DNA of 64,000 nucleotides. It comes from Chitinophagales bacterium (GTDB lineage: Bacteria; Bacteroidota; Bacteroidia; Chitinophagales; JADIYW01). Positions 1 to 64,000 of the stretch are shown here, one piece after another. The DNA is taken from positions 18,888-82,887 of the forward strand of contig JAXLTY010000003.1 of the NCBI GenBank assembly GCA_046329815.1. The letters run 5' to 3'. How positions within the stretch are numbered: the first letter of the stretch is position 1; every line of letters begins with the position of its first letter. The notes under the pieces are model-generated. The model was given only the letters and a program-made list of their open reading frames with translations, had not been told where the DNA came from and ran no database searches. The translations under genes and the position numbers were made by a program.

Positions 1-676
1 TATAATACTCTAATTGCTTCCCAAGATTTTCGCCTGATAATGCAGAATATTTCCGATTAAAAACAATTGGATCGGCACAAAATGTGCATCTGAAATAACA
101 TCCGATAGAAGATATGAAATCGAAAGACTTTTTATTTTTTAACTTAAAATATTGTTGTACATCAACTAAATCATAATTTACCATTGGCAATGATTCTAAA
201 GGAACAATAGCACGAGCCGGATTTTTAATAATTTTACCATTTTCTCTATAAGCGATGCCTTTAATATCTTTAAAAGAAAGTTTGTTTTCTATGTGATAAA
301 TCAATTCCTTAAATGTTTCCTCGCCTTGCGCCTGTACAGTAACATCAATAAAATCATGATTTTGAAGTAATTCTTCCATAAATAAAGACGTATGCCATCC
401 GCCCCAAATTACCGGTATATCCGGCGATATATCCTTTATCATTTTTGAAAAATTCAATGCTACATTAATCGGTGTACCGGTTAAGACAGTAACTCCAACG
501 CATAAAATATTTTTCGGTTCTTGTTTAATGATATCTTCATAGTTTTTATTTACTAGACAATCTATAAGTACAACTTCATATTGGCTTTGATCAACAATTG
601 AGCTAAGTGCCAATAATGCTAATGGAAATGAAGGATCCGTTTTGGGATCAAACAGAATGATCTTTTTCTTGTACAT
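1..676 (-). CDS. B12-binding domain-containing radical SAM protein (5' part; gene continues past window start)
   Basis: Own translation of the minus strand from ATG (676-674): MYKKKIILFDPKTDPSFPLALLALSSIVDQSQYEVVLIDC..., open to position 1. Contains the CxxxCxxC motif (GCYFRCTFC, about 75-100). Absent from the ORF track because it runs off the window. Confidence 0.7.
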   Translation of the reverse strand, partial: MYKKKIILFDPKTDPSFPLALLALSSIVDQSQYEVVLIDCLVNKNYEDIIKQEPKNILCVGVTVLTGTPINVALNFSKMIKDISPDIPVIWGGWHTSLFMEELLQNHDFIDVTVQAQGEETFKELIYHIENKLSFKDIKGIAYRENGKIIKNPARAIVPLESLPMVNYDLVDVQQYFKLKNKKSFDFISSIGCYFRCTFCADPIVFNRKYSALSGENLGKQLEYY

Positions 677-818
677 TATCTTAAATGTAAAACATAAAAC
701 TACTAAATAATTTTGAAAGAAATTATTGTACGCTGTTGAATGATAAATTAAAAATTACACCATCCGTTAGCAATAACAGCCGATAGTGTAATTTTGTCGA
801 AAGTAGTTAAAGTATTTA

Positions 819-3419
819 TTATTCATTTCTAAAAACGATCTCACCATCAAAAACATCTGCAATTACAGGTTTGTCTTTTTTCACTTTATCAGCAATAATC
901 ATTTTAGATAATTGATTGACGATTTCTTTGTTAATCAGTCGTTTTAAAGGACGCGCTCCATATTGTGGTTCGTAGCCCTCTTTCGCAAAATGTTCTACCA
1001 GTTCATCGGTGTATTTCAACTGAATATCCATTTGCTGTAATTGCTTTTGTAAATTATGCAATTGTATTTTCACGATCTCGCTGATGTCGTTTTGCAACAA
1101 CGGTTTGAACATAATCACTTCATCGATACGATTGAAAAATTCCGGACGAAGCACTCGTTTGATCGCATCTAAAATCTGCACTTTAGACGTTTCAGTTGCT
1201 GTAAATATATCGTTCTCATCTTTTACATTTTCAAAATTTTGTTGTATCAAATGCGAACCGATATTTGATGTCATGATGATAATCGTGTTTTTAAAATCAA
1301 CGATTCTACCTTTATTATCCGTCAATCTGCCATCTTCTAAAACCTGCAGTAACACATTGAAAATATCAGGATGCGCTTTTTCAATTTCATCTAACAACAC
1401 CACAGAATATGGATGATTGCGCACGGCTTCTGTTAATTGTCCACCTTCATCATAACCAACATATCCTGGTGGCGAACCGATCAAACGCGATACAGAATGT
1501 TTTTCCATGTACTCACTCATATCAATACGCACCATCGCTTTCTCATCGTCGAACAATAATTCTGCTAATGCTTTTGCTAATTCAGTTTTACCAACACCTG
1601 TTGTTCCGATAAATAAAAACGAACCTAACGGTTTTTTCGGATCCTGCAAACCAGCTCGACTTCTGCGAATCGCATCGGAAACTGCAATAATTGCTTCTTC
1701 TTGTCCAACTACGCGTTTATGCAAATAATCTTCTAAATTAATAAGTTTGTCTTTTTCCGCTTGCAACATTCTTTGTAACGGAATGCCTGTCCATTTGGAA
1801 ACGGTTTCTGCGATATTTTCACTGGTCACTTCTTCTTTCATCAAACGTGAACCTTCTTTATTTTCCTGCAATTCTTTTTCGTATTGCAGCAAATTCGATT
1901 CTGCTTCTTTTATTTTTCCATAACGAATTTCCGCTACTTTACCGTAGTCGCCATTGCGCTCTGCCTGTTCTGCTTCGAGCTTATAATTTTCAATTTTTAT
2001 TTTTTCGTTTTGAATGCGATCCACCACTGTTTTTTCACTATGCCATTTCGCTTTGAACGCATTTCTTTTTTCACTTAAATCAGCAATTTGCTTAGAAAGG
2101 TCTTTTACTTTCGCTTCGTCATTTTCGCGTTTGATCGCTTCGCGTTCAATTTCCAACTGACGAATTTTTCTTTCCAGTTCATCCAATTCTTCCGGAACCG
2201 AATCCATTTCCAAACGCAGTTTTGCAGCCGCTTCATCAATTAAATCAATGGCTTTATCAGGCAAAAAACGATTTGTGATATATCGGTTTGATAATTCAGC
2301 TGCAGCAATAATCGCTTCATCTTTTATGGTTACTTTGTGATGGTTTTCATAACGTTCTTTCAAGCCACGTAAAATAGAAATCGTATCTTCCACACTTGGC
2401 TCCTGCACCATTACTTTTTGAAAACGACGTTCGAGTGCTTTATCTTTTTCAAAGAATTTTTGATATTCATTTAATGTCGTTGCACCAATTGCACGCAACT
2501 CGCCGCGAGCCAGTGCAGGTTTCAAAATATTTGCCGCGTCCATAGCACCTTCGCCACCGCCGCCAGCACCTACTAATGTGTGAATTTCATCGATGAACAA
2601 AATAATTTGTCCATCAGAAGCAATTACTTCTTTGATTACTGCTTTCAAACGTTCTTCAAATTCGCCTTTGTATTTTGCGCCTGCGATGAGCGCGCCCATA
2701 TCTAACGAATAGATAATTTTTGATTTCAGATTTTCAGGAATATCGCCTGAAATAATTCTGAACGCGATGCCTTCCGCAATAGCTGTTTTACCAACACCAG
2801 GTTCACCAACCAAGATCGGATTGTTTTTCGTTCTGCGCGATAAAATATGCAGCACTCGGCGAATTTCTTCATCGCGACCAATCACAGGATCGAGTTTATT
2901 AGATTGTGCCAGTTGATTTAAATTCTTAGCATATTTATCTAACGAATTGTAGGTTGTATCTGCACTTGGATTGTTCACGGTTTGTCCTTTTCTAAGTTCT
3001 TTAATGGCTTGTTTTAAATTAACTTCATTAATGTTATTTTGTTTCAGAATTTTTGCCGTTTCATCATTTGTGTTTAATAATGCCAGCAACAAATGCTCAA
3101 TCGAAACATACTCGTCGTTAAACTCTTTTAAATAAGAATTTGCTTTCAATAAAACCTGTGCTAAATTTTGCGATGGATATTTCATGGCATCGCCGGAAAC
3201 AGTTGCTTGCTTTTTCAACAAATCATCGACAGTGTTTTCGATAACATTGATATTAGCATTTAGTTTTTTAAATAAAAAAGGTATAACATCCTGATCAGTT
3301 TCCAAGATTGCTTTCAGTAAATGTAATGTATCTAAAGACGAATGCTTCAGATCGAAAGCCAACTGCTGCGCTTGCGCAATGGCTTCCTGTGATTTAATAG
3401 TATAATTATTCGGATTCAT
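819..3419 (-). CDS. clpB: ATP-dependent chaperone ClpB (Hsp100 disaggregase)
   Basis: 866 aa. Has a Clp N-domain, two AAA+ modules with Walker A motifs ([16 protein letters not shown]), a long coiled-coil middle domain and the GARPLKR motif. Confidence 0.97.
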
Positions 3420-3473
3420 TTTAATAGTATTTAGTATTAAGTTGTAAGTATGCAGTATTTATTATGCACTTTA

Positions 3474-3504
3474 CATTTAACAACTAACATGTCAAAAAGT
3501 ATGC
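3474..3504 (-). promoter_or_regulatory. Conserved motif upstream of clpB, shared with dnaK (CATACTTTTT ... TTAGTTGT ... TAAAT)
   Basis: The minus-strand reading 'gcatactttttgacatgttagttgttaaatg' lies about 55 nt upstream of the clpB ATG. The same blocks occur upstream of dnaK at 9916-9950. Confidence 0.3.
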
Positions 3505-3620
3505 GAATGAATGAAAAGAAACCAAACTATATAAAATCTGTAATTATTGCAGAAAAAAGCGAATCAATCTGACGAAAATGCAGAAACAATTTGAAAAACA
3601 TGACAAAATTACTTATTGAT

Positions 3621-3980
3621 TTAATCGACAATAAAATTTTCTACTGTTGCAACGATAAAAGAAAATGCAAAACTGTATATCAACGCAGCAATCCAGCCGC
3701 CAACCTGGAAACCATCTAACAATTTATCGGTTAAGATAACCATTGCAGCGCTGATTACTAAAGAGAACAATCCAAGTGTTAGGCATGAAATCGGTAAAGA
3801 AATAAAATTCAATATTGGTTTCAAAAATGAATTTAAAACACTCAGTACGATGGCTACTTTTGCAGCGTCCAAAACGCTATTCACCATTGGATTGGAAAAA
3901 CCAGACCACAATTGCGGTAAGATATATGATAATGCAATTACGGTTGCAATTTTGATCAGGAAACGGATAATGAATTTCAT
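3621..3980 (-). CDS. Small 4-TM membrane protein, phage holin family (Phage_holin_4_2-like)
   Basis: 119 aa and almost entirely hydrophobic helices. The N-terminus MKFIIRFLIKIATVIALSYILP resembles proteins usually annotated 'phage holin family protein'. No other phage genes are nearby. Confidence 0.55.
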   Translation of the reverse strand: MKFIIRFLIKIATVIALSYILPQLWSGFSNPMVNSVLDAAKVAIVLSVLNSFLKPILNFISLPISCLTLGLFSLVISAAMVILTDKLLDGFQVGGWIAALIYSFAFSFIVATVENFIVD

Positions 3981-4067
3981 AATGATTTATTTTAGTACAA
4001 AACTATATCTTTTATTGCACATTGTCAGTATAAACATCAATATTATTGAGATTGGTAGTTATACGTT

Positions 4068-5399
4068 TCATTTTATAATCCAGTTCAATTTATAATCGAT
4101 AATTTGTCCTCTCACCGCTACAGCGTCATCATATTTATTGGCTGTATGTACTTTGCCAATATCATCATCAGAAAGTTTAACAAATATTTCTCCTATATAA
4201 TCATTAAATAGGATATCTAAATCTACTAAATGAATATTTATGGCATCGCCTTTACTTATTGTATATGAAATATTTTTAGTCGACGAACTATTGGTAAATG
4301 TATAATTATCATAGCTTTTTTTATTCCAGATTAAAGTATTTCCGGAAAAAACAAGCACTTCAATATCCGGAGACGGTTTATCAAGGTCCCAAAAACCATC
4401 TTTAAAATATTTATTTCCAACTACTATATATTCTATACCAAGAGAAACGGTTTGTGTGGCTGGTTTATTAAAGTTAATGTTTTGTTTCTCTATTTTCTGA
4501 TGAAATTTATTTGCTTCACTTTTTTGACATATTACTTCAAATTTTGCTGTAATGACATGTTTTCCTTCTGATAATTTTAATGCCGCGTAAGGTATAAATG
4601 TCGGTTTTAGTTTATCTCTTGGATAAAATCGAGATATTGGTTCAATGATTCTAATATTTCCATATTCGTTCGTAATATCTTTATAATTCGGAATTGCTTT
4701 TATTGGTTTATTATTTTCAAAAAGTGTTACATAAACATAGTAGGATTCCTTGTAAAACTGATCATTAATATAACTATACTGACCTTCATTTTCATTGTTA
4801 TTATACTCATATGAAATCTCAATCCCATTAGATGCTTCATAATTAACATCCGTTCGAATTTCAATATCTCTGAATAGCGTCAATTGTTTTGCAGGTGCAT
4901 CAAGCAGCTTAAGCGTCTTAGGTTGATTGATAATAATATTGTTTAGCTCAAAAGATTGGTAAACTTTATTCTTAGCATATCCATATTTATACAATTTAAA
5001 TCTGGCAGTAAGATTGTGTTCTCCTTCAGGTAAGTCCAATGTTTTAAGCTGAATAAGAATATCTTGAGTGGAGTATCTTAAATCAAAAGAAGAATTAATT
5101 TTTTGATAATTACCTGTTTTATAGTTAGCCAAACTACTATATCCTGCAGCAGTCTTTACCGGCACACCATTTTCATATAATGTAATAGCCATCGTAAGAT
5201 AAGATTCCTTTTCACTAATTTCTGATGCTGCTATCGCAGGAAAGTCTAATACAAACCTAAACAACAGATTTTTTTCATTATTCAAAGGATCGATGTAGTT
5301 TGTATTTTTTGCAACTGAATTAATAATATGTATTTCCTGCGCAAATGAAACAGAAAAGCAACATAGCAAAATGATGAATAAAAAAGTAGTTTTTTTCAT
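4068..5399 (-). CDS. Secreted hypothetical protein with two tandem ~140-aa repeat domains and a C-terminal C2-like domain
   Basis: 443 aa with a signal peptide (MKKTTFLFIILLCCFSVSFAQ). The internal duplication is visible (…LPEGEHNLTARFKLY… vs …LSEGKHVITAKFEVI…). The C-terminus shows a 'DKPSPDIEVLVF…INIHLVDLDILFNDYIGE' pattern. Confidence 0.6.
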   Translation of the reverse strand: MKKTTFLFIILLCCFSVSFAQEIHIINSVAKNTNYIDPLNNEKNLLFRFVLDFPAIAASEISEKESYLTMAITLYENGVPVKTAAGYSSLANYKTGNYQKINSSFDLRYSTQDILIQLKTLDLPEGEHNLTARFKLYKYGYAKNKVYQSFELNNIIINQPKTLKLLDAPAKQLTLFRDIEIRTDVNYEASNGIEISYEYNNNENEGQYSYINDQFYKESYYVYVTLFENNKPIKAIPNYKDITNEYGNIRIIEPISRFYPRDKLKPTFIPYAALKLSEGKHVITAKFEVICQKSEANKFHQKIEKQNINFNKPATQTVSLGIEYIVVGNKYFKDGFWDLDKPSPDIEVLVFSGNTLIWNKKSYDNYTFTNSSSTKNISYTISKGDAINIHLVDLDILFNDYIGEIFVKLSDDDIGKVHTANKYDDAVAVRGQIIDYKLNWIIK

Positions 5400-5441
5400 G
5401 GCTTTATTTTTTACTGTTTAAAATGTTACATGCTGTTATTA

Positions 5442-6044
5442 TTAATCATTCTTTATTTCCATTAATTTCAATGTCAGCATTTCCAATAGTTCTGGTTTTT
5501 CACAGTTATTTTCAACAGGATATTGAAAAGTGAATCTATATTTCTCCAGGTTTTTTAAAATGACCGTTGCTTCATAATTGTAAATCGCGATCTTTACATT
5601 TACGGTTCCGCTGTAGCTGGTTCTTTTGTAATCTTTTATTTGCACCAACTTGACATCTAAAATATTATGTAGTCCGATGTCAAACTGTTTATTTTTATCT
5701 TTAAAAAGCATCTGAATACTTTCTCCTAAAAAAGGAATAAATGAAAGCACCTGGTATTTATATGGAAAAATCACCAGCCTGTTGTTAGTAAGATATAATA
5801 CACTTCTGATCGCGATGGTTTTGTCTTTCGCAGCATAGTAAACCACATCGCTTGCCAGATTTACTTCGTCCTGCTGCATATCAAAAGTGAATTTCTTTTC
5901 CAGTTTTCCAACAAAGACCAATACGATGATCGTAATCAGCGGCAAGCCGAAAAGAAAGAGCAACACCGGCCAGGCATCTTCTATGATGTTCTCCATACTT
6001 TGCCATACCGAGCGTAATAAAACAAAAGCAAGTTCCATGTACAT
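5442..6044 (-). CDS. Membrane protein with PH/GRAM-like domain
   Basis: 200 aa. An N-terminal TM segment (WPVLLFLFGLPLITIIVLVFV) is followed by 'IRSVLYLTNNRLVIFPYKY', which is typical of bacterial PH/GRAM folds. It is in an operon-like arrangement with its neighbours. Confidence 0.5.
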   Translation of the reverse strand: MYMELAFVLLRSVWQSMENIIEDAWPVLLFLFGLPLITIIVLVFVGKLEKKFTFDMQQDEVNLASDVVYYAAKDKTIAIRSVLYLTNNRLVIFPYKYQVLSFIPFLGESIQMLFKDKNKQFDIGLHNILDVKLVQIKDYKRTSYSGTVNVKIAIYNYEATVILKNLEKYRFTFQYPVENNCEKPELLEMLTLKLMEIKND

Positions 6045-6047
6045 ATT

Positions 6048-6800
6048 TTAGTAATAATAATATTTTATTACATCTTTATTTTGTGGGACTTTATCTGTCC
6101 GTATCAATTCTTTTAGTCTTCCCTTTTCATCGTAAGTATAATTGAAGTTGGCTTCCAACATCGGATTATTGATATCGTATTGTGGTATTTCTAAATCTCC
6201 ATACATATTAGATGCATAATCAATAATTATTTTGGTTTTCAATAAATTTGCACTTGAAATACTTAAATAAGGTTGACCATAATTTGAATTAGTCAACGAA
6301 TTTGGTTTGTCCATATATAAATAGAGCGTTGTAGTATTTTCATATATCATTTTATCATTACTCCAAAAGGTGTCGTATTTATATTCTTTAATTTTATTGC
6401 CATTTTGATATTCATATAATACTACTTGTGTTGTTTTATCATGCGTGTAATATTTTTTCTTTAGCTGTTTATTTTCATATTGATAGAATTCATCATACAT
6501 AATACCATCTTCAAGTGTAGTTATTTTATACGCTAATCCGTTTTTATTTAAAACATATATTTTTTGCAAGACGGAATCAATTAAATCTACTTTGTATTGC
6601 AACACTGAATCCTTAAGATATACATAGCTATAATAATATGAAAATTTGCTGTTTTTTTGAGTAGCAAGATAACCTTTATCGTTGTAGCTGTAAAATATAG
6701 TTTGATCATTTTCCACCGTCATTCTTACTTTGTCATTATTAACCTGTGCGTGGCTCAAGTTAAATCCAAATAGCAATACTATTAACCAGCTATATTTCAT
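6048..6800 (-). CDS. Secreted hypothetical protein with YD-repeat-like motifs
   Basis: The track ORF is 6048..6857. The start at M20 (MKYSWLIVLLFGFNLSHAQ) gives a clean signal peptide. The protein is Tyr-rich and carries 'NYTYDEKGRLKELI' (YD-repeat consensus YxYDxxGRL). Confidence 0.55.
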   Translation of the reverse strand: MKYSWLIVLLFGFNLSHAQVNNDKVRMTVENDQTIFYSYNDKGYLATQKNSKFSYYYSYVYLKDSVLQYKVDLIDSVLQKIYVLNKNGLAYKITTLEDGIMYDEFYQYENKQLKKKYYTHDKTTQVVLYEYQNGNKIKEYKYDTFWSNDKMIYENTTTLYLYMDKPNSLTNSNYGQPYLSISSANLLKTKIIIDYASNMYGDLEIPQYDINNPMLEANFNYTYDEKGRLKELIRTDKVPQNKDVIKYYYY

Positions 6801-6886
6801 GATGCAGTTTTGTTTTTTAGTATTTTTAATATGTCTATTATTTTTCATATAAATCATTCAAATTAAGTATCAAGATTTGGGTTAAG

Positions 6887-7489
6887 TTAACTTTTTCTGC
6901 CTGCTTCAATGGCATATCCTTCTGTTTGCTCGTATGCCGCATCTATGATGTTTATAGTAGCAGCAAAGCCACCTCCTGTAATTATATTATACTTTATGCG
7001 CAGCCATCCATAGCATGACTTACCATTTACCTGCAGTTTTATCGCCAGATATAGATCTTGATTCATGCCTAAATGATCATCACGAAAATATATAAAACCA
7101 TATTTTTGCCAATATTTTACTGTAGAATTTATTGTATCACCGGCCTGATAATCATATATGAGATAAGAAATAGATTGCGGAATACTATTATTAAAACCAA
7201 CATGCAGTTCATTCTCATTTAATGCATTGATGGCTATGCTGACATCATTATTACTCTTAATATAAGTATATGAAAAATCATTGGTTCCATCATTGTCTGC
7301 GTCAAAGTATTGAATATTCGTCTGGTTTGTGGCACCAAATACAGAGATTTTATCAATGTTGGAGTATTTGATATTTGGCGAAGCCGGCGGCACATTTTTA
7401 TTTACTGCCGGCGTTATGTTTTCTTCATCTTTGCAAGCAATTATTCCAATGCTCATCACTGAAATAATCAAATAAATTGCTTTTCTCAT
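6887..7489 (-). CDS. Lipoprotein, member 1 of a 4-copy paralog family (DxDxDG + YGWLR motifs)
   Basis: 200 aa with a lipobox (GIIAC), 'DADNDGTNDF' and the C-terminus 'YGWLRIKYNIITGGGFAATINIIDAAYEQTEGYAIEAGRKS'. Confidence 0.7.
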   Translation of the reverse strand: MRKAIYLIISVMSIGIIACKDEENITPAVNKNVPPASPNIKYSNIDKISVFGATNQTNIQYFDADNDGTNDFSYTYIKSNNDVSIAINALNENELHVGFNNSIPQSISYLIYDYQAGDTINSTVKYWQKYGFIYFRDDHLGMNQDLYLAIKLQVNGKSCYGWLRIKYNIITGGGFAATINIIDAAYEQTEGYAIEAGRKS

Positions 7490-7748
7490 TGTTATTATTT
7501 CTTGTATTTATAAATCTACCTTTTAATCATAAAATATTTCGATTAAATATCTAATACAAAGTTCTACTTTATTTACATCAGATTCTTCCTCATAAACCAC
7601 CAATTTAAAAACTCATGGTTTTCCCTGATTATACTTCCACTTTATATCAATGAAAACCCTGAAAAAACACAATCATGGTTTTCCTGCTGTTTTAGCTGTT
7701 GAACCTGATGCAATTTTACATCATTAATAACAACTAAAACAATAAAAA

Positions 7749-8381
7749 ATGAATACTTTAATTTATAAAAAGAAAATCAATATTCTTTCTTTTCGACGAA
7801 AAGTTTTTTTGAATATTTGTATCGCTTTATTTATGGCAACTTTAGCCGCTTGCGAAAAAGTACAGAACAATAATTTAGTGCTTGCACCAAAAAATGAATA
7901 CCATCAGGTAAACAAAACTATTTCCGTTACCGATTTCGGCGATGGCAAAAAGGATTCTTTAGATTTAGATGAAGACGGAAAAACAGATATGTATTTCTTA
8001 TTAGCCGGTTCCGAAACAGAGAATTTCAGTAAAATTAGCACTACAGGTCAAACCTATGTTTCAGGAAATGCGTTTGTAATGTATGGCGGTAAGTTTTTCC
8101 CTGTAGTACAAACATTTATTTTAAATGAAAAAATAACTGATTCTACATCTGTTAGTATGGAAAAAATGCTGCACAAAAATGCGCAAATTGATTCTGCAGG
8201 TGCCAGCGAACATCTAGGCGCCGGTATCGGTGGTCGAGGTAATGTTTATCTCAATTTTATTATCAACAAAAAAATCGGCTGGATACGGTTGCATCTATCA
8301 CAAAATAATAAAGAATTGGTCATTGTTGATTATGCGTATTCAAAATTTGAAAACCAACCGGTTTACGCAGGACAGCACTAA
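7749..8381 (+). CDS. Lipoprotein, divergent member of the same paralog family
   Basis: 210 aa with a lipobox (LAAC), 'DLDEDGKTDM' and the C-terminus 'IGWIRLHLSQNNKELVIVDYAYSKFENQPVYAGQ'. Confidence 0.65.
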   Translation: MNTLIYKKKINILSFRRKVFLNICIALFMATLAACEKVQNNNLVLAPKNEYHQVNKTISVTDFGDGKKDSLDLDEDGKTDMYFLLAGSETENFSKISTTGQTYVSGNAFVMYGGKFFPVVQTFILNEKITDSTSVSMEKMLHKNAQIDSAGASEHLGAGIGGRGNVYLNFIINKKIGWIRLHLSQNNKELVIVDYAYSKFENQPVYAGQH

Positions 8382-8486
8382 CCTAAGGAAAACCCTGATT
8401 TTTTTCTTTTGTGGTTTGCCTTGAAGATATTGAATCCAGATCATTGCAACTTTACAATATCAAATAACAACTAAAAAATAAATAAA

Positions 8487-9167
8487 ATGAACACAACAAC
8501 AAGTAAAACAAACAACATTCTTTCTTTTCAGAGAAAAGTTTTTTTTAGCGCTATCATTGCATTATTTGCATTAACTGCAGTAGCTTGTAAAAAAGAAGAA
8601 AGCGTTACGCCAACACCAGCTATAAACAAAAATCTGCCGCCGGCAACACCAAATATCAAACATGTAGCACTGAATCAATTGGCTGCCATTGGGGCTGCAG
8701 AAGGGCAAAACACCACTAAGATCGATATAGATAATGATGGTACAGTTGATTTTTCAGCAACGGCACAAAGAACATCCAATACATTAAATGTATACATCAG
8801 AGGTTTAAATCAGAATAAAGTTACCTCACGCACGTTTGCTTTTAATCCTTTTGTTTCCATGTTGTATGAAATGCCTGATTCTAATATAATTGCGGATAGT
8901 TTATCAGCCGGAAACTGGATAAATATCGCCAGTGCATATTACCAGGAAACACAGACTAATGGAAGTTACCAATATTCTTATTTACATTTTGATACAGAAA
9001 TACTGACAGGAATCAGATTCATATCTGATGGAAAAACGTTCTATGGTTGGTTACGCTTCAAATATACTATTTTGAGTGGTACAGGCAGTGGTGCGATATT
9101 AAACATTATCGATACTGCTTATGAACAGACAGAAGGTTTTGCTATAGAAGTTGGCAGAAAAAATTAA
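8487..9167 (+). CDS. Lipoprotein, paralog family member
   Basis: 226 aa with a lipobox (AVAC), 'DIDNDGTVDF' and the C-terminus 'YGWLRFKYTILSGTGSGAILNIIDTAYEQTEGFAIEVGRKN'. This C-terminus is nearly identical to that of 6887..7489. Confidence 0.7.
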   Translation: MNTTTSKTNNILSFQRKVFFSAIIALFALTAVACKKEESVTPTPAINKNLPPATPNIKHVALNQLAAIGAAEGQNTTKIDIDNDGTVDFSATAQRTSNTLNVYIRGLNQNKVTSRTFAFNPFVSMLYEMPDSNIIADSLSAGNWINIASAYYQETQTNGSYQYSYLHFDTEILTGIRFISDGKTFYGWLRFKYTILSGTGSGAILNIIDTAYEQTEGFAIEVGRKN

Positions 9168-9188
9168 TCACTATAAAAAATAAATAAA

Positions 9189-9842
9189 ATGAAAACAATA
9201 AATACTAAAAACAAAACCATCGTTTTTTCTTTCCATAAAAAAGTTTTTTTAAACATGGTAATTGCATTTCTAACTTTGGCAGGCATTGCTTGTAAAAAAG
9301 AAGATACCGTTATACCGGCACCAATTACTGAAGACAAAGAATACGCAGAACATCCATCATGGACTGGTCAAAATATTAACAGAGATATCCGAAACACTAT
9401 CACAGGTAATTCTACCTATCCGGTTGACATCGACAATGACGGCAATAATGATTTTGAGCTACAATTCTATATTCCTGTAGATGGCACATATAGTATAGCG
9501 ATTGTTGGCTTTGGTAACAACGAGGTAGTATGTGATGAAAACAACATTATCCGATCATTTACATTGGCAGAACTAATTAACAGCAAAAGTAAAACATGGA
9601 AAAAAGGTGCCAATCTGATTGTAAGAACCGATGCTTCTGTTCTTCAACCGCAAGACAAAGATGCAGATGGATATATTTTAGCCGGTATTCATTTCAAAAA
9701 AGACAATAAAATGCACTACGGTTGGTTGCGTTTTGGAATTCTTTTGTCACGCGGCTTTATACACGCTGTTTATCTTCAGGATTTTGTTTATGAAAAAGCA
9801 GAAAACAAAGCTATTGATGCCGGACGCCGAAACGACGTGTAA
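9189..9842 (+). CDS. Lipoprotein, paralog family member
   Basis: 217 aa with a lipobox (GIAC), 'DIDNDGNNDF' and 'YGWLRFGILLSRGF…YEKAENKAIDAGRRN'. Confidence 0.7.
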   Translation: MKTINTKNKTIVFSFHKKVFLNMVIAFLTLAGIACKKEDTVIPAPITEDKEYAEHPSWTGQNINRDIRNTITGNSTYPVDIDNDGNNDFELQFYIPVDGTYSIAIVGFGNNEVVCDENNIIRSFTLAELINSKSKTWKKGANLIVRTDASVLQPQDKDADGYILAGIHFKKDNKMHYGWLRFGILLSRGFIHAVYLQDFVYEKAENKAIDAGRRNDV

Positions 9843-9876
9843 TATATTCATTTATAAATAGTTAAAATCGATTCAA

Positions 9877-9906
9877 ATCGCAGGCAGTTTTGCCTGCGAT
9901 TTTTTG
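9877..9906 (+). terminator. Rho-independent terminator
   Basis: Perfect 10-bp stem atcgcaggca/tgcctgcgat with loop gttt, followed by a T-run. Confidence 0.8.
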
Positions 9907-9915
9907 TCATTTTGT

Positions 9916-9950
9916 CATACTTTTTCCGTTGGCACATTAGTTGTCTAAAT
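9916..9950 (+). promoter_or_regulatory. Conserved motif upstream of dnaK, shared with clpB
   Basis: 'catactttttccgttggcacattagttgtctaaat' ends 34 nt before the dnaK ATG. It shares the CATACTTTTT, TTAGTTGT and TAAAT blocks with the clpB upstream region. It is preceded by a direct repeat, ttttgtcat x2. Confidence 0.3.
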
Positions 9951-9983
9951 ACGTTAAAAGTTTTAAACAAGAAAATTTATAAC

Positions 9984-11891
9984 ATGGGAAAAATAATAGG
10001 AATTGACTTAGGAACAACCAACTCGTGCGTTGCCGTTATGGAAGGCAGCGAACCAGTTGTAATTACAACAGACGAAGGACAACGCACGTTGCCTTCAATC
10101 GTAGGTTTTTTGGATAACGGCGAGCGCAAAGTAGGCGCGCCTGCAAAACGTCAGGCGATCACCAATCCAAAAAACACCGTTTCATCTATCAAACGTTTCA
10201 TGGGAAAACGTTTCAGCGAAATTACTAAAGAGAAAGACTACGTTTCTTACGAAGTGGAAAAAGGCGACAATGATACCGTTCGTGTGCGTTTGCATGACAG
10301 ATTGTACACGCCACAGGAAATTTCTGCCATCATTTTGCAAAAATGTAAAAAAATGGCAGAAGACTATTTAGGTCAGACAGTTACAGAAGCGGTTATCACG
10401 GTTCCTGCTTACTTTAATGACTCTGAGCGACAAGCAACAAAAGAAGCAGGTTTGATCGCAGGTTTGGATGTAAAACGTATCATCAACGAACCAACTGCTG
10501 CTGCTTTGGCTTACGGTTTAGATAAAGGCGGAAAAGATATGAAAATCGCGGTGTATGACTTAGGCGGTGGTACATTCGATGTATCTATCTTGGAGTTAGG
10601 CGATGGCGTTTTTGAAGTAAAATCTACCAACGGTGATGTTCACTTAGGTGGTGACGATTTCGATCAGATCGTAATGGAATGGTTAGCAAACGAATTCCAG
10701 GCAGAAGAAAGAATGGATTTACGCAAAGATCCGATGGCATTGCAACGTTTGAAAGAAGCTGCTGAAAAAGCGAAGATCGAATTATCTTCTTCGACAGAAA
10801 CAGAAATCAACTTGCCATACATTACAGCAGTTGACGGTGTTCCAAAACACTTAGTAAAAAAACTATCACGCGCAAAATTCGATCAGTTAACAGAAAGATT
10901 GGTTGAACGTACATTAGAACCATGTAAAAAAGCATTAAAAGATGCAGGTTTAAGTCTTGGTGATATTGACGAAGTGATCTTAGTTGGTGGTTCAACGCGT
11001 ATTCCGAAAATTCAGGAAGCAGTAGAAAAATTCTTCGGTAAGAAACCATCAAAAGGTGTAAATCCGGATGAAGTAGTTGCTGTTGGAGCTGCAATTCAAG
11101 GTGGTGTTTTGACAGGCGATGTGAAAGATGTTTTATTGTTAGATGTAACACCTTTATCATTAGGAATTGAAACATACGGTGGCGTATTTACAAAATTGAT
11201 CGAATCGAATACAACCATTCCAACTAAAAAATCGGAAACATTCTCTACTGCTGCAGACAATCAGCCATCGGTTGAATTGAATGTATTGCAAGGCGAGCGT
11301 TCTATGGCAAAAGACAATAAAAGCTTAGGTCGTTTCCACTTAGATGGTATTCCTGCTGCGCCACGTGGCGTTCCGCAAATCGAAGTAACATTTGATATTG
11401 ACGCGAATGGTATCTTAAGCGTAACTGCAAAAGATAAAGGCACAGGCAAAGAGCAAAATATCCGTATCACAGCTTCTTCCGGTTTGAGCAAAGAAGAAAT
11501 CGAGAAAATGAAAGCAGAAGCAAAAGCAAATGAAGCTGCTGACAAAGAAGCGCGCGAAAGAGTTGACAAATTGAATGAAGCCGACACAATGTTGTTCCAA
11601 ACAGAAAAACAATTGAAAGAGTTTGGCGATAAAATTCCGGCTGAGAAAAAAGCTGCTATTGAAAGCGCTGCTGCAGAATTAAAAACGGCACATGCTAGCC
11701 AAAGTTTATCAGCAATTGATACAGCATTAGCTGCATTGAACGCTGCATGGCAAGCTGCTTCTCAGGATATGTATGCAGGCGCGCAACAAGGTGGCGCTGA
11801 ACAAAATGGCACTGCTGAAAATACTTCTAACAATGCAAATAACAACACAGAAGATGTTCAGGATGCAGAAGTAGTAGAAGAAGTGAAATAA
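9984..11891 (+). CDS. dnaK: Molecular chaperone DnaK (Hsp70)
   Basis: Canonical N-terminus [14 protein letters not shown], plus DLGGGTFD and the EEVK-like acidic C-terminus. The track ORF starts at a TTG at 9912, but the ATG at 9984 matches the conserved Hsp70 N-terminus. Confidence 0.97.
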
Positions 11892-11912
11892 GAAAAAGAA
11901 TTTAAATAGTAA

Positions 11913-11946
11913 CGGCGGAAAATCAAATGATTTTCCGCCGTTTTTT
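11913..11946 (+). terminator. Rho-independent terminator after dnaK
   Basis: Stem cggcggaaaatc/gattttccgccg followed by a T-run. Confidence 0.8.
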
Positions 11947-11988
11947 ATTGATTCACTTTAATAATTTAATTGAAAAACTGAAAACTTT

Positions 11989-12375
11989 TTAATTCATCTT
12001 CAAAGGTGCAGTCATAAAGAATTCAGGAATTTCTACCTGGAAAAGTTTACCGTCAAATAGATTGACCATTAAGTAGCTGCCATACATTTTACCTATATCT
12101 GTTTTAAGGTCACAGCCGGAAATGTATTCATATTGTTCACCTGGTTGCAAAACAGGTTGTTCACCGACAACACCTTCGCCTTCTACTTCGCGTTTCTGTC
12201 CGAGTGCATCAATAATGAACCAATGTCTGCGCAATAATTGTACAGCATCTTTACTGTTATTCGTAATAATAATTCGGTAAGCAAACATAAAATGCTGCGA
12301 CATTGGATAAGAATAATCCGATTGGTAGAACGTTTCTACACTTACTTTTATCTTATGTGTAATTAGTGAAGTCAT
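11989..12375 (-). CDS. apaG: ApaG (DUF525) protein
   Basis: 128 aa. 'FAYRIIITNNS…VQLLRRHWFIIDALGQKREVEGEGVVGEQPVLQPGE' matches the ApaG family signature. Confidence 0.85.
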   Translation of the reverse strand: MTSLITHKIKVSVETFYQSDYSYPMSQHFMFAYRIIITNNSKDAVQLLRRHWFIIDALGQKREVEGEGVVGEQPVLQPGEQYEYISGCDLKTDIGKMYGSYLMVNLFDGKLFQVEIPEFFMTAPLKMN

Positions 12376-12521
12376 TGCTTATATAAACAAAAATAAGGAA
12401 AAAATAGTTTCATGTGTATATTTATTTTGTTTAAAGGTGCACATGGAATATCCATAATACAATTTACATTTAGTGTATTTTTTAATACACGGATATTTCA
12501 CTGCAACTCAAAAAGCAAAGA

Positions 12522-13091
12522 TCAATTGCCGTGTTTCAGGAAATAATCAACGATTCTTGTTAATTGTTGCTGCGCAATTTGAAGGTCATCATTTATGATG
12601 GCTATATCAAACTGAATGGATTCGCGCATTTCGATTTCTGCCTTAGCCAAACGCTTTTCAATTTTTTCTTGTGAGTCCGTACCGCGTGATTCCAGGCGCT
12701 GACGCAATACTTCCATGCTCTTTGGCTGTATGAACAAAGACAGCGGTTTAAACTTCAGGTTCTTCATCACATTAATAGCACCAAATACATCTACAACCAA
12801 AAGCGGAAATTTATTCAACTGGTTAATGCGATCCAATTCTGATTTAAGTGTTCCGTAATAAGTGCCTGCATATACTTCCTGCCATTCCAGTAATTCATCA
12901 TTATGCATCTTTTCTTCAAATGCTTCGCGGTTCATAAAATGGTAATCAACGCCATCTTGCTCGCCTTTGCGAATCTCGCGTGTGGTAGCGGAAACTGAAT
13001 AAGAAAGTTGCGGAAACTGTACTAACAAAAAATCACCTAATGTATTTTTTCCAACGCCTGACGGTCCTGAAAGAATAATGACTTTTTGCAT
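12522..13091 (-). CDS. gmk: Guanylate kinase
   Basis: 189 aa with a P-loop (GPSGVGKNT) and 'SATTREIRKGEQDGVDYHF'. Confidence 0.92.
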   Translation of the reverse strand: MQKVIILSGPSGVGKNTLGDFLLVQFPQLSYSVSATTREIRKGEQDGVDYHFMNREAFEEKMHNDELLEWQEVYAGTYYGTLKSELDRINQLNKFPLLVVDVFGAINVMKNLKFKPLSLFIQPKSMEVLRQRLESRGTDSQEKIEKRLAKAEIEMRESIQFDIAIINDDLQIAQQQLTRIVDYFLKHGN

Positions 13092-13152
13092 GTGCGAAGA
13101 TAAAAAAAAGAAATAAGTAAACTGTTATAAGTGATAAGTTCTGAGCATTTGT

Positions 13153-13689
13153 TTACTTAAAATTCTTCCACATCATGCTTTCCATTGGTTTTGGTGTGCG
13201 TTCTGTATATTTTGCCGAACTTTTTTTGTTATACGCATTTTCAATTTCGCCGTCAACCGCAAAATAAATGAGCTGACCGACAGGCATGCCTTCGTACACA
13301 CGAACCGGATGAATGCATGAAATTTCCAACGTCCAGTGGTTGCAGAAACCGACATCGCCTTTGCCGGCTGTTGCATGAATATCAATACCTAATCTGCCGA
13401 TAGATGATTTACCTTCCAAAAAAGGAACATGCGCATGTGTTTCCGTATATTCAACTGTGCTGCCTAAATACAACGTGCCCGGCTGCATCACAAAACCTTC
13501 TTCCGGAATTTCAAATTCAACAATTTTATTGTGTTGTTTAGCGTCTAAAACTTCCGCTGCGTAACATGCCAAGTATTTGGAAAGATGCACATCGTAAGAG
13601 TTGGTTCCTAAACACGCTCTGTCGTATGGTTCAATAATAATGGTGCCTTTTTGCATTTCATTCAAAATGCCTTTGTCAGTTAAAATCAT
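13153..13689 (-). CDS. dcd: dCTP deaminase
   Basis: 'MILTDKGIL…IIEPYD…LGTNSYDVHL…' is typical of Dcd. The track extension to 13725 runs into an interspersed repeat (13702-13726), so the ATG at 13689 is preferred. Confidence 0.88.
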   Translation of the reverse strand: MILTDKGILNEMQKGTIIIEPYDRACLGTNSYDVHLSKYLACYAAEVLDAKQHNKIVEFEIPEEGFVMQPGTLYLGSTVEYTETHAHVPFLEGKSSIGRLGIDIHATAGKGDVGFCNHWTLEISCIHPVRVYEGMPVGQLIYFAVDGEIENAYNKKSSAKYTERTPKPMESMMWKNFK

Positions 13690-13813
13690 AATGCAAAAAT
13701 ACGATTTACGATGTACGATGTACAATGTATGATTAAAAAGAAATTAACGATGTACAATGAACAATTAACAATAGACAACGGACCATTAACTTTTCACTTT
13801 ATTTCTTACAAAT

Positions 13814-13846
13814 TAAAAATCCGAAACTCTTAAGTTTCGGATTTAA
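13814..13846 (-). terminator. Terminator hairpin downstream of the response regulator
   Basis: Stem aaatccgaaac/gtttcggattt, followed by a T-rich tract on the minus strand. Confidence 0.65.
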
Positions 13847-13872
13847 TTGTCAATCGTCAATTATTAATCAGA

Positions 13873-14586
13873 TTATGCTAATTGGTTTTCTACCATTTTG
13901 TAACCTTGACCGTGTATGTTCAATATCTGTAAAGATTCATCGTCTTTCAGGTATTTTCTGATCTTTGAAATAAACACATCCATGCTGCGCGCCGTGAAAT
14001 AGCTATCATCCTGCCATACATGTTTCAAAGCGGTTTCGCGTTCCAGCACCTGGTTTTTCTTTTCAAAGAATAAACGCAGCAATTCGTTTTCTTTAGTCGT
14101 TAATTTAATTTCGGTACCTTTCACAAATATCTTGTGGTTCTTGTAATCTAAACGCGACTCGCCGGCTTTGTATTCGTCTAAAGCGGTTTCTACTTCATGT
14201 TTCTCGGTTCTGCGCAAGATAGCATTCATCTTCAACTCCAATATTTCCATGCTGAACGGTTTCGTAATATAATCATCAGCGCCAAGCGTCAGGCCTTTTA
14301 TTTTATCTTCTTTCAGCGATTTCGCCGTCAGGAAAATAATTGGAATTTCTTTATCATCTTTTCTGATTTCTTCAGCAACTGCAAAACCATCTTTTTTGGG
14401 CATCATCACATCCAGCAACACAATATCATACTCATTCTTTCTGAATGCGAACAAACCTTCGACGCCATCGCGGCGCAGCTCCACTTCAAAGTTTTTATGT
14501 TTCAGATATTCCTGTAAAAGTGTGCCTAAATTTGCATCATCTTCCACTAATAGGACTTTCTTTTTGTTTGCTGTTGTCGTGCTCAT
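13873..14586 (-). CDS. OmpR/PhoB-family response regulator (receiver + winged-helix)
   Basis: 'KKVLLVEDD…LLDVMMPKKDG…' receiver domain plus a C-terminal 'LTTKENELLRLF…RSMDVFISKIRKYL' winged helix. The start at MSTTTANKKK is preferred over the track start at 14622. Confidence 0.9.
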   Translation of the reverse strand: MSTTTANKKKVLLVEDDANLGTLLQEYLKHKNFEVELRRDGVEGLFAFRKNEYDIVLLDVMMPKKDGFAVAEEIRKDDKEIPIIFLTAKSLKEDKIKGLTLGADDYITKPFSMEILELKMNAILRRTEKHEVETALDEYKAGESRLDYKNHKIFVKGTEIKLTTKENELLRLFFEKKNQVLERETALKHVWQDDSYFTARSMDVFISKIRKYLKDDESLQILNIHGQGYKMVENQLA

Positions 14587-14605
14587 ATTTAAATATTTTA
14601 TGTGA

Positions 14606-16132
14606 TTAATTTTTATTTTCAATTGGTAAAAGAATCGTAAACTTTGAACCTTCCTTTAATTTACTTTCTACTTTTATTTCGCCGTTATGTTTTTCAATGA
14701 TCGATTTTACATAACTCAATCCTAAACCAAATCCTTTGGTATCGTGTACATTTCCTTTGCTTACGCGGTAAAATTTATCAAAGATTTTTTGCTGGTCTTC
14801 TTTGGTCAGACCAACACCATTATCTGTTACCTCAATTTGTATGCCTACCGGTACATTCAAAGTGTTAATTTTTATTAATGGCGTTTTATCATTGTATTTT
14901 ATGGCGTTGTCGATCAAATTATTGATTACGTTCGTAAAATGCATTTCATCCACTTTAAAAATAGTGTGCACCGCATTTAGGTTCAGTTCCACTTTTCCGT
15001 CCAGTTCCTGTAAAATCAGTTGGAAGCGGCTAGCAGTGGTTGCAATGATTTCATGCACATCTCTGTCATCGAGATTTAACTGTAACTCGCCTTTTTCTAA
15101 ACGCGCCAGTTGCAATACTTGCTCAACATGATTGTACAACCGTTTATTTTCTTCAAAGATAATTCCGGCGTATTTAGAACGGTTTTCTTCCGATGCGGAA
15201 ATGGAAGTATCTTTCAGCATTTCGCTTGCGATAGAAATGGTAGCAATCGGCGTTTTTAATTCGTGCGTCATGTTGTTGATGAAATCCGTTTTCATGTCCG
15301 ATAATTTCTTTTGTTTGAAAATGATCTGGAACGTGAGTATAAACGCGGCAACGACCATTAAGAAAAACAGCGATGACGACAAAATCAACGGTGACATTTC
15401 GCTATAGAGATATTTTTTGCGTTCGGGAAATATCAGTTTCAAAGTCTTATTATCGTCAAACATACTTCTTCTGAACAGATCGATTGTATAATCTGATTTA
15501 TACAATTGAGACATAGAAGTATTTCTCGACAGTAACACAAAATTATTCGGTGCGTATTCGGTAACGCCATAATTTACACGTGTTTTCAAGCCATGCTCTT
15601 CCAAACAGTGGTTAATAATTTCTTTTAATTTTCCGGTATCCAATATCTCGGTGATTGGTCGCAAACTGGTCATTTGCTGCGCCATAAATTGCTGTAAGTT
15701 ATCGATATCTATAGTTGGTTGGTCAGCAGCCGTGTTAGCGTGCGTATTTGCTTTGTTATTGTACGGTAAATATACATTCTGATTATTGCCATCGTTTTGC
15801 AAAGAAAAATTATTTTCGAGCAAAGTCGGATCTTTTACTCTGAATTCATTGGAGTAGCCGGTGGTGTCCATGTATTCTAAAATGATTTCACCGCTTTCAT
15901 TGGTGCGCACCGAACTCTGAAACGATGTTTGCATAAGGTTGGAAACCAATGGCTGATAAGACAGGTCTTCAATCTTTGTACTCATTTCGTTCATTGCTTC
16001 AAAAACAGTTTTGTCAAAATCCTGTTCACGCGATTTAATGGCGTTCTTCAGCCAAAAAATTTGCACAATACCGATTCCAAACAATCCTAAGAAAAGTAAA
16101 ACGGCTGTGAGTAAGAGTAGATTTTTATTCAC
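14606..16132 (-). CDS. Sensor histidine kinase (HisKA + HATPase_c)
   Basis: 508 aa with two TM segments, an H-box 'MTHELKTPIATI', an N-box 'NLIDNAIKY' and a G-box 'GFGLGLSYV'. It lies immediately upstream of the response regulator. Confidence 0.92.
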   Translation of the reverse strand: MNKNLLLLTAVLLFLGLFGIGIVQIFWLKNAIKSREQDFDKTVFEAMNEMSTKIEDLSYQPLVSNLMQTSFQSSVRTNESGEIILEYMDTTGYSNEFRVKDPTLLENNFSLQNDGNNQNVYLPYNNKANTHANTAADQPTIDIDNLQQFMAQQMTSLRPITEILDTGKLKEIINHCLEEHGLKTRVNYGVTEYAPNNFVLLSRNTSMSQLYKSDYTIDLFRRSMFDDNKTLKLIFPERKKYLYSEMSPLILSSSLFFLMVVAAFILTFQIIFKQKKLSDMKTDFINNMTHELKTPIATISIASEMLKDTSISASEENRSKYAGIIFEENKRLYNHVEQVLQLARLEKGELQLNLDDRDVHEIIATTASRFQLILQELDGKVELNLNAVHTIFKVDEMHFTNVINNLIDNAIKYNDKTPLIKINTLNVPVGIQIEVTDNGVGLTKEDQQKIFDKFYRVSKGNVHDTKGFGLGLSYVKSIIEKHNGEIKVESKLKEGSKFTILLPIENKN

Positions 16133-16395
16133 GAATTAAAATTAACGCTCTAAAACAATTTAAAACGTTAACAATTCTTAAAGAGTTGATATATAGTGAA
16201 AATACGCAAGTGAATTTTGAATGTTGAATTATGAATTATACTACATCGTGCATACAAACCTATTTTTAAAACTATATTATTTAACACTCATAAGATAAAA
16301 TATAAAAAAAACTAGAAAAAGATTTGCTTTTTCAAACCAATAATATTATATTCACATCAGTTAAATATTTAACAAACCATTAAAACTATTAAATT

Positions 16396-16950
16396 ATGTC
16401 TCAATTACCTTTAGAACTACCCGTATTTACGGACGATGAAATGGCTACTTTCCGCACAGCCATCGCCACAGCCAAAGCCATTATTGCTTCCAAATTCGTG
16501 AACCTCGAACCGAAAGACCGCACGAAGTATGGCTCCATCAGCGAGCAGAACAAACTTATTATTAACAAAGTCTGGGATTACCACGTCAATATGCCGCACC
16601 TTTCTAACACGGATATTGACTGGGATGAATATAAAGCGCAAAACAATACACGTACTAATTTTACGAATGTGATCGCCCTGCTTGGAGAGATCAAAGAACT
16701 TTGCAACGATCCGCGCATATTGGTCGATTATTCATTGTTCGGGCTGGCGCGCCAGGATTACAAATGGACGAAGTACAAAGCCGAAGACGATGGCGGCAGC
16801 GGCAGTGGTTATGAAGAAAAATATAACGACCTGAAACAGTTTTTTGAACACGATAGTGCTGAGCCGCCTTATGTAGTAGTGGATGATGATGAGGATGAAG
16901 AAGAAGATGATGATAACGATAACGGCTCGGATGACACACCAAATCCTTGA
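16396..16950 (+). CDS. Uncharacterised conserved protein with poly-acidic C-terminal tail (paralog A of 46722..47210)
   Basis: 184 aa. Clear by-eye homology to the protein at 46722..47210: NLxxx(D/E)RxK(Y/F)GS, NKL(I/F)(I/V)NK, PHL(S/A)xxD(I/V)DWxE(Y/F), LKQFF. The tail is DDDEDEEEDDDNDNGSDD. Confidence 0.75.
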   Translation: MSQLPLELPVFTDDEMATFRTAIATAKAIIASKFVNLEPKDRTKYGSISEQNKLIINKVWDYHVNMPHLSNTDIDWDEYKAQNNTRTNFTNVIALLGEIKELCNDPRILVDYSLFGLARQDYKWTKYKAEDDGGSGSGYEEKYNDLKQFFEHDSAEPPYVVVDDDEDEEEDDDNDNGSDDTPNP

Positions 16951-16991
16951 TATAAATCAATTTTTTGTGAACTAAACTATTGATTATTGAT

Positions 16992-17021
16992 GCCGCTGCT
17001 TTTACAAGCAGCGGTTTTTTT
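16992..17021 (+). terminator. Rho-independent terminator after paralog A
   Basis: Stem ccgctgctt/aagcagcgg with loop ttac, followed by T7. Confidence 0.8.
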
Positions 17022-17078
17022 ATTTATAGCTAATTGGCTAAAAATATAACTAATTGATTATCAATATAAATTTTTTAA

Positions 17079-17267
17079 AAACGGGTGTTTACCCGTTGTT
17101 AGACGGGTAAAATGGGGTCTTTGACGGGTAAATTGGCGTCCCGAACGGGTAAATACCCGTCCACATACGGGTAAAATGGCGTCCAAGACGGGTATTTAGG
17201 CGTCTGAGACGGGTAAATCGGCGTCCGAGACGGGTAAATACCCGTTCAGCAACGGGGTTTTACCCGT
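17079..17267. repeat. Tandem array 1: 9 copies of a 21-22 bp unit, core ACGGGTAAA(nn)GGCGTC / palindrome ACGGGTAAATACCCGT
   Basis: 'acggg' starts at 17081, 17103, 17124, 17145, 17167, 17188, 17209, 17230 and 17252, giving spacings of 22,21,21,22,21,21,21,22. Units 1, 4, 8 and 9 are palindromic (…acccgt). The rest carry ggcgtc in the right half. Confidence 0.9.
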
Positions 17268-17387
17268 ATGTACAGTTTTTCTGGTGAACACATTGTTAAT
17301 TTAACAATGTGAAGTGTTTACAACATATGAGGATGAATTGTAGGGATTTTTGATTGATAAAAAGTATATTTGAAAGAAAAGCATACC

Positions 17388-18029
17388 ATGCAAGGAATTT
17401 ATCACACATATAAAAGCGATTATCCAAATCAAGTTCATCAATTAAATTATTCAATTTCTCAAAATTATCATCTCTTAAAAAATGGAGAGATTAAATATCA
17501 AGCAAAAAAATTTGACATTAATTTAAGTAATTATACAAAAACAGGAAAAAGGCATTTATATAGTTTCTTAATTAGAGATCATTTTAGTAATTGTTTTTAT
17601 GCAGAATTACACCCAATAGATGAAGCACATAATATAAAGGATTTTTTGTTTAATGCTTGGAAACATAAGAAAGATTTTGAATTTAGAGGAATTCCTAGAA
17701 GTTTAATTATTGGCAGACATGTGGCAGAGAAATTTCCATTTATAAATAACTTAGAAAAAAACATTGGATTAAACATTGAACTTGCAAAAAATGGTTTTGC
17801 AACTGGAATTAGGTCTTTGAGAGATTGGGAAAACAATATTAAATTTTATATTTCTTTTGAAGACTGTAAAACGATTACAGAGTTTCAAAATCATAACGAA
17901 TTAATTTGTAGAAATATAAATTGTAGAGAAAGCGGAAAAACAGAACAGAATTTATTAAAATGGGCAAATAATAAACCATCTGGTAAGGTAATAAATGATA
18001 GAATTGAATTTGAAAGATTTTTTGAATAA
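17388..18029 (+). CDS. Hypothetical protein with degenerate integrase/RNase-H-like (rve-type) core
   Basis: The track ORF is 17370..18029 (TTG). The first ATG is at 17388. By-eye match to the rve core layout: 'KKFDINLSNY…GKRHLYSFLIRDHFSNCFYAEL…NIKDFLFNAW…GIPRSLIIGRH…GIRSLRDWENNIK'. The second catalytic Asp position appears to be replaced (IIGRH). The gene is AT-rich. Confidence 0.5.
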   Translation: MQGIYHTYKSDYPNQVHQLNYSISQNYHLLKNGEIKYQAKKFDINLSNYTKTGKRHLYSFLIRDHFSNCFYAELHPIDEAHNIKDFLFNAWKHKKDFEFRGIPRSLIIGRHVAEKFPFINNLEKNIGLNIELAKNGFATGIRSLRDWENNIKFYISFEDCKTITEFQNHNELICRNINCRESGKTEQNLLKWANNKPSGKVINDRIEFERFFE

Positions 18030-18035
18030 TAAAAT

Positions 18036-18647
18036 ATGAAAGAAAGTGATGAATTATACTTGTTGCGTTTCAGATATGGCAGAGCCGTAGAAGTATTATA
18101 TGCTTATAAAACATTTTTACTTAAAGAAGTAAAATATGGAAATAAGAATACATGTAAAGATAAGGAGCAAGTCGAAGATATTACTCATACATTACTTGTA
18201 GTTTATTATTCATATATATATAGTATGTTTGATAAAAGTGGTACTGATTTTATTACTGTGTCTGAACAATATTTAGAATTTCTTTCAGAAGATGGAAAAA
18301 TCTTTAGAAGAGAATTAATTGAAATTTGGGAAAAATATAAAATACCTATTACTAAACTTAGAAATAATGTGGGATTTCATGGTGGTTCTAAAATAAAAAG
18401 TCATGATATAGGTTATGGTGCATTGGGTGATATTCATACACATGCTGCTGATTTTATAATAAATCATTTAGCATTATTCTTTATGGAAATAGATATAATT
18501 CTGCCAAATGAAAATTATAATATCAATGAAAATCATGCGTACAAAAAGGAAAAACTTTTAAAAAAATCAAAAGAATTGAAAGAGGCAATAGAGAATGATT
18601 CTTTTGCTGATACAGTAAAATCTATCAGAGAATACTTTAAACAATAA
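18036..18647 (+). CDS. Hypothetical all-alpha protein with HEPN-like Rx4-6H motif (LRNNVGFHGG)
   Basis: 203 aa, starting 6 nt after the upstream gene. The motif R-N-N-V-G-F-H at nt 18360-18380 fits the HEPN RNase signature Rx4-6H (RNxxxxH type). The protein is predicted helical-rich and the gene is AT-rich. Confidence 0.5.
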   Translation: MKESDELYLLRFRYGRAVEVLYAYKTFLLKEVKYGNKNTCKDKEQVEDITHTLLVVYYSYIYSMFDKSGTDFITVSEQYLEFLSEDGKIFRRELIEIWEKYKIPITKLRNNVGFHGGSKIKSHDIGYGALGDIHTHAADFIINHLALFFMEIDIILPNENYNINENHAYKKEKLLKKSKELKEAIENDSFADTVKSIREYFKQ

Positions 18648-18652
18648 AAACC

Positions 18653-19528
18653 CTAATCCACATATCTCTGCAAAATCTCGCTGTAAGCGTCAATTCGGCG
18701 GTCGCGCAGGAATGGCCAGATGCGACGAACGTTTTCAGTGCGCTGTTTGTCAATATCAATTACTGTATTTAATTCTGTATCGCTTGGTGCGTTGAATAGT
18801 AATTCGCCTTGCGGTCCGGCAACAAAACTTTGTCCCCAAAATTGTATGCCGTTCGTCACGCCGCTCCAGTCGGGCTCGTGTCCTACTCTATTCACGGTTA
18901 TCACCGGCAATCCATTCGCTACGGCATGTCCGCGCTGCACGGTTTGCCATGCGGTGAACTGCTTATTCTTTTCTTCCTGCGTATCGGTGCTTTCCCAGCC
19001 GATGGCGGTAGGATAGATTAATACTTCAGCGCCGTTGAGCGCCATGATGCGCGCCGCTTCCGGATACCATTGATCCCAGCACACCAGCACACCTAATTTG
19101 CCGACAGAGGTTTGTATTGGTTTGAAACCTAAATCGCCCGGCGTGAAATAAAATTTTTCGTAATATGCCGGATCATCCGGAATATGCATTTTTCTGTATT
19201 TGCCTGCAACAGAACCGTCTTTTTCAAAAACAACAGAAGTGTTGTGATACAAACCCGGTGCACGTTTTTCAAATAGAGACGTCACTAAAACTACTTCGTT
19301 CGTTTTTGCTGCTTCTGAAAAGAGTTGGAAAGATTCGCCCGGAATCGGTTCTGCCATATCGAACATCGCGGTTTCTTCTGCCTGGCAAAAATAAATACCG
19401 CAATGCAGTTCCTGCAACACCACCAGTTCGGCGCCTTGCACCTTACATGCTTCAATGCCGCTCAGCGTTTTTTCGATGTTCGCTTTTTTATCTGTCGAGT
19501 TTGATTGTTGTACAATGCCTACTTTCAT
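18653..19528 (-). CDS. aguB: N-carbamoylputrescine amidase (carbon-nitrogen hydrolase family)
   Basis: 'MKVGIVQQS…VVLQELH…YRKMHIPDDPAYYEKFYFTPGD…VLVCWDQWYPEAAR' gives the nitrilase-superfamily E-K-C triad context. It is adjacent to aguA. The start at M24 of the track ORF is preferred. Confidence 0.88.
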   Translation of the reverse strand: MKVGIVQQSNSTDKKANIEKTLSGIEACKVQGAELVVLQELHCGIYFCQAEETAMFDMAEPIPGESFQLFSEAAKTNEVVLVTSLFEKRAPGLYHNTSVVFEKDGSVAGKYRKMHIPDDPAYYEKFYFTPGDLGFKPIQTSVGKLGVLVCWDQWYPEAARIMALNGAEVLIYPTAIGWESTDTQEEKNKQFTAWQTVQRGHAVANGLPVITVNRVGHEPDWSGVTNGIQFWGQSFVAGPQGELLFNAPSDTELNTVIDIDKQRTENVRRIWPFLRDRRIDAYSEILQRYVD

Positions 19529-19627
19529 CTGTGTGTTTTTATTGTTTTTAATGGAGCAGATGGAATTCGCAATTATTAATTCTTGTTTGGTATGCAAATA
19601 TTCTGCTCATTTCATTGATTCTATTTT

Positions 19628-19680
19628 TTGCCTCATCCGATCTCGCCTGAGGCGAGACCAACTTCTCCAAATGGATAAGG
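19628..19680. repeat. Interspersed repeat family R3 (tgcctcatccg-hairpin-ccaacttctccaaatgga), copy 1
   Basis: A related copy is at 26879..26931. Each has an internal hairpin (tctcgcctgaggcgaga here, tctttgtctgcgacaaag there). Confidence 0.7.
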
Positions 19681-19688
19681 ATTTGAGA

Positions 19689-20741
19689 TTAATATTTATA
19701 TTGTTCTAACGCTTCAAAATTAATGCTTCCTTTCGGATATTGCATGGTGATGCAATGCAGCGAGCCATGCTGCAACAATAACGCTCTGCAATCTACTCCT
19801 TCTATTTTTTTACCTGGAAATGCTTTTTGCAATTGCGCTAATGCTTCTGCATCTTGCGGCAAGTTATATGTCGGCATCAACACCACATCATTCATGATTA
19901 AAAAATTGGCGTAGGTTGCAGGTAACCGCCGGTCGTCATCAGGCGCATACACCGCATCACACATCGGCAACGAAACTAAATTATATGGCTTACCATCTGT
20001 TGTTTTCAATGCCTGTAATTCCACTTCCATTTCTTTCAGTGGTTTATAATGTGCTTCATCGACATCAGTACATTGTACATAAGCGATCGTGTTCTGATCA
20101 CACAAGCGCGCTAAGGTATCGATGTGTGCATCCGTATCATCGCCTTCTAAATGACCATAATCTAACCAAAGCATTTGCTTTAAACCTAAGTATGTTTTTA
20201 ATTTTTGCTCAATCTCTTCTTTGCTTAAATGCGGATTACGGTTCGGTGATAATAAACAATTTGAAGTAGTTAACACTGTTCCTTTGCCATCGCTTTCAAT
20301 GCTGCCGCCTTCCAGTACTAAGTCGGCAGTTACTAATTTTTTTGAGCTGTAAACGCCTTTTTTCCAAAGTTCTTTCGTGATGAGATTGTCTTTATCCGCA
20401 CCGAATTTCAAACCCCAGCCGTTGAACATAAAATCGTAAATAATAAACTCATTGCCATGCTGAACCGTAATAGCACCGTGATCGCGTGCCCAGGTATCAT
20501 TGATCGGAATTTCGATGATGTAAATATTTGCGTCGTCTATATCGCAGATATGTTTTTTTAATTCAGATTCATTATCGCATACGATCAATAATGGCTGATA
20601 ACATGCAATTACTTTTATAATATTAATATAGCATGGAATTATTTCGTTCCAATAATCTATCCAATCAGATTGCCTGCTTGGAAACGCAATTTGAATGAGA
20701 TCTTGTGTTTCCCATTCTGCCGGTAAACGTAGAATTGACAT
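19689..20741 (-). CDS. aguA: Agmatine deiminase
   Basis: 'LRLPAEWE…TWARDHGAITV…EGGSIESDGKGT…TDAHIDTLARL…GSLHCITMQ' are the PAD_porph/agmatine deiminase signatures, including the catalytic Cys. The start at MSILRLPAEWE is preferred. Confidence 0.9.
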   Translation of the reverse strand: MSILRLPAEWETQDLIQIAFPSRQSDWIDYWNEIIPCYINIIKVIACYQPLLIVCDNESELKKHICDIDDANIYIIEIPINDTWARDHGAITVQHGNEFIIYDFMFNGWGLKFGADKDNLITKELWKKGVYSSKKLVTADLVLEGGSIESDGKGTVLTTSNCLLSPNRNPHLSKEEIEQKLKTYLGLKQMLWLDYGHLEGDDTDAHIDTLARLCDQNTIAYVQCTDVDEAHYKPLKEMEVELQALKTTDGKPYNLVSLPMCDAVYAPDDDRRLPATYANFLIMNDVVLMPTYNLPQDAEALAQLQKAFPGKKIEGVDCRALLLQHGSLHCITMQYPKGSINFEALEQYKY

Positions 20742-20793
20742 GGTGCAAAAATACGGTATTTTATTTATTGGACGCATGCTTTTAAAGCATTGA

Positions 20794-22182
20794 TCAATCC
20801 AAATCCGGTATCAGCACGGTTTCGTTATTAATCATAAATGTAAGGCGGTAATAATCAATATTAGCTGCTATCCACGGATCGATGTTTTTCCAGTCACGAA
20901 AAGTATCGTTACTAATTAACAGACAATGATGCTGTTTGACATATTTGATAATAAACACATCTGCTGATGCTTCTGCAGGCGCTTCGAGATATTCGCATTC
21001 TTTTTCCAAAACAGGCAGCAATTCTTTATCGCCAATTCTATATTTCAGTGCAGCATCCGATATTACAGTAATTTCATTAATGCCTCTATTTTTTAGGTCT
21101 TTTATCATCAATAAGATATTTGCAAATAATGGTTTGCTATCACTTTTTCCTATGCTTTTATGTGCCACATTACTGCCATCAATTACTACTTTTCGGTCGC
21201 GCAGTTTTTTTGCTTCGAAGAATTCGCCATCTGCATCATAATGACCATATTCTTTAACATTATCATTCGTTTTAAGATATTCTTTTATGGAATCTACATT
21301 ATCAAAAGCTTTTGTAAACCATGCAGGCAACTGCTGTGTGTCTTCATATCTGTACTCGTCATAGTTTTTTTCTAAAAGTTCGTTGAGTTTATTTATAGAA
21401 ACTTTTTTATCCTGCGGCAATTTGGATAACAAAATCAGCAAAACCCTTTGGTCGCAGAATTCCGCTTTTGCATGTAATGCTATAAGATCCAGGTATTTTT
21501 TAAAGTCGTCACGATCGCGAATCTGAAGCTCTGAAGCTGTTTTATATTCTTCGTAATTAACAAAACCTTTTTCCGTTCCTGACTGATAATCTGCAGCAGT
21601 ATGATATCCTTTTTCTTTTGCGATGTTATAATCTGAATTATTTTTAAATCCATTGATTCGAGCTTCTTTAAAATCGGTATAATTTTCAAAACCGTTGGTG
21701 ACGGCTTCGTTATATAACTCGAACGCATTGTTGAAATTTCCTAGCTTATTGTCACTTGCGTTTTCTGTTTTATAAGCTGTATAATCCAGAAAGTTATCGA
21801 GGAAGCCAGCTTCTTTTATTTTATCAAAGATCTCCTTTTCATTGATGCCGCATGCTTCAACTATGCTAAAATCTTTATAGGTATGGTATCCGTTTTCCTT
21901 TGCTTTATAAAAAGTTTTTGAATCCGGAAATTCAGCTTTTACAGAGTTCAGATAATCTTCTATAGTTTCAAAACCCAAATTATCCTGTTGTAAAAGTCCG
22001 CCTTTGTAACTTGCTGCAAAATGCGTAACTGCATTGTCTGCATTCAACACCAGGAATACTGTTCGAATCTGGTTGTATTCTATAAAACGGTGAAACTCCA
22101 TCATATCCTGAAACTCCATGAGGAATTCGGTATTTATCTTTTTTACTTTAAAATATCTTAATGATTTGATTGAATTTGACAT
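20794..22182 (-). CDS. NYN-domain ribonuclease (Zc3h12a/MCPIP1-type) with N-terminal G[YF]xxxxD[YF] repeats
   Basis: 462 aa. The C-terminal domain (aa ~329-445, nt 20848-21198) aligns by eye with the Zc3h12a RNase core: 'RKVVIDGSNVA', 'ADVFIIKYV', 'LLISNDTFRDW'. The central region has about 6 repeats (ENGYHTYKDF, TNGFENYTDF, INGFKNNSDY, EKGYHTAADY, EKGFVNYEEY). Confidence 0.8.
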   Translation of the reverse strand: MSNSIKSLRYFKVKKINTEFLMEFQDMMEFHRFIEYNQIRTVFLVLNADNAVTHFAASYKGGLLQQDNLGFETIEDYLNSVKAEFPDSKTFYKAKENGYHTYKDFSIVEACGINEKEIFDKIKEAGFLDNFLDYTAYKTENASDNKLGNFNNAFELYNEAVTNGFENYTDFKEARINGFKNNSDYNIAKEKGYHTAADYQSGTEKGFVNYEEYKTASELQIRDRDDFKKYLDLIALHAKAEFCDQRVLLILLSKLPQDKKVSINKLNELLEKNYDEYRYEDTQQLPAWFTKAFDNVDSIKEYLKTNDNVKEYGHYDADGEFFEAKKLRDRKVVIDGSNVAHKSIGKSDSKPLFANILLMIKDLKNRGINEITVISDAALKYRIGDKELLPVLEKECEYLEAPAEASADVFIIKYVKQHHCLLISNDTFRDWKNIDPWIAANIDYYRLTFMINNETVLIPDLD

Positions 22183-22216
22183 AGTATGTTGTTTTAAGTT
22201 TAAACCATTTTATTCT

Positions 22217-23386
22217 TTAATCTATATCTAAATATTTTTTTACAGACACAACTGTATCTTCTTTAATTTCATCCATAATTTTCGTATCCATTAAATTACT
22301 GTTTATAGCCATGAATGGAACACGATAATTCTCTTTTCCTGTTGAATTTAAATATTCATTGACAATATCCATTGTTTCCTGTTGCACCACATTTTCCGTA
22401 AAATAAAAATCATATAGTTTTTTAACCGGTATTAAACCTGCATATACTTTTACATAAGCATTATTGTTATTTATTTTCTTTATGTTCCGTATGGTATCAT
22501 TAGCATCTAATTTTACCTGTATCGCATCCTTTAAAGGCATTATCTTTTCAATAAAGAAATTCAAAATATCCGGTGAACCGTTTACACACAATTTTATCCA
22601 TTCAATATTAGTATCGTACCACTCTTTCTGTAAATCAGCAAATGAAGCACGCACGGCTTCAAGCTCCAGTGCTGAAAGACAATTTATATTCGGCAAAGAA
22701 AAAAAGAGTTCCATAACAATAGCATCATTATTTGCTGCATCAATATGATTGCTGTTTACCGGTTGTTTTGTTTTATCTGTATAATCAAAAAATTCAGGTG
22801 TTACGAAGAAAAGAAAAGGTTCTTCACTTTCTGTTTCTATATCATCGGTATTATTTTTAATATCATCGTCTTCAATTTGTTCAAATGCACATTTTAGTAT
22901 AGTGCTGCAATCATAACTATCCGGATTATTCGACCCTTCCTGTTTTTCAGTCATTACAGGCAGATAATACAATTGCTTCTTGTCTGACAATGGCTTCAAC
23001 TGAATAAAACCTAAATTTCTGGCTTGTGTTATCGTATGTTCAACATAGTAATCATATTGCGAATTGATTATCTTCTCGCCATGTTTAATTGCTATAATAA
23101 GCTTATTATTTTTATGTTTAACGGCGTTCATTCTTTTTAAGTCTGCCCTTAACTTTGTAAATATTCCTGAAGCTTCAGGATCAGAAACAGCGTAGGTATT
23201 AATAAGCGTTTTGGCTTTGGAATCAATGGTGAACCGCTTCAACATTTCTTCAAAATTGATCATACAACTGCCGCTGTCGCCTGCAGTAGTTGCATGCATG
23301 CTGAAAATATATGCTGCTCTGAATGCTATACTTTCTGTTATTGGCGGAATCTTACTTTTTAAAGTATTAAAAACAATGGCATTCAT
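22217..23386 (-). CDS. Hypothetical protein (389 aa), upstream partner of the NYN RNase
   Basis: Long AT-rich ORF on the same strand, ending 34 nt upstream of the NYN gene. It has an acidic linker (EQIEDDDIKNNTDDIETESEE). I recognise no motif. Confidence 0.6.
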   Translation of the reverse strand: MNAIVFNTLKSKIPPITESIAFRAAYIFSMHATTAGDSGSCMINFEEMLKRFTIDSKAKTLINTYAVSDPEASGIFTKLRADLKRMNAVKHKNNKLIIAIKHGEKIINSQYDYYVEHTITQARNLGFIQLKPLSDKKQLYYLPVMTEKQEGSNNPDSYDCSTILKCAFEQIEDDDIKNNTDDIETESEEPFLFFVTPEFFDYTDKTKQPVNSNHIDAANNDAIVMELFFSLPNINCLSALELEAVRASFADLQKEWYDTNIEWIKLCVNGSPDILNFFIEKIMPLKDAIQVKLDANDTIRNIKKINNNNAYVKVYAGLIPVKKLYDFYFTENVVQQETMDIVNEYLNSTGKENYRVPFMAINSNLMDTKIMDEIKEDTVVSVKKYLDID

Positions 23387-23585
23387 TCTTTAACTTTTTA
23401 GTATTTGCGTAATAAATTGTACAACGTAAATAAGACAGAAATAGTACAATTTTAATAAAAATTCTTATACATTGATTCTCTATTAAATTACTAAAGTAGT
23501 AAATTATAATATAAAATTATTGCACGAGTTAAAAATTTCCGGAAGTAACCTGATAAGATAGTAGTGAATATTTAAATCAATCCAA

Positions 23586-24920
23586 TTAAATTACAAGAGC
23601 CGCCTCCACGTTTCCGGCTTCATCGAAATCGTTCAGAGCAACAGCAACGATGTTGTTTACTTTTTCCGCGTTGTACGGAACAGCCACTTTGATATAGTTA
23701 TCTGTAAAGCCGTGCATGATATCACCTTTTTGTTCTTCTTCCAGTAATACGCTGCGCGTTTGTCCGATAAATTGTTCGTAGAAATTTCTTCGTTTCTTTT
23801 CACTTAATGTACGCAGCATCGCATTGCGTTCATTGCGCACGATCATCGGCACCGGATTTTCGATCTCAACCGCTTTCGTGTTTTGTCTTTCTGAATAGGT
23901 GAATACATGCAGGTAAGAAACATCCAACGCATGAATAAAATTATAGGTATCTAAAAAATCATCATCGCTTTCCGACGGAAAGCCAACGATCACATCTACA
24001 CCAATGCAGGCATGCGGCATTACTGCTTTAATTTTTTCTACTCTTGATTTGTATAAATCGCTTTTGTAGCGGCGCTGCATCAGCTTCAGCATCTTGTCGC
24101 TGCCACTTTGCAACGGAATATGAAAGTGCGGCATGAAGCGTTTGCTTTTCGCTACAAACTCAATGATCTCATCGGTCAGTAAATTCGGTTCGATAGACGA
24201 AATACGGAAACGTTCGATGCCTTCTACTTCGTCGAGCATTTTCACCATATCAAAGAAATTATAATCACCATCGATACCTTTACCATAATCGCCGGTATTG
24301 ACGCCTGTCAGCACAATCTCTTTTACACCTTTTGCCGCGAGATTCTTTGCATTTTTCAATACATTTTCCGGTGTGTCGCTACGGCTTTTTCCGCGCGCCA
24401 ATGGAATGGTACAAAATGAACATTTGTAATCGCAGCCGTCCTGTATTTTTAGGAAAGAACGCGTGCGGTCGCCGACAGAATACGCATCGACAAAGAAATT
24501 CGCGTTGGAAATTTCAGACGCTAATACTTGTCCGCAAGGATTTTTGGTAAGGTCGGTAATAATTTCCGGTAGTCGGAATTTTTCAGCAGCGCCTAATACC
24601 AAATCGACACCTTTGATAGACGCGATTTCTTTCGGTTTCAACTGCGCATAGCAGCCAACTACTACTACATAAGCATCCGGATTTTGCTTCATGGCTTTGC
24701 GCACCATGTTACGGCATTTGGTATCTGCCTGTTCGGTTACGGAACACGTATTAATGACATACACATCCGATGGTTCATCAAACTCAACGGTCGTGAAGCC
24801 ACGCTCCTGCATTTTGCGCGCGATGGCAGACGTCTCCGAGAAGTTGAGCTTGCAACCTAAAGTATGAAAGGCGATTTTTTTGTCGATAACCACAGCGCAA
24901 AAATACGGATTCTCTGCCAA
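23586..24920 (-). CDS. mtaB: tRNA t6A37 methylthiotransferase MtaB (radical SAM MTTase)
   Basis: 'IAFHTLGCKLNFSE' (UPF0004 domain), 'GCDYKCSFCTIP' (radical SAM CxxxCxxC) and a TRAM-like C-terminus. The exact start is uncertain. Confidence 0.85.
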   Translation of the reverse strand: MAENPYFCAVVIDKKIAFHTLGCKLNFSETSAIARKMQERGFTTVEFDEPSDVYVINTCSVTEQADTKCRNMVRKAMKQNPDAYVVVVGCYAQLKPKEIASIKGVDLVLGAAEKFRLPEIITDLTKNPCGQVLASEISNANFFVDAYSVGDRTRSFLKIQDGCDYKCSFCTIPLARGKSRSDTPENVLKNAKNLAAKGVKEIVLTGVNTGDYGKGIDGDYNFFDMVKMLDEVEGIERFRISSIEPNLLTDEIIEFVAKSKRFMPHFHIPLQSGSDKMLKLMQRRYKSDLYKSRVEKIKAVMPHACIGVDVIVGFPSESDDDFLDTYNFIHALDVSYLHVFTYSERQNTKAVEIENPVPMIVRNERNAMLRTLSEKKRRNFYEQFIGQTRSVLLEEEQKGDIMHGFTDNYIKVAVPYNAEKVNNIVAVALNDFDEAGNVEAALVI

Positions 24921-25010
24921 TTTACTTTGCTCAGCGAGTCAACTTTATGTAAAGATGCCGCGTATAATCTGAATCTGGATTTACTGGATTCGTGGATTAT
25001 TAGATTAAGT

Positions 25011-25304
25011 CCGGATGATGTTCGCGCAAATTATGATGGCGTCCGCGCAAATGATGATGGTTTCCGCGCAAATGACGATGGTCTTCGCACAAATTATGAT
25101 GGTGTCCGCGCAAATGATGATGGCGTCCGCGCGAATGATGATGGCTTCCGCTCAAATGAAGATGGTGTCCGCGCAAATGATGATGGCTTCCGCTCAAATG
25201 ATGATGGTGTCCGCGCAAATGATGATGGTCTTCGCGCAATTGATGACGGCGTCCGCTCAAATGATGATGGCTTCCGCTCAAATGATGATGGCTTCCGCGC
25301 GAAT
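25011..25304. repeat. Tandem array 2: 14 exact-length 21-bp units, consensus GATGATGGCGTCCGCGCAAAT
   Basis: Units run head-to-tail from 25011 with no length variation (25011-25031, 25032-25052, … 25284-25304). Variants are GG(C/T)(G/T/C)T(C/T)CGC. The array lies in the divergent intergenic region between mtaB and 25443..25793. Confidence 0.92.
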
Positions 25305-25442
25305 GAATTTATTCAATATTCTGTGCCAAAATAAAAATTAACATACCTTTTTATGGAATTTGGACAATTCATGTATCTATATATCGAAACATGTTTTACG
25401 TCATGGCATATTAAGCATTCTTAAACTATTTAAAGTAACAAA

Positions 25443-25793
25443 ATGATACCAGTTACCAATACCATCAAGAAATATGCTGAACATCTTGTGGCAGTACAGT
25501 TTATGGACGCCGGAATAAAGGTTTTTCAAAATATCAGCGCCTATAATGATACGTTTGATCTTATTATTAAATCAAAAACCGGCAATTATTATGATATTTT
25601 AGTAGAAGTAATCGATCACAAATTCCGTAGTGAACTCCATATTTATAAACGAAAGTATAATTTTGAGCTAAAAGACAATTATTATATAGCATTGGCAGTT
25701 TTTGATCAAGGCAAGCACGATTTTTACTTAATTCCTTTCAATGTATTTAAGAAGTCCAGCCGCACATTTACAAACATTGAATATAATCCATAG
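25443..25793 (+). CDS. Hypothetical protein (116 aa; possibly 147 aa if the in-frame TAG is bypassed)
   Basis: ORF MIPVTNTIKKYAEHLVAVQF… The frame stays open for 30 more codons after the TAG at 25791-25793 (LNHLSSWEIAARDKEAFERFAFKDIAPQLK*), up to 25886. Confidence 0.5.
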   Translation: MIPVTNTIKKYAEHLVAVQFMDAGIKVFQNISAYNDTFDLIIKSKTGNYYDILVEVIDHKFRSELHIYKRKYNFELKDNYYIALAVFDQGKHDFYLIPFNVFKKSSRTFTNIEYNP

Positions 25794-25918
25794 CTTAATC
25801 ATCTTTCCAGTTGGGAAATTGCTGCGAGAGACAAAGAAGCATTTGAGAGATTTGCTTTTAAAGATATTGCTCCACAATTAAAATAATAACAAGCCACAAA
25901 CTTGCTTCATTTATTGCA

Positions 25919-26758
25919 CTAGTCAGTCAGCGTAAGCATCAACTGCAAATTTGCAGCAGCGTTTGGTCTTGTTATTGGCGATTCCTGTATGGTGTTGGTG
26001 ATGGTATATACTTCGGTTTCCTTGTATCGCGAAGCGACAATAATATGGGTAGCGCCTGCATATTGCATAAACAAATCCATTACCAGATCAGGACAATTAT
26101 TGTGCTTAGATAAATGCGACAACAGCAAATGGCTCATAAAAGGCGGTCGGTGCGTGCGAAAAAGTTCCAGCGCCTGCGTATTCGATATGTGACCATTGCC
26201 TCCGCGTATTCGGTTCTTTAAGAAAATGGGATAGCCGCCTTCTTCCAGCATTTTTTCATCGTAATTGGTTTCCAGGAAACAGGCGTGGCACTGCCGGAAA
26301 TGATGAATGACCTGTTCGCATACTTTACCGATGTCGGTGATCACTCCGATTTTAATATCATTATAGCTGACCATAAAACTATATGGATCTGCAGCGTCGT
26401 GGAATTTTGCAAATGGCATAATGGACAGACTGCCGACACTTATTGCTTCGTTTTTTGTAAAGGTTTGCTGCAGACTCTTCTCGATATGTATGCCGGCGTT
26501 CTTCAGCGTAGCCGGTGTAACATATACCGGCAGCTTGTATTTCCTGGAAAGCACGGATGCGCCACGTATATGGTCTGTGTGCTCGTGCGAGATAAACAGC
26601 GCTTTGACGCGCGACATAGATAAGCCAAGATTTAGCATGCGTTTTTCTATTTCGCGGCAGGATATGCCTGCGTCCACCAGCACGGCATCGTGTTCATTTC
26701 CTACATAGTAACAATTGCCATTGCTGCCGGAATTGAGCGAAGTGATGTAGAGTGCCAT
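25919..26758 (-). CDS. MBL-fold metallo-hydrolase
   Basis: 279 aa with 'DAGIS…ALFISHEHTDHIRG' (HxHxDH motif). Confidence 0.85.
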   Translation of the reverse strand: MALYITSLNSGSNGNCYYVGNEHDAVLVDAGISCREIEKRMLNLGLSMSRVKALFISHEHTDHIRGASVLSRKYKLPVYVTPATLKNAGIHIEKSLQQTFTKNEAISVGSLSIMPFAKFHDAADPYSFMVSYNDIKIGVITDIGKVCEQVIHHFRQCHACFLETNYDEKMLEEGGYPIFLKNRIRGGNGHISNTQALELFRTHRPPFMSHLLLSHLSKHNNCPDLVMDLFMQYAGATHIIVASRYKETEVYTITNTIQESPITRPNAAANLQLMLTLTD

Positions 26759-26878
26759 ACTACAAAGAACGTAAAATATTTTTTAGAAAGATGGTGAGTG
26801 GGAAATTATTTTTTGGATGGGTTTATAGGTGTTGGTGCAGATGTTATAAGACTAACTCTTTTGCGATTTAGTAGTTTA

Positions 26879-26931
26879 TTGCCTCATCCGTCTTTGTCTG
26901 CGACAAAGCCACCTTCTCTAAATGGAAAAGG
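26879..26931. repeat. Interspersed repeat family R3, copy 2
   Basis: 'ttgcctcatccgtctttgtctgcgacaaagccaccttctctaaatggaaaagg' parallels 19628..19680. Confidence 0.7.
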
Positions 26932-26987
26932 GTATAGTAAGGTGGTAGTAGCTGTTAGATTGTTTAAATTTTTTATAGTAGTTTGTA

Positions 26988-27539
26988 TCAATATTTTCCA
27001 AAGCAAATCCGTACTTTATTTATCCTTCTTTGTGCATTGAAATAAAAAAGAAGTAAACTAAAATATTTTTCTTCCACAAAGTTATATGATATCACCAGTT
27101 CTTCATTACTGCTACTAGTGGATTCCGGTTTCCCATATTTATTGACTATATAAGCGGAATCCAGGTTATCTATCAGATCGTCGTTTAGTTTTATAGAACA
27201 GCCCTTATACATCATTATATAAGGGTTTGCGGATTTTTTGGTAAGTGTGTCCATCATGAAATAGTAAAAGCTCACCTCAAAGTGTTTGTTGTCGTAGAAA
27301 AATTGATTGTATGCCAAGCTCTTTGGCATTGGATGCCTGTTCTTAGGATCGAAGGAATAGGTTGAGTCCGGTTTGCCGAGTATTTTCTTTAGTTTACCGT
27401 AGGTGAACTTTTTATTTATATCTCCGAGTTTATTGGATAGGTGAATGTTTTGCGTAAAGAGATGATTGGTGAAGATAAATAAGCATATCATTACAATACA
27501 TTGCTTTATTGGGATGTTGATTTCTTTCTTGCCTGTCAT
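26988..27539 (-). CDS. Hypothetical secreted protein
   Basis: 183 aa with an N-terminal hydrophobic signal-like segment (CIVMICLFIFTNHLFTQ). No motif recognised. Confidence 0.5.
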   Translation of the reverse strand: MTGKKEINIPIKQCIVMICLFIFTNHLFTQNIHLSNKLGDINKKFTYGKLKKILGKPDSTYSFDPKNRHPMPKSLAYNQFFYDNKHFEVSFYYFMMDTLTKKSANPYIMMYKGCSIKLNDDLIDNLDSAYIVNKYGKPESTSSSNEELVISYNFVEEKYFSLLLFYFNAQRRINKVRICFGKY

Positions 27540-27664
27540 GAATACATTTTTTTATTAACGTTCAAAATCCTAGTTAAGTATGTAGTCCTGCGATAAATTA
27601 TTTGTATTGGAATTGGGTTTTATTGGTATTGCTGTGAATATTATACACCAAATCCTGATGTGTA

Positions 27665-28642
27665 TTATCCTAACACCGCCTCTTTATTATATTTTCCTTT
27701 ATATTCTATCGGTGACATGCCAGTAATCTTGCGGAAGACTTCACGGAAGGCCTTGATGTCGGAATAGCCAACATCGTACATGACTTCGTTGATGGTCTTG
27801 CGCGTGTTCTCCAGTGTTTTCTTCGCTGATTCGATCTTTACACGCTGTGCATATTCCAACGGTGTGTTGCCGGTGGCTTTGACGAATCGCCTGTCGAAGT
27901 TTCTTCTGCCCACTGCAAACTTAGACGATAAATGTTCTACCGATATTTTTTCGTGCAGGTTCTTTTCTATGTATGCCTGCGCTTTTACCACCATTTCATC
28001 ACCGTGCTGTTTTTGTCCGGTGAAAATCGCAAAGGTGGACTGGCTGTTGCGGTCCACTTCTATCTGGAAAACCTTCGTGCAAAAGATGGCGGTTTCGCGA
28101 TTGAAGTATTTCTCTACCAGATAAATCATCAGGTTTAAAAAAGAAAACGCGCCGCCGTTAGTGTAGATGCCGTTCTCATCCGTGATGAGCTTATCCGGCT
28201 GCAGGTCAACATCCGGAAATAACTGCCTGAAATGATTAGCGAGATTCCAGTGCGTAGAACAACTCTTACCATCGATCAAACCTGTGGAAGCCAATAAGAA
28301 TGCGCCGGAACAGATACTCGCAATTTCAGCACCTGCATGATATTGCTTGGTCACCCAGTGGATGAGCAGCTTGTTATCACCAATAAAGTTTTCATCGTAC
28401 GCGCAGGAAGGAATGATGATAAGGTCGGCTTTTTTTATTTCTTTGATGTTTATTGGATGAATGGAAAAATAACCGGCATCGAGTTTCAGCTCACTCATAA
28501 AACCTGCAATGCGCACTTCCATTTTTGACTTGTTCCCTATTCGCTGCCAGTAAGCATTGGCGCTGTTCAATACCTGGAACGCACCGGTAACACTGCTCAG
28601 CGTTACTTTTCCTTTCGGAATCACTATTACAACCTGCTTCAT
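27665..28642 (-). CDS. GlxA-family transcriptional regulator (DJ-1/PfpI domain + AraC-type HTH)
   Basis: 325 aa. The N-terminal half has 'IASICSGAFLLASTGLIDGK' (DJ-1 nucleophile elbow). The C-terminus has 'GNTPLEYAQRVKIESAKKTLE…YDVGYSDIKAFREVFRKITGMSPIEY' (AraC HTH). Confidence 0.88.
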   Translation of the reverse strand: MKQVVIVIPKGKVTLSSVTGAFQVLNSANAYWQRIGNKSKMEVRIAGFMSELKLDAGYFSIHPINIKEIKKADLIIIPSCAYDENFIGDNKLLIHWVTKQYHAGAEIASICSGAFLLASTGLIDGKSCSTHWNLANHFRQLFPDVDLQPDKLITDENGIYTNGGAFSFLNLMIYLVEKYFNRETAIFCTKVFQIEVDRNSQSTFAIFTGQKQHGDEMVVKAQAYIEKNLHEKISVEHLSSKFAVGRRNFDRRFVKATGNTPLEYAQRVKIESAKKTLENTRKTINEVMYDVGYSDIKAFREVFRKITGMSPIEYKGKYNKEAVLG

Positions 28643-28787
28643 ATTGTTGCTGTTTTAATCCTATTATTTGACAGTATAAAGGTACATTATTACTTTGTCC
28701 AAATCAACCCATTAAAATGTCTTTTTTACACCTTTACGAACTCACATTCAGCGAGTATCTTTACATTATTAATTTAAACCAAATAAC

Positions 28788-29270
28788 ATGACAACAACAG
28801 CAATTAGCATTAAAATGGTATTGGACAGATGGTATGGTTCCATAAAGAATTTCGATAAACATCTTGACGGATGGAGTGACGAAACACTGTACCAGCAAAT
28901 TGCTCCAGGCAAAAACAGAGGTATTTATTTATTAGGACATCTTATTGCAGTGCATGACGATATGCTTTTGTTACTGGATATGGGCGAGAAATTGTATCCT
29001 GAATTGTACGAGCCCTTCTTGAAAAATGCGGATGATGCGAATGCACAAATACCATCGGCTGCAACACTAAGAAGCTATTGGACCAATCAGTGTGCTATAT
29101 TAAAACAAAAATTTGACAGTATGAAAACAGAAGACTGGTTTGAGAAACATACCGCTGTCTCTGCAGAAGATTTTGCCAATGAACCACACCGCAATAAATT
29201 AAATATCATCATTACAAGAACGTCTCATTTGCAATACCACACCGGACAAGTAGTTTTACTAAACAATTAA
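28788..29270 (+). CDS. DinB-family protein
   Basis: 160 aa with a four-helix-bundle-type sequence, 'LLGHLIAVHD…' and a C-terminal 'HLQYHTGQ' His triad pattern. Confidence 0.65.
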   Translation: MTTTAISIKMVLDRWYGSIKNFDKHLDGWSDETLYQQIAPGKNRGIYLLGHLIAVHDDMLLLLDMGEKLYPELYEPFLKNADDANAQIPSAATLRSYWTNQCAILKQKFDSMKTEDWFEKHTAVSAEDFANEPHRNKLNIIITRTSHLQYHTGQVVLLNN

Positions 29271-29280
29271 GATCATAAAA

Positions 29281-29772
29281 ATGAGTACAGCAAATTTTAC
29301 CACAACAATAGTGGTTAACCAAACGCCAAAAGAAGTATTTGATGCCCTTAATCATGTGCGTGGCTGGTGGTCGGAATCCATAAAAGGCAACACGGAAGAA
29401 CTGAACGGCGAGTTCCATTATCATTATGAAGATGTGCATCGCTGTACGATGAAAATTATCGAATCTGTTCCTGAGCAAAAAGTAGTTTGGCTGGTGCTGG
29501 AAAACTATTTTAAGTTTACCAAAGATACTAACGAATGGACAGGCGATAAAATTGTTTTTGACATTACAGAGAAAGATAGCAAAACGGAACTGCGTATGAC
29601 GCAGCAAGGTTTGACCAGTGCTTATGAATGTTTCGATATTTGTAAAGATGCATGGACAAATTACATTCAGAAAAGTTTGAAGAACCTTATTGAAACAGGA
29701 AAAGGTTATCCAAACGGAAAAGGCAAACCGCAAACGGAGAATGAAAAGAAATTAAGTTCTGACGATAAATGA
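29281..29772 (+). CDS. SRPBCC-family protein (Aha1/START-like)
   Basis: 163 aa with 'PKEVFDALNHVRGWWSESIKGNTEELNGEF'. It is a paralog of 29832..30266. Confidence 0.75.
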   Translation: MSTANFTTTIVVNQTPKEVFDALNHVRGWWSESIKGNTEELNGEFHYHYEDVHRCTMKIIESVPEQKVVWLVLENYFKFTKDTNEWTGDKIVFDITEKDSKTELRMTQQGLTSAYECFDICKDAWTNYIQKSLKNLIETGKGYPNGKGKPQTENEKKLSSDDK

Positions 29773-29805
29773 TTGCTTCGTGCCTCGCAATGACGCGAAG
29801 CGTAT
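29771..29805. repeat. Interspersed repeat family R1 (gattgcttcgtNcctcgcaatgacgcg…), short copy
   Basis: 'gattgcttcgtgcctcgcaatgacgcgaagcgta'. The same word recurs at 30278-30412, 32371-32455, 37986-38078, 52305-52382, 60138-60205 and 61381-61480. Confidence 0.8.
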
Positions 29806-29831
29806 GTTTAGAATAAAATAAAAAGAAAACA

Positions 29832-30266
29832 ATGAAAGGGAAAGATTATAACATCAGCATTACTGTTGATGCAGATGCAGCAACGGCTTTTAATGCTATA
29901 AATGATATTAAAGGATGGTGGTCAACGGATTTTGAAGGACAATCGGAAAAATTTGACGATGTCTTTACGGTGCGTTTCGGTGAAACGTTTATCACACTAA
30001 AAATTATTGAATTTATTCCTGATCAAAAGATCGGCTGGCATGTGATCGATGGTTATAAGCACTGGTTAAAAAATAAAAAGGAGTGGCACGATACTAAAAT
30101 GGTTTGGGAAATTGCTGAACAGGAAAATAAAACGCAAATCCATTTTACACATGTCGGTTTAGTGCCAGGTATTGAATGTTATAACGGTTGCGAAAATGCC
30201 TGGAACGGATACATTAAAGACAGTTTATTTCAATTGATAACAGCAGGCAAAGGAAAACCAAGCTGA
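29832..30266 (+). CDS. SRPBCC-family protein (Aha1/START-like)
   Basis: 144 aa with 'AFNAINDIKGWWSTDFEGQSEKFDDVF'. It is a tandem paralog of the previous gene. Confidence 0.75.
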   Translation: MKGKDYNISITVDADAATAFNAINDIKGWWSTDFEGQSEKFDDVFTVRFGETFITLKIIEFIPDQKIGWHVIDGYKHWLKNKKEWHDTKMVWEIAEQENKTQIHFTHVGLVPGIECYNGCENAWNGYIKDSLFQLITAGKGKPS

Positions 30267-30277
30267 TAACCTAAAAG

Positions 30278-30412
30278 ATGATGTGCTTCGACAAGCTCAG
30301 CATGACAGCGGCACGGATGATTGAGATTGCTTCACTTCGTTCAGAATGACGCGAGGCATGTGGTTTGATGCTTCGATGCTTCGACAAGTTCAGTGTGACG
30401 CGAGGCGTGAGT
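30278..30412. repeat. R1-family composite repeat (two 'gcttcgacaagctcagcatgac' words flanking 'gattgcttcacttcgttcagaatgacgcgagg')
   Basis: Seen directly in the sequence. It is similar in architecture to 32371-32455 and 37986-38078. Confidence 0.8.
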
Positions 30413-30779
30413 CTTATCCAATAAGCTGGATGAACAGCGAATATCAACTAGGGCGAATTAAAAAACGCGTAGATTCTATAGAAAAGCATAATCCTAATTT
30501 TTACGAATGGATTGGGTGATTTTTCTATTAACCTGGCACCGGATACTATGGTATCCGTATTTCAAAAGATGATTATGTCGATTTTGAACAGCCGGATTTT
30601 GAAATTGTGAAACGCGATGAAAACGTTTTGGCTTTATTTCCGGAAGAAATGGTGTAGTGTTTTGTTGGTTAGGAAACTAACAACGGCAGATAGACTGCTG
30701 AAGGCAAGAGGTTTTTCTCACAGATTGCACTGATTTATACAGATTGTTAGAGTCAGGATTGTTAGAAATGACGATGTTG

Positions 30780-31044
30780 TAGAATAATGTTGTTTAATCT
30801 TTACAAATCTAAAGTAAGGTAATCTAAATTTTGTTATTCCATAGGAATAATCTGTTTATAGATATGTTTACAACTAAAACCCAGCTCCGTAGGAGCGCAT
30901 TACACAGGTCGCTCCTACGGAGCTTATCGAGAATTATCTCTTTTGTCTATAAACAGCTTGTCCTTGCAGGACAAGCAATTGCTTTCAAAATATTTATAAT
31001 GGAAATCAAAATCAATCATTTATATTTATAACAACATTATTCTA
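30780..31044. mobile_element. MITE-like element bounded by a 15-bp perfect inverted repeat (tagaataatgttgtt / aacaacattattcta)
   Basis: The inverted repeat arms are at 30780-30794 and 31030-31044. Inside is the hairpin gctccgtaggagcg…cgctcctacggagc (about 30883-30925). No coding capacity beyond a repeat-derived 66-aa ORF. Confidence 0.35.
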
Positions 31045-31239
31045 CTACATTACCTTAGAAATCCATTTCAAAAGTGATGGATTTTTTTATTGGTTCAGGG
31101 TCTTGTCGGTCGGTATCAACATCTTCTCAAACAACTGATACCGTCTTCTTTATGCGTTCATTTCCTGCATAATACACACCTCGTGGATTATTTGGTTGCG
31201 CAGAATTGAATCCGGTGATTAATTTTAATCTAGCATAAT

Positions 31240-32223
31240 ATGATCAAAATCGGTATTATAGGTCTCGGCCGTCTTGGTTCGCAACACTTAGAGCGATTGC
31301 TGGAAATAGAATATTTCACAGTAATCGGCTGTTATGATAGCGATGCCGCTTTGGTGCAGCATATCACCGAGGATTTTGATGTGACTTGTTTTGATGATGT
31401 TGATACATTAATGGATCTCTGCAATGCTGTTGCTATCGTAACGCCTGCCAGTTCTCATTTCTATTACGCGGAAAAAGCCATCAAGAAAGGCAAGCATGTT
31501 TTTGTAGAAAAGCCACTATCCAATGATCTGGAAGAAGCAAAAATACTGGTAGAACTGGTGCGCGAAGCCGGTATCAAATTCCAGGTCGGACATATAGAGC
31601 GTTTTAATCCGGCTTATTTGGCCTTGAAAAACCAGCCGATGAATCCGATGCTGATCGAGGCACACCGCCTATCGTATTTTGACGCACGCGGCACCGATGT
31701 TTCAGTGGTCCTGGACTTAATGCTACATGATATTGACATCGTACTGAATTTAGTAAAGACGAATATACGAAGTATCAGCGCCAGCGGCTTGGCGATGCTT
31801 TCCGATCATATTGACATTGCCAATGCACGTATCGAGTTTGATAATGGCTGTGTGGCGAATCTTACCGCAAGCCGCGCTACTACGCAGAAAATGCGCAAGA
31901 TGCTGCTCTTTGAAAGAGATCATCATTATACACTGGATTTTCTGAACCGAGAAACCGAATTGATCAAATTATCAGAAACGGCCGGACATAATTCAGTTGC
32001 GCTACGCATGGAAAATCATACCAAATATTTAAATACGGAAACGCTGGTACTGGAAGAGTATGATGCGCTTAAAGAAGAATTACGCAGCTTCGCGGAATGT
32101 CTTATTTTCAATACCGAACCAAAAGTTACTGCTTTGGATGGCATGAAAAGTTTGGAAGTGGCGCATGAAATTTTACATAAGATCAATAAGATCAACGGAA
32201 ATGTTTTGTTGAAAGCGATTTAA
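31240..32223 (+). CDS. Gfo/Idh/MocA-family NAD(P)-dependent oxidoreductase
   Basis: 327 aa with an N-terminal Rossmann motif 'MIKIGIIGLGRLGSQH' and 'HVFVEKPLS', typical of the family. Confidence 0.88.
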   Translation: MIKIGIIGLGRLGSQHLERLLEIEYFTVIGCYDSDAALVQHITEDFDVTCFDDVDTLMDLCNAVAIVTPASSHFYYAEKAIKKGKHVFVEKPLSNDLEEAKILVELVREAGIKFQVGHIERFNPAYLALKNQPMNPMLIEAHRLSYFDARGTDVSVVLDLMLHDIDIVLNLVKTNIRSISASGLAMLSDHIDIANARIEFDNGCVANLTASRATTQKMRKMLLFERDHHYTLDFLNRETELIKLSETAGHNSVALRMENHTKYLNTETLVLEEYDALKEELRSFAECLIFNTEPKVTALDGMKSLEVAHEILHKINKINGNVLLKAI

Positions 32224-32370
32224 GATTGTTGAATTGTTAGAGTCAGGATTGTTAGAGTCAAGACTATTAAATGCCAGATTTTTTTTCTCACGGATTTCAC
32301 GGATTTACTTTTACTTTTTGATGCCCAAAAGAAACCAAAAAGCTTTTTGCGGTTTAGTGATTTGTTTATG

Positions 32371-32455
32371 ATGATATGTGCTTCGACAAGCTCAGCATGA
32401 CAGAGAAATGACAGAGATTGCTTCGTTCCTCGCAATGACGCGATGCGTGTGGTTT
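32371..32455. repeat. R1-family repeat copy
   Basis: 'gtgcttcgacaagctcagcatgacagagaaatgacagagattgcttcgttcctcgcaatgacgcgatgcgtg'. Confidence 0.8.
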
Positions 32456-32469
32456 GTAATGCAAATAAT

Positions 32470-32505
32470 AAAAAAACCGTCTCGGTTATGAGACGGTTTT
32501 TGTTT
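32470..32505 (-). terminator. Bidirectional terminator hairpin downstream of the TonB-dependent receptor
   Basis: Stem aaccgtctc/gagacggtt, flanked by an A-run and a T-run. Confidence 0.8.
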
Positions 32506-32523
32506 TATTGATATCAATTCTTT

Positions 32524-35500
32524 TTAGAATTCTCTGCCACCTTTGTTGTCAGCGTGGTTTGCTTTCCATTCTTTGCCTTGGTCAAATGTTACACCAACGA
32601 AGAATGTGCGACCGATAAACGGACCACCTACGTTTGTTCTGTAATCCGGACCAGCGATGTTTGTAGCACCTACTTTGAATGTTGTAAATGCTTTTTCGCA
32701 GAAGTAGCTTAAACTTGCGTCTAACATACCACGCGCTTTAACTGTACCATCTGCAAAGTCAGAAGACCAATCGATCTTAGACTGCCATCTGTAATCTAAA
32801 GAGAAGCCCAAACCTTTCCATACGTTTACGCCAGAGATACCTGCAAACACCTGATGTTTAGAAGAGTTGAAACCTAAGTCGCTTGCTTTAGCAGTAGATG
32901 TTCCCTGATCTTTAATTTTGTAATCCATATAGTTATAGCTTGCTCTGATCTGGATGCTTTTGGTAATCATGTATCCTAAACCTAAACCAACACCATAAGA
33001 ATATACTTTATCTGCTAAGTTTGTGTATGGTCTCCAAGATGTACCCGGAACGATTGGTAAACCTTTGTGGAATGTAGTGTCTTTATTTACTACTGAAAGT
33101 TGTCCGATGAAGTCTTTGTAAATATTGAAATAACCATTCAAGTCAATCAATAATTTATTTGCTATAACACCTTTGTAACCTAATTCTACCACCTGTAAGT
33201 TTTCAGGTTTTACATAATTGATGTAAGCAGTTTGTAACAATGAAGAATCTGCAGTTCCTGTTAAAGAAGAAGCTACAAATGCATTATATGAATCCTGTGA
33301 CCAAGCACCACCTTCATAGATACCATAACGTTCAGCATTTTCTCTGGTTCCACCTAACAAGATATTTGTTGTCGGGAAATAGATGTATTGTGCCTGTGAG
33401 TCCGGATTTCTGAAACCTGTTTGGTATGATACACGAACATTATGTTCTTTGTTTTTACCGAATGAACCTACTACAGCCACACGCGGCGAAACAATCATTT
33501 TAAAGTTTTGGTTTTTATCAATACGAACTGATGCCTGAATTTTTAAATGGTCGTTGATTAACTTGCGTGATAACTGTAAGAACGCACCGTATTCTTTAAT
33601 CTTGATTCTTTTGTAAGTACCTGTTCCATCCGGATCTTCGTTGAATACTGTACCTTGAGTAGATAAGCTATACAAACGATAGTTACCACCTACCTGGATA
33701 TCGATCCATTTTCCTGTCCAGCGAGAAAGGTCTAACATCGCTTCTGTATGCCATAAACGAGAATTGTCAATGAAACCTGCACCACCACGTTGGAATAAAC
33801 CGTTGCGTACCGCATCGATCTGTGCCTGTTGCTCTTCTTTCGTTAAAGAGTTCCAAGGTCTGTCCGCTCTTGCTCTTGCAGAGTCGTTCAAAGTTTGAAT
33901 GAATTGTTCGTTTGCCAATTGTAATGCAGCAGCAGCAGATGGTGATTGTAATGCCAAACCAATAATAGTCGGTGCATATCTGCCGATATAGGTTGGTACC
34001 CATTGTGTACTGGATGGCGAAGCTGCTTCATTGGTATAAGCACCTAATGCCGTCATGTTATAAGAGTCACCGTCTTTAGTTTGCGACATGTAAGAACGTA
34101 TAAAGAAGTCTTTACTTTTGATCTCTACTTTGTGGAATTGTTGTGTAAAGTTTCTTAACGCATAACGCTCAGAACCCTGATAAACAGAGTTGCCATAACC
34201 GATTCTGTAGTTGTAAGAGAACTCATATGATTTATCTTTGAACGGACGAACATAAATACCAAAGTCACCTTTGATTGATTGTGCTTTATTGTTATCCAAT
34301 AATTGTCCTTCTTTCAAACCTGTTCTTCTTAAATCAAAACCTAATAAAGAACGAACAGAGTCAATTCTTGAAGTAGCGAATTCGGTCGCTTTAACATTCG
34401 TAATACTGTCAATAGTTGCTCCTTTAGTTGCTAAAATAGCAGCGGTATTATTATTAATTAAAGTTTGAACCTGATTTTGTACTTGTGCAGCAATTACTGC
34501 CTGTCCTGCAGGTGATGCTATATAAGCATCAGCCATTGCATTAGCCGTTGCAGGGTCTGCACCACCAGCAATTGCCTGGTCGTACACTTGCTGGCGAACA
34601 GCAGCAGTAACACCTGCTGTAATTGCAGGAATATTGGCATTTACCTGTGCAGTAACAGCAGCTCTGATTTGCGCTTCAACGCCTGCTGCTACTTGCGGAC
34701 GAACAGCCGGTGTAACAGCCGCAGTACCGCTTGCGATAAAACCTGATCTTAATTTTTCATAAGGAACAAAAATTCTGCTTTCATCACCGTATGTATTTAA
34801 ACCGTCAAAGTTTGGTGCATTCGTTGGATTGCCATCAATTACTCTGTCTGTTCCGTAGTCATTCGCAGACCAGTCAGTACCTTGAAAAATACTGAAGTTC
34901 GCTTTTATAGCAACGATGTCCTCACCTGTTTTTTTAGATTTGAATGCATGAGCAATTCTCAAAGCAGCAGTACCCATTGGTTTTACACCGTAGTTATTTT
35001 TTGCCTGAGAAAAACCGCCTTTTACCTGGAAACTAAAGCCAGGTTGTTCGAACGGATTTTTAGAGTTCATTAACAAGATACCATTGAACGCATTCGGTCC
35101 GTATAATGCAGAAGCCGCACCAGGCAACAATTCCACGTTATTGATATCCAATTCGCCGATACCCACTACGTTACCTGTAGGAAAGTTCAATAATGGTGCT
35201 GCGTTATCCATACCATCCATTAACTGCACAAAACGCGTATTGGAAATACCACCGAAACCACGTGTGTTCACAGAAGTCAAGGTCATTGAACCGTTGATGG
35301 TTTGTACACCTTTCAGTTTTGATAAATCGTCATAGTAATCTGTAGCGGCTGCCGTTTTGATCATTTTCTGATCCATTTTTTCAATGGTTACCGGCGACTG
35401 CAATATCTTTTCTTCTACTCTTGATGCGGAAACCACCACATCATTCAACAAGCTGGTTTCTTCAGAAAGCGTAACATTAACATCATCTTTGCTGCCGTCA

Positions 35501-35742
35501 ATCTGTAATTCAGATGTTGCCATACCGACCATAGAAATAGTCAATGTTAATGGTACCGGCTGATTTGTTGTAATTTCAAATTTTCCGTCAATATCTGTAA
35601 CGGTACCTTCAGTTGTACCTTTTATCGATACATTTGCACCGATTACGGCCTCTTTACCGTCGGTGACTTTACCTTTAATAACGGTCTGGGCCATCATGGT
35701 AAATCCCGAGAGCAGGAATAGTAGTAGTAAATTTAGTTTCAT
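32524..35742 (-). CDS. TonB-dependent outer-membrane receptor with N-terminal carboxypeptidase-regulatory-like domain
   Basis: Signal peptide, then 'VIKGKVTDGKEAVIGANVSIKGTTEGTVTDIDGKFEI' (CarboxypepD_reg), a plug domain and a C-terminal beta-barrel ending in an aromatic residue (…GGREF). The start at MKLNLLLLF is preferred to the track start at 35754. An unusual Ala/Val/Gln-rich insert lies at nt 34420-34734. Confidence 0.9.
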   Translation of the reverse strand: MKLNLLLLFLLSGFTMMAQTVIKGKVTDGKEAVIGANVSIKGTTEGTVTDIDGKFEITTNQPVPLTLTISMVGMATSELQIDGSKDDVNVTLSEETSLLNDVVVSASRVEEKILQSPVTIEKMDQKMIKTAAATDYYDDLSKLKGVQTINGSMTLTSVNTRGFGGISNTRFVQLMDGMDNAAPLLNFPTGNVVGIGELDINNVELLPGAASALYGPNAFNGILLMNSKNPFEQPGFSFQVKGGFSQAKNNYGVKPMGTAALRIAHAFKSKKTGEDIVAIKANFSIFQGTDWSANDYGTDRVIDGNPTNAPNFDGLNTYGDESRIFVPYEKLRSGFIASGTAAVTPAVRPQVAAGVEAQIRAAVTAQVNANIPAITAGVTAAVRQQVYDQAIAGGADPATANAMADAYIASPAGQAVIAAQVQNQVQTLINNNTAAILATKGATIDSITNVKATEFATSRIDSVRSLLGFDLRRTGLKEGQLLDNNKAQSIKGDFGIYVRPFKDKSYEFSYNYRIGYGNSVYQGSERYALRNFTQQFHKVEIKSKDFFIRSYMSQTKDGDSYNMTALGAYTNEAASPSSTQWVPTYIGRYAPTIIGLALQSPSAAAALQLANEQFIQTLNDSARARADRPWNSLTKEEQQAQIDAVRNGLFQRGGAGFIDNSRLWHTEAMLDLSRWTGKWIDIQVGGNYRLYSLSTQGTVFNEDPDGTGTYKRIKIKEYGAFLQLSRKLINDHLKIQASVRIDKNQNFKMIVSPRVAVVGSFGKNKEHNVRVSYQTGFRNPDSQAQYIYFPTTNILLGGTRENAERYGIYEGGAWSQDSYNAFVASSLTGTADSSLLQTAYINYVKPENLQVVELGYKGVIANKLLIDLNGYFNIYKDFIGQLSVVNKDTTFHKGLPIVPGTSWRPYTNLADKVYSYGVGLGLGYMITKSIQIRASYNYMDYKIKDQGTSTAKASDLGFNSSKHQVFAGISGVNVWKGLGFSLDYRWQSKIDWSSDFADGTVKARGMLDASLSYFCEKAFTTFKVGATNIAGPDYRTNVGGPFIGRTFFVGVTFDQGKEWKANHADNKGGREF

Positions 35743-35861
35743 ATTGTGTCTCATACTGTTTATTTTTCGGCAAGATATACAAAAGATTTAATACATTTAT
35801 TACCATTTCTTAACAATATGTGTAAATTCTGAAAAAAATCACCTTTTACAGTTAGATATAT

Positions 35862-35895
35862 AAAAAAGAAGTCTCAACTATGAAATTGAGACTCT
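35862..35895 (-). terminator. Terminator hairpin
   Basis: Stem agtctcaa/ttgagact, followed by a T-run on the minus strand. It lies downstream of 35925..36653. Confidence 0.65.
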
Positions 35896-35924
35896 TTGTG
35901 GGTTTGAATGCATTTTTGGCGGTT

Positions 35925-36653
35925 TTATTGTGCTTCTGCTTCAGTTTTATTTTTGTTTTTTATGCGTTGAAAAAGTCCTTTTTTTTGTGGTTGTTCTGTT
36001 GATGATGTATCACCTTGGTCATCTGTTTTAGATTTAGCAGACGAACCTGCCGGCATCATCCTGGTATCTATCAAAACGCCATCGTTGTTATAATTTTCAA
36101 TACGTTCGACAACACCTGTTTCCGTATAGTATGTCCATTTTCCGATACGGATATTGCACTGACGGTTTTGCTGCATTTTGCTCCATTCCACATTTTGATT
36201 TTGGCGAAACTGACCTTCTACTTTCAGCATTTCATTATCGTGATATGCTTTATAGCTACCGCATAAACAATCTTCGTACTGGAATGCAACATGTTTCAGC
36301 TTATCATCTGCACCATAGGTATAAAGCAAGCAAGGCAAACACGCACCGGAAGCATCCCAGAATTTTTTGTATTCAAAATATTTACTCTTGGTTATTTCAA
36401 AACCATTGCACATATAAGCAACACCAAACGGCGTCAGGCGTTCTTCCAGATACACATCATAGGTTCTGAGTGTATCTATTTTTTTTACCTGATTAACATT
36501 GTTTTGAGAAAAGTAAAAAGTATCTGCTGTTTTGGAACGCGATACTTTCATTTCGTAAGGATCGACTACATCAATCAGTTCCTGCGCGAAAAGATGGTTA
36601 GATGCAAACTGAATAATAAATAAAACAAAAAGAAATTGTAATACTTTCTTCAT
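35925..36653 (-). CDS. Secreted hypothetical protein with MORN-variant/YwqK-like repeat
   Basis: 242 aa with a signal peptide (MKKVLQFLFVLFIIQFASNHLFAQ), 'GKWTYYTETGVVERIENYNNDG' and a low-complexity basic/acidic tail. Confidence 0.55.
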   Translation of the reverse strand: MKKVLQFLFVLFIIQFASNHLFAQELIDVVDPYEMKVSRSKTADTFYFSQNNVNQVKKIDTLRTYDVYLEERLTPFGVAYMCNGFEITKSKYFEYKKFWDASGACLPCLLYTYGADDKLKHVAFQYEDCLCGSYKAYHDNEMLKVEGQFRQNQNVEWSKMQQNRQCNIRIGKWTYYTETGVVERIENYNNDGVLIDTRMMPAGSSAKSKTDDQGDTSSTEQPQKKGLFQRIKNKNKTEAEAQ

Positions 36654-36761
36654 AGCGATGCTAAAAGTACGGCTGATTTTTATTTCTATACCTTGTTAAC
36701 AACCAACAGATGTTGATAGTGATGTGCGATTTACGATGTACGATGTACAATTTAGAACGAT

Positions 36762-37955
36762 TTAAATGAAATTCAGGTAGTCGAATTTATCGCCGAGAAT
36801 GGTTTGGTCATTGGTATTGAGCCATTTGTTTAAAATAGTAGCATAGACATTTTTGAAATCGATATTGTATTTCAAATCGCCATCATCCAGATCCGCTAAG
36901 TTCGGCGCTTCATTAAAAATTCCTTTTTTGTTCAAACTATTTCCAAACAGGAAAATTTGGTTTGCAGTTCCGTGATCGGTGCCATTGCTTGCATTTTCAG
37001 CTACACGTCTTCCGAATTCTGAAAAGGTCATTAACAACACATCATTCGCGCGGCCACTGTTTTTCAAATCATCCATAAAAATCTTTACAGTTTCTGATAA
37101 TTGCGATAACAACTCGCCTTGTCGTTTTTGCTGATTGAAGTGTGTATCAAAGCTGCCTAAAGAAACATAATATACTTTTGTGTTCAAACCTGAAACAATA
37201 AACTCTGAAATCGTTTTCATGCTTTTTCCAAACTGATGATTCGGATAAGTTGCTGCTGACTTATATATCTTTGACGTCTGAAAAATGTATTCAGCCGACG
37301 AAATCGTTTCTGCCAAAGTCTTGTATAAATATTCTGCGTTGTCGTGCTGATGATCGCCGACTGCATGCTGCTTTGTGATCTGATCAATGAATACGTTTGA
37401 TGTAGTCGCGTATAATCTTTTCGCGTCTTTCAATGCCAAGCCTTTTGCTTTGTTTCCTTTTAACGCCAAACTTAAGGTATCATCCAATTCCAATACTTGT
37501 GTTGGCTTATCGCAATTGCTGCATTGCTCATCCAAATATCTACCCAACCAGCCGGTTGTTTTATATTCACTGCTCTTGCTGGCTGTCTGCCAAATATCCA
37601 TCGAACGAAAATGCGAACGATCCGGTTCAGGATAACCAACATTGTTAATCAAGCACATTTTTCCATCATCATATAATTTTTTAAAGCCAAGCATGTTTGG
37701 ATTCAAACCTAAATGATCGTCTAATTTCAGCACTTCATTTTTTTTAATAGCAATTTGCGGACGCGCCTTGTAGTACAAATCATTTTCGTACGGAACCACT
37801 GTATTCAAGCCATCGTTGCCACCGCTAAGCTGTATCACGACTAAAATCTTGCCGGTATTTTTTATCGGTTTCGTTTCCTGTGCTTTCAGGAAATTCGGAA
37901 CCATCATTGCTGTTGTAGCAAGTCCTGTTGTTTGTATAAATTGACGACGTTTCAT
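36762..37955 (-). CDS. DUF1501 domain-containing protein (sulfatase-like fold, Tat signal)
   Basis: 397 aa with the twin-arginine leader 'MKRRQFIQTTGLATTAMM', 'LSGGNDGLNTVVPY' and 'FSEFGRR…NGTDHG'. Paired with the DUF1800 gene as is usual. Confidence 0.85.
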   Translation of the reverse strand: MKRRQFIQTTGLATTAMMVPNFLKAQETKPIKNTGKILVVIQLSGGNDGLNTVVPYENDLYYKARPQIAIKKNEVLKLDDHLGLNPNMLGFKKLYDDGKMCLINNVGYPEPDRSHFRSMDIWQTASKSSEYKTTGWLGRYLDEQCSNCDKPTQVLELDDTLSLALKGNKAKGLALKDAKRLYATTSNVFIDQITKQHAVGDHQHDNAEYLYKTLAETISSAEYIFQTSKIYKSAATYPNHQFGKSMKTISEFIVSGLNTKVYYVSLGSFDTHFNQQKRQGELLSQLSETVKIFMDDLKNSGRANDVLLMTFSEFGRRVAENASNGTDHGTANQIFLFGNSLNKKGIFNEAPNLADLDDGDLKYNIDFKNVYATILNKWLNTNDQTILGDKFDYLNFI

Positions 37956-37985
37956 TTTATTTTTTTATCTGAATATTGATTAATA

Positions 37986-38078
37986 TGATGCTTTGTAAAC
38001 TCAGCATGACAGCGACACATTTGAGATTGCTTCGTACCTCGCAATGACGCGAAGCGTGCTTTGTAAACTCAGCATGAC
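37986..38078. repeat. R1-family repeat copy
   Basis: 'gctttgtaaactcagcatgacagcgacacatttgagattgcttcgtacctcgcaatgacgcgaagcgtgctttgtaaactcagcatgaca'. Confidence 0.8.
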
Positions 38079-38084
38079 ATAGCT

Positions 38085-39506
38085 TTAACATAACTGATAT
38101 TCCGGCAATGAGAGTACATTGACAAATGCATCTTTTATTTCCGCATTTTTGCTTGTGCTGTTACTGTTTGTTTTTATAATTTTTACTACCGATGTATTGA
38201 CTTGTTTTGACAATAACAATGCTGCTATATCATTTTCTACATCGGCTGATTTGGAAAAATACGTGTAAATATTTGTCCAGTCTGATTGTGCATTTAATTT
38301 TTTAGCTGCTAATTTTTTTACATAATTTTCCGTCATCGTCATTTGTATTTCCTGTTTCGATTCAGGTGTTATTTCTTTTGGTTCAACAGCAATTTCCCGG
38401 TCAAAATAAATTACCTGCGGCAACTGCATTCTGAACAATAATGATGAACTGTCGATCCAGTTTCTGCCACCTGGCCAGCCGGCAACATTCGGCGGATTCA
38501 ATAATATCTGTCCGAGCGCACGCTGTATAAACACTACGCTTTGATCATCTTCGAACGTTGTAGGAATCAAGCGAAACATACCTACCATTAATTCTACCGG
38601 TGATTTAATTTTTACACCAACATTCTTTTCATCATAAAACCAATCTGCCGAAAAAATTGCCTGCATTAAACTTTTAATATCATAATTCGATTGGTAAAAT
38701 TTATCTGCCAACTGCTTTACTTTTTCTTCGTCTATCGTGTCATTCACAAAAAATTTGTACAACTTCTTTGTGACAAAATAGGCGCATTCTTTTTTTGCTA
38801 AAATCATTTGCAAAATATCTTCGCCTGAGAAGTTGCCTGTCTTTCCAAAAAAAGTTTTGTAGTCGTAATCGTGCATGAATTTCCTGAATTTAAATTCACC
38901 GGTTTTATCAAAACCAAAACCAGTGAATGCGCGCGCTGCTTCTTTAACATCCTGTTCGATATAATTGCCACGACCCAACGTAAACAGTTCCATTACTTCG
39001 CGCGCAAAATTCTCGTTTGGATGATCTTTCCTGTTTTGTTGGTTGTTCAGGTATTGAAGCATTGCCGGTGTTTTGGAAATTTCATTCAGCATCGTACCAA
39101 AATTTCCTAATGCATGTTTACGAAGTATATCTACATATTGCTGATCGAAATACGGATTGGCAGAACGACACGCAAAATGTCCGTGCCAGAACAATGCCAT
39201 CTTTTCGTGTAGTTGCGCTTCATTGTTCTTCATTTCATTCAGCCATAAATTATTTAACTCAAATACATTTTGTTTGAGCATCTGCTTTAAATCTTTCTTT
39301 TCGCCTTTCGGTAAATTCTTGATTTCTTCCTGCGCTTTTTCTACTTCTGACAAAGAAATTGTCTGCAAACAGGTATGTTTCTTTGGCGTTGACAACAAAG
39401 CATCCAAACTAGTTTTAAGATTTGTTTTTGTTTGCACATCTTTCAGTGTTAAACCAAAACCGGCACGGTTGTACAAGTGTTTTATTTTATCTTTTTCGGT
39501 AAGCAT
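38085..39506 (-). CDS. DUF1800 domain-containing protein
   Basis: 473 aa with 'FWHGHFA', 'LQYLNNQQN…PNENFAREVMELFTLG' and 'PPNVAGWPGG', the family hallmarks. It lies upstream of the DUF1501 gene. Confidence 0.85.
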   Translation of the reverse strand: MLTEKDKIKHLYNRAGFGLTLKDVQTKTNLKTSLDALLSTPKKHTCLQTISLSEVEKAQEEIKNLPKGEKKDLKQMLKQNVFELNNLWLNEMKNNEAQLHEKMALFWHGHFACRSANPYFDQQYVDILRKHALGNFGTMLNEISKTPAMLQYLNNQQNRKDHPNENFAREVMELFTLGRGNYIEQDVKEAARAFTGFGFDKTGEFKFRKFMHDYDYKTFFGKTGNFSGEDILQMILAKKECAYFVTKKLYKFFVNDTIDEEKVKQLADKFYQSNYDIKSLMQAIFSADWFYDEKNVGVKIKSPVELMVGMFRLIPTTFEDDQSVVFIQRALGQILLNPPNVAGWPGGRNWIDSSSLLFRMQLPQVIYFDREIAVEPKEITPESKQEIQMTMTENYVKKLAAKKLNAQSDWTNIYTYFSKSADVENDIAALLLSKQVNTSVVKIIKTNSNSTSKNAEIKDAFVNVLSLPEYQLC

Positions 39507-39540
39507 GTTGTTTAGACTATAAAAAGATGAAATGGTTTAA

Positions 39541-39576
39541 TAAAAAAATAGCGGCTCACTAAAGTGAGCCGCTATT
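39541..39576 (-). terminator. Rho-independent terminator
   Basis: Perfect 12-bp stem atagcggctcac/gtgagccgctat, followed by T7 on the minus strand. Confidence 0.8.
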
Positions 39577-39596
39577 ATAGCATATTTTATTACTTC

Positions 39597-40052
39597 TTAC
39601 ATTCCATCATCGTCGTTATCGACTGGTTTCGTACCGTTTTTCAATTTCACTTTTTTGTTCAATTCTTTTTGATCACGCCATGCCTGCCATGCCGCTTTTT
39701 GTTCAGCAGTCAGCAATGCTTCAATGGACGCTTTTCTTGTTTTTTGTAACGTTTTAGTTTGTTGTTTGTACTGTGGTTTGTTTGCCACTACGGTATCTGC
39801 TTTTGCAGCAGCACGTATAGCATCACGCTTCGTGTAGAAATCTTTGTTGATCGCGAAAACCTGCTCATATTGAGTCGTTGTTAACTTTAATACATTTTTC
39901 AATGTATCTGTAAAATCTTTCGCTCGCGTGTCGGCAGACGCTGTCGTTCCTTTGAACGATTTTCCTTTGTTCTTGCCCGGTTGTGCCTGGATCGTGCATG
40001 TCATTGCTGCAATAAGTATTGCGAATGTGAATAGCTTTTTAAATTTGTACAT
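39597..40052 (-). CDS. Periplasmic LTXXQ-motif (Spy/CpxP-like) protein, tandem paralog 1
   Basis: The start at MYKFKKLFTFAILIAAMTCTIQA gives a signal peptide. Motifs are 'LKLTTTQYEQVFAINKDFY' and 'LLTAEQKAAWQAWR'. Confidence 0.7.
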   Translation of the reverse strand: MYKFKKLFTFAILIAAMTCTIQAQPGKNKGKSFKGTTASADTRAKDFTDTLKNVLKLTTTQYEQVFAINKDFYTKRDAIRAAAKADTVVANKPQYKQQTKTLQKTRKASIEALLTAEQKAAWQAWRDQKELNKKVKLKNGTKPVDNDDDGM

Positions 40053-40208
40053 TTTAAGATTATTTTTTTTATTAGATTCAAATATTACACCAAAGTTTAA
40101 CAAGCGAAATTTTAATTTCTAAAATTAGGTTATTTTACACATATTTTAACAAGTGCACAAGTGCCGCTTAGATTTAAGCGGCACTTCTGTAAATTGTGTC
40201 TTATATGG

Positions 40209-40649
40209 TTACATGATCTCTACTGCATCCAGTTCATCATCAGAAATAACTTCATCTGATGTTCTTTTTTCCATTAACTGCTGGCGATTTTGCTTGCGCC
40301 ATGTTCTATATAATTCTGCCTGGTATTCATTCAGCGACAAAGCAACTTCTATTCTGCGTTCTTTAAATAAGGCAGCCATCTTTGGTTTGAATGCATTTTC
40401 CGATGCATTGGATGTTTGCTGAATTTCTGCGCGCAATGCATCTCTTTTGACAAAAAAATCTTTATTGATCACTAATACTTTCTGGTATTGTTCCGGCGAT
40501 AAACTTACTATCTGATTCAATTTGTCGGTTGCTTTTGCTGCGCGTTCTTCAACAGATAATTGTTTTATTGCCGCTATTCCGTTTTGTGCATTTGCCTGCA
40601 TTGCACCAATCAACAATAACATGATGAATATGAATCTGATCTTTTCCAT
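40209..40649 (-). CDS. Periplasmic LTXXQ-motif protein, tandem paralog 2
   Basis: 146 aa with a signal peptide, 'VSLSPEQYQKVLVINKDFF' and 'LSLNEYQAELYRTWR'. Confidence 0.7.
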   Translation of the reverse strand: MEKIRFIFIMLLLIGAMQANAQNGIAAIKQLSVEERAAKATDKLNQIVSLSPEQYQKVLVINKDFFVKRDALRAEIQQTSNASENAFKPKMAALFKERRIEVALSLNEYQAELYRTWRKQNRQQLMEKRTSDEVISDDELDAVEIM

Positions 40650-40734
40650 ATGAAAATTTTTATTCGTAAATACATTTTGATTTTTAAAGTTAGCGAAAAT
40701 TTTCGATGCTATTGACTTTCTGCTGTTATAAAAT

Positions 40735-40775
40735 AAAAAAGCCGTTTCATGCTATTATGAAACGGCTTTTTATTA
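40735..40775 (-). terminator. Bidirectional terminator hairpin
   Basis: Stem aaaagccgtttca/tgaaacggctttt. Confidence 0.75.
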
Positions 40776-40787
40776 TACACGCACTCA

Positions 40788-41252
40788 TTATTGCGGCTCA
40801 TTCAAATCGATATCATCATCTTCCAATCTTGCAGGTTTTGCTGCCTTCGCGCCTGTTTTACCGTTTTTAGGCGCATGTGATTTTTTCCATGATTTCCACG
40901 CTAACTTTTGTTCCGGTGTCAACAATGTATTGATCGCTTTTTTTCGCGCTTCGTATGCTTTTTTGATCTGCTCTTTATAAACCGCATGATTAGCTGCAAC
41001 CGTATCTGTTTTCTGCGCTTTCATCGCAGCATCTCTTGCCTTGAAGAAATCGATGTTGATCAACAACACATTTGAATACTGAACGTCTGTCAGGTTAAGT
41101 CTTATTTTTAAAGAATCCGTGTTGCGTGTTGCTTTTTGCTCAATCGTTTGTTTTGGCATTTTCGGTTTTACTTTTGCATTATTTTGTGCAAACGTGCTTG
41201 CAGCAAATACTGTCAGCATTGCTACAAAAAGGAACTGAATGTACTTTTTCAT
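40788..41252 (-). CDS. Periplasmic LTXXQ-motif protein, tandem paralog 3
   Basis: 154 aa with a signal peptide, 'LNLTDVQYSNVLLINIDFF' and 'LLTPEQKLAWKSWK'. Confidence 0.7.
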   Translation of the reverse strand: MKKYIQFLFVAMLTVFAASTFAQNNAKVKPKMPKQTIEQKATRNTDSLKIRLNLTDVQYSNVLLINIDFFKARDAAMKAQKTDTVAANHAVYKEQIKKAYEARKKAINTLLTPEQKLAWKSWKKSHAPKNGKTGAKAAKPARLEDDDIDLNEPQ

Positions 41253-41429
41253 GTGTTTAATTTTATTGTTTAAAAAAGGTGTATATGGATTTCGCGCATT
41301 TTACATTTCTGATTAGTGCACTAACTCTCATGCTTATTTCATTTTTTTATTTTGATTATTAATTACTAATTAGATGAAAAATGCTTGCCAAAGTTAAATG
41401 CGTTACTGATAAAAATTTGTTAAACTATT

Positions 41430-41792
41430 TTAATATTGCAAGGTAGTAAGCAACACCAGTGTGCATGCTTCCAACGGCTGGATGTTGTTATCAAAACACA
41501 ATTGTTCCAGTTCCGGATTTTCTGTTCCAGGATTGAAGATAACGCGTTTCAGTTTTAAGGAAAGTATATAATTATAGTATTCTTTCTGGCGTTGCGGATT
41601 TACATACAGCGTAACGGTATCTATGTTTTCATAGGTTTTCCAATCCGTTTCAATCGGAATATTTTCAATCATCGCATGTTCAAAGCCGAGCGCAATCACA
41701 TCGTGACCGCCTTTATGCAGCATGCGCACAGCGCGGTTACTGTACCTGTCTTGTTTTGCACTTGCGCCGATAACTACTGTTTTCTTGTTCAT
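41430..41792 (-). CDS. CoA-binding domain protein (YccU/YneT-like)
   Basis: 120 aa with 'KKTVVIGASAKQDRYSNRAVRML…G…V…NP'. Confidence 0.75.
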   Translation of the reverse strand: MNKKTVVIGASAKQDRYSNRAVRMLHKGGHDVIALGFEHAMIENIPIETDWKTYENIDTVTLYVNPQRQKEYYNYILSLKLKRVIFNPGTENPELEQLCFDNNIQPLEACTLVLLTTLQY

Positions 41793-41801
41793 TGTCTGTT
41801 G

Positions 41802-43630
41802 CTAATCTAAACTGAGTTCAAACTTCTTTATTAATTCCAACACCGCAGGATTGTTGTCAATCATTTCTTTCAACCGGTCTTTCGGTGTTTTATAATTTTT
41901 GACCGCTTCTTCTTTTCTATCCAACACAAACTTCAGATGTACGGTTGACGATGTTGTTTTTTTGATAAAATAAGAAACGATGTCTATTTTATGCAGTTGT
42001 AACAATTCCAGTGAGATATTGTTTGTTTCGATGAAAGTGATTTCATCGTTTAATAATTTTGGCGTTTGTCTTTCCGCAACGCTTAAGAAAGCATTCTGCA
42101 ACTTGCTGCTATTTTCCGTTAAAAAGTCTTTCCACAACACCAATAAAGAATCTTCATTCAGTTCTACTTTCTTTTCTTTGTTTTCGATAACAACATCCTG
42201 ATGAATATCTTTCAGCATGTTGCCCATCGAAGACGATTTTGGCAACTCGCGTTTAGGTTTTGGAGTCGTAAGTGGTGAGTCGTGAGTCGTAAGTGATTTA
42301 TCTACAGAAACGATTTCCTGTTTATCTTCTTTTTTAGTTTCTTCAATGGAAACTGTAGTGTTTACAGCTACCTTGGACTCGGTTATTTCTTTCTCTGTTT
42401 TTAATTCAGAGAAAAATAAATCTTCGTCCGCCAGTTGAATGCCATATTTCTGCCGGTTTCTTTTCTCTTTATAAAATTCAAGAAGTGCTTTTAGTTTTTT
42501 TTTTCACCGAGCAAAATAGAAAGCGTGTTTTCTATCTGTGTGTTTAAGAAGCATATTTTAAGCAACGCCAATTCCACCAATAAACGTTTGTTTTTGGCTG
42601 TCTTGTAATCGATGTCGCATTTGTTTACCGTAGTCAGTGCATTCAGTAAAAAAGTATCGTTTACTAAAGATGATTGCTGATGATATTTATCTTTTATATC
42701 GTCGGCAGCTTCAAGTAAATGCACTGTTTTTTCTTCTTTGCAAATCAATAAGTTTCTGAAATGCTCTGCCATTCCTACCAAAAACATTTCGCCATCAAAA
42801 CCATTGTTTACGATCTCGTTGTATGCATTCAAGACAGCCGCAGCATCTTCCGTCATAAAATATTCCGTGATCTTAAAATAATAATCGTGATCTAAAATAT
42901 TCAAATTCGAAATCACATCCTGATACGATACTTTTTTGCCTGCGTAACTTACAATTTTATCAAACAACGACAACGCATCGCGCAAACCACCATCGGCTTT
43001 TTGTGCAATGACATGCAGCGCAGACGGCTCGGCTGTAACACCTTCGCTGTCGCAAATTTTTTGTAATTGTTTTACAATGTCTTTATCGGAAATGCGTTTG
43101 AAATCGAAGATCTGGCAACGCGACAAAATGGTTGGAATAATTTTGTGTTTTTCTGTAGTCGCTAAAATGAAAATCGCGTAGCTTGGCGGCTCTTCCAGTG
43201 TTTTCAGGAATGCATTGAATGCACCGCTTGACAACATATGCACCTCATCAATAATATAGACTTTGTATTTTCCGGATTGCGGCGCAAAACGCACCTGATC
43301 GACCAACTGACGAATATCATCGACACTGTTGTTGGATGCAGCATCTAATTCAAAAATATTGAACGACGCGTTTTGCGAGAACGACACGCAGGAATTACAT
43401 TCGTTGCACGGCTCGAAATCGGTTCCGGGATTTTCGCAGTTGATGGCTTTCGCCAAAATACGCGCGCAGGTGGTTTTACCAACGCCACGCGGTCCGCAAA
43501 ACAGGAAAGACTGCGCCAGCTTGCCAGTGGACAGCGCTTTTTTCAGCGTATCAGACACTTGTTCCTGACCGACCACATCCAAGAATTTGGCCGGACGGTA
43601 TTTACGCGCCGAAACGATGAAATTTTCCAT
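41802..43630 (-). CDS. dnaX: DNA polymerase III subunit tau, full length only if a -1 shift (or one extra A) occurs in the A10 run at 42495-42504
   Basis: The N-terminal 0-frame ORF (42491..43630) carries the clamp-loader AAA+ motifs (GPRGVGKTT, DEVHML, SRC). The -1 frame is open with no stop from the A-run through 42246-42494 into track ORF 41802..42245. Own translation: …KKKLKALLEFYKEKRNRQKYGIQLADEDLFFSELKTEKE…PKPKRELPKSSSMGNMLKD…. Confidence 0.75.
42491..43630 (-). CDS. dnaX: DnaX 0-frame product (gamma-like, domains I-III, 379 aa)
   Basis: The ORF ends …LGEKKN* (GGT GAA AAA AAA AAC TAA), directly after the homopolymer. Confidence 0.85.
   Translation of the reverse strand: MENFIVSARKYRPAKFLDVVGQEQVSDTLKKALSTGKLAQSFLFCGPRGVGKTTCARILAKAINCENPGTDFEPCNECNSCVSFSQNASFNIFELDAASNNSVDDIRQLVDQVRFAPQSGKYKVYIIDEVHMLSSGAFNAFLKTLEEPPSYAIFILATTEKHKIIPTILSRCQIFDFKRISDKDIVKQLQKICDSEGVTAEPSALHVIAQKADGGLRDALSLFDKIVSYAGKKVSYQDVISNLNILDHDYYFKITEYFMTEDAAAVLNAYNEIVNNGFDGEMFLVGMAEHFRNLLICKEEKTVHLLEAADDIKDKYHQQSSLVNDTFLLNALTTVNKCDIDYKTAKNKRLLVELALLKICFLNTQIENTLSILLGEKKN
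42495..42504 (-). other. A10 homopolymer: candidate recoding (ribosomal -1 frameshift or transcriptional slippage) site, or a homopolymer length error
   Basis: Ten consecutive T on the plus strand (A10 in the mRNA sense), with the 0-frame stop 1 codon downstream. Confidence 0.6.
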
Positions 43631-43821
43631 GCTGCAATATTACTAAAACGTTCAAGGTTTTAAAAACAATGAAGGTTTTAGTTTTGAACAAAAAGTAAGG
43701 TTGTTAGAAATTATGTATTGTTACAAGTTTATCTAATGGTTGGTATCCTTACCAACCATCATATTTCTGTTGGTGAGACACCAACCGATAGAAAATTAAA
43801 CTCATGCCATTGTTTTTTACT

Positions 43822-44274
43822 TCAAAATTTAATTTCAATAAACTGATTACCTTCCTTAAAAAACTCGATGCAATGTCTAGTTAAGTAAGCACAGACTCTG
43901 TTATATTGAGTCTCATTTTTGTATTTAGTTGCATCTATAAATGCTGCAATATCTTTAAAATCTGTTTGGAAGAAATAAAATCTGTTTGGTGTATAAATTT
44001 TAAAAAAATCTTCTTTAAGATAAAAGTCCATAGTTAAGACATAGGTATTATAATAAAAACCATCTGTATCACAAAAATCATTATCTGAATCAAATGCAGG
44101 ATTTCTTCTCTGTTTAAAGTGCCTGGAAAAGAAATTGAAATCTGCTGCTGTTGCTTTCTTCTTAAAATCATCTACTAGCATCAAATCAACCATCGGAAAA
44201 GCATATTCATCTATGCTGTATATTGTAAAATTTACGTTCAACTCGTTATTTTCCTGATTTAATTCTATTGTCAT
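43822..44274 (-). CDS. Hypothetical protein (150 aa), third gene of the methyltransferase/DUF262-HNH operon
   Basis: The track ORF is 43822..44376. The start at MTIELNQENN (44274) overlaps the upstream gene's end by 29 nt. AT-rich. No motif recognised. Confidence 0.5.
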   Translation of the reverse strand: MTIELNQENNELNVNFTIYSIDEYAFPMVDLMLVDDFKKKATAADFNFFSRHFKQRRNPAFDSDNDFCDTDGFYYNTYVLTMDFYLKEDFFKIYTPNRFYFFQTDFKDIAAFIDATKYKNETQYNRVCAYLTRHCIEFFKEGNQFIEIKF

Positions 44275-45328
44275 GCTTACACAACATTTGACAATTTTCG
44301 GCTGTCGTTTTTCCGCCTTCGTGCCAAGGTGTGATGTGATCGGCTTCCATTTCGTTAAGTTCAAAAGTAACTCCACATTTTACACAAACACCTTTTTGTC
44401 TTTCATATGCTTCTCGTTTTTGTTTGTCGGTAAAAGCTCTGATACTTAAATATTTTTCATTGCGTGTCAATACATATTCATAAATACCAGACTTTTTAGT
44501 TACGTCTTCGTCTTGCATTAAATGTGTTATTTCTTCTTCTAATTTTTTTGCATCAAAATTTTGGTCTTTGTAATTGTTGTAAAGAAAACCATAATTTATG
44601 CCTTTCATTTCTTTACGATATTTTGGAAAAACTACTTTTATCCAATTCATCAAACTTGTAAAGTATAACCACAATTCACTTGCATTTGGCTTGTGTTGGT
44701 TTTCAGCCATATATTGCTCAATGTTGTCTTTGCTTATCCAACTAATTACAGTTTCTAAATAATCTTGTCGAATAGGCGAACCTGTCATATAATCGTTTCC
44801 AATGTTGTAAGCTGGACAACCTGTTTTACTGAAATACTTTTTAGCTTCTGTTAGCCAAGTGCCTGTGTAAATAGCATTTCTAAGTTCTTGATTAGTGAGT
44901 TTTTCGCCTGCAATATTTATGGTTTTAAACCAATCTAGCTTTTCTTTATCATTTCCTTCGCAGAAATAAACCATGAGTTTATAATCTAATATTTGCTCTT
45001 GTTCTACATCTGTAAGATTATGGAAATACATCGCATTTAAAGAAAATGTTCCTGTTGCATATTCGCAAATACTAATGGTTCTTTGTTGTCCATCTAAAAC
45101 CTCGTAAGTATCATCTTCATTTTTTACCCAATACATTACATTTAAAGGGAAATTCTTTTGCACGGTTTCAATTACCGAATCGCGTTGTTTATCTTTGTAA
45201 ACAAATTCGCGTTGATATTTTGGACGAATATTTAGTTTACCACTATAACCAACCACACCTTCTTCGTTGTTGTTAATATAACCATTTACAACTTCACTAA
45301 TTTTTATTTCTTTAAGTTCTATTTTCAT
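44246..45328 (-). CDS. DUF262 (ParB-like/GmrSD N-terminal type) domain protein fused to a C-terminal HNH endonuclease motif
   Basis: 360 aa with 'RPKYQREFVY…VLDGQQRTISI' (DUF262 DGQQR signature). The C-terminus 'CVKCG…EADHITPWHEGGKTTAENCQMLCKHDN' is an HNH motif with zinc-ribbon cysteines. Confidence 0.85.
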   Translation of the reverse strand: MKIELKEIKISEVVNGYINNNEEGVVGYSGKLNIRPKYQREFVYKDKQRDSVIETVQKNFPLNVMYWVKNEDDTYEVLDGQQRTISICEYATGTFSLNAMYFHNLTDVEQEQILDYKLMVYFCEGNDKEKLDWFKTINIAGEKLTNQELRNAIYTGTWLTEAKKYFSKTGCPAYNIGNDYMTGSPIRQDYLETVISWISKDNIEQYMAENQHKPNASELWLYFTSLMNWIKVVFPKYRKEMKGINYGFLYNNYKDQNFDAKKLEEEITHLMQDEDVTKKSGIYEYVLTRNEKYLSIRAFTDKQKREAYERQKGVCVKCGVTFELNEMEADHITPWHEGGKTTAENCQMLCKHDNRIKSGK

Positions 45329-46323
45329 ATTCGCTTGTTCTTTATAAAAATTCTTTTATAAACTCGTTTTTGATTTACCATAGCTTGGGCAACTTTACTT
45401 TCTTCATTCCATAGACCATTTGAAAAACCTTTACCTTCACTTTCTGTTGCACCTATTATTTCAAATTGTTCAGGATTATATTTATCCATGAAAGTTATTG
45501 GAACGCCCATTATTCCTTTATAATCTAATGGAATATCTTTTGTTTTTGAAACTTCAATAGCACTATAATTGTCGTAAGTTGGATATTCAATTTCATTATA
45601 AGTCTTATATAAAATTAAATCTTCGTGTCTTTTCCTTGAATCTAAATTGGTAAACCAATGAACACCCGAAACTCTAATTTTGCCTTCTTTGTGGTTTCCT
45701 GCGGTCGCATAATCTTCATACTGTGTATTAATGAAATGAGCTGCGCCACCATTAAAACCATATCCTAACCATAATTTGTTTTCCTTAATTAATGGAAATA
45801 TTTCTTTGTATGTTAAAGCGTTTTGATGACCAACAATAAGAAACTTTTTGTCGTATTCTATCAATTGAGCCACATATTCTCTAAATAACGAAAAAGGCGG
45901 ATTAGTTACAACTATATCTGCTTGTTTCAACAATTCAATACTTTCTGAACTTCTAAAATCACCGTCGCCTTCTAAGTAATGTATTCCTATTTCTTCTGCA
46001 TTGGGAATTTTGTCTCCATTTTTGTCGCCGTTATATTCTAAATAAATAGCTTTCTCAGATTGATGTTTGCTAAATAAATCTCTTTCTTGGTTCTTGTAAC
46101 AAGTTGTAATTAAGCGTTTCAGTCCTAAATTTTCAAAATTATAAGAAAAATAATGAAAGAAATTACTCACTCTTGGGTCATCACAATTGCAAAAAACGGT
46201 CTTGCCTTTAAAATGGTCTTTGTAGTGTCTTAATTCTTTTTCAATGTCGGTCAGCTCGGTATAAAACTCATCATTTTTACCTGCTTTCGCGTTGTTAAGA
46301 TTTTTATTTAAAGATTTCGCCAT
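45325..46323 (-). CDS. N6-adenine DNA methyltransferase, EcoRI-methylase-like family
   Basis: 332 aa with 'KNDEFYTELTDIEKELRHYKDHFKGKTVFCNCDDP' and the catalytic 'IVVTNPPFSLFREY' (NPPF). Its stop overlaps the DUF262 start (ATGA, 45325-45328). Confidence 0.85.
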   Translation of the reverse strand: MAKSLNKNLNNAKAGKNDEFYTELTDIEKELRHYKDHFKGKTVFCNCDDPRVSNFFHYFSYNFENLGLKRLITTCYKNQERDLFSKHQSEKAIYLEYNGDKNGDKIPNAEEIGIHYLEGDGDFRSSESIELLKQADIVVTNPPFSLFREYVAQLIEYDKKFLIVGHQNALTYKEIFPLIKENKLWLGYGFNGGAAHFINTQYEDYATAGNHKEGKIRVSGVHWFTNLDSRKRHEDLILYKTYNEIEYPTYDNYSAIEVSKTKDIPLDYKGIMGVPITFMDKYNPEQFEIIGATESEGKGFSNGLWNEESKVAQAMVNQKRVYKRIFIKNKRI

Positions 46324-46467
46324 TCATGGATTTATTAAAGTTGCAAATTACAAATAAATACTTATTTTTTTCATCATATGTTATCCTAACTCGATTATGG
46401 TGGCTATAGGTCAATTCCCACATTCCTCTTTAATTCTTATATAAATTCCCACTTCATCTTGAAAAAT

Positions 46468-46612
46468 CATAAAATTTTATGTGATTGACTTAAAATTTTA
46501 TGTGTGTGCTATAAAATTTTATGTAACAGACATAAAGTTTTATATAATTAGCTTAAAATTTTAAGTGTTGAGCTTAAAATTTTAAGTACGCATTATAAAA
46601 TTTTATAATAAG
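46468..46612. repeat. Tandem array 3: 7 units at exactly 21-bp spacing, palindromic core (T/A)TAAAATTTTA(T/A)
   Basis: 'aaaatttta' (one copy reads aaagtttta) starts at 46471, 46492, 46513, 46534, 46555, 46576 and 46597. The array lies between the divergent methyltransferase gene and paralog B. Confidence 0.9.
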
Positions 46613-46721
46613 ATATGATATTTTTAAATAATTAACATTTATTTAGAAAAAATATAGCATAAAATTGCTTTTCTATCCGTTAATTTGTTTCATATTCATT
46701 AATCAATCAAATAAATACGAT

Positions 46722-47210
46722 ATGCCCGTTACAAATTTAGGAAGACTGCACCTTACAGCAACACAAAAAACAGCCATCGATACTGCATTAACAACTATTG
46801 AAACACAGCTTTTGACGGTAACCATGAACCTGAACGCTGAAGAACGCAAGAAGTTTGGTAGTGTAAAAGAATACAATAAGTTATTTGTAAACAAAGACCG
46901 TGATTACTATTTAACACAGCCACATTTGGCAAGCCCTGATGTAGATTGGGTAGAGTTTGAAGCAGATTTTCAGGATAGAGTATTTGCAGATACTCGTTTA
47001 GATAGGATTGCTACCATAACACGTATGTTGAGCGATTTTAAAATTGTACACGATTATGATAATTATCAGGATGGATTAACAGATTATGATTATAGCCAAT
47101 ACAAAGCTAATACAAAAGCACCTGGCTTTACAGAAAAAGTAGAAGAACTAAAACAGTTTTTTCCGAATACAAACGGCGGCGGCAGCGGCGATGGCACTTC
47201 TGCTGAATAA
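46722..47210 (+). CDS. Uncharacterised conserved protein (paralog B of 16396..16950)
   Basis: The start at MPVTNLGRLHL is preferred (the track starts at 46665). It shares the NLxxxERKKFGS, NKLFVNK, PHLASPDVDWVEF and LKQFF blocks with paralog A. The tail is Gly/Ser-rich instead of acidic. Confidence 0.75.
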   Translation: MPVTNLGRLHLTATQKTAIDTALTTIETQLLTVTMNLNAEERKKFGSVKEYNKLFVNKDRDYYLTQPHLASPDVDWVEFEADFQDRVFADTRLDRIATITRMLSDFKIVHDYDNYQDGLTDYDYSQYKANTKAPGFTEKVEELKQFFPNTNGGGSGDGTSAE

Positions 47211-47234
47211 TACTTACTATTTATCTTAAAAGAA

Positions 47235-47265
47235 GCAGGCATCGCTAACGCGATGCCTGCGTTGA
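47235..47265 (+). terminator. Terminator hairpin after paralog B
   Basis: Perfect 11-bp stem gcaggcatcgc/gcgatgcctgc with loop taac. Confidence 0.7.
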
Positions 47266-47305
47266 TTTAGAACGAACATCAGACGCCTTTAGGCGTGCTG
47301 CTGTT

Positions 47306-49105
47306 TTAGAAGCTATATTTCTTCGCTTCCAACACCTTTGCTGCAATGCGTCTGCGCGCTTCTTTTGTATTGAAGGTTTCGTATTTGGTATAACGTTTCA
47401 GACCCATTAGCATAATGCGTAATTCATCACCTTCCGCAAATGATTGTAATGCGTGCTTGCCATGTAAATTCAGTCTTTCCAACGCATCAGAAACAAATAC
47501 TTTTGTCATATCAATTTGTGTTGCAGTAGCGCCTTCGCCTAAAACAGCAATTAGCTTTTGCGTTCTTAAAACAGTTGATTCCATAGTATATACTTCTGCT
47601 AACATGTCTGCCACGTTCATCAAAATTTCTTGCTCGTGTTTTAATTTCGTCATTAATTTTTGTGCCGCTGCGCCTGCTGTCATTAAGATGGCTTTCTTCG
47701 CGTTTTTTACTGCTTTTGCTTCTGCTGCTAATGGTGTTGCATCATCGTCACTGCTAAAATCAGGAACACTCATCAATTCTTTTTGAACCGCCATTGCCGG
47801 TGTCATTATGTCAATTTTACCAGACATGGCACGTTTCAATAACATATCTACAGAAAGTAATCGGTTGATCTCATTCGTGCCTTCAAAAATTCGGTTGATG
47901 CGCGCATCTCTGTAAGCGCGTGCTGCACCCAATTCTTCCGAATAGCCCATTCCACCATGAATTTGTACATTCTCATCTACACAATAATCCAATACTTCAG
48001 AGCCGATGAATTTCAACAAAGAACATTCAATCGCATATTCTTCAGCGGCTTTCATAATAGCTTCTTGCAATGGCAAACCTTTCGCTACCAATTCTTTTTC
48101 TTTATTGTCGATCGCGTCTGATGCACGGTAGCAAGCACTTTGCAACGCGTAAATGCGTGTTGCCATTTCACCTAATTTATATTGAATAGCGCCAAACGTT
48201 GCGATAGGCACTTTAAATTGCTGACGTTCCAAAGCATAGGTTGCTGCCTGTTCTAAAGCAACTTTTGAGCCACCTAAAACGCCTGCTGCTAATTTATATC
48301 TTCCAACATTTAAAATATTGAATGCAATTAAATGACCTTTGCCTATTTCGCCTAATAAATTTTCTTTTGGAACTTTTACGTTTTCTAAGAATACTTGTCT
48401 TGTTGAAGAACCTTTGATACCCATTTTCGCTTCTTCAGCGCCTAATGACAAACCTTCCATGCCTCTTTCGATGATCAAAGCAGAGAATTTATCACCATCG
48501 ATTTGGCAGAAAACGATGTAAACATCAGCAAAACCGGCATTGGTGATCCACATTTTTTGTCCGTTAACAATGTAGTGTGTACCTTCTGCATTTAAAATGG
48601 CGGTTGTTTTTGCACCTAATGCATCGGAACCTGAACCTGGTTCTGTTAAGCAATAAGATGCTTTTAATTCACCGGTAGCTAATTTTGGTAAATAGTGTGC
48701 TTTCTGTTGCTCGTTTCCGAAATATACGATTGGCAACGTACCGATACCGATGTGCGCACCAACTGACAGCGAGAACGAACTTGCGCGCGCCATGTTTTCT
48801 ACCAACAGAGAATTGGTGTTGAAGTCTTTGCCCATTCCACCGTATTCTTCCGGAATTGCTAAACCAAGTAATCCAAGTTCTCCTGCTTTTAACAATAAGG
48901 ATTCTGTTAAACCGGGTTCTTGCTTTTCAATTTTATCATACACCGGCAAAATTTCCGAGTCGATAAATGATGTGATGGTATCAACAATCATGTGTTGTTC
49001 TTCGTTCAGGTCTTCCGGTGTGAACGTATCGTTGTAGTTCATTTCTTTTACTAAGAATTCACCACCTTTCAATAAGTTTTTAACTTCTGCTAATGTTTCG
49101 CTCAT
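47306..49105 (-). CDS. Acyl-CoA dehydrogenase family protein (long, ~600 aa type)
   Basis: 599 aa with 'YCLTEPGSGSDA', 'GQKMWITNAG' and 'IHGGMGYSEE…RDARINRIFEGTNEI', the ACAD signatures, plus a C-terminal extension. Confidence 0.9.
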   Translation of the reverse strand: MSETLAEVKNLLKGGEFLVKEMNYNDTFTPEDLNEEQHMIVDTITSFIDSEILPVYDKIEKQEPGLTESLLLKAGELGLLGLAIPEEYGGMGKDFNTNSLLVENMARASSFSLSVGAHIGIGTLPIVYFGNEQQKAHYLPKLATGELKASYCLTEPGSGSDALGAKTTAILNAEGTHYIVNGQKMWITNAGFADVYIVFCQIDGDKFSALIIERGMEGLSLGAEEAKMGIKGSSTRQVFLENVKVPKENLLGEIGKGHLIAFNILNVGRYKLAAGVLGGSKVALEQAATYALERQQFKVPIATFGAIQYKLGEMATRIYALQSACYRASDAIDNKEKELVAKGLPLQEAIMKAAEEYAIECSLLKFIGSEVLDYCVDENVQIHGGMGYSEELGAARAYRDARINRIFEGTNEINRLLSVDMLLKRAMSGKIDIMTPAMAVQKELMSVPDFSSDDDATPLAAEAKAVKNAKKAILMTAGAAAQKLMTKLKHEQEILMNVADMLAEVYTMESTVLRTQKLIAVLGEGATATQIDMTKVFVSDALERLNLHGKHALQSFAEGDELRIMLMGLKRYTKYETFNTKEARRRIAAKVLEAKKYSF

Positions 49106-49305
49106 TGTATTAATTTTTGAGTTGTTTAATTATAAAATTGTAGAATTTAAATTATTATTTAAAATTACAATGCATGCATTGAAATAACAAACGTTTGGTA
49201 AAAATGTTCAGTTAAGTATTTGTTATCAATTTCATTATAGTTACTGAATCATAAATAATGGAATTTTGGTTAATTTTGCTTAACAACTATTGAAAAACTA
49301 TTCTC

Positions 49306-50343
49306 ATGGCATCTTACAAGCGAATTCCATTAAAACCATTTCCAAACGGATGGTACATGGTGGCACATTCCAACGAAATAAAAAATGGCGAAATCATTAC
49401 AAAACGTTTCGCCGGAAAAGATATTATACTTTTCAGAACGGAATCCGGTAAATTAGCCATAACGGAACCGTATTGCCCACACATGGGCGGCCACTTTGGC
49501 TATGGCGGAAAAGTAGAAGGTGAAAGCATTAAGTGTCCATTTCATCATTTTTGCTTTGATACCAAAGGTGATTGTACAGCAACCGGTTATGGTTCTAAAC
49601 CGTCTTCTAAATTAAAATTACCGGTCTATCATTCTGATGAAAAAAATAATTTGGTGTTGATTTGGTTTGATGAAAAAAATAATGCGCCAACCTGGTTTGT
49701 TCCTCAGGAAGACTGGACGGATTGGACAGAAGTATTATTTGCTGAATACGATCTAAATTCGCATCCGCAGGAAACTACGGAAAACAGCGTTGATGTAGGT
49801 CATTTTTCTATTGTTCATGGCTATACTGGTGTAGAAACGCTTCATGAAATGGAAAGCCATGATCACTATTTATATGCAAAATATGCTATGCACCGTGTTG
49901 CCGATTTTGTTGGAAAGAAAAAGAATATCCGTACAGAGTTTAATGTAAATGTGCATGGGTTAGGATATTCTTTTGTGAGCGCAGAAATTCCTGAATTGAA
50001 TTTTAAAATGCGTAATTTCGTTTTACCAACGCCTAAAGAAAATGGAAAGCTGAAACTAACTATTGGTGCCAGTATCAAAAAACTGGAAAACAGGGAAAAG
50101 ATATCGCCATTATTAAAAATAGTACCAAAAGAATTAGCTACAAAATTAGTTTTAAAGAAAACGTTTGAAGGATATTGTCACGATGTCAGCCAAGATTTTA
50201 AAATTTGGGAAAATAAAATTTATATCGATCCACCAATTTTAGCTAAAGGCGATGGACCTGTTGCGCAATACAGAATGTGGGCACAGCAATTCTATTACGA
50301 TGATTCTAAACAACCGAATTATGCAACGAATGAGTTGGTGTAA
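49306..50343 (+). CDS. Rieske [2Fe-2S] domain oxygenase (non-heme iron, KshA/PAO-like)
   Basis: 345 aa with the Rieske motif 'CPHMGGHF…(17 aa)…CPFHHFCF' and a downstream 'NSVDVGHFSIVHG' mononuclear-iron His pair. Confidence 0.85.
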   Translation: MASYKRIPLKPFPNGWYMVAHSNEIKNGEIITKRFAGKDIILFRTESGKLAITEPYCPHMGGHFGYGGKVEGESIKCPFHHFCFDTKGDCTATGYGSKPSSKLKLPVYHSDEKNNLVLIWFDEKNNAPTWFVPQEDWTDWTEVLFAEYDLNSHPQETTENSVDVGHFSIVHGYTGVETLHEMESHDHYLYAKYAMHRVADFVGKKKNIRTEFNVNVHGLGYSFVSAEIPELNFKMRNFVLPTPKENGKLKLTIGASIKKLENREKISPLLKIVPKELATKLVLKKTFEGYCHDVSQDFKIWENKIYIDPPILAKGDGPVAQYRMWAQQFYYDDSKQPNYATNELV

Positions 50344-50438
50344 ATCATAATTTCAATTCCGTTTATAATTTTATTTATCTAATTCGTTAGAAAGTTTCTC
50401 CATTTATTTTGTTTACTTTTGTTAGGTAACTATTACTC

Positions 50439-51347
50439 ATGACAAGAGAAGAAATACTAGCTGCAATTGATGAAAAGTATAAAGCCATCGGACAGGATGC
50501 TGACACACATTTGTTAGGTTTATTATATTCAGAACCTATCACCTACTGGAATTATATCAATGTCGATGCATTACTGAGCTTGCAAATTCAACGCACACAA
50601 TTGCCGGATGAAATGATCTTCATATTATATCATCAGATCAATGAATTATTGTTTAAAATGATGTTGTGGGAAATTGAACAAGTATCAAGAACAGAAAATA
50701 TTACAACGCAAAAATTTTCATTACATCTGAACAGAATCAGCCGTTATTTTGATATTCTGACTGAGTCTTTCAACATTATGCGCGATGGTATGGAAATCGA
50801 ACAATATTTAAAATTCAGAAATACACTGACACCAGCCAGTGGTTTTCAAAGTGCACAATATCGTAAAATAGAGTTTGCTTCTACTGAATTAATTAATTTA
50901 ATTGACATTCGTTTCAGAGCAACTATTGACCGCAACACACCTTTTGAACATGCTTATGATCATTTATACTGGCAGGCAGCCGGAAAAGATTATGCAACAG
51001 GAAAGAAAACGGCATTGCTGAATAATTTTGACAAACGATACTTGGAAGAATTTATAACGTTCATGAAAGAATACAATACAACGAATCTTTGGACAAAATT
51101 TAAAGCACTGCCTGAAGCAGATCAGCAAAATGAAGAACTGGTAAAGGCGATGCGTCATTATGATTACACCATCAATATAAAATGGGTAATGGCACATCTG
51201 AATACAGCAAAAAAATACATCGGTGGCGGCGAAGCAACAGGCGGCAGCGAATGGCAAAAATACATGCATCCAAAATATCAGAAGCGTATTTTCTTTCCTG
51301 AATTATGGTCGAAAGAAGAAGTCGAAAATTGGGGAAATGACGCTTAA
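50439..51347 (+). CDS. kynA: Tryptophan 2,3-dioxygenase
   Basis: 302 aa with 'YWNYINVDALLSLQ…DEMIFILYHQINELLFKM…FRNTLTPASGFQSAQYRKIEF', typical of TDO. Confidence 0.85.
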   Translation: MTREEILAAIDEKYKAIGQDADTHLLGLLYSEPITYWNYINVDALLSLQIQRTQLPDEMIFILYHQINELLFKMMLWEIEQVSRTENITTQKFSLHLNRISRYFDILTESFNIMRDGMEIEQYLKFRNTLTPASGFQSAQYRKIEFASTELINLIDIRFRATIDRNTPFEHAYDHLYWQAAGKDYATGKKTALLNNFDKRYLEEFITFMKEYNTTNLWTKFKALPEADQQNEELVKAMRHYDYTINIKWVMAHLNTAKKYIGGGEATGGSEWQKYMHPKYQKRIFFPELWSKEEVENWGNDA

Positions 51348-51388
51348 TATGCTAATTTAAAAATTTGAATATAATAACTACCAAATGA

Positions 51389-51510
51389 GCACCGTCATTT
51401 CGACGTTAGGAGAAATCTCGAAAAGAAATGCACCATACTTCAATTTGCCTTTCCTAATCGTAACAAGATATCTCGCTACACTTCGATATAACGACATTTC
51501 TGGCAGTTGT
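51389..51510. repeat. R1-related interspersed repeat (gtcatttcgacg…gagaaatctcg… / …atctcgctacacttcgatataacgac)
   Basis: Seen directly. It belongs to the same 'word' class as the other R1 copies. Confidence 0.6.
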
Positions 51511-51558
51511 TCTGTTTATTGTTTACAGTACTCAATAACCAATGACTAATAACCTAAA

Positions 51559-52302
51559 ATGCAAGCAAACATTTCGTATAACAACATAAATTACAAAGCA
51601 GATTTATCTAAACCAATAGATATTTCTTTGCCAATAAAAATTGGCGGTGTGAAAGCGTGGTATGTTGGTGAACCTTCTTTTGAGCCGGTAAAAATGGGCA
51701 ACTGGATCGGCGAAGTGAAACAAGGCGGTTCTGTTAATTTCCGAAATATTTTTTTCAATCCACACGGACACGGCACGCATACCGAATGCGTTGGCCATAT
51801 CAGCAAAGAAGACTATTCGATAAATAATAGTTTGCAGCAATTTCATTTTATCGCACAACTGGTTTCTGTTTCACCTGAAAAAACAGAAAATGATTTTGTC
51901 ATCACCAAAAAAATACTCGAACCACTTTTAGAAAACAATACTGCTGATGCGCTCATCATCCGAACGCTGGAAAACACGACTGATAAATTAGATAAAAACT
52001 ATTCCAATACCAATCCTGCTTTTATTGATGAAAATGCCATGAAATATATTGTCGAAAAAGGCATTCAACATTTGTTGTTAGATACGCCAAGCGTTGACAA
52101 AGAAGTCGATGGCGGAAAGTTACTGGCGCATCGCGCATTCTGGCAGTATCCTGAAAACACCAATACTTTCAGAACGATTACAGAAATGGTTTACATTCCA
52201 AATGATGTTACCGATGGCATTTATTTACTCAATCTTCAGGTGGCTGCTTTTGAAAATGATGCTGCTCCGTCACGGCCTGTTTTGTATCATTTGCTAATAT
52301 AG
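51559..52302 (+). CDS. kynB: Cyclase-family protein, probable kynurenine formamidase
   Basis: 247 aa with 'NPHGHGTHTECVGH', which matches the cyclase/formamidase HxGTHxDxPxH-type metal motif. Its position between kynA and the rest of the pathway supports the call. Confidence 0.7.
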   Translation: MQANISYNNINYKADLSKPIDISLPIKIGGVKAWYVGEPSFEPVKMGNWIGEVKQGGSVNFRNIFFNPHGHGTHTECVGHISKEDYSINNSLQQFHFIAQLVSVSPEKTENDFVITKKILEPLLENNTADALIIRTLENTTDKLDKNYSNTNPAFIDENAMKYIVEKGIQHLLLDTPSVDKEVDGGKLLAHRAFWQYPENTNTFRTITEMVYIPNDVTDGIYLLNLQVAAFENDAAPSRPVLYHLLI

Positions 52303-52304
52303 AT

Positions 52305-52382
52305 TAGATTGCTTTACGGTGTTTGCAATGACGTAAAGCATGCAAAATGCATCGCGTCATCGCGACGAACGAAGCGATCTTT
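52305..52382. repeat. R1-family repeat copy (palindromic)
   Basis: 'agattgctttacggtgtttgcaatgacgtaaagcatgcaaaatgcatcgcgtcatcgcgacgaacgaagcgatct'. Confidence 0.75.
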
Positions 52383-52466
52383 TATTTTAAATATGCTAAA
52401 TTATATAGCGTTTAATTTTCAGTTGCTTTATTTTTTTCGTTTATTTGTTATAGCAATTAATTCAGC

Positions 52467-53255
52467 ATGGATTTAAATCTTCAGGGCAAGTATGCATTGG
52501 TTTGCGGCAGCACACAAGGAATCGGGAAAGCGGTTGCTTTAGAGCTAGCAAATCTTGGTGCATCTGTTATTCTTTTAGCACGCAATGAATCTGCTTTGCA
52601 AGCAACACTATCAGAATTAAACACTGCATTTCATCAACAACATACTTATATCGTTTGCGATTTTTCCAATCCGGAAAATTTAAAACTAAGTATTGAAAAT
52701 TACTTACAAAAGAATCCGACTATACATATTTTAGTAAACAATACTGGTGGTCCGCCGGCTGGTGCTGTTTCCAATGCGAAAACAGATGAATTTTTAACTG
52801 CATTCAACAATCATCTAATCTGCAATCATATTTTAGCGCAAGCTGTTTTGTCCGGAATGAAAACTGAACAATACGGACGCATTATCAATATCATTTCCAC
52901 TTCTGTAAAACAACCGATTGCCGGCTTGGGCGTTTCTAACACCATTCGTGCTGCAGTTGCCAACTGGTCTAAAACATTAGCCGGTGAAGTAGCGCAATTT
53001 GGCATTACTGTAAACAATGTATTGCCCGGCGCAACCAATACCATACGTTTACAAACTATTTTTGAAAACAAAGCGACTAAAACAGGTAAATCTGTTAATG
53101 CAATAAAACAGGAAATGCTGGAAGAAATTCCGGCGAAGCGTTTTGCAGAATCCGGTGAAATTGCCAATGCGGTTGCTTTTTTAGCATCACCAGCTGCTGC
53201 TTATATCAATGGTATCAATGTTCCTGTTGATGGCGGCAGAACATCGAGTTTATAA
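52467..53255 (+). CDS. Short-chain dehydrogenase/reductase (SDR) family oxidoreductase
   Basis: 262 aa with 'ALVCGSTQGIGKA' (TGxxxGxG-like), 'NNTGG' and C-terminal 'YINGINVPVDGG'. Confidence 0.88.
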   Translation: MDLNLQGKYALVCGSTQGIGKAVALELANLGASVILLARNESALQATLSELNTAFHQQHTYIVCDFSNPENLKLSIENYLQKNPTIHILVNNTGGPPAGAVSNAKTDEFLTAFNNHLICNHILAQAVLSGMKTEQYGRIINIISTSVKQPIAGLGVSNTIRAAVANWSKTLAGEVAQFGITVNNVLPGATNTIRLQTIFENKATKTGKSVNAIKQEMLEEIPAKRFAESGEIANAVAFLASPAAAYINGINVPVDGGRTSSL

Positions 53256-53264
53256 CTAAAAATC

Positions 53265-54713
53265 ATGTCAGTAAAAACCATACATAATTATATTAACGGT
53301 GCAATGGTACAACCCAATTCCGGACAATATATTGATGTGGTCAATCCGGCGACTGCGGAAATACATGCAGCATTGCCTGATTCAGATGAAACAGATGTGC
53401 AGCATGCTTATGAATCAGCAGCAGCAGCATTTCCATTGTGGTCAGCAATGACTGCCAATCAGCGCTCGCAAATTTTATTGAAGATCGCTGATGGCATCAA
53501 CAATAACTTAGATAAACTGGCTTTAGCAGAATGTGAAGATAACGGCAAGCCATTATCATTAGCAAAAACAGTTGATATTCCGCGCGCTGCCACTAACTTT
53601 CATTTTTTTGCTACTGCCATTCTGCATTTTTCCAGCGAATCGCATGCGACTGAAGATGGTATTATCAATTATACTTTAAGGAAACCAATCGGTGTGGTTG
53701 GCTGTATTTCGCCATGGAATTTACCGTTGTATTTATTTACCTGGAAGATCGCACCTGCATTAGCTGCCGGAAATTGTGTAGTCGCCAAACCGTCTGAAAT
53801 TACACCACTGACTGCTTTTTTATTATCAGAGATTTGCATGGAAGCCGGTTTACCAAAAGGTGTTTTGAATATCGTGCATGGTTATGGAAATAAAGTAGGC
53901 AATGCGATTGTTTCACATCCGGATATATCAACAATTTCTTTTACAGGCGGAACACAAACTGGCGAACATATTGCACGCATCGCTGCACCGATGTTCAAAA
54001 AACTGTCATTAGAATTAGGCGGCAAAAATCCTACAATCATTTTTGCAGATTGTAATTATGATGAAATGCTAACTACTGTTTTGCGTTCTTCGTTTTCCAA
54101 TCAGGGACAAATTTGTTTGTGCGGTTCTCGTATTTTTATTGAGCGATCTGTTTATGAAAAGTTCAAAACTGATTTTGTAAAAAGAACGAATGAATTGATT
54201 ATTGGTGATCCGTTAAATGAACAGACAAATATCGGCGCTATTGTTTCGGAACAACATCTCAACAAAATAAAATCATACATCGAATTAGCGAAAGAAGAAG
54301 GCGGGAAAATTATTGAAGGCGGAAACCAACTTAATATAGACGGACGCTGTGCAAACGGATATTTTTTACAACCAACAATCATCGAAGGCTTAGCATATAA
54401 TTGCAGAACCAACCAGGAAGAGATTTTTGGACCTGTGGTAACGATCCTGCCATTTGATACGGAAGAAGAAGTACTGCACTATGCAAACAGCACGAAGTAT
54501 GGTTTAGCATCTTCAGTATGGACAGAAAATTCGAGTCGCGCACACCGTTTTGCAGAAAATTTAAAAACAGGTATCGTCTGGATAAACTGCTGGATGATAC
54601 GCGATTTGCGAACACCGTTTGGCGGCATGAAAAATTCAGGTGTTGGCCGCGAAGGCGGCTGGGAAGCTTTGCGTTTTTTTACAGAAGCAAAAAATGTTTG
54701 TATAAAGTATTGA
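53265..54713 (+). CDS. NAD-dependent aldehyde dehydrogenase, probable 2-aminomuconate-6-semialdehyde dehydrogenase
   Basis: 482 aa with 'ISPWNLPL', 'LELGGKNP' and 'FSNQGQICLCGSR' (catalytic Cys). The specific function is inferred from the cluster context. Confidence 0.85.
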   Translation: MSVKTIHNYINGAMVQPNSGQYIDVVNPATAEIHAALPDSDETDVQHAYESAAAAFPLWSAMTANQRSQILLKIADGINNNLDKLALAECEDNGKPLSLAKTVDIPRAATNFHFFATAILHFSSESHATEDGIINYTLRKPIGVVGCISPWNLPLYLFTWKIAPALAAGNCVVAKPSEITPLTAFLLSEICMEAGLPKGVLNIVHGYGNKVGNAIVSHPDISTISFTGGTQTGEHIARIAAPMFKKLSLELGGKNPTIIFADCNYDEMLTTVLRSSFSNQGQICLCGSRIFIERSVYEKFKTDFVKRTNELIIGDPLNEQTNIGAIVSEQHLNKIKSYIELAKEEGGKIIEGGNQLNIDGRCANGYFLQPTIIEGLAYNCRTNQEEIFGPVVTILPFDTEEEVLHYANSTKYGLASSVWTENSSRAHRFAENLKTGIVWINCWMIRDLRTPFGGMKNSGVGREGGWEALRFFTEAKNVCIKY

Positions 54714-54740
54714 TAAGTCGTAAGAAAAAAAAGAAATGAA

Positions 54741-55166
54741 ATGAGTTCAGAAAACAACATCATCAATTCATCGAAAGCGCCGGAACCGGTTGGTGCGTAT
54801 CCGCATGCGCGCCGCGTAGGAAATTTATTGTTTCTTTCCGGTGTGGGTCCGCGTGAAAAAGGTACGAAGAAAATTCCCGGTGTGGAACTCGATGAGCAAG
54901 GAAATATTATTTCGTATGATATAGAAACACAATGCCGCTCGGTTTTTCAAAATATAAAATACATATTGGAAGATGCAGGTGCTGACTGGAACAATATTGT
55001 AGATGTAACTGTTTTCTTAACAAATATGAAAGCAGATTTTGTGACATACAATAAAATTTACGCGGAATATTTTAAAGACAATCAGCCATGCAGAACAACA
55101 ATAGAAATTTTAAGTTTACCAACACCGATTGCCATTGAATTAAAAGTGATTGCTGTGATTGATTAA
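54741..55166 (+). CDS. RidA/YjgF-family deaminase (candidate 2-aminomuconate deaminase)
   Basis: 141 aa with 'APEPVGAYPHARRVGNLLFLSG' and 'PCRTTIEI…LPTPIAIELKVIA'. Confidence 0.8.
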   Translation: MSSENNIINSSKAPEPVGAYPHARRVGNLLFLSGVGPREKGTKKIPGVELDEQGNIISYDIETQCRSVFQNIKYILEDAGADWNNIVDVTVFLTNMKADFVTYNKIYAEYFKDNQPCRTTIEILSLPTPIAIELKVIAVID

Positions 55167-55273
55167 AAGATATAAGTTAAACGTTATTCGTTATACAACT
55201 CTTAAATAACAATAATCACTAACTTACAACCAATAACCTATAACTAATAACGTATAACCAATAACTCATATCT

Positions 55274-55786
55274 ATGATCCGACAACCGATAAATTTCAAA
55301 AAATGGATCGATGAAAATCGACATTTACTAAAGCCGCCTGTTGGCAATAAAGTGGTATATGAAGACACGAATTTTATGGTGATGGTTGTCGGCGGACCGA
55401 ACTCGAGAAAAGATTTTCACTACAATGAAACGGAAGAATTCTTCTATCAGCTCGAAGGCGATATTTTAGTTAAAATACAAGATGAAGGCAAGATGGTAGA
55501 AGTGCCGATCAAAGAAGGCGAGATTTTTTTGCTGCCTGCAAAAGTACCGCACAATCCGAATCGCAGTGCCAACACGGTTGGTTTAGTGATGGAATACAAA
55601 CGCAGCGAAAATATGAAAGATGGGTTGCTTTGGTTCTGCGAGAAATGCAATAACAAATTGTATGAGGCATATTTTCCATTAGAAAATATCGCTACGCAGT
55701 TTCAAGGCGTATTCAAAACATTTTATGAAAACGAAGATCTGCGCACTTGCAAAAATTGCGGACACGTTATGGAACCACCGAAATAA
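55274..55786 (+). CDS. 3-hydroxyanthranilate 3,4-dioxygenase (cupin)
   Basis: 170 aa with 'FMVMVVGGPNSRKDFHYNETEEFFYQLEGD…PAKVPHNPNR' and the C-terminal rubredoxin-like 'CEKC…CKNCGH'. Confidence 0.9.
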   Translation: MIRQPINFKKWIDENRHLLKPPVGNKVVYEDTNFMVMVVGGPNSRKDFHYNETEEFFYQLEGDILVKIQDEGKMVEVPIKEGEIFLLPAKVPHNPNRSANTVGLVMEYKRSENMKDGLLWFCEKCNNKLYEAYFPLENIATQFQGVFKTFYENEDLRTCKNCGHVMEPPK

Positions 55787-56809
55787 ATGTACATGCATTT
55801 TTTAAAGATCGACATACATACACATATTCTTCCAAAAGAAATTCCGAACTGGAAGGAAAAGTTTGGCTATGGCGGTTTTATTCAACTGGATCATTATAAA
55901 CCCTGCTGCGCAAAAATGCTGCGCGATGATGGTAAATTTTTTCGTGATATAGAGGAAAATTGCTGGTCGCCGGAAACAAGAATCAATGAGTGCAATCATC
56001 ACCAGGTGAATGTGCAGGTGCTGTCAACTGTTCCGGTGATGTTTAGTTACTGGACAAAACCACAGGATGGTTTATATATCGCACAATTTTTAAACGACCA
56101 TATTGCAGCAATCATACAACAATATCCAACGCGTTTTATTGGCTTGGGAACCGTTCCGTTACAGGCACCTGACTTGGCTATTGAAGAATTGAAACGCTGC
56201 AAAAAAATCGGATTAGCCGGTGTACAAATTGGTTCTAATATAAATCAGGAAAATTTAGGCGATGCGAAATTCGCAGATTTTTTTGCTGCGTGTGAAGAAC
56301 TGGAAATGGCTGTCTTTGTGCATCCGTGGGAAATGATGGGCGAGCAAAACATGCAGCAATACTGGCTGCCATGGCTGGTTGGCATGCCTGCAGAAGTTTC
56401 ACGCGCTATCAGTTCATTGATATTTTCAGGCACTTTGGAAAGACTGCCAAAGTTGCGTATTGCCTTTGCACATGGTGGCGGCTCTTTTCCTTCTACAATT
56501 GGCAGAATTGAACACGGCTTTCATGCGCGGCCTGATCTGTGTGCTGTTGACAATAACGTTTCACCAAAACATTACCTGAATAAAATCTATTACGACTCAC
56601 TGGTACACGAACCGATGATGCTGGATTATTTAGTAAAATTAGTGGGCGCAGACCGAATTGCATTAGGCACCGATTATCCGTTTCCGTTAGGTGAACTGGA
56701 ACCGGGAAAATTAATTGAGTCAATGAATTATAGTGATAACATTAAAGAACGTTTATTGTCAGGAACGGCTTTGGAATGGTTGAATTTGGATAGAAATAAA
56801 TTTTTATAA
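55787..56809 (+). CDS. Amidohydrolase, 2-amino-3-carboxymuconate-6-semialdehyde decarboxylase (ACMSD)
   Basis: 340 aa with 'IDIHTHILPKE', 'VFVHPWE', 'FAHGGG' and 'GTDYPFP', the ACMSD metal-ligand pattern. Its ATG directly abuts the upstream stop. Confidence 0.88.
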   Translation: MYMHFLKIDIHTHILPKEIPNWKEKFGYGGFIQLDHYKPCCAKMLRDDGKFFRDIEENCWSPETRINECNHHQVNVQVLSTVPVMFSYWTKPQDGLYIAQFLNDHIAAIIQQYPTRFIGLGTVPLQAPDLAIEELKRCKKIGLAGVQIGSNINQENLGDAKFADFFAACEELEMAVFVHPWEMMGEQNMQQYWLPWLVGMPAEVSRAISSLIFSGTLERLPKLRIAFAHGGGSFPSTIGRIEHGFHARPDLCAVDNNVSPKHYLNKIYYDSLVHEPMMLDYLVKLVGADRIALGTDYPFPLGELEPGKLIESMNYSDNIKERLLSGTALEWLNLDRNKFL

Positions 56810-56821
56810 ATTAGAATTGAC

Positions 56822-58099
56822 ATGAATAGTGATAAAATAATTTATCAAAACAACGAAGCATTTGCAAAAGAAATGGACGCCAAAGATCCATTGTCAAAAT
56901 ACAGACATCTGTTTCATTTTCCTAAAGATGCAACCGGAAATCCGTTATTATATTTCTGCGGAAATTCACTTGGTCTGCAACCTAAATCAGTTCGCAATCA
57001 TATTGAACAGGAATTGTCCGACTGGGAAAACTTAGGCGTTGAAGGACATTTTCATGCAAAACATCCATGGATGCCGTACCACGAATTCCTTACAGAAAAA
57101 ATGGCGCGCATTGTTGGCGCAAAACCAATCGAGGTTGTAGTAATGAATACATTAACTGTCAATTTGCATTTAATGATGGTATCATTTTACCGTCCGACAA
57201 AAAAGAAATATAAAATTGTAATTGAGCAAAGTGCGTTTCCATCGGATCAATATGCGGTGCAATCACAACTAAAATTTCATGGTTATACTATTGAAGATGC
57301 ATTGATAGAATTGAAGCCAAGTAACAATGATATCATAACTAATGAAGACATTGAAAAAGTTATTGCAGAACATGGTGACAGCATTGCGCTGATCATGCTT
57401 GGCGGCGTTAACTATTACACCGGACAAGTATTCAACATGATGCGCATTACTGAAATGGCTCATCAAAAAAATATTATCGTTGGTTTTGATTTGGCGCATG
57501 CTGCCGGAAATATTGACTTACAATTACACGACTGGAATGTTGACTTTGCCGTTTGGTGCAGTTATAAATATTTAAACAGCGGACCTGGTGGTATTGCAGG
57601 TTGTTTCGTGCATGAACGACATGCTAAAGATGATTCGCTTCCCCGTTTTGCCGGCTGGTGGGGCAACAATAAACAAGAGCGTTTTTTAATGGGTGCGAAT
57701 TTTAACGCTATTGAAGGCGCTGAGGGCTGGCAGTTAAGTAATCCGCCCATTTTAGCATTAGCGAGTCTGCGTGCATCTTTAGATATCTTTGATGAAGCAG
57801 GCATGAAAAATTTAATTACAAAAAGTAAGTTACTGACTGGTTATTTAGAATTTTTAATCAATGCAATTAAAAATGATGCTATTGAAATCATTACACCAAC
57901 GAATCCAATTGAACGTGGTGCGCAGCTTTCTATTCGTATAAAAAACAGCAACAAAGATTTCTTTCATCAGTTAACAGCAACCGGCGTGATCTGCGACTGG
58001 CGCGAACCTGATGTTATTCGCCTTGCTCCTGTTCCATTGTATAATTCATTCATGGATGTCTATCAATTCATACAAAAACTAAAATCACTTTTGGTATGA
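56822..58099 (+). CDS. kynU: Kynureninase (PLP-dependent)
   Basis: 425 aa with 'YFCGNSLGLQPK', 'FAVWCSYKYLNSGPGGIAG' (PLP Lys) and 'RFAGWWG'. Confidence 0.92.
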   Translation: MNSDKIIYQNNEAFAKEMDAKDPLSKYRHLFHFPKDATGNPLLYFCGNSLGLQPKSVRNHIEQELSDWENLGVEGHFHAKHPWMPYHEFLTEKMARIVGAKPIEVVVMNTLTVNLHLMMVSFYRPTKKKYKIVIEQSAFPSDQYAVQSQLKFHGYTIEDALIELKPSNNDIITNEDIEKVIAEHGDSIALIMLGGVNYYTGQVFNMMRITEMAHQKNIIVGFDLAHAAGNIDLQLHDWNVDFAVWCSYKYLNSGPGGIAGCFVHERHAKDDSLPRFAGWWGNNKQERFLMGANFNAIEGAEGWQLSNPPILALASLRASLDIFDEAGMKNLITKSKLLTGYLEFLINAIKNDAIEIITPTNPIERGAQLSIRIKNSNKDFFHQLTATGVICDWREPDVIRLAPVPLYNSFMDVYQFIQKLKSLLV

Positions 58100-59478
58100 G
58101 TCAAAAAATTATCATCGTTGGCGCCGGTTTAACTGGTTCTTTATTATCTATTTATTTAGCCAAACGCGATTTCCAAATTGAACTCTTTGAACGCCGACCT
58201 GATATGCGCAAAGTCAATATCAGCGCCGGAAAATCTATTAACCTGGCTTTGTCAACTCGCGGCATTCATGCACTGAAACAAGTTGGTTTAGACACCATCA
58301 TTTTAGAGAACGCCATTCCGATGCGTGGCAGAATGATACATGATGAAAAAGGAAATACCAACCTGCAGCCATACAGTAAAAATGAACATGAATACATCAA
58401 TTCCATTTCGAGAAAAGAACTGAATATTTTATTGATGAACGAAGCGGAAAAATTTCCAAATGTCAGCATTCATTTCAACATGCGTTGTACCGGCATGGAT
58501 GTAAAAACAGGCGAAGCGTTTTTTAATGATGAACGCAATGATACAACTTTAACAGCTAAAGGCGATACTGTTATTGGCACAGATGGTTCTGCTTCTGCCA
58601 TTCGTATGGAGTTTTTAAAATCAGGTCATTTTAATTTTTCGCAGCAATATGAAAACTATGGCTATAAAGAGTTAACGATTCCTGCGACGGACAATAACGG
58701 TTTCCGAATAGAAAAAAATGCCTTGCATATCTGGCCGCGCGGTTCGTACATGATGATCGCTTTGCCCAATGCAGAAGGCGATTTTACATGTACATTGTTT
58801 ATGCCAAACGATCATGCGGAAAAGAATTTGAGTCAATTGAAAACGAAAGAAAATGTGCTGGATTTCTTTAATGAAGTGATGCCTGATGCAGTACCGCACA
58901 TGCCAACTTTACTGGATGATTTTTTCAGCAATCCGACCGGAAGTTTGCTGACAGTGAAATGTTTTCCGTGGCACATCGAAGATAAAGCATTGCTCATCGG
59001 TGACGCGGCACATGCTATGGTTCCGTTCTTCGGACAAGGCATGAATTGTTGTTTTGAAGATTGTTATCATTTTGATTTATTGGTAGAAAAATATGGCGCT
59101 GACTGGCAAACTGTTTTTGAAGAATTCGGCAAACTAAGAAAAGAAAGTGCCGATGCTATTTGTGATTTAGCGGTTGAAAATTTTGTTGAAATGCGCGACC
59201 TGGTTGCCAACTCAACATTTATTTTAAAGAAAAAAGCAGATGCGTTACTGGAAGAACAATATCCTGATTATTTTATTTCAAAATATGCGATGGTCACATT
59301 TCACCGATTACCTTATACCATTGCCAAACAACGCGGACAAATTCAGGATAAAATTTTAATGGAATTGTGCAGTAAGATAAATACGATTGAAGAATTAAAT
59401 GTAGAAGATGCTATTTCAAAGATCAGAGATGCATTCAGAAAAAATGGTATCGAAGAAAAGATTAAATTAAATGATTAA
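58096..59478 (+). CDS. kmo: Kynurenine 3-monooxygenase (FAD-dependent)
   Basis: 460 aa with 'IIIVGAGLTGSLLSIYLAKR' (GxGxxG) and 'LIGDAAHAMVPFFGQGMNCCFED'. It overlaps the kynU stop by 4 nt. Confidence 0.92.
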   Translation: MSQKIIIVGAGLTGSLLSIYLAKRDFQIELFERRPDMRKVNISAGKSINLALSTRGIHALKQVGLDTIILENAIPMRGRMIHDEKGNTNLQPYSKNEHEYINSISRKELNILLMNEAEKFPNVSIHFNMRCTGMDVKTGEAFFNDERNDTTLTAKGDTVIGTDGSASAIRMEFLKSGHFNFSQQYENYGYKELTIPATDNNGFRIEKNALHIWPRGSYMMIALPNAEGDFTCTLFMPNDHAEKNLSQLKTKENVLDFFNEVMPDAVPHMPTLLDDFFSNPTGSLLTVKCFPWHIEDKALLIGDAAHAMVPFFGQGMNCCFEDCYHFDLLVEKYGADWQTVFEEFGKLRKESADAICDLAVENFVEMRDLVANSTFILKKKADALLEEQYPDYFISKYAMVTFHRLPYTIAKQRGQIQDKILMELCSKINTIEELNVEDAISKIRDAFRKNGIEEKIKLND

Positions 59479-59486
59479 AACAAATT

Positions 59487-59867
59487 ATGAAAGACTACAA
59501 AAAATATTACATCATCAACGAAACACCGGAACAGGTTTATATAGCTTTAACGAATCCTGTTACGTTAGAACTTTGGACAGGCGAAGAAGCGGTCATGAGC
59601 ACCGAACCAAACAGCGAATTTTCATTATGGAACGGTGATATAGTCGGCAAGAACTTAGAATTTATTGAAGGCAAAAAAATTGTTCAGGAATGGTATTTCG
59701 GCGATCAGGAACCGGCATCGATTGTAACGATTATTTTGCATGCCGACAAACAAAAAACATCTGCCGAATTACGTCATACCAATATTCCGGATGAAGATTA
59801 TGATGATATTGTTAGTGGCTGGAACGAAAGTTATTTTGGCGCGTTGCAGGCATTTTATGATCTTTAA
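59487..59867 (+). CDS. SRPBCC/Aha1-domain protein
   Basis: 126 aa with 'PEQVYIALTNPVTLELWTG…'. Confidence 0.7.
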   Translation: MKDYKKYYIINETPEQVYIALTNPVTLELWTGEEAVMSTEPNSEFSLWNGDIVGKNLEFIEGKKIVQEWYFGDQEPASIVTIILHADKQKTSAELRHTNIPDEDYDDIVSGWNESYFGALQAFYDL

Positions 59868-59878
59868 ATAAGTAATGA

Positions 59879-60130
59879 ATGCAGGAAGAATCATTAGGAT
59901 GGAATCCGAAAATACTGGAAGAACTGGTAACGACAAAAATGCCTTTCGGAAAATATAAAGACACACTGATCTGCGATATTCCTGCGTATTATTTAGAATG
60001 GTATATACATCGCGCAAAACTGCCTCAAGGAAAACTCGGCATGTTGTTATCAACCATGTACGAAATAAAAACAAATGGTCTGGATGATTTACTGAAACCT
60101 TTAAAAAAAATGAATTTAAATACATTATGA
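59879..60130 (+). CDS. DUF3820-family protein
   Basis: 83 aa. 'MPFGKYKDTLICDIPAYYLEWY' is characteristic of DUF3820. Confidence 0.7.
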   Translation: MQEESLGWNPKILEELVTTKMPFGKYKDTLICDIPAYYLEWYIHRAKLPQGKLGMLLSTMYEIKTNGLDDLLKPLKKMNLNTL

Positions 60131-60137
60131 ATCGTAA

Positions 60138-60205
60138 AGAGATTGCTTCACTTCGTTCGCAATGACGGATACGCTTGCGTCATTGCGAGGCACGAAGCAA
60201 TCTCT
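60138..60205. repeat. R1-family repeat, near-perfect long hairpin
   Basis: 'agagattgcttcacttcgttcgcaatgacg gatacgc ttgcgtcattgcgaggcacgaagcaatctct'. The arms are complementary over about 30 nt with a few mismatches. Confidence 0.85.
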
Positions 60206-60230
60206 TTTTATAATAATAAACTAACTGTTT

Positions 60231-60704
60231 ATGAAATCAGCTTCTTTAAGCGAAGTAAAAAACGAGCTCAGTCATTTAGATAAAAATGAACTGACTGAAT
60301 TATGCCCGCGTCTGGCGCGTTATAAAAAAGAGAATAAAGAACTGCTTTCCTATTTATTATTTGATGCAAGCGATGAAGAAACCTATCGTAAAAACATCAA
60401 AGAACTGATCGATGAAAATTTTGAAGCGATCACGCAAACCAATTTATATTTAGTCAAAAAGAGTTTGCGAAAAATTCTGCGCATTGCAAATAAGCACATT
60501 AAATATTCGCAAAACAAAGAAACAGAAATCGATGTACTGATTCATTTTTGCTCGGTTTTATTTCATTCCAAAATTCCATACAAAAGCAATAAAGTTTTAA
60601 ATAATCTGTATTTAAGCCAGCTTAAGAAAATTAATACTTGCCTTAAAACAGTACATGAAGATCTGCAATACGATTATCTAAAAAAGCTGGATGAATTAGC
60701 ATAA
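60231..60704 (+). CDS. Hypothetical helical protein
   Basis: 157-aa ORF. No motif recognised. Confidence 0.5.
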   Translation: MKSASLSEVKNELSHLDKNELTELCPRLARYKKENKELLSYLLFDASDEETYRKNIKELIDENFEAITQTNLYLVKKSLRKILRIANKHIKYSQNKETEIDVLIHFCSVLFHSKIPYKSNKVLNNLYLSQLKKINTCLKTVHEDLQYDYLKKLDELA

Positions 60705-60785
60705 CTCTATTTAGAACTACATCAAAAACGTTTTTACAGGAAAATACAAATAAAATTCGCCGTAAAACCATTTTTATAGTTTTTT

Positions 60786-61003
60786 CCTCGTATGGGTAGC
60801 AATACCCACGCCATAAAAACCTGTACCCATGCCGTGGGTACGAAAATCCACGCCATGTGTATCGATTTTCCTTGTACAGGTATCAATACCCACGCCATAA
60901 AAACCTGTACCCACGTCATGGGTACGAAAATCCACGTCATGGGTATCGATTTTCCCGGTATAGGTAAAGGTACCCACGGAAAAGGTAACAGCACCCACGA
61001 CAT
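60786..61003. repeat. Tandem array 4: about 2.6 copies of an 84-bp unit built from 21-bp-phased sub-repeats carrying (T/G)ACCCA(C/T)G / its complement
   Basis: The 84-bp period is shown by 'caatacccacgccataaaaacctgtaccca' at 60800 and 60884. The acccac/acccat/atccac motifs at 60804, 60825, 60846 and 60888 are spaced 21, 21 and 42. Confidence 0.85.
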
Positions 61004-61359
61004 CAATAATGCGACCTATGAATAAAAAAATGGCAATAATTACAATATCAAACCAGTTGTGCGGTTTGATTTTTGATTTTAACCACATAGCTCCGAACTT
61101 TAGGAGCATCGTTTTTTAAGATTAGCAATGCGTGCGATACAAAATATTACGTTAAAATAGAAAAATATAGGAATCGCCAAAAGCGATTCTATATGTGTTG
61201 CTATGGCTATCAGACAGATTTGCACCAAACAACAATGTATAGTTATAAATCCTATACTTCTATGTGGTTTAAACCGCACAATGGTTATATCAATAATTTA
61301 TGCAACGGCTATATCCTTAAATCCATTCTTATTCACTTTTAAACCGTAATTTATATAAT

Positions 61360-61502
61360 AGACCTCTTGCGAAATTTACTATTCTGCGCATCGCGCGTCA
61401 TTGCGAACCCAGTGAAGGAATCTCTTTGCCATTCAAATAAGATGGCTTCGTGCCTCGCCATGACGCGTGCGCGTGAGATTTCTTGAATTTCGCAAGAAGT
61501 CT
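61360..61502. mobile_element. MITE-like element: 17-bp terminal inverted repeats (agacctcttgcgaaatt / aatttcgcaagaagtct, 16/17) enclosing an R1-family repeat
   Basis: Arms at 61360-61376 and 61486-61502. The interior contains 'gcgtcattgcgaa…' and 'ggcttcgtgcctcgccatgacgcg' words. Confidence 0.4.
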
Positions 61503-61622
61503 AATCGGATAGCTGAAGACTGCCTGATAAAACCTATAAAAATCTACTTAGTTAACCGCATTGCATTTTTATAATTTTTTCTATCTATATTCATACTGCA
61601 AAATCAACTTTCTGAACCTTTT

Positions 61623-62366
61623 ATGAAGCCGAAATTATTGTTATCTGTTTTTCTATTTTTTCTTTCTTGTAAAATGATAGTTGCGCAAAATAATCCGGCA
61701 GCTTTGACTATAACGCATTTAACAGATAATTTCTACATCTACGTTACTTATCAACCGATTGAAGGCGAACCCTATCCTGCGAATGCGATGTACCTGGTCA
61801 CCGACAAAGGTGTGGTTTTATTTGATACGCCATGGGATTCTACGCAGTTTCAGCCATTGCTCGACAGCATTGAAAATCGCCATCACAAAAAAGTGATCTT
61901 ATGCATTTCAACGCATTTTCATGCAGACAGAACGGCAGGTTTGGAATATTACAAACATCAAAATATCAAAACCTACACTTCAAAACAGACATTCGATCTG
62001 TGCGCTGCCAACCAGGAAAAACAATCTGAATTTTATTTTACCAAAGACACGGTTTTTACTGTTGGAAACTATACATTTCAAACTTATTTTCCGGGCGCAG
62101 GTCATTCTCCGGACAACATTGTGGTCTGGCTTCCCAAAAACAGTATTTTATATGGCGGTTGCTTTATAAAAAGTACTGAAGCGGAAACGCTTGGGAACCT
62201 TTCTGATGCTAATCCAAGCGAATGGATGAAGTCAATAAAAAAAGTAAGAAAACTCTTGCCCAACGTGCAGTATGTGATACCGGGACATTTGGACTGGAAT
62301 AACAATAAAAGTTTGAATCACACGCAAAAATTACTCATGAAATACCGTTTGGCAAACGAACGTTAG
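61623..62366 (+). CDS. Subclass B1 metallo-beta-lactamase
   Basis: 247 aa with a signal peptide, 'STHFHADRTAG' (HxHxD), 'GAGHSPDNIVVWLP', 'LYGGCFIK' (Zn2 Cys) and 'IPGHLDW'. This is the canonical B1 motif order. Confidence 0.88.
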   Translation: MKPKLLLSVFLFFLSCKMIVAQNNPAALTITHLTDNFYIYVTYQPIEGEPYPANAMYLVTDKGVVLFDTPWDSTQFQPLLDSIENRHHKKVILCISTHFHADRTAGLEYYKHQNIKTYTSKQTFDLCAANQEKQSEFYFTKDTVFTVGNYTFQTYFPGAGHSPDNIVVWLPKNSILYGGCFIKSTEAETLGNLSDANPSEWMKSIKKVRKLLPNVQYVIPGHLDWNNNKSLNHTQKLLMKYRLANER

Positions 62367-62483
62367 TATATTGATTATCATTGCAAAAGCAGAAATTTCA
62401 CAACACAATTTTCTTCAAAAGTTATCCATACTTGTTTATTTTACGTTTACTGAAAATGGCTTTTTACAAATTATATTTGTTTC

Positions 62484-64000
62484 ATGGCAGATGATGTAGT
62501 AAAAGAAAAAGTAAAACGTACCAAAAAAGCACCGGTACAGGAAGAACCAATTGAAGAAAACGCGCCGGCACCAATCATTGATGCAGAAACATTAAAGACA
62601 GGTTTGGGTTTATTTTTTCTATTTGTATCTATCGTATTATTTGTTGCCTTTGTTTCCTATTTGTTTACCTGGAAAGATGATCAGGATAAAGTGATGAATT
62701 TTTCCTGGAAAATTATTTTTAGCAAAGAAGCATTAGTTGAAAATAAAATGGGCAGAATTGGCGCTTATTTGTCGCACCTTTTTTTCTATGATTTTTTTGG
62801 TATTGCCGCATTCATTGTTCCGTATATTTTTTTCGCTATCGGTGTTAATCTTACTTTCAAAGAAAAAATATTTCGCATCACCAAAATATTTTTCACCAGT
62901 TTATTCTGGCTGATTTTCATAGCAACATTAGCAACTTTCATTTTTCCAAACGCCGGCTTTCCTTATGGCGGCGGTTTAGGCAAAAATAATTATGAATGGC
63001 TTTCTACTTTTATTGGCACTTTAGGTTTAGGTATTTTACTGGCAATTATCGGTTTTACGTTTTTAGGTTTTAATGTGCGCGATACATTCCTGAAATTCAA
63101 AGCATGGAAACAGCAATGGCAGGAAAAAAGAAGATTGGCTGCATTAGAAAAACAAGTTTATAAAAACAGTAAGATAGAAAATGAAGTCGATGATTTTTAT
63201 AAAGAAGATGAGCTGGTAAAAGAAGAAGGTTATGAAATGGAAAGCATCATTCCTGAAGAAAAAGAATTACCAACACCTCATTTTGATGACAAAACCTTTG
63301 AGATCATTAATGAAAATGAAACCAATAATGAAATTGACTTACCTGAAATAAAACCGATTGATGAGAAATATTTAGAAATGGAACTGGTGGAAAAACCAGT
63401 TGAAGATACAAATGCAATCGAGCTGGAAAATCCGACTTTAACAAAAGAAAAAAACGTTGCTAAAGAAGATAATATTGATCTGGAAATTGAAGAGTTGCAG
63501 GCATTCGGCACTGCAAACACGGCTGATCTGTTAGCGGCAAATACAGTAACTGCTGCCACAGAAATTAATTCGCAAACTAAAAAAGCATTAGAACATTTTG
63601 GTTTAGATACTGAATTCGATCCGAAACTGGAATTATCTGATTACAAATATCCGCCGTTGACTTTAATGGAAGAACACGGCAGCGGACAAATCGAGATCAA
63701 TAAAGAAGAACTGGAAGCCAACAAAAATCAGATCGTTCAAACTTTATTGAATTACAATATTGGCATTGATAAAATAAAAGCAACTGTTGGACCAACTGTA
63801 ACATTATATGAAATTGTTCCTGAAAAAGGCGTGCGTATTTCTAAAATCAAAAACCTGGAAGACGATATTGCATTGAGTTTGGCTGCGCTTGGTATTCGTA
63901 TCATCGCGCCGATTCCTGGTCGTGGAACTATTGGTATTGAAGTGCCGAATGTGAAGAAAAGCATTGTATCCATGCGCTCCATGCTGGCTGGCGAAAAGTT
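62484..64000 (+). CDS. ftsK: DNA translocase FtsK/SpoIIIE (5' part; continues past window end)
   Basis: Own translation from ATG 62484: MADDVVKEKVKRTKKAP… followed by 4-5 TM helices, a long acidic linker and the start of the alpha domain ('YKYPPLTLM…IKATVGPTVTLYEIVPEKGVRISKIKNLEDDIALSLAA…IIAPIPGRGTIGIEVPN'). Open to the window end. Confidence 0.88.
   Translation, partial: MADDVVKEKVKRTKKAPVQEEPIEENAPAPIIDAETLKTGLGLFFLFVSIVLFVAFVSYLFTWKDDQDKVMNFSWKIIFSKEALVENKMGRIGAYLSHLFFYDFFGIAAFIVPYIFFAIGVNLTFKEKIFRITKIFFTSLFWLIFIATLATFIFPNAGFPYGGGLGKNNYEWLSTFIGTLGLGILLAIIGFTFLGFNVRDTFLKFKAWKQQWQEKRRLAALEKQVYKNSKIENEVDDFYKEDELVKEEGYEMESIIPEEKELPTPHFDDKTFEIINENETNNEIDLPEIKPIDEKYLEMELVEKPVEDTNAIELENPTLTKEKNVAKEDNIDLEIEELQAFGTANTADLLAANTVTAATEINSQTKKALEHFGLDTEFDPKLELSDYKYPPLTLMEEHGSGQIEINKEELEANKNQIVQTLLNYNIGIDKIKATVGPTVTLYEIVPEKGVRISKIKNLEDDIALSLAALGIRIIAPIPGRGTIGIEVPNVKKSIVSMRSMLAGEK

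Follow-up and report, generated by a model that had tools for sequence, protein, structure and literature searches.

A VNTR-like array of 21-bp units between mtaB and an orphan reading frame in a Chitinophagales genome

Results

The array lies between two divergent genes

We analyzed a stretch of 64,000 nt from a Chitinophagales bacterium (from here: the window). It contains a tandem array of 21-bp units between two divergent genes, mtaB on the minus strand and the orphan reading frame orf116 on the plus strand. The genes and the elements that separate them from the array are:

23586..24893, minus strand: mtaB, tRNA t6A37 methylthiotransferase (TIGR01579, 449 bits against a cutoff of 357; NCBI MFN8284634.1)
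24898..24905, minus strand: TATTTTTG, presumed −7 promoter box of the TAnnTTTG type, 4 nt upstream of the GTG of mtaB
25305..25442, no strand: AT-rich spacer from the array to orf116, 2 of 138 positions different in the related contig L066
25443..25793, plus strand: orf116, orphan ORF (NCBI MFN8284636.1, U0U67_15545)

The MtaB protein contains the UPF0004 and Radical_SAM domains. In the NCBI annotation its gene starts at GTG 24893, and the array begins 118 bp away; measured to TTG 24920 the distance is 91 bp, and 138 bp lie between the array end and ATG 25443. The values of about 90 and about 140 bp given in a preliminary description of this DNA, made from the sequence alone, were thus right.

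A promoter scan was run with the sigma-70 consensus, which is uninformative for a Bacteroidota genome. The assignment of TATTTTTG was made on the basis of TAnnTTTG, which we take to be the Bacteroidota-type −7 promoter consensus. A counterpart of this box is conserved in the relative L031, in which MtaB is 94% identical and the divergent ORF upstream of mtaB looks oxidoreductase-like by eye. Because the conserved box falls in the approximately 100 bp separating mtaB from the array, the mtaB promoter is likely located there.

The second neighbor, orf116, annotated on a 547-kb contig, had no significant match in Pfam, NCBIfam, PADLOC or PDB. Its sole profile match was a marginal one (E = 0.0012) to phrog_5018, a PHROG family of unknown function, and among 5.8 billion clusters the search for homologues returned its own cluster only. 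The AlphaFold2 model of orf116 reached a pLDDT of 49.7 and was unusable.

Structure and composition of the array

The array has the following parts, none of which is assigned to a strand:

25011..25304: 21-bp tandem array, 14 × 21 bp, consensus GATGATGGCGTCCGCGCAAAT
25011..25031: degenerate boundary unit CCGGATGATGTTCGCGCAAAT, 15 of 21 positions matching in register, equivalent to a copy without 3 bp
25174..25207: left copy of a 34-bp exact internal repeat, CAAATGATGATGGCTTCCGCTCAAATGATGATGG
25258..25291: right copy of this repeat, starting 84 bp (4 units) downstream of the left one

These sequences constitute a genuine, strongly non-random tandem repeat in intergenic DNA. TRF located it at 25023-25306 with a period of 21, 13.5 copies, 84% matches, 0% indels and a score of 372, by far the strongest in the window. 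With up to 3 mismatches allowed, the consensus 21-mer occurs 11 times in the 64-kb window, each time within the array (expected: 0), and 13 units agree with the consensus at 16–20 of their 21 positions. The array had been described as fourteen exact 21-bp units. Its existence, the lack of indels and 13 good units hold up, the exception being the first unit (25011-25031), which is better read as an 18-bp copy with a 3-bp shift than as a full 21-bp unit.

Sequence variation among the units amounts to 12 variant types in 28 instances. As had been stated before, the substitutions cluster at three to four places, namely at unit positions 9, 10 and 16 and also at 12, to which positions 1, 3, 6, 18 and 20 can be added as minor sites. 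GC-to-AT variant types number 6 versus 3 in the opposite direction. The GC content of the array is 51%, against 36% for the window and 27–39% for the immediate flanks, which agrees with its description as richer in GC than the surroundings. The longest exact repeat pair within the array measures 34 bp, with starts at 25174 and 25258, and is common to units 9 and 13.

Short-read data support the assembled array

The array is not an assembly artifact. Logan short-read contigs from four runs (SRR26348417, SRR26348419, SRR26348420 and SRR26348423) match the window with 100% identity on either flank and reach into the array, on the left side to 25127 and on the right side from 25262, where they end. 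Such breaks would be expected for contigs built from short k-mers, because the longest exact repeat is 34 bp and the k-mer size of Logan is presumably 31. For the same reason, all 14 units are resolved by an assembler using k > 34, and this copy number is credible for the window.

A related strain lacks four whole units

A second version of the locus was found via a 147-aa member of the 90% cluster of orf116. It resides on ENA contig k141_749494 (ERZ27248705; from here: L066). The difference in ORF length goes back to a TAG codon at 25791 that shortens orf116 and is AAG in L066; the frame of the 147-aa homologue runs to about 25885. Compared to the window, L066 differs at 2 of the 138 spacer positions and at 26 of the 351 positions of orf116; the initial 158 bp account for 4 of these and the final 193 bp for 22. 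Just past the stop of the 147-aa ORF the homology ends, and a different context follows downstream. Judged by these nucleotide differences and the differing context, L066 is a distinct, related strain.

The L066 contig starts within the array and comprises a partial unit 3 through unit 9 of the window, followed directly by unit 14, all identical. With one gap of 84 bp, corresponding to 4 units, an explicit gap scan yielded 294 identities over 296 positions, versus 274/296 without a gap and at most 280/296 with gaps of 21, 42, 63, 105 or 126 bp. A MAFFT alignment had placed no internal gap; the explicit scan favored the gap of 84 bp. There are 35 equivalent start positions for this gap (25174 to 25208), which coincide with the 34-bp exact repeat pair, and a breakpoint in identical repeat copies is a signature of slippage or unequal recombination as known from VNTRs. 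Copy number thus differs between the two strains by exactly 4 whole units, and the array gains or loses whole 21-bp units, as seen in a single short-read contig (MEGAHIT, k141). Since the related strain has 4 units fewer, copy number is not tightly constrained. Over the 156 bp of array common to both strains there are 0 substitutions, compared to about 2% in the adjacent DNA (P about 0.04-0.1).

Occurrence of 21-bp arrays in relatives and databases

Relatives of mtaB were compared at 58 loci from Chitinophagales, Saprospirales or Sphingobacteriales MAGs, with MtaB identities of up to 94%. The array was found upstream of mtaB in none of them, and the neighboring genes were likewise shared by none. 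Being absent in 58 of 58 relatives, the array is not a conserved feature of mtaB promoters. A two-unit degenerate pattern had no match in JGI metagenome contigs or IMG/VR, and the right array junction had none in JGI metagenome contigs.

While this particular array is present once in the 64-kb window, all sizeable non-coding arrays there have a period of 21: array 1 at 17103-17239, array 2 (the one studied here) at 25011-25304 and array 3 at 46470-46607. Arrays of 21 bp were also detected in the two closest relatives (L013, 10457-10539; L031, 1182-1282), and none in about 550 kb of more distant relatives. This recurring period could result from a common binding protein that covers two turns; a lineage-specific slippage bias is an equally possible cause, since arrays of 7 bp are also abundant in the same genome (compare PMC4679880).

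The sequence ATGGCGTCC had been reported to occur in several units of array 1, possibly by coincidence. We found it there exactly once (17176) and once with one mismatch (17133), which is fewer than claimed, and the overlap is indeed at the level of coincidence. As a motif common to both arrays, ATGGCGTCC or GGYGTCC was rejected; neither is enriched outside arrays 1 and 2.

One reading frame through the array has coding-like statistics

Because the unit is free of stop codons in most frames, long ORFs across the array are expected. Three were considered:

24864..25334, plus strand: DDGVRAN-frame ORF, 156 aa from ATG 24864 or 135 aa from TTG 24927
25015..25341, plus strand: MMASAQM-frame ORF, 108 aa, limited to the array and 12 further codons, a TAA directly preceding it
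25000..25281, minus strand: HHHLRG-frame ORF, 93 aa, with a TTG start only and confined to the array

All three are essentially bounded by the array. The preliminary description had dismissed them together as artificial; this stands for the Met-rich and His-rich frames and is slightly too strong for the DDGVRAN frame, the only one that combines coding-type codon usage with a coding-type substitution pattern.

The codon-usage log-odds of the DDGVRAN frame is +0.56 bits per codon and hence above the mean of real genes (0.345 ± 0.117; wrong frames: −0.75 ± 0.28). Of the shuffled units, only 3.3% scored as high in their best frame (p about 0.03), in a test whose effective sample is just 7 codons. 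By codon position 1, 2 and 3 the variant types are distributed 5, 1 and 6 (p = 0.054 for at most 1 in a given class), and the replacements are conservative, from V to F or L, from A to S or T and from D to E. Prodigal called this frame in Logan and ENA contigs, that is in three independent assemblies. Furthermore, the period of 21 is divisible by 3, the difference in the boundary unit amounts to 3 bp, and in GC content the array is nearer to coding DNA than to the intergenic flanks. The array may therefore be the body of a lineage-specific gene, specifying the heptad D-D-G-[VFL]-R-[AST]-N and varying in length by whole units. In this case a minisatellite may have given rise to a young repeat protein, translated from this frame.

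We consider such a gene a possibility worth keeping, though clearly not the probable reading, because several results speak against it. A search of 5.8 billion clusters returned no homologue at E ≤ 0.01. The products of 156 and 135 aa were, like all 13 candidate array-ORF products searched for, absent from a protein collection that contains the NCBI proteins of both neighbors. Canonical start codons are limited to ATG 24864, which is 30 nt within mtaB, and TTG 24927, at a distance of 33 nt from the GTG of mtaB, and the conserved −7 box of mtaB falls within the ORF; as the possible starts overlap or abut mtaB in this way, there is no room for two divergent promoters, and neither start is plausible. 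After the array the ORF continues for just 10 codons, and the product has neither a signal peptide nor a recognizable domain. A single-sequence AlphaFold2 prediction returned one long helix, with pLDDT > 90 in 2 of 5 models. Such a model would favor a protein only weakly and is uninformative here, as perfect repeats often give a long helix. Containing Gly, Asn and two Asp, the heptad is ill suited to form helices or coiled coils.

Helical phase, predicted curvature and a possible binding platform

A constraint on helical phase had been suggested from the strict unit length of 21 bp. Such a constraint is not needed, given a clean 84-bp indel between 34-bp exact repeats. Slippage and recombination act in register, by whole units, so that unit length is kept without selection, and with only about 12 substitution types the lack of small indels is unsurprising.

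Curvature was predicted with a wedge model, the parameters of which we take to be those of Bolshoy and Trifonov, and the calculation is indicative only. According to the model, each unit makes 2.006 helical turns and the array is strongly curved, with an end-to-end ratio of 0.37, among the lowest 0.4% of segments in the window. No place in the window is predicted to be more curved than its three 21-bp arrays. Arrays of shuffled units are about equally curved in the model, hence the curvature would be a generic outcome of the period rather than evidence of selection. The helical-phase idea is compatible with these predictions.

The array might function in cis, as a set of 13-14 phased direct-repeat sites for a putative DNA-binding protein and/or as a curved element. 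It would then control the divergent mtaB and orf116 promoters and belong to a class shared with the other 21-bp arrays of the lineage. The unit can be divided into a block of 17 bp that is for the most part conserved, CGCnCAAATGATGATGG (positions 13-21 and 1-8), in which position 16 is often and positions 1, 3, 6, 18 and 20 are occasionally variable, and a 4-bp segment (positions 9-12) that contains the two most variable positions of the unit. Direct repeats of AraC/XylS-type sites are likewise arranged as 17 + 4 bp and, by analogy, a DJ-1/AraC regulator gene at 27665..28642, 2.4 kb from the array, offers a lead only. The two-turn period and the predicted curvature of all three arrays would fit a role in cis, as would the occurrence of 21-bp arrays in the window, L013 and L031 but not in about 550 kb of more distant relatives, and the joint conservation of array, spacer and orf147 in L066 despite the differing downstream context.

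However, the array is devoid of dyad symmetry, and its core CAAATGATGATGG is not enriched elsewhere in the 64 kb (4 matches at 2 mismatches, 3.2 expected); GGYGTCC is not enriched outside arrays 1 and 2. The curvature is generic to the period, the loss of 4 units in a related strain indicates a loosely constrained copy number, and no candidate binder is encoded next to the array, orf116/147 being without a recognizable domain. We therefore regard a role as binding platform or curved element as rather unlikely. Less probable still, and in our view doubtful, is the extension of this idea to a lineage-wide class, in which this array, arrays 1 and 3 and the arrays of L013 and L031 are phased two-turn platforms upstream of genes; a putative DNA-binding or nucleoid protein would polymerize along the repeats, and copy number would tune occupancy.

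Leader peptides, structured RNA, origins and MITEs

Every one of the 12 variant types is non-synonymous in the His-rich frame; this frame lacks an ATG, has a TAA directly upstream and receives a codon score of −0.16. Its 62 matches among 1.84 billion representatives were all to unrelated heptad-repeat ORFs. With 0.00, the codon score of the Met-rich frame is lower than the 5th percentile of genes, and third positions of this frame are 86% GC when read from the consensus, in a genome of 36% GC; no homologue was found among 5.8 billion clusters. Both ORFs are most likely artifacts.

On the RNA level, the array folds into much less structure than shuffled sequences on the plus strand (z = +4.9) and is unremarkable on the minus strand (z = +1.3). 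Rfam returned only sub-threshold C/D-box matches of 16-17 bits, versus gathering scores of 38-45, and neither terminator-like nor antiterminator sites were found. Translation of the Met-rich or His-rich frame as a metal-binding or amino-acid-sensing leader peptide, or a function of the array as structured or sponge RNA, is disfavored and very improbable: although both frames are open throughout the array, with the His frame facing mtaB and the Met frame facing orf116, attenuation lacks a terminator and RNA structure, and the substitution pattern is wrong.

Two further candidates were rejected. The array is not an iteron or origin, as it has no DnaA boxes or rep gene, its neighbors are mtaB and an orphan ORF, and the nearest TTWTNCACA sequences are several kb away (5496 and 30143). 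No inverted repeats pair the left with the right flank, which speaks against a MITE.

Discussion

In our estimation, the probability is roughly 0.5 that the array is a non-coding, lineage-restricted minisatellite (VNTR) upstream of both mtaB and orf116/147. It shares with such loci the repetition of a unit of 10-100 bp beyond chance, a strain difference of whole units and breakpoints within identical copies.

As a minisatellite, the array would change its length by slipped-strand mispairing at replication or by unequal recombination between identical units. Both processes would work in register and every unit would stay 21 bp long without selection, while AT-biased mutation would lead to the decay of the GC-rich unit. 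Gain or loss of units would shift the distance between the two promoter regions and not their rotational setting, because 21 bp correspond to two helical turns, and the array is predicted to form an in-phase bent segment. Effects on the expression of mtaB or orf116 are probably modest or absent. The Met-rich and His-rich ORFs would be by-products of the stop-free unit.

Some observations are at odds with a minisatellite. The array has a GC content far above that of the intergenic DNA of this genome, unlike a long-lived neutral element. One frame, DDGVRAN, has coding-like statistics, and the stretch common with L066 is free of substitutions. The period of 21 in all large non-coding arrays seen in the window and in the two closest relatives hints at a common cause beyond neutral slippage.

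If the array is only a VNTR, its value is limited. It could serve as a strain marker for an uncultured lineage of freshwater or sludge Chitinophagales; moreover, it is a cause of contig breaks, as in the four Logan runs, and a likely source of spurious "hypothetical protein" calls, exemplified by the Prodigal predictions in the DDGVRAN frame. Promoter-proximal control in Bacteroidota is poorly understood, and if the recurrence of the 21-bp period in several unrelated arrays reflected a shared DNA-binding mechanism, a new regulatory or architectural element of this phylum would have been found. Should the DDGVRAN frame be translated, it would provide a clean case of a coding sequence that arises from a minisatellite and varies in length with it.

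Comparison with known repeat systems

Operators of AraC/XylS regulators consist of 17-bp direct-repeat half-sites that are 4 bp apart, with 2 or few half-sites per operator. They resemble the array in their direct repeats of 21 bp from center to center, matching its division into a conserved 17-bp and a variable 4-bp block. The likeness is one of geometry only, as the array has 13-14 units and the nearby AraC-family gene is not adjacent.

Iterons and centromere-like arrays of plasmids and phages are made of direct repeats of about 20 bp, spaced by one or two helical turns and located beside a promoter. Runs of direct repeats of this size next to a promoter are common to these elements and the array. 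However, the units of the array are strictly contiguous, rep and par genes, DnaA boxes and an AT-rich unwinding region are lacking, and the neighbors are chromosomal housekeeping genes.

BrickBuilt of Porphyromonas gingivalis is a 23-nt minisatellite inside a MITE, present in 19 copies per genome, with leader and tail subunits, inverted-repeat ends and bidirectional promoter activity (PMC4596501). Like the array, it belongs to the Bacteroidota and is composed of spacer-less units of about 21-23 nt in intergenic positions, tens to hundreds of bp from genes. Its bidirectional promoter activity would suit a divergent intergenic position such as that of the array. In contrast to BrickBuilt, the array has no flanking inverted repeats, only one copy in 64 kb and a dissimilar unit sequence.

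Closest to the array are the VNTR or minisatellite loci of bacteria, for instance the MIRU-VNTR loci of Mycobacterium tuberculosis (PMC12817950; reviewed in PMC3899988). In both, slightly diverged units of tens of bp are arranged head to tail and change between strains by whole units; both are intergenic, as VNTRs often are, and break short-read assemblies (compare PMC6868369). The array differs in being a single locus of an uncultured Chitinophagales lineage with one strain comparison, in a unit that is unusually GC-rich for its genome and in one coding-like frame. Taken together, it is VNTR-like and is neither an attenuator nor a known RNA nor an origin of the iteron type.

Surroundings of the main array

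The main array (14 tandem 21-bp units, 25011–25304) separates the divergent genes mtaB and orf116.

24891–24905 (−): stretch with the -7-type box TATTTTTG
23586..24893 (−): mtaB, GTG start at 24893 (MFN8284634.1)
25443..25793 (+): orf116 (MFN8284636.1)

The box lies 4 nt upstream of the GTG start of mtaB and is conserved ahead of mtaB in L031, one of its two closest relatives among the 58 related loci fetched. The short distance of this conserved box from the GTG suggests that the mtaB mRNA would be leaderless or nearly so. Among the NCBI proteins, exactly one accession number is free between MtaB and the orf116 product, so that a CDS spanning the main array (24894–25442) may exist in the public annotation. 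Of 13 candidate products of this array looked up in the protein collection, none was present.

The end of orf116 (window 25791–25885) was compared with positions 297–740 of the related strain L066 (ENA contig k141_749494 of ERZ27248705). The window has a TAG stop (25791) where L066 reads AAG, and the L066 frame runs 31 codons further to yield 147 aa. The window thus carries a truncated allele of the gene. At about 25660 the divergence from L066 jumps from ~2% to ~11%, a step suggestive of a recombination mosaic.

Other 21-bp arrays

Two further 21-bp arrays occur in the window, and intergenic ones are also present in L013 and L031, the nearest mtaB relatives; none was seen across ~550 kb of more distant relatives.

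Arrays of 21-bp units other than the main array
Window 17103–17239: array 1, ~6.5 units, GACGGGTAAAATGGCGTCCAA
Window 46470–46607: array 3, ~6 units containing AAAATTTT (A4T4)
L013 10457–10539: CATCTCGGTGTCTCCCGAAAG, 4 copies, GC-rich, ~100 bp ahead of a 505-aa ORF
L031 1104–1282: TTGCACCGAATAATACATTAC, 4.8 copies

Because some of its units are perfect palindromes (ACGGGTAAATACCCGT), array 1 looks like an operator array; palindromes also flank it at 17080–17098 and 17251–17268. It starts ~150 bp past the stop of 16396..16950 (+) and ends ~130 bp ahead of 17370..18029. Array 3, predicted by the wedge model to be the most curved place of the window, is bordered by 46665..47210 (+) and by the divergent gene 45325..46323 (−), which has an NPPF motif like that of N6-adenine methyltransferases. 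The ORFs just upstream of array 1 (16396..16950) and just downstream of array 3 (46665..47210) are paralogues (36% identity, E = 2e-25); neither these two nor 17370..18029 matched Pfam.

Shorter and longer repeats

An 84-bp (also 42-bp) repeat at 60782–61003 lies within ORF 60774..61109 (−), which may encode a genuine small repeat protein, given its hydrophobic N-terminus and repeats of 28 residues.

Tandem 7-bp arrays of the window (4–9 copies each)
55205–55265: AATAACC
42263–42294: GAGTCGT
36721–36748: GATGTAC
16211–16239: TGAATTA
13700–13733: TACGATG
3425–3465: TAGTATT

All those compared with the ORF lists (all but 3425–3465) are located in short intergenic gaps, and several are followed by a start codon after merely 9–18 bp. 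The 7-bp arrays resemble the intergenic TAACTGA heptamer repeats of Beggiatoaceae, cyanobacteria and a few Bacteroidetes (PMC4679880).
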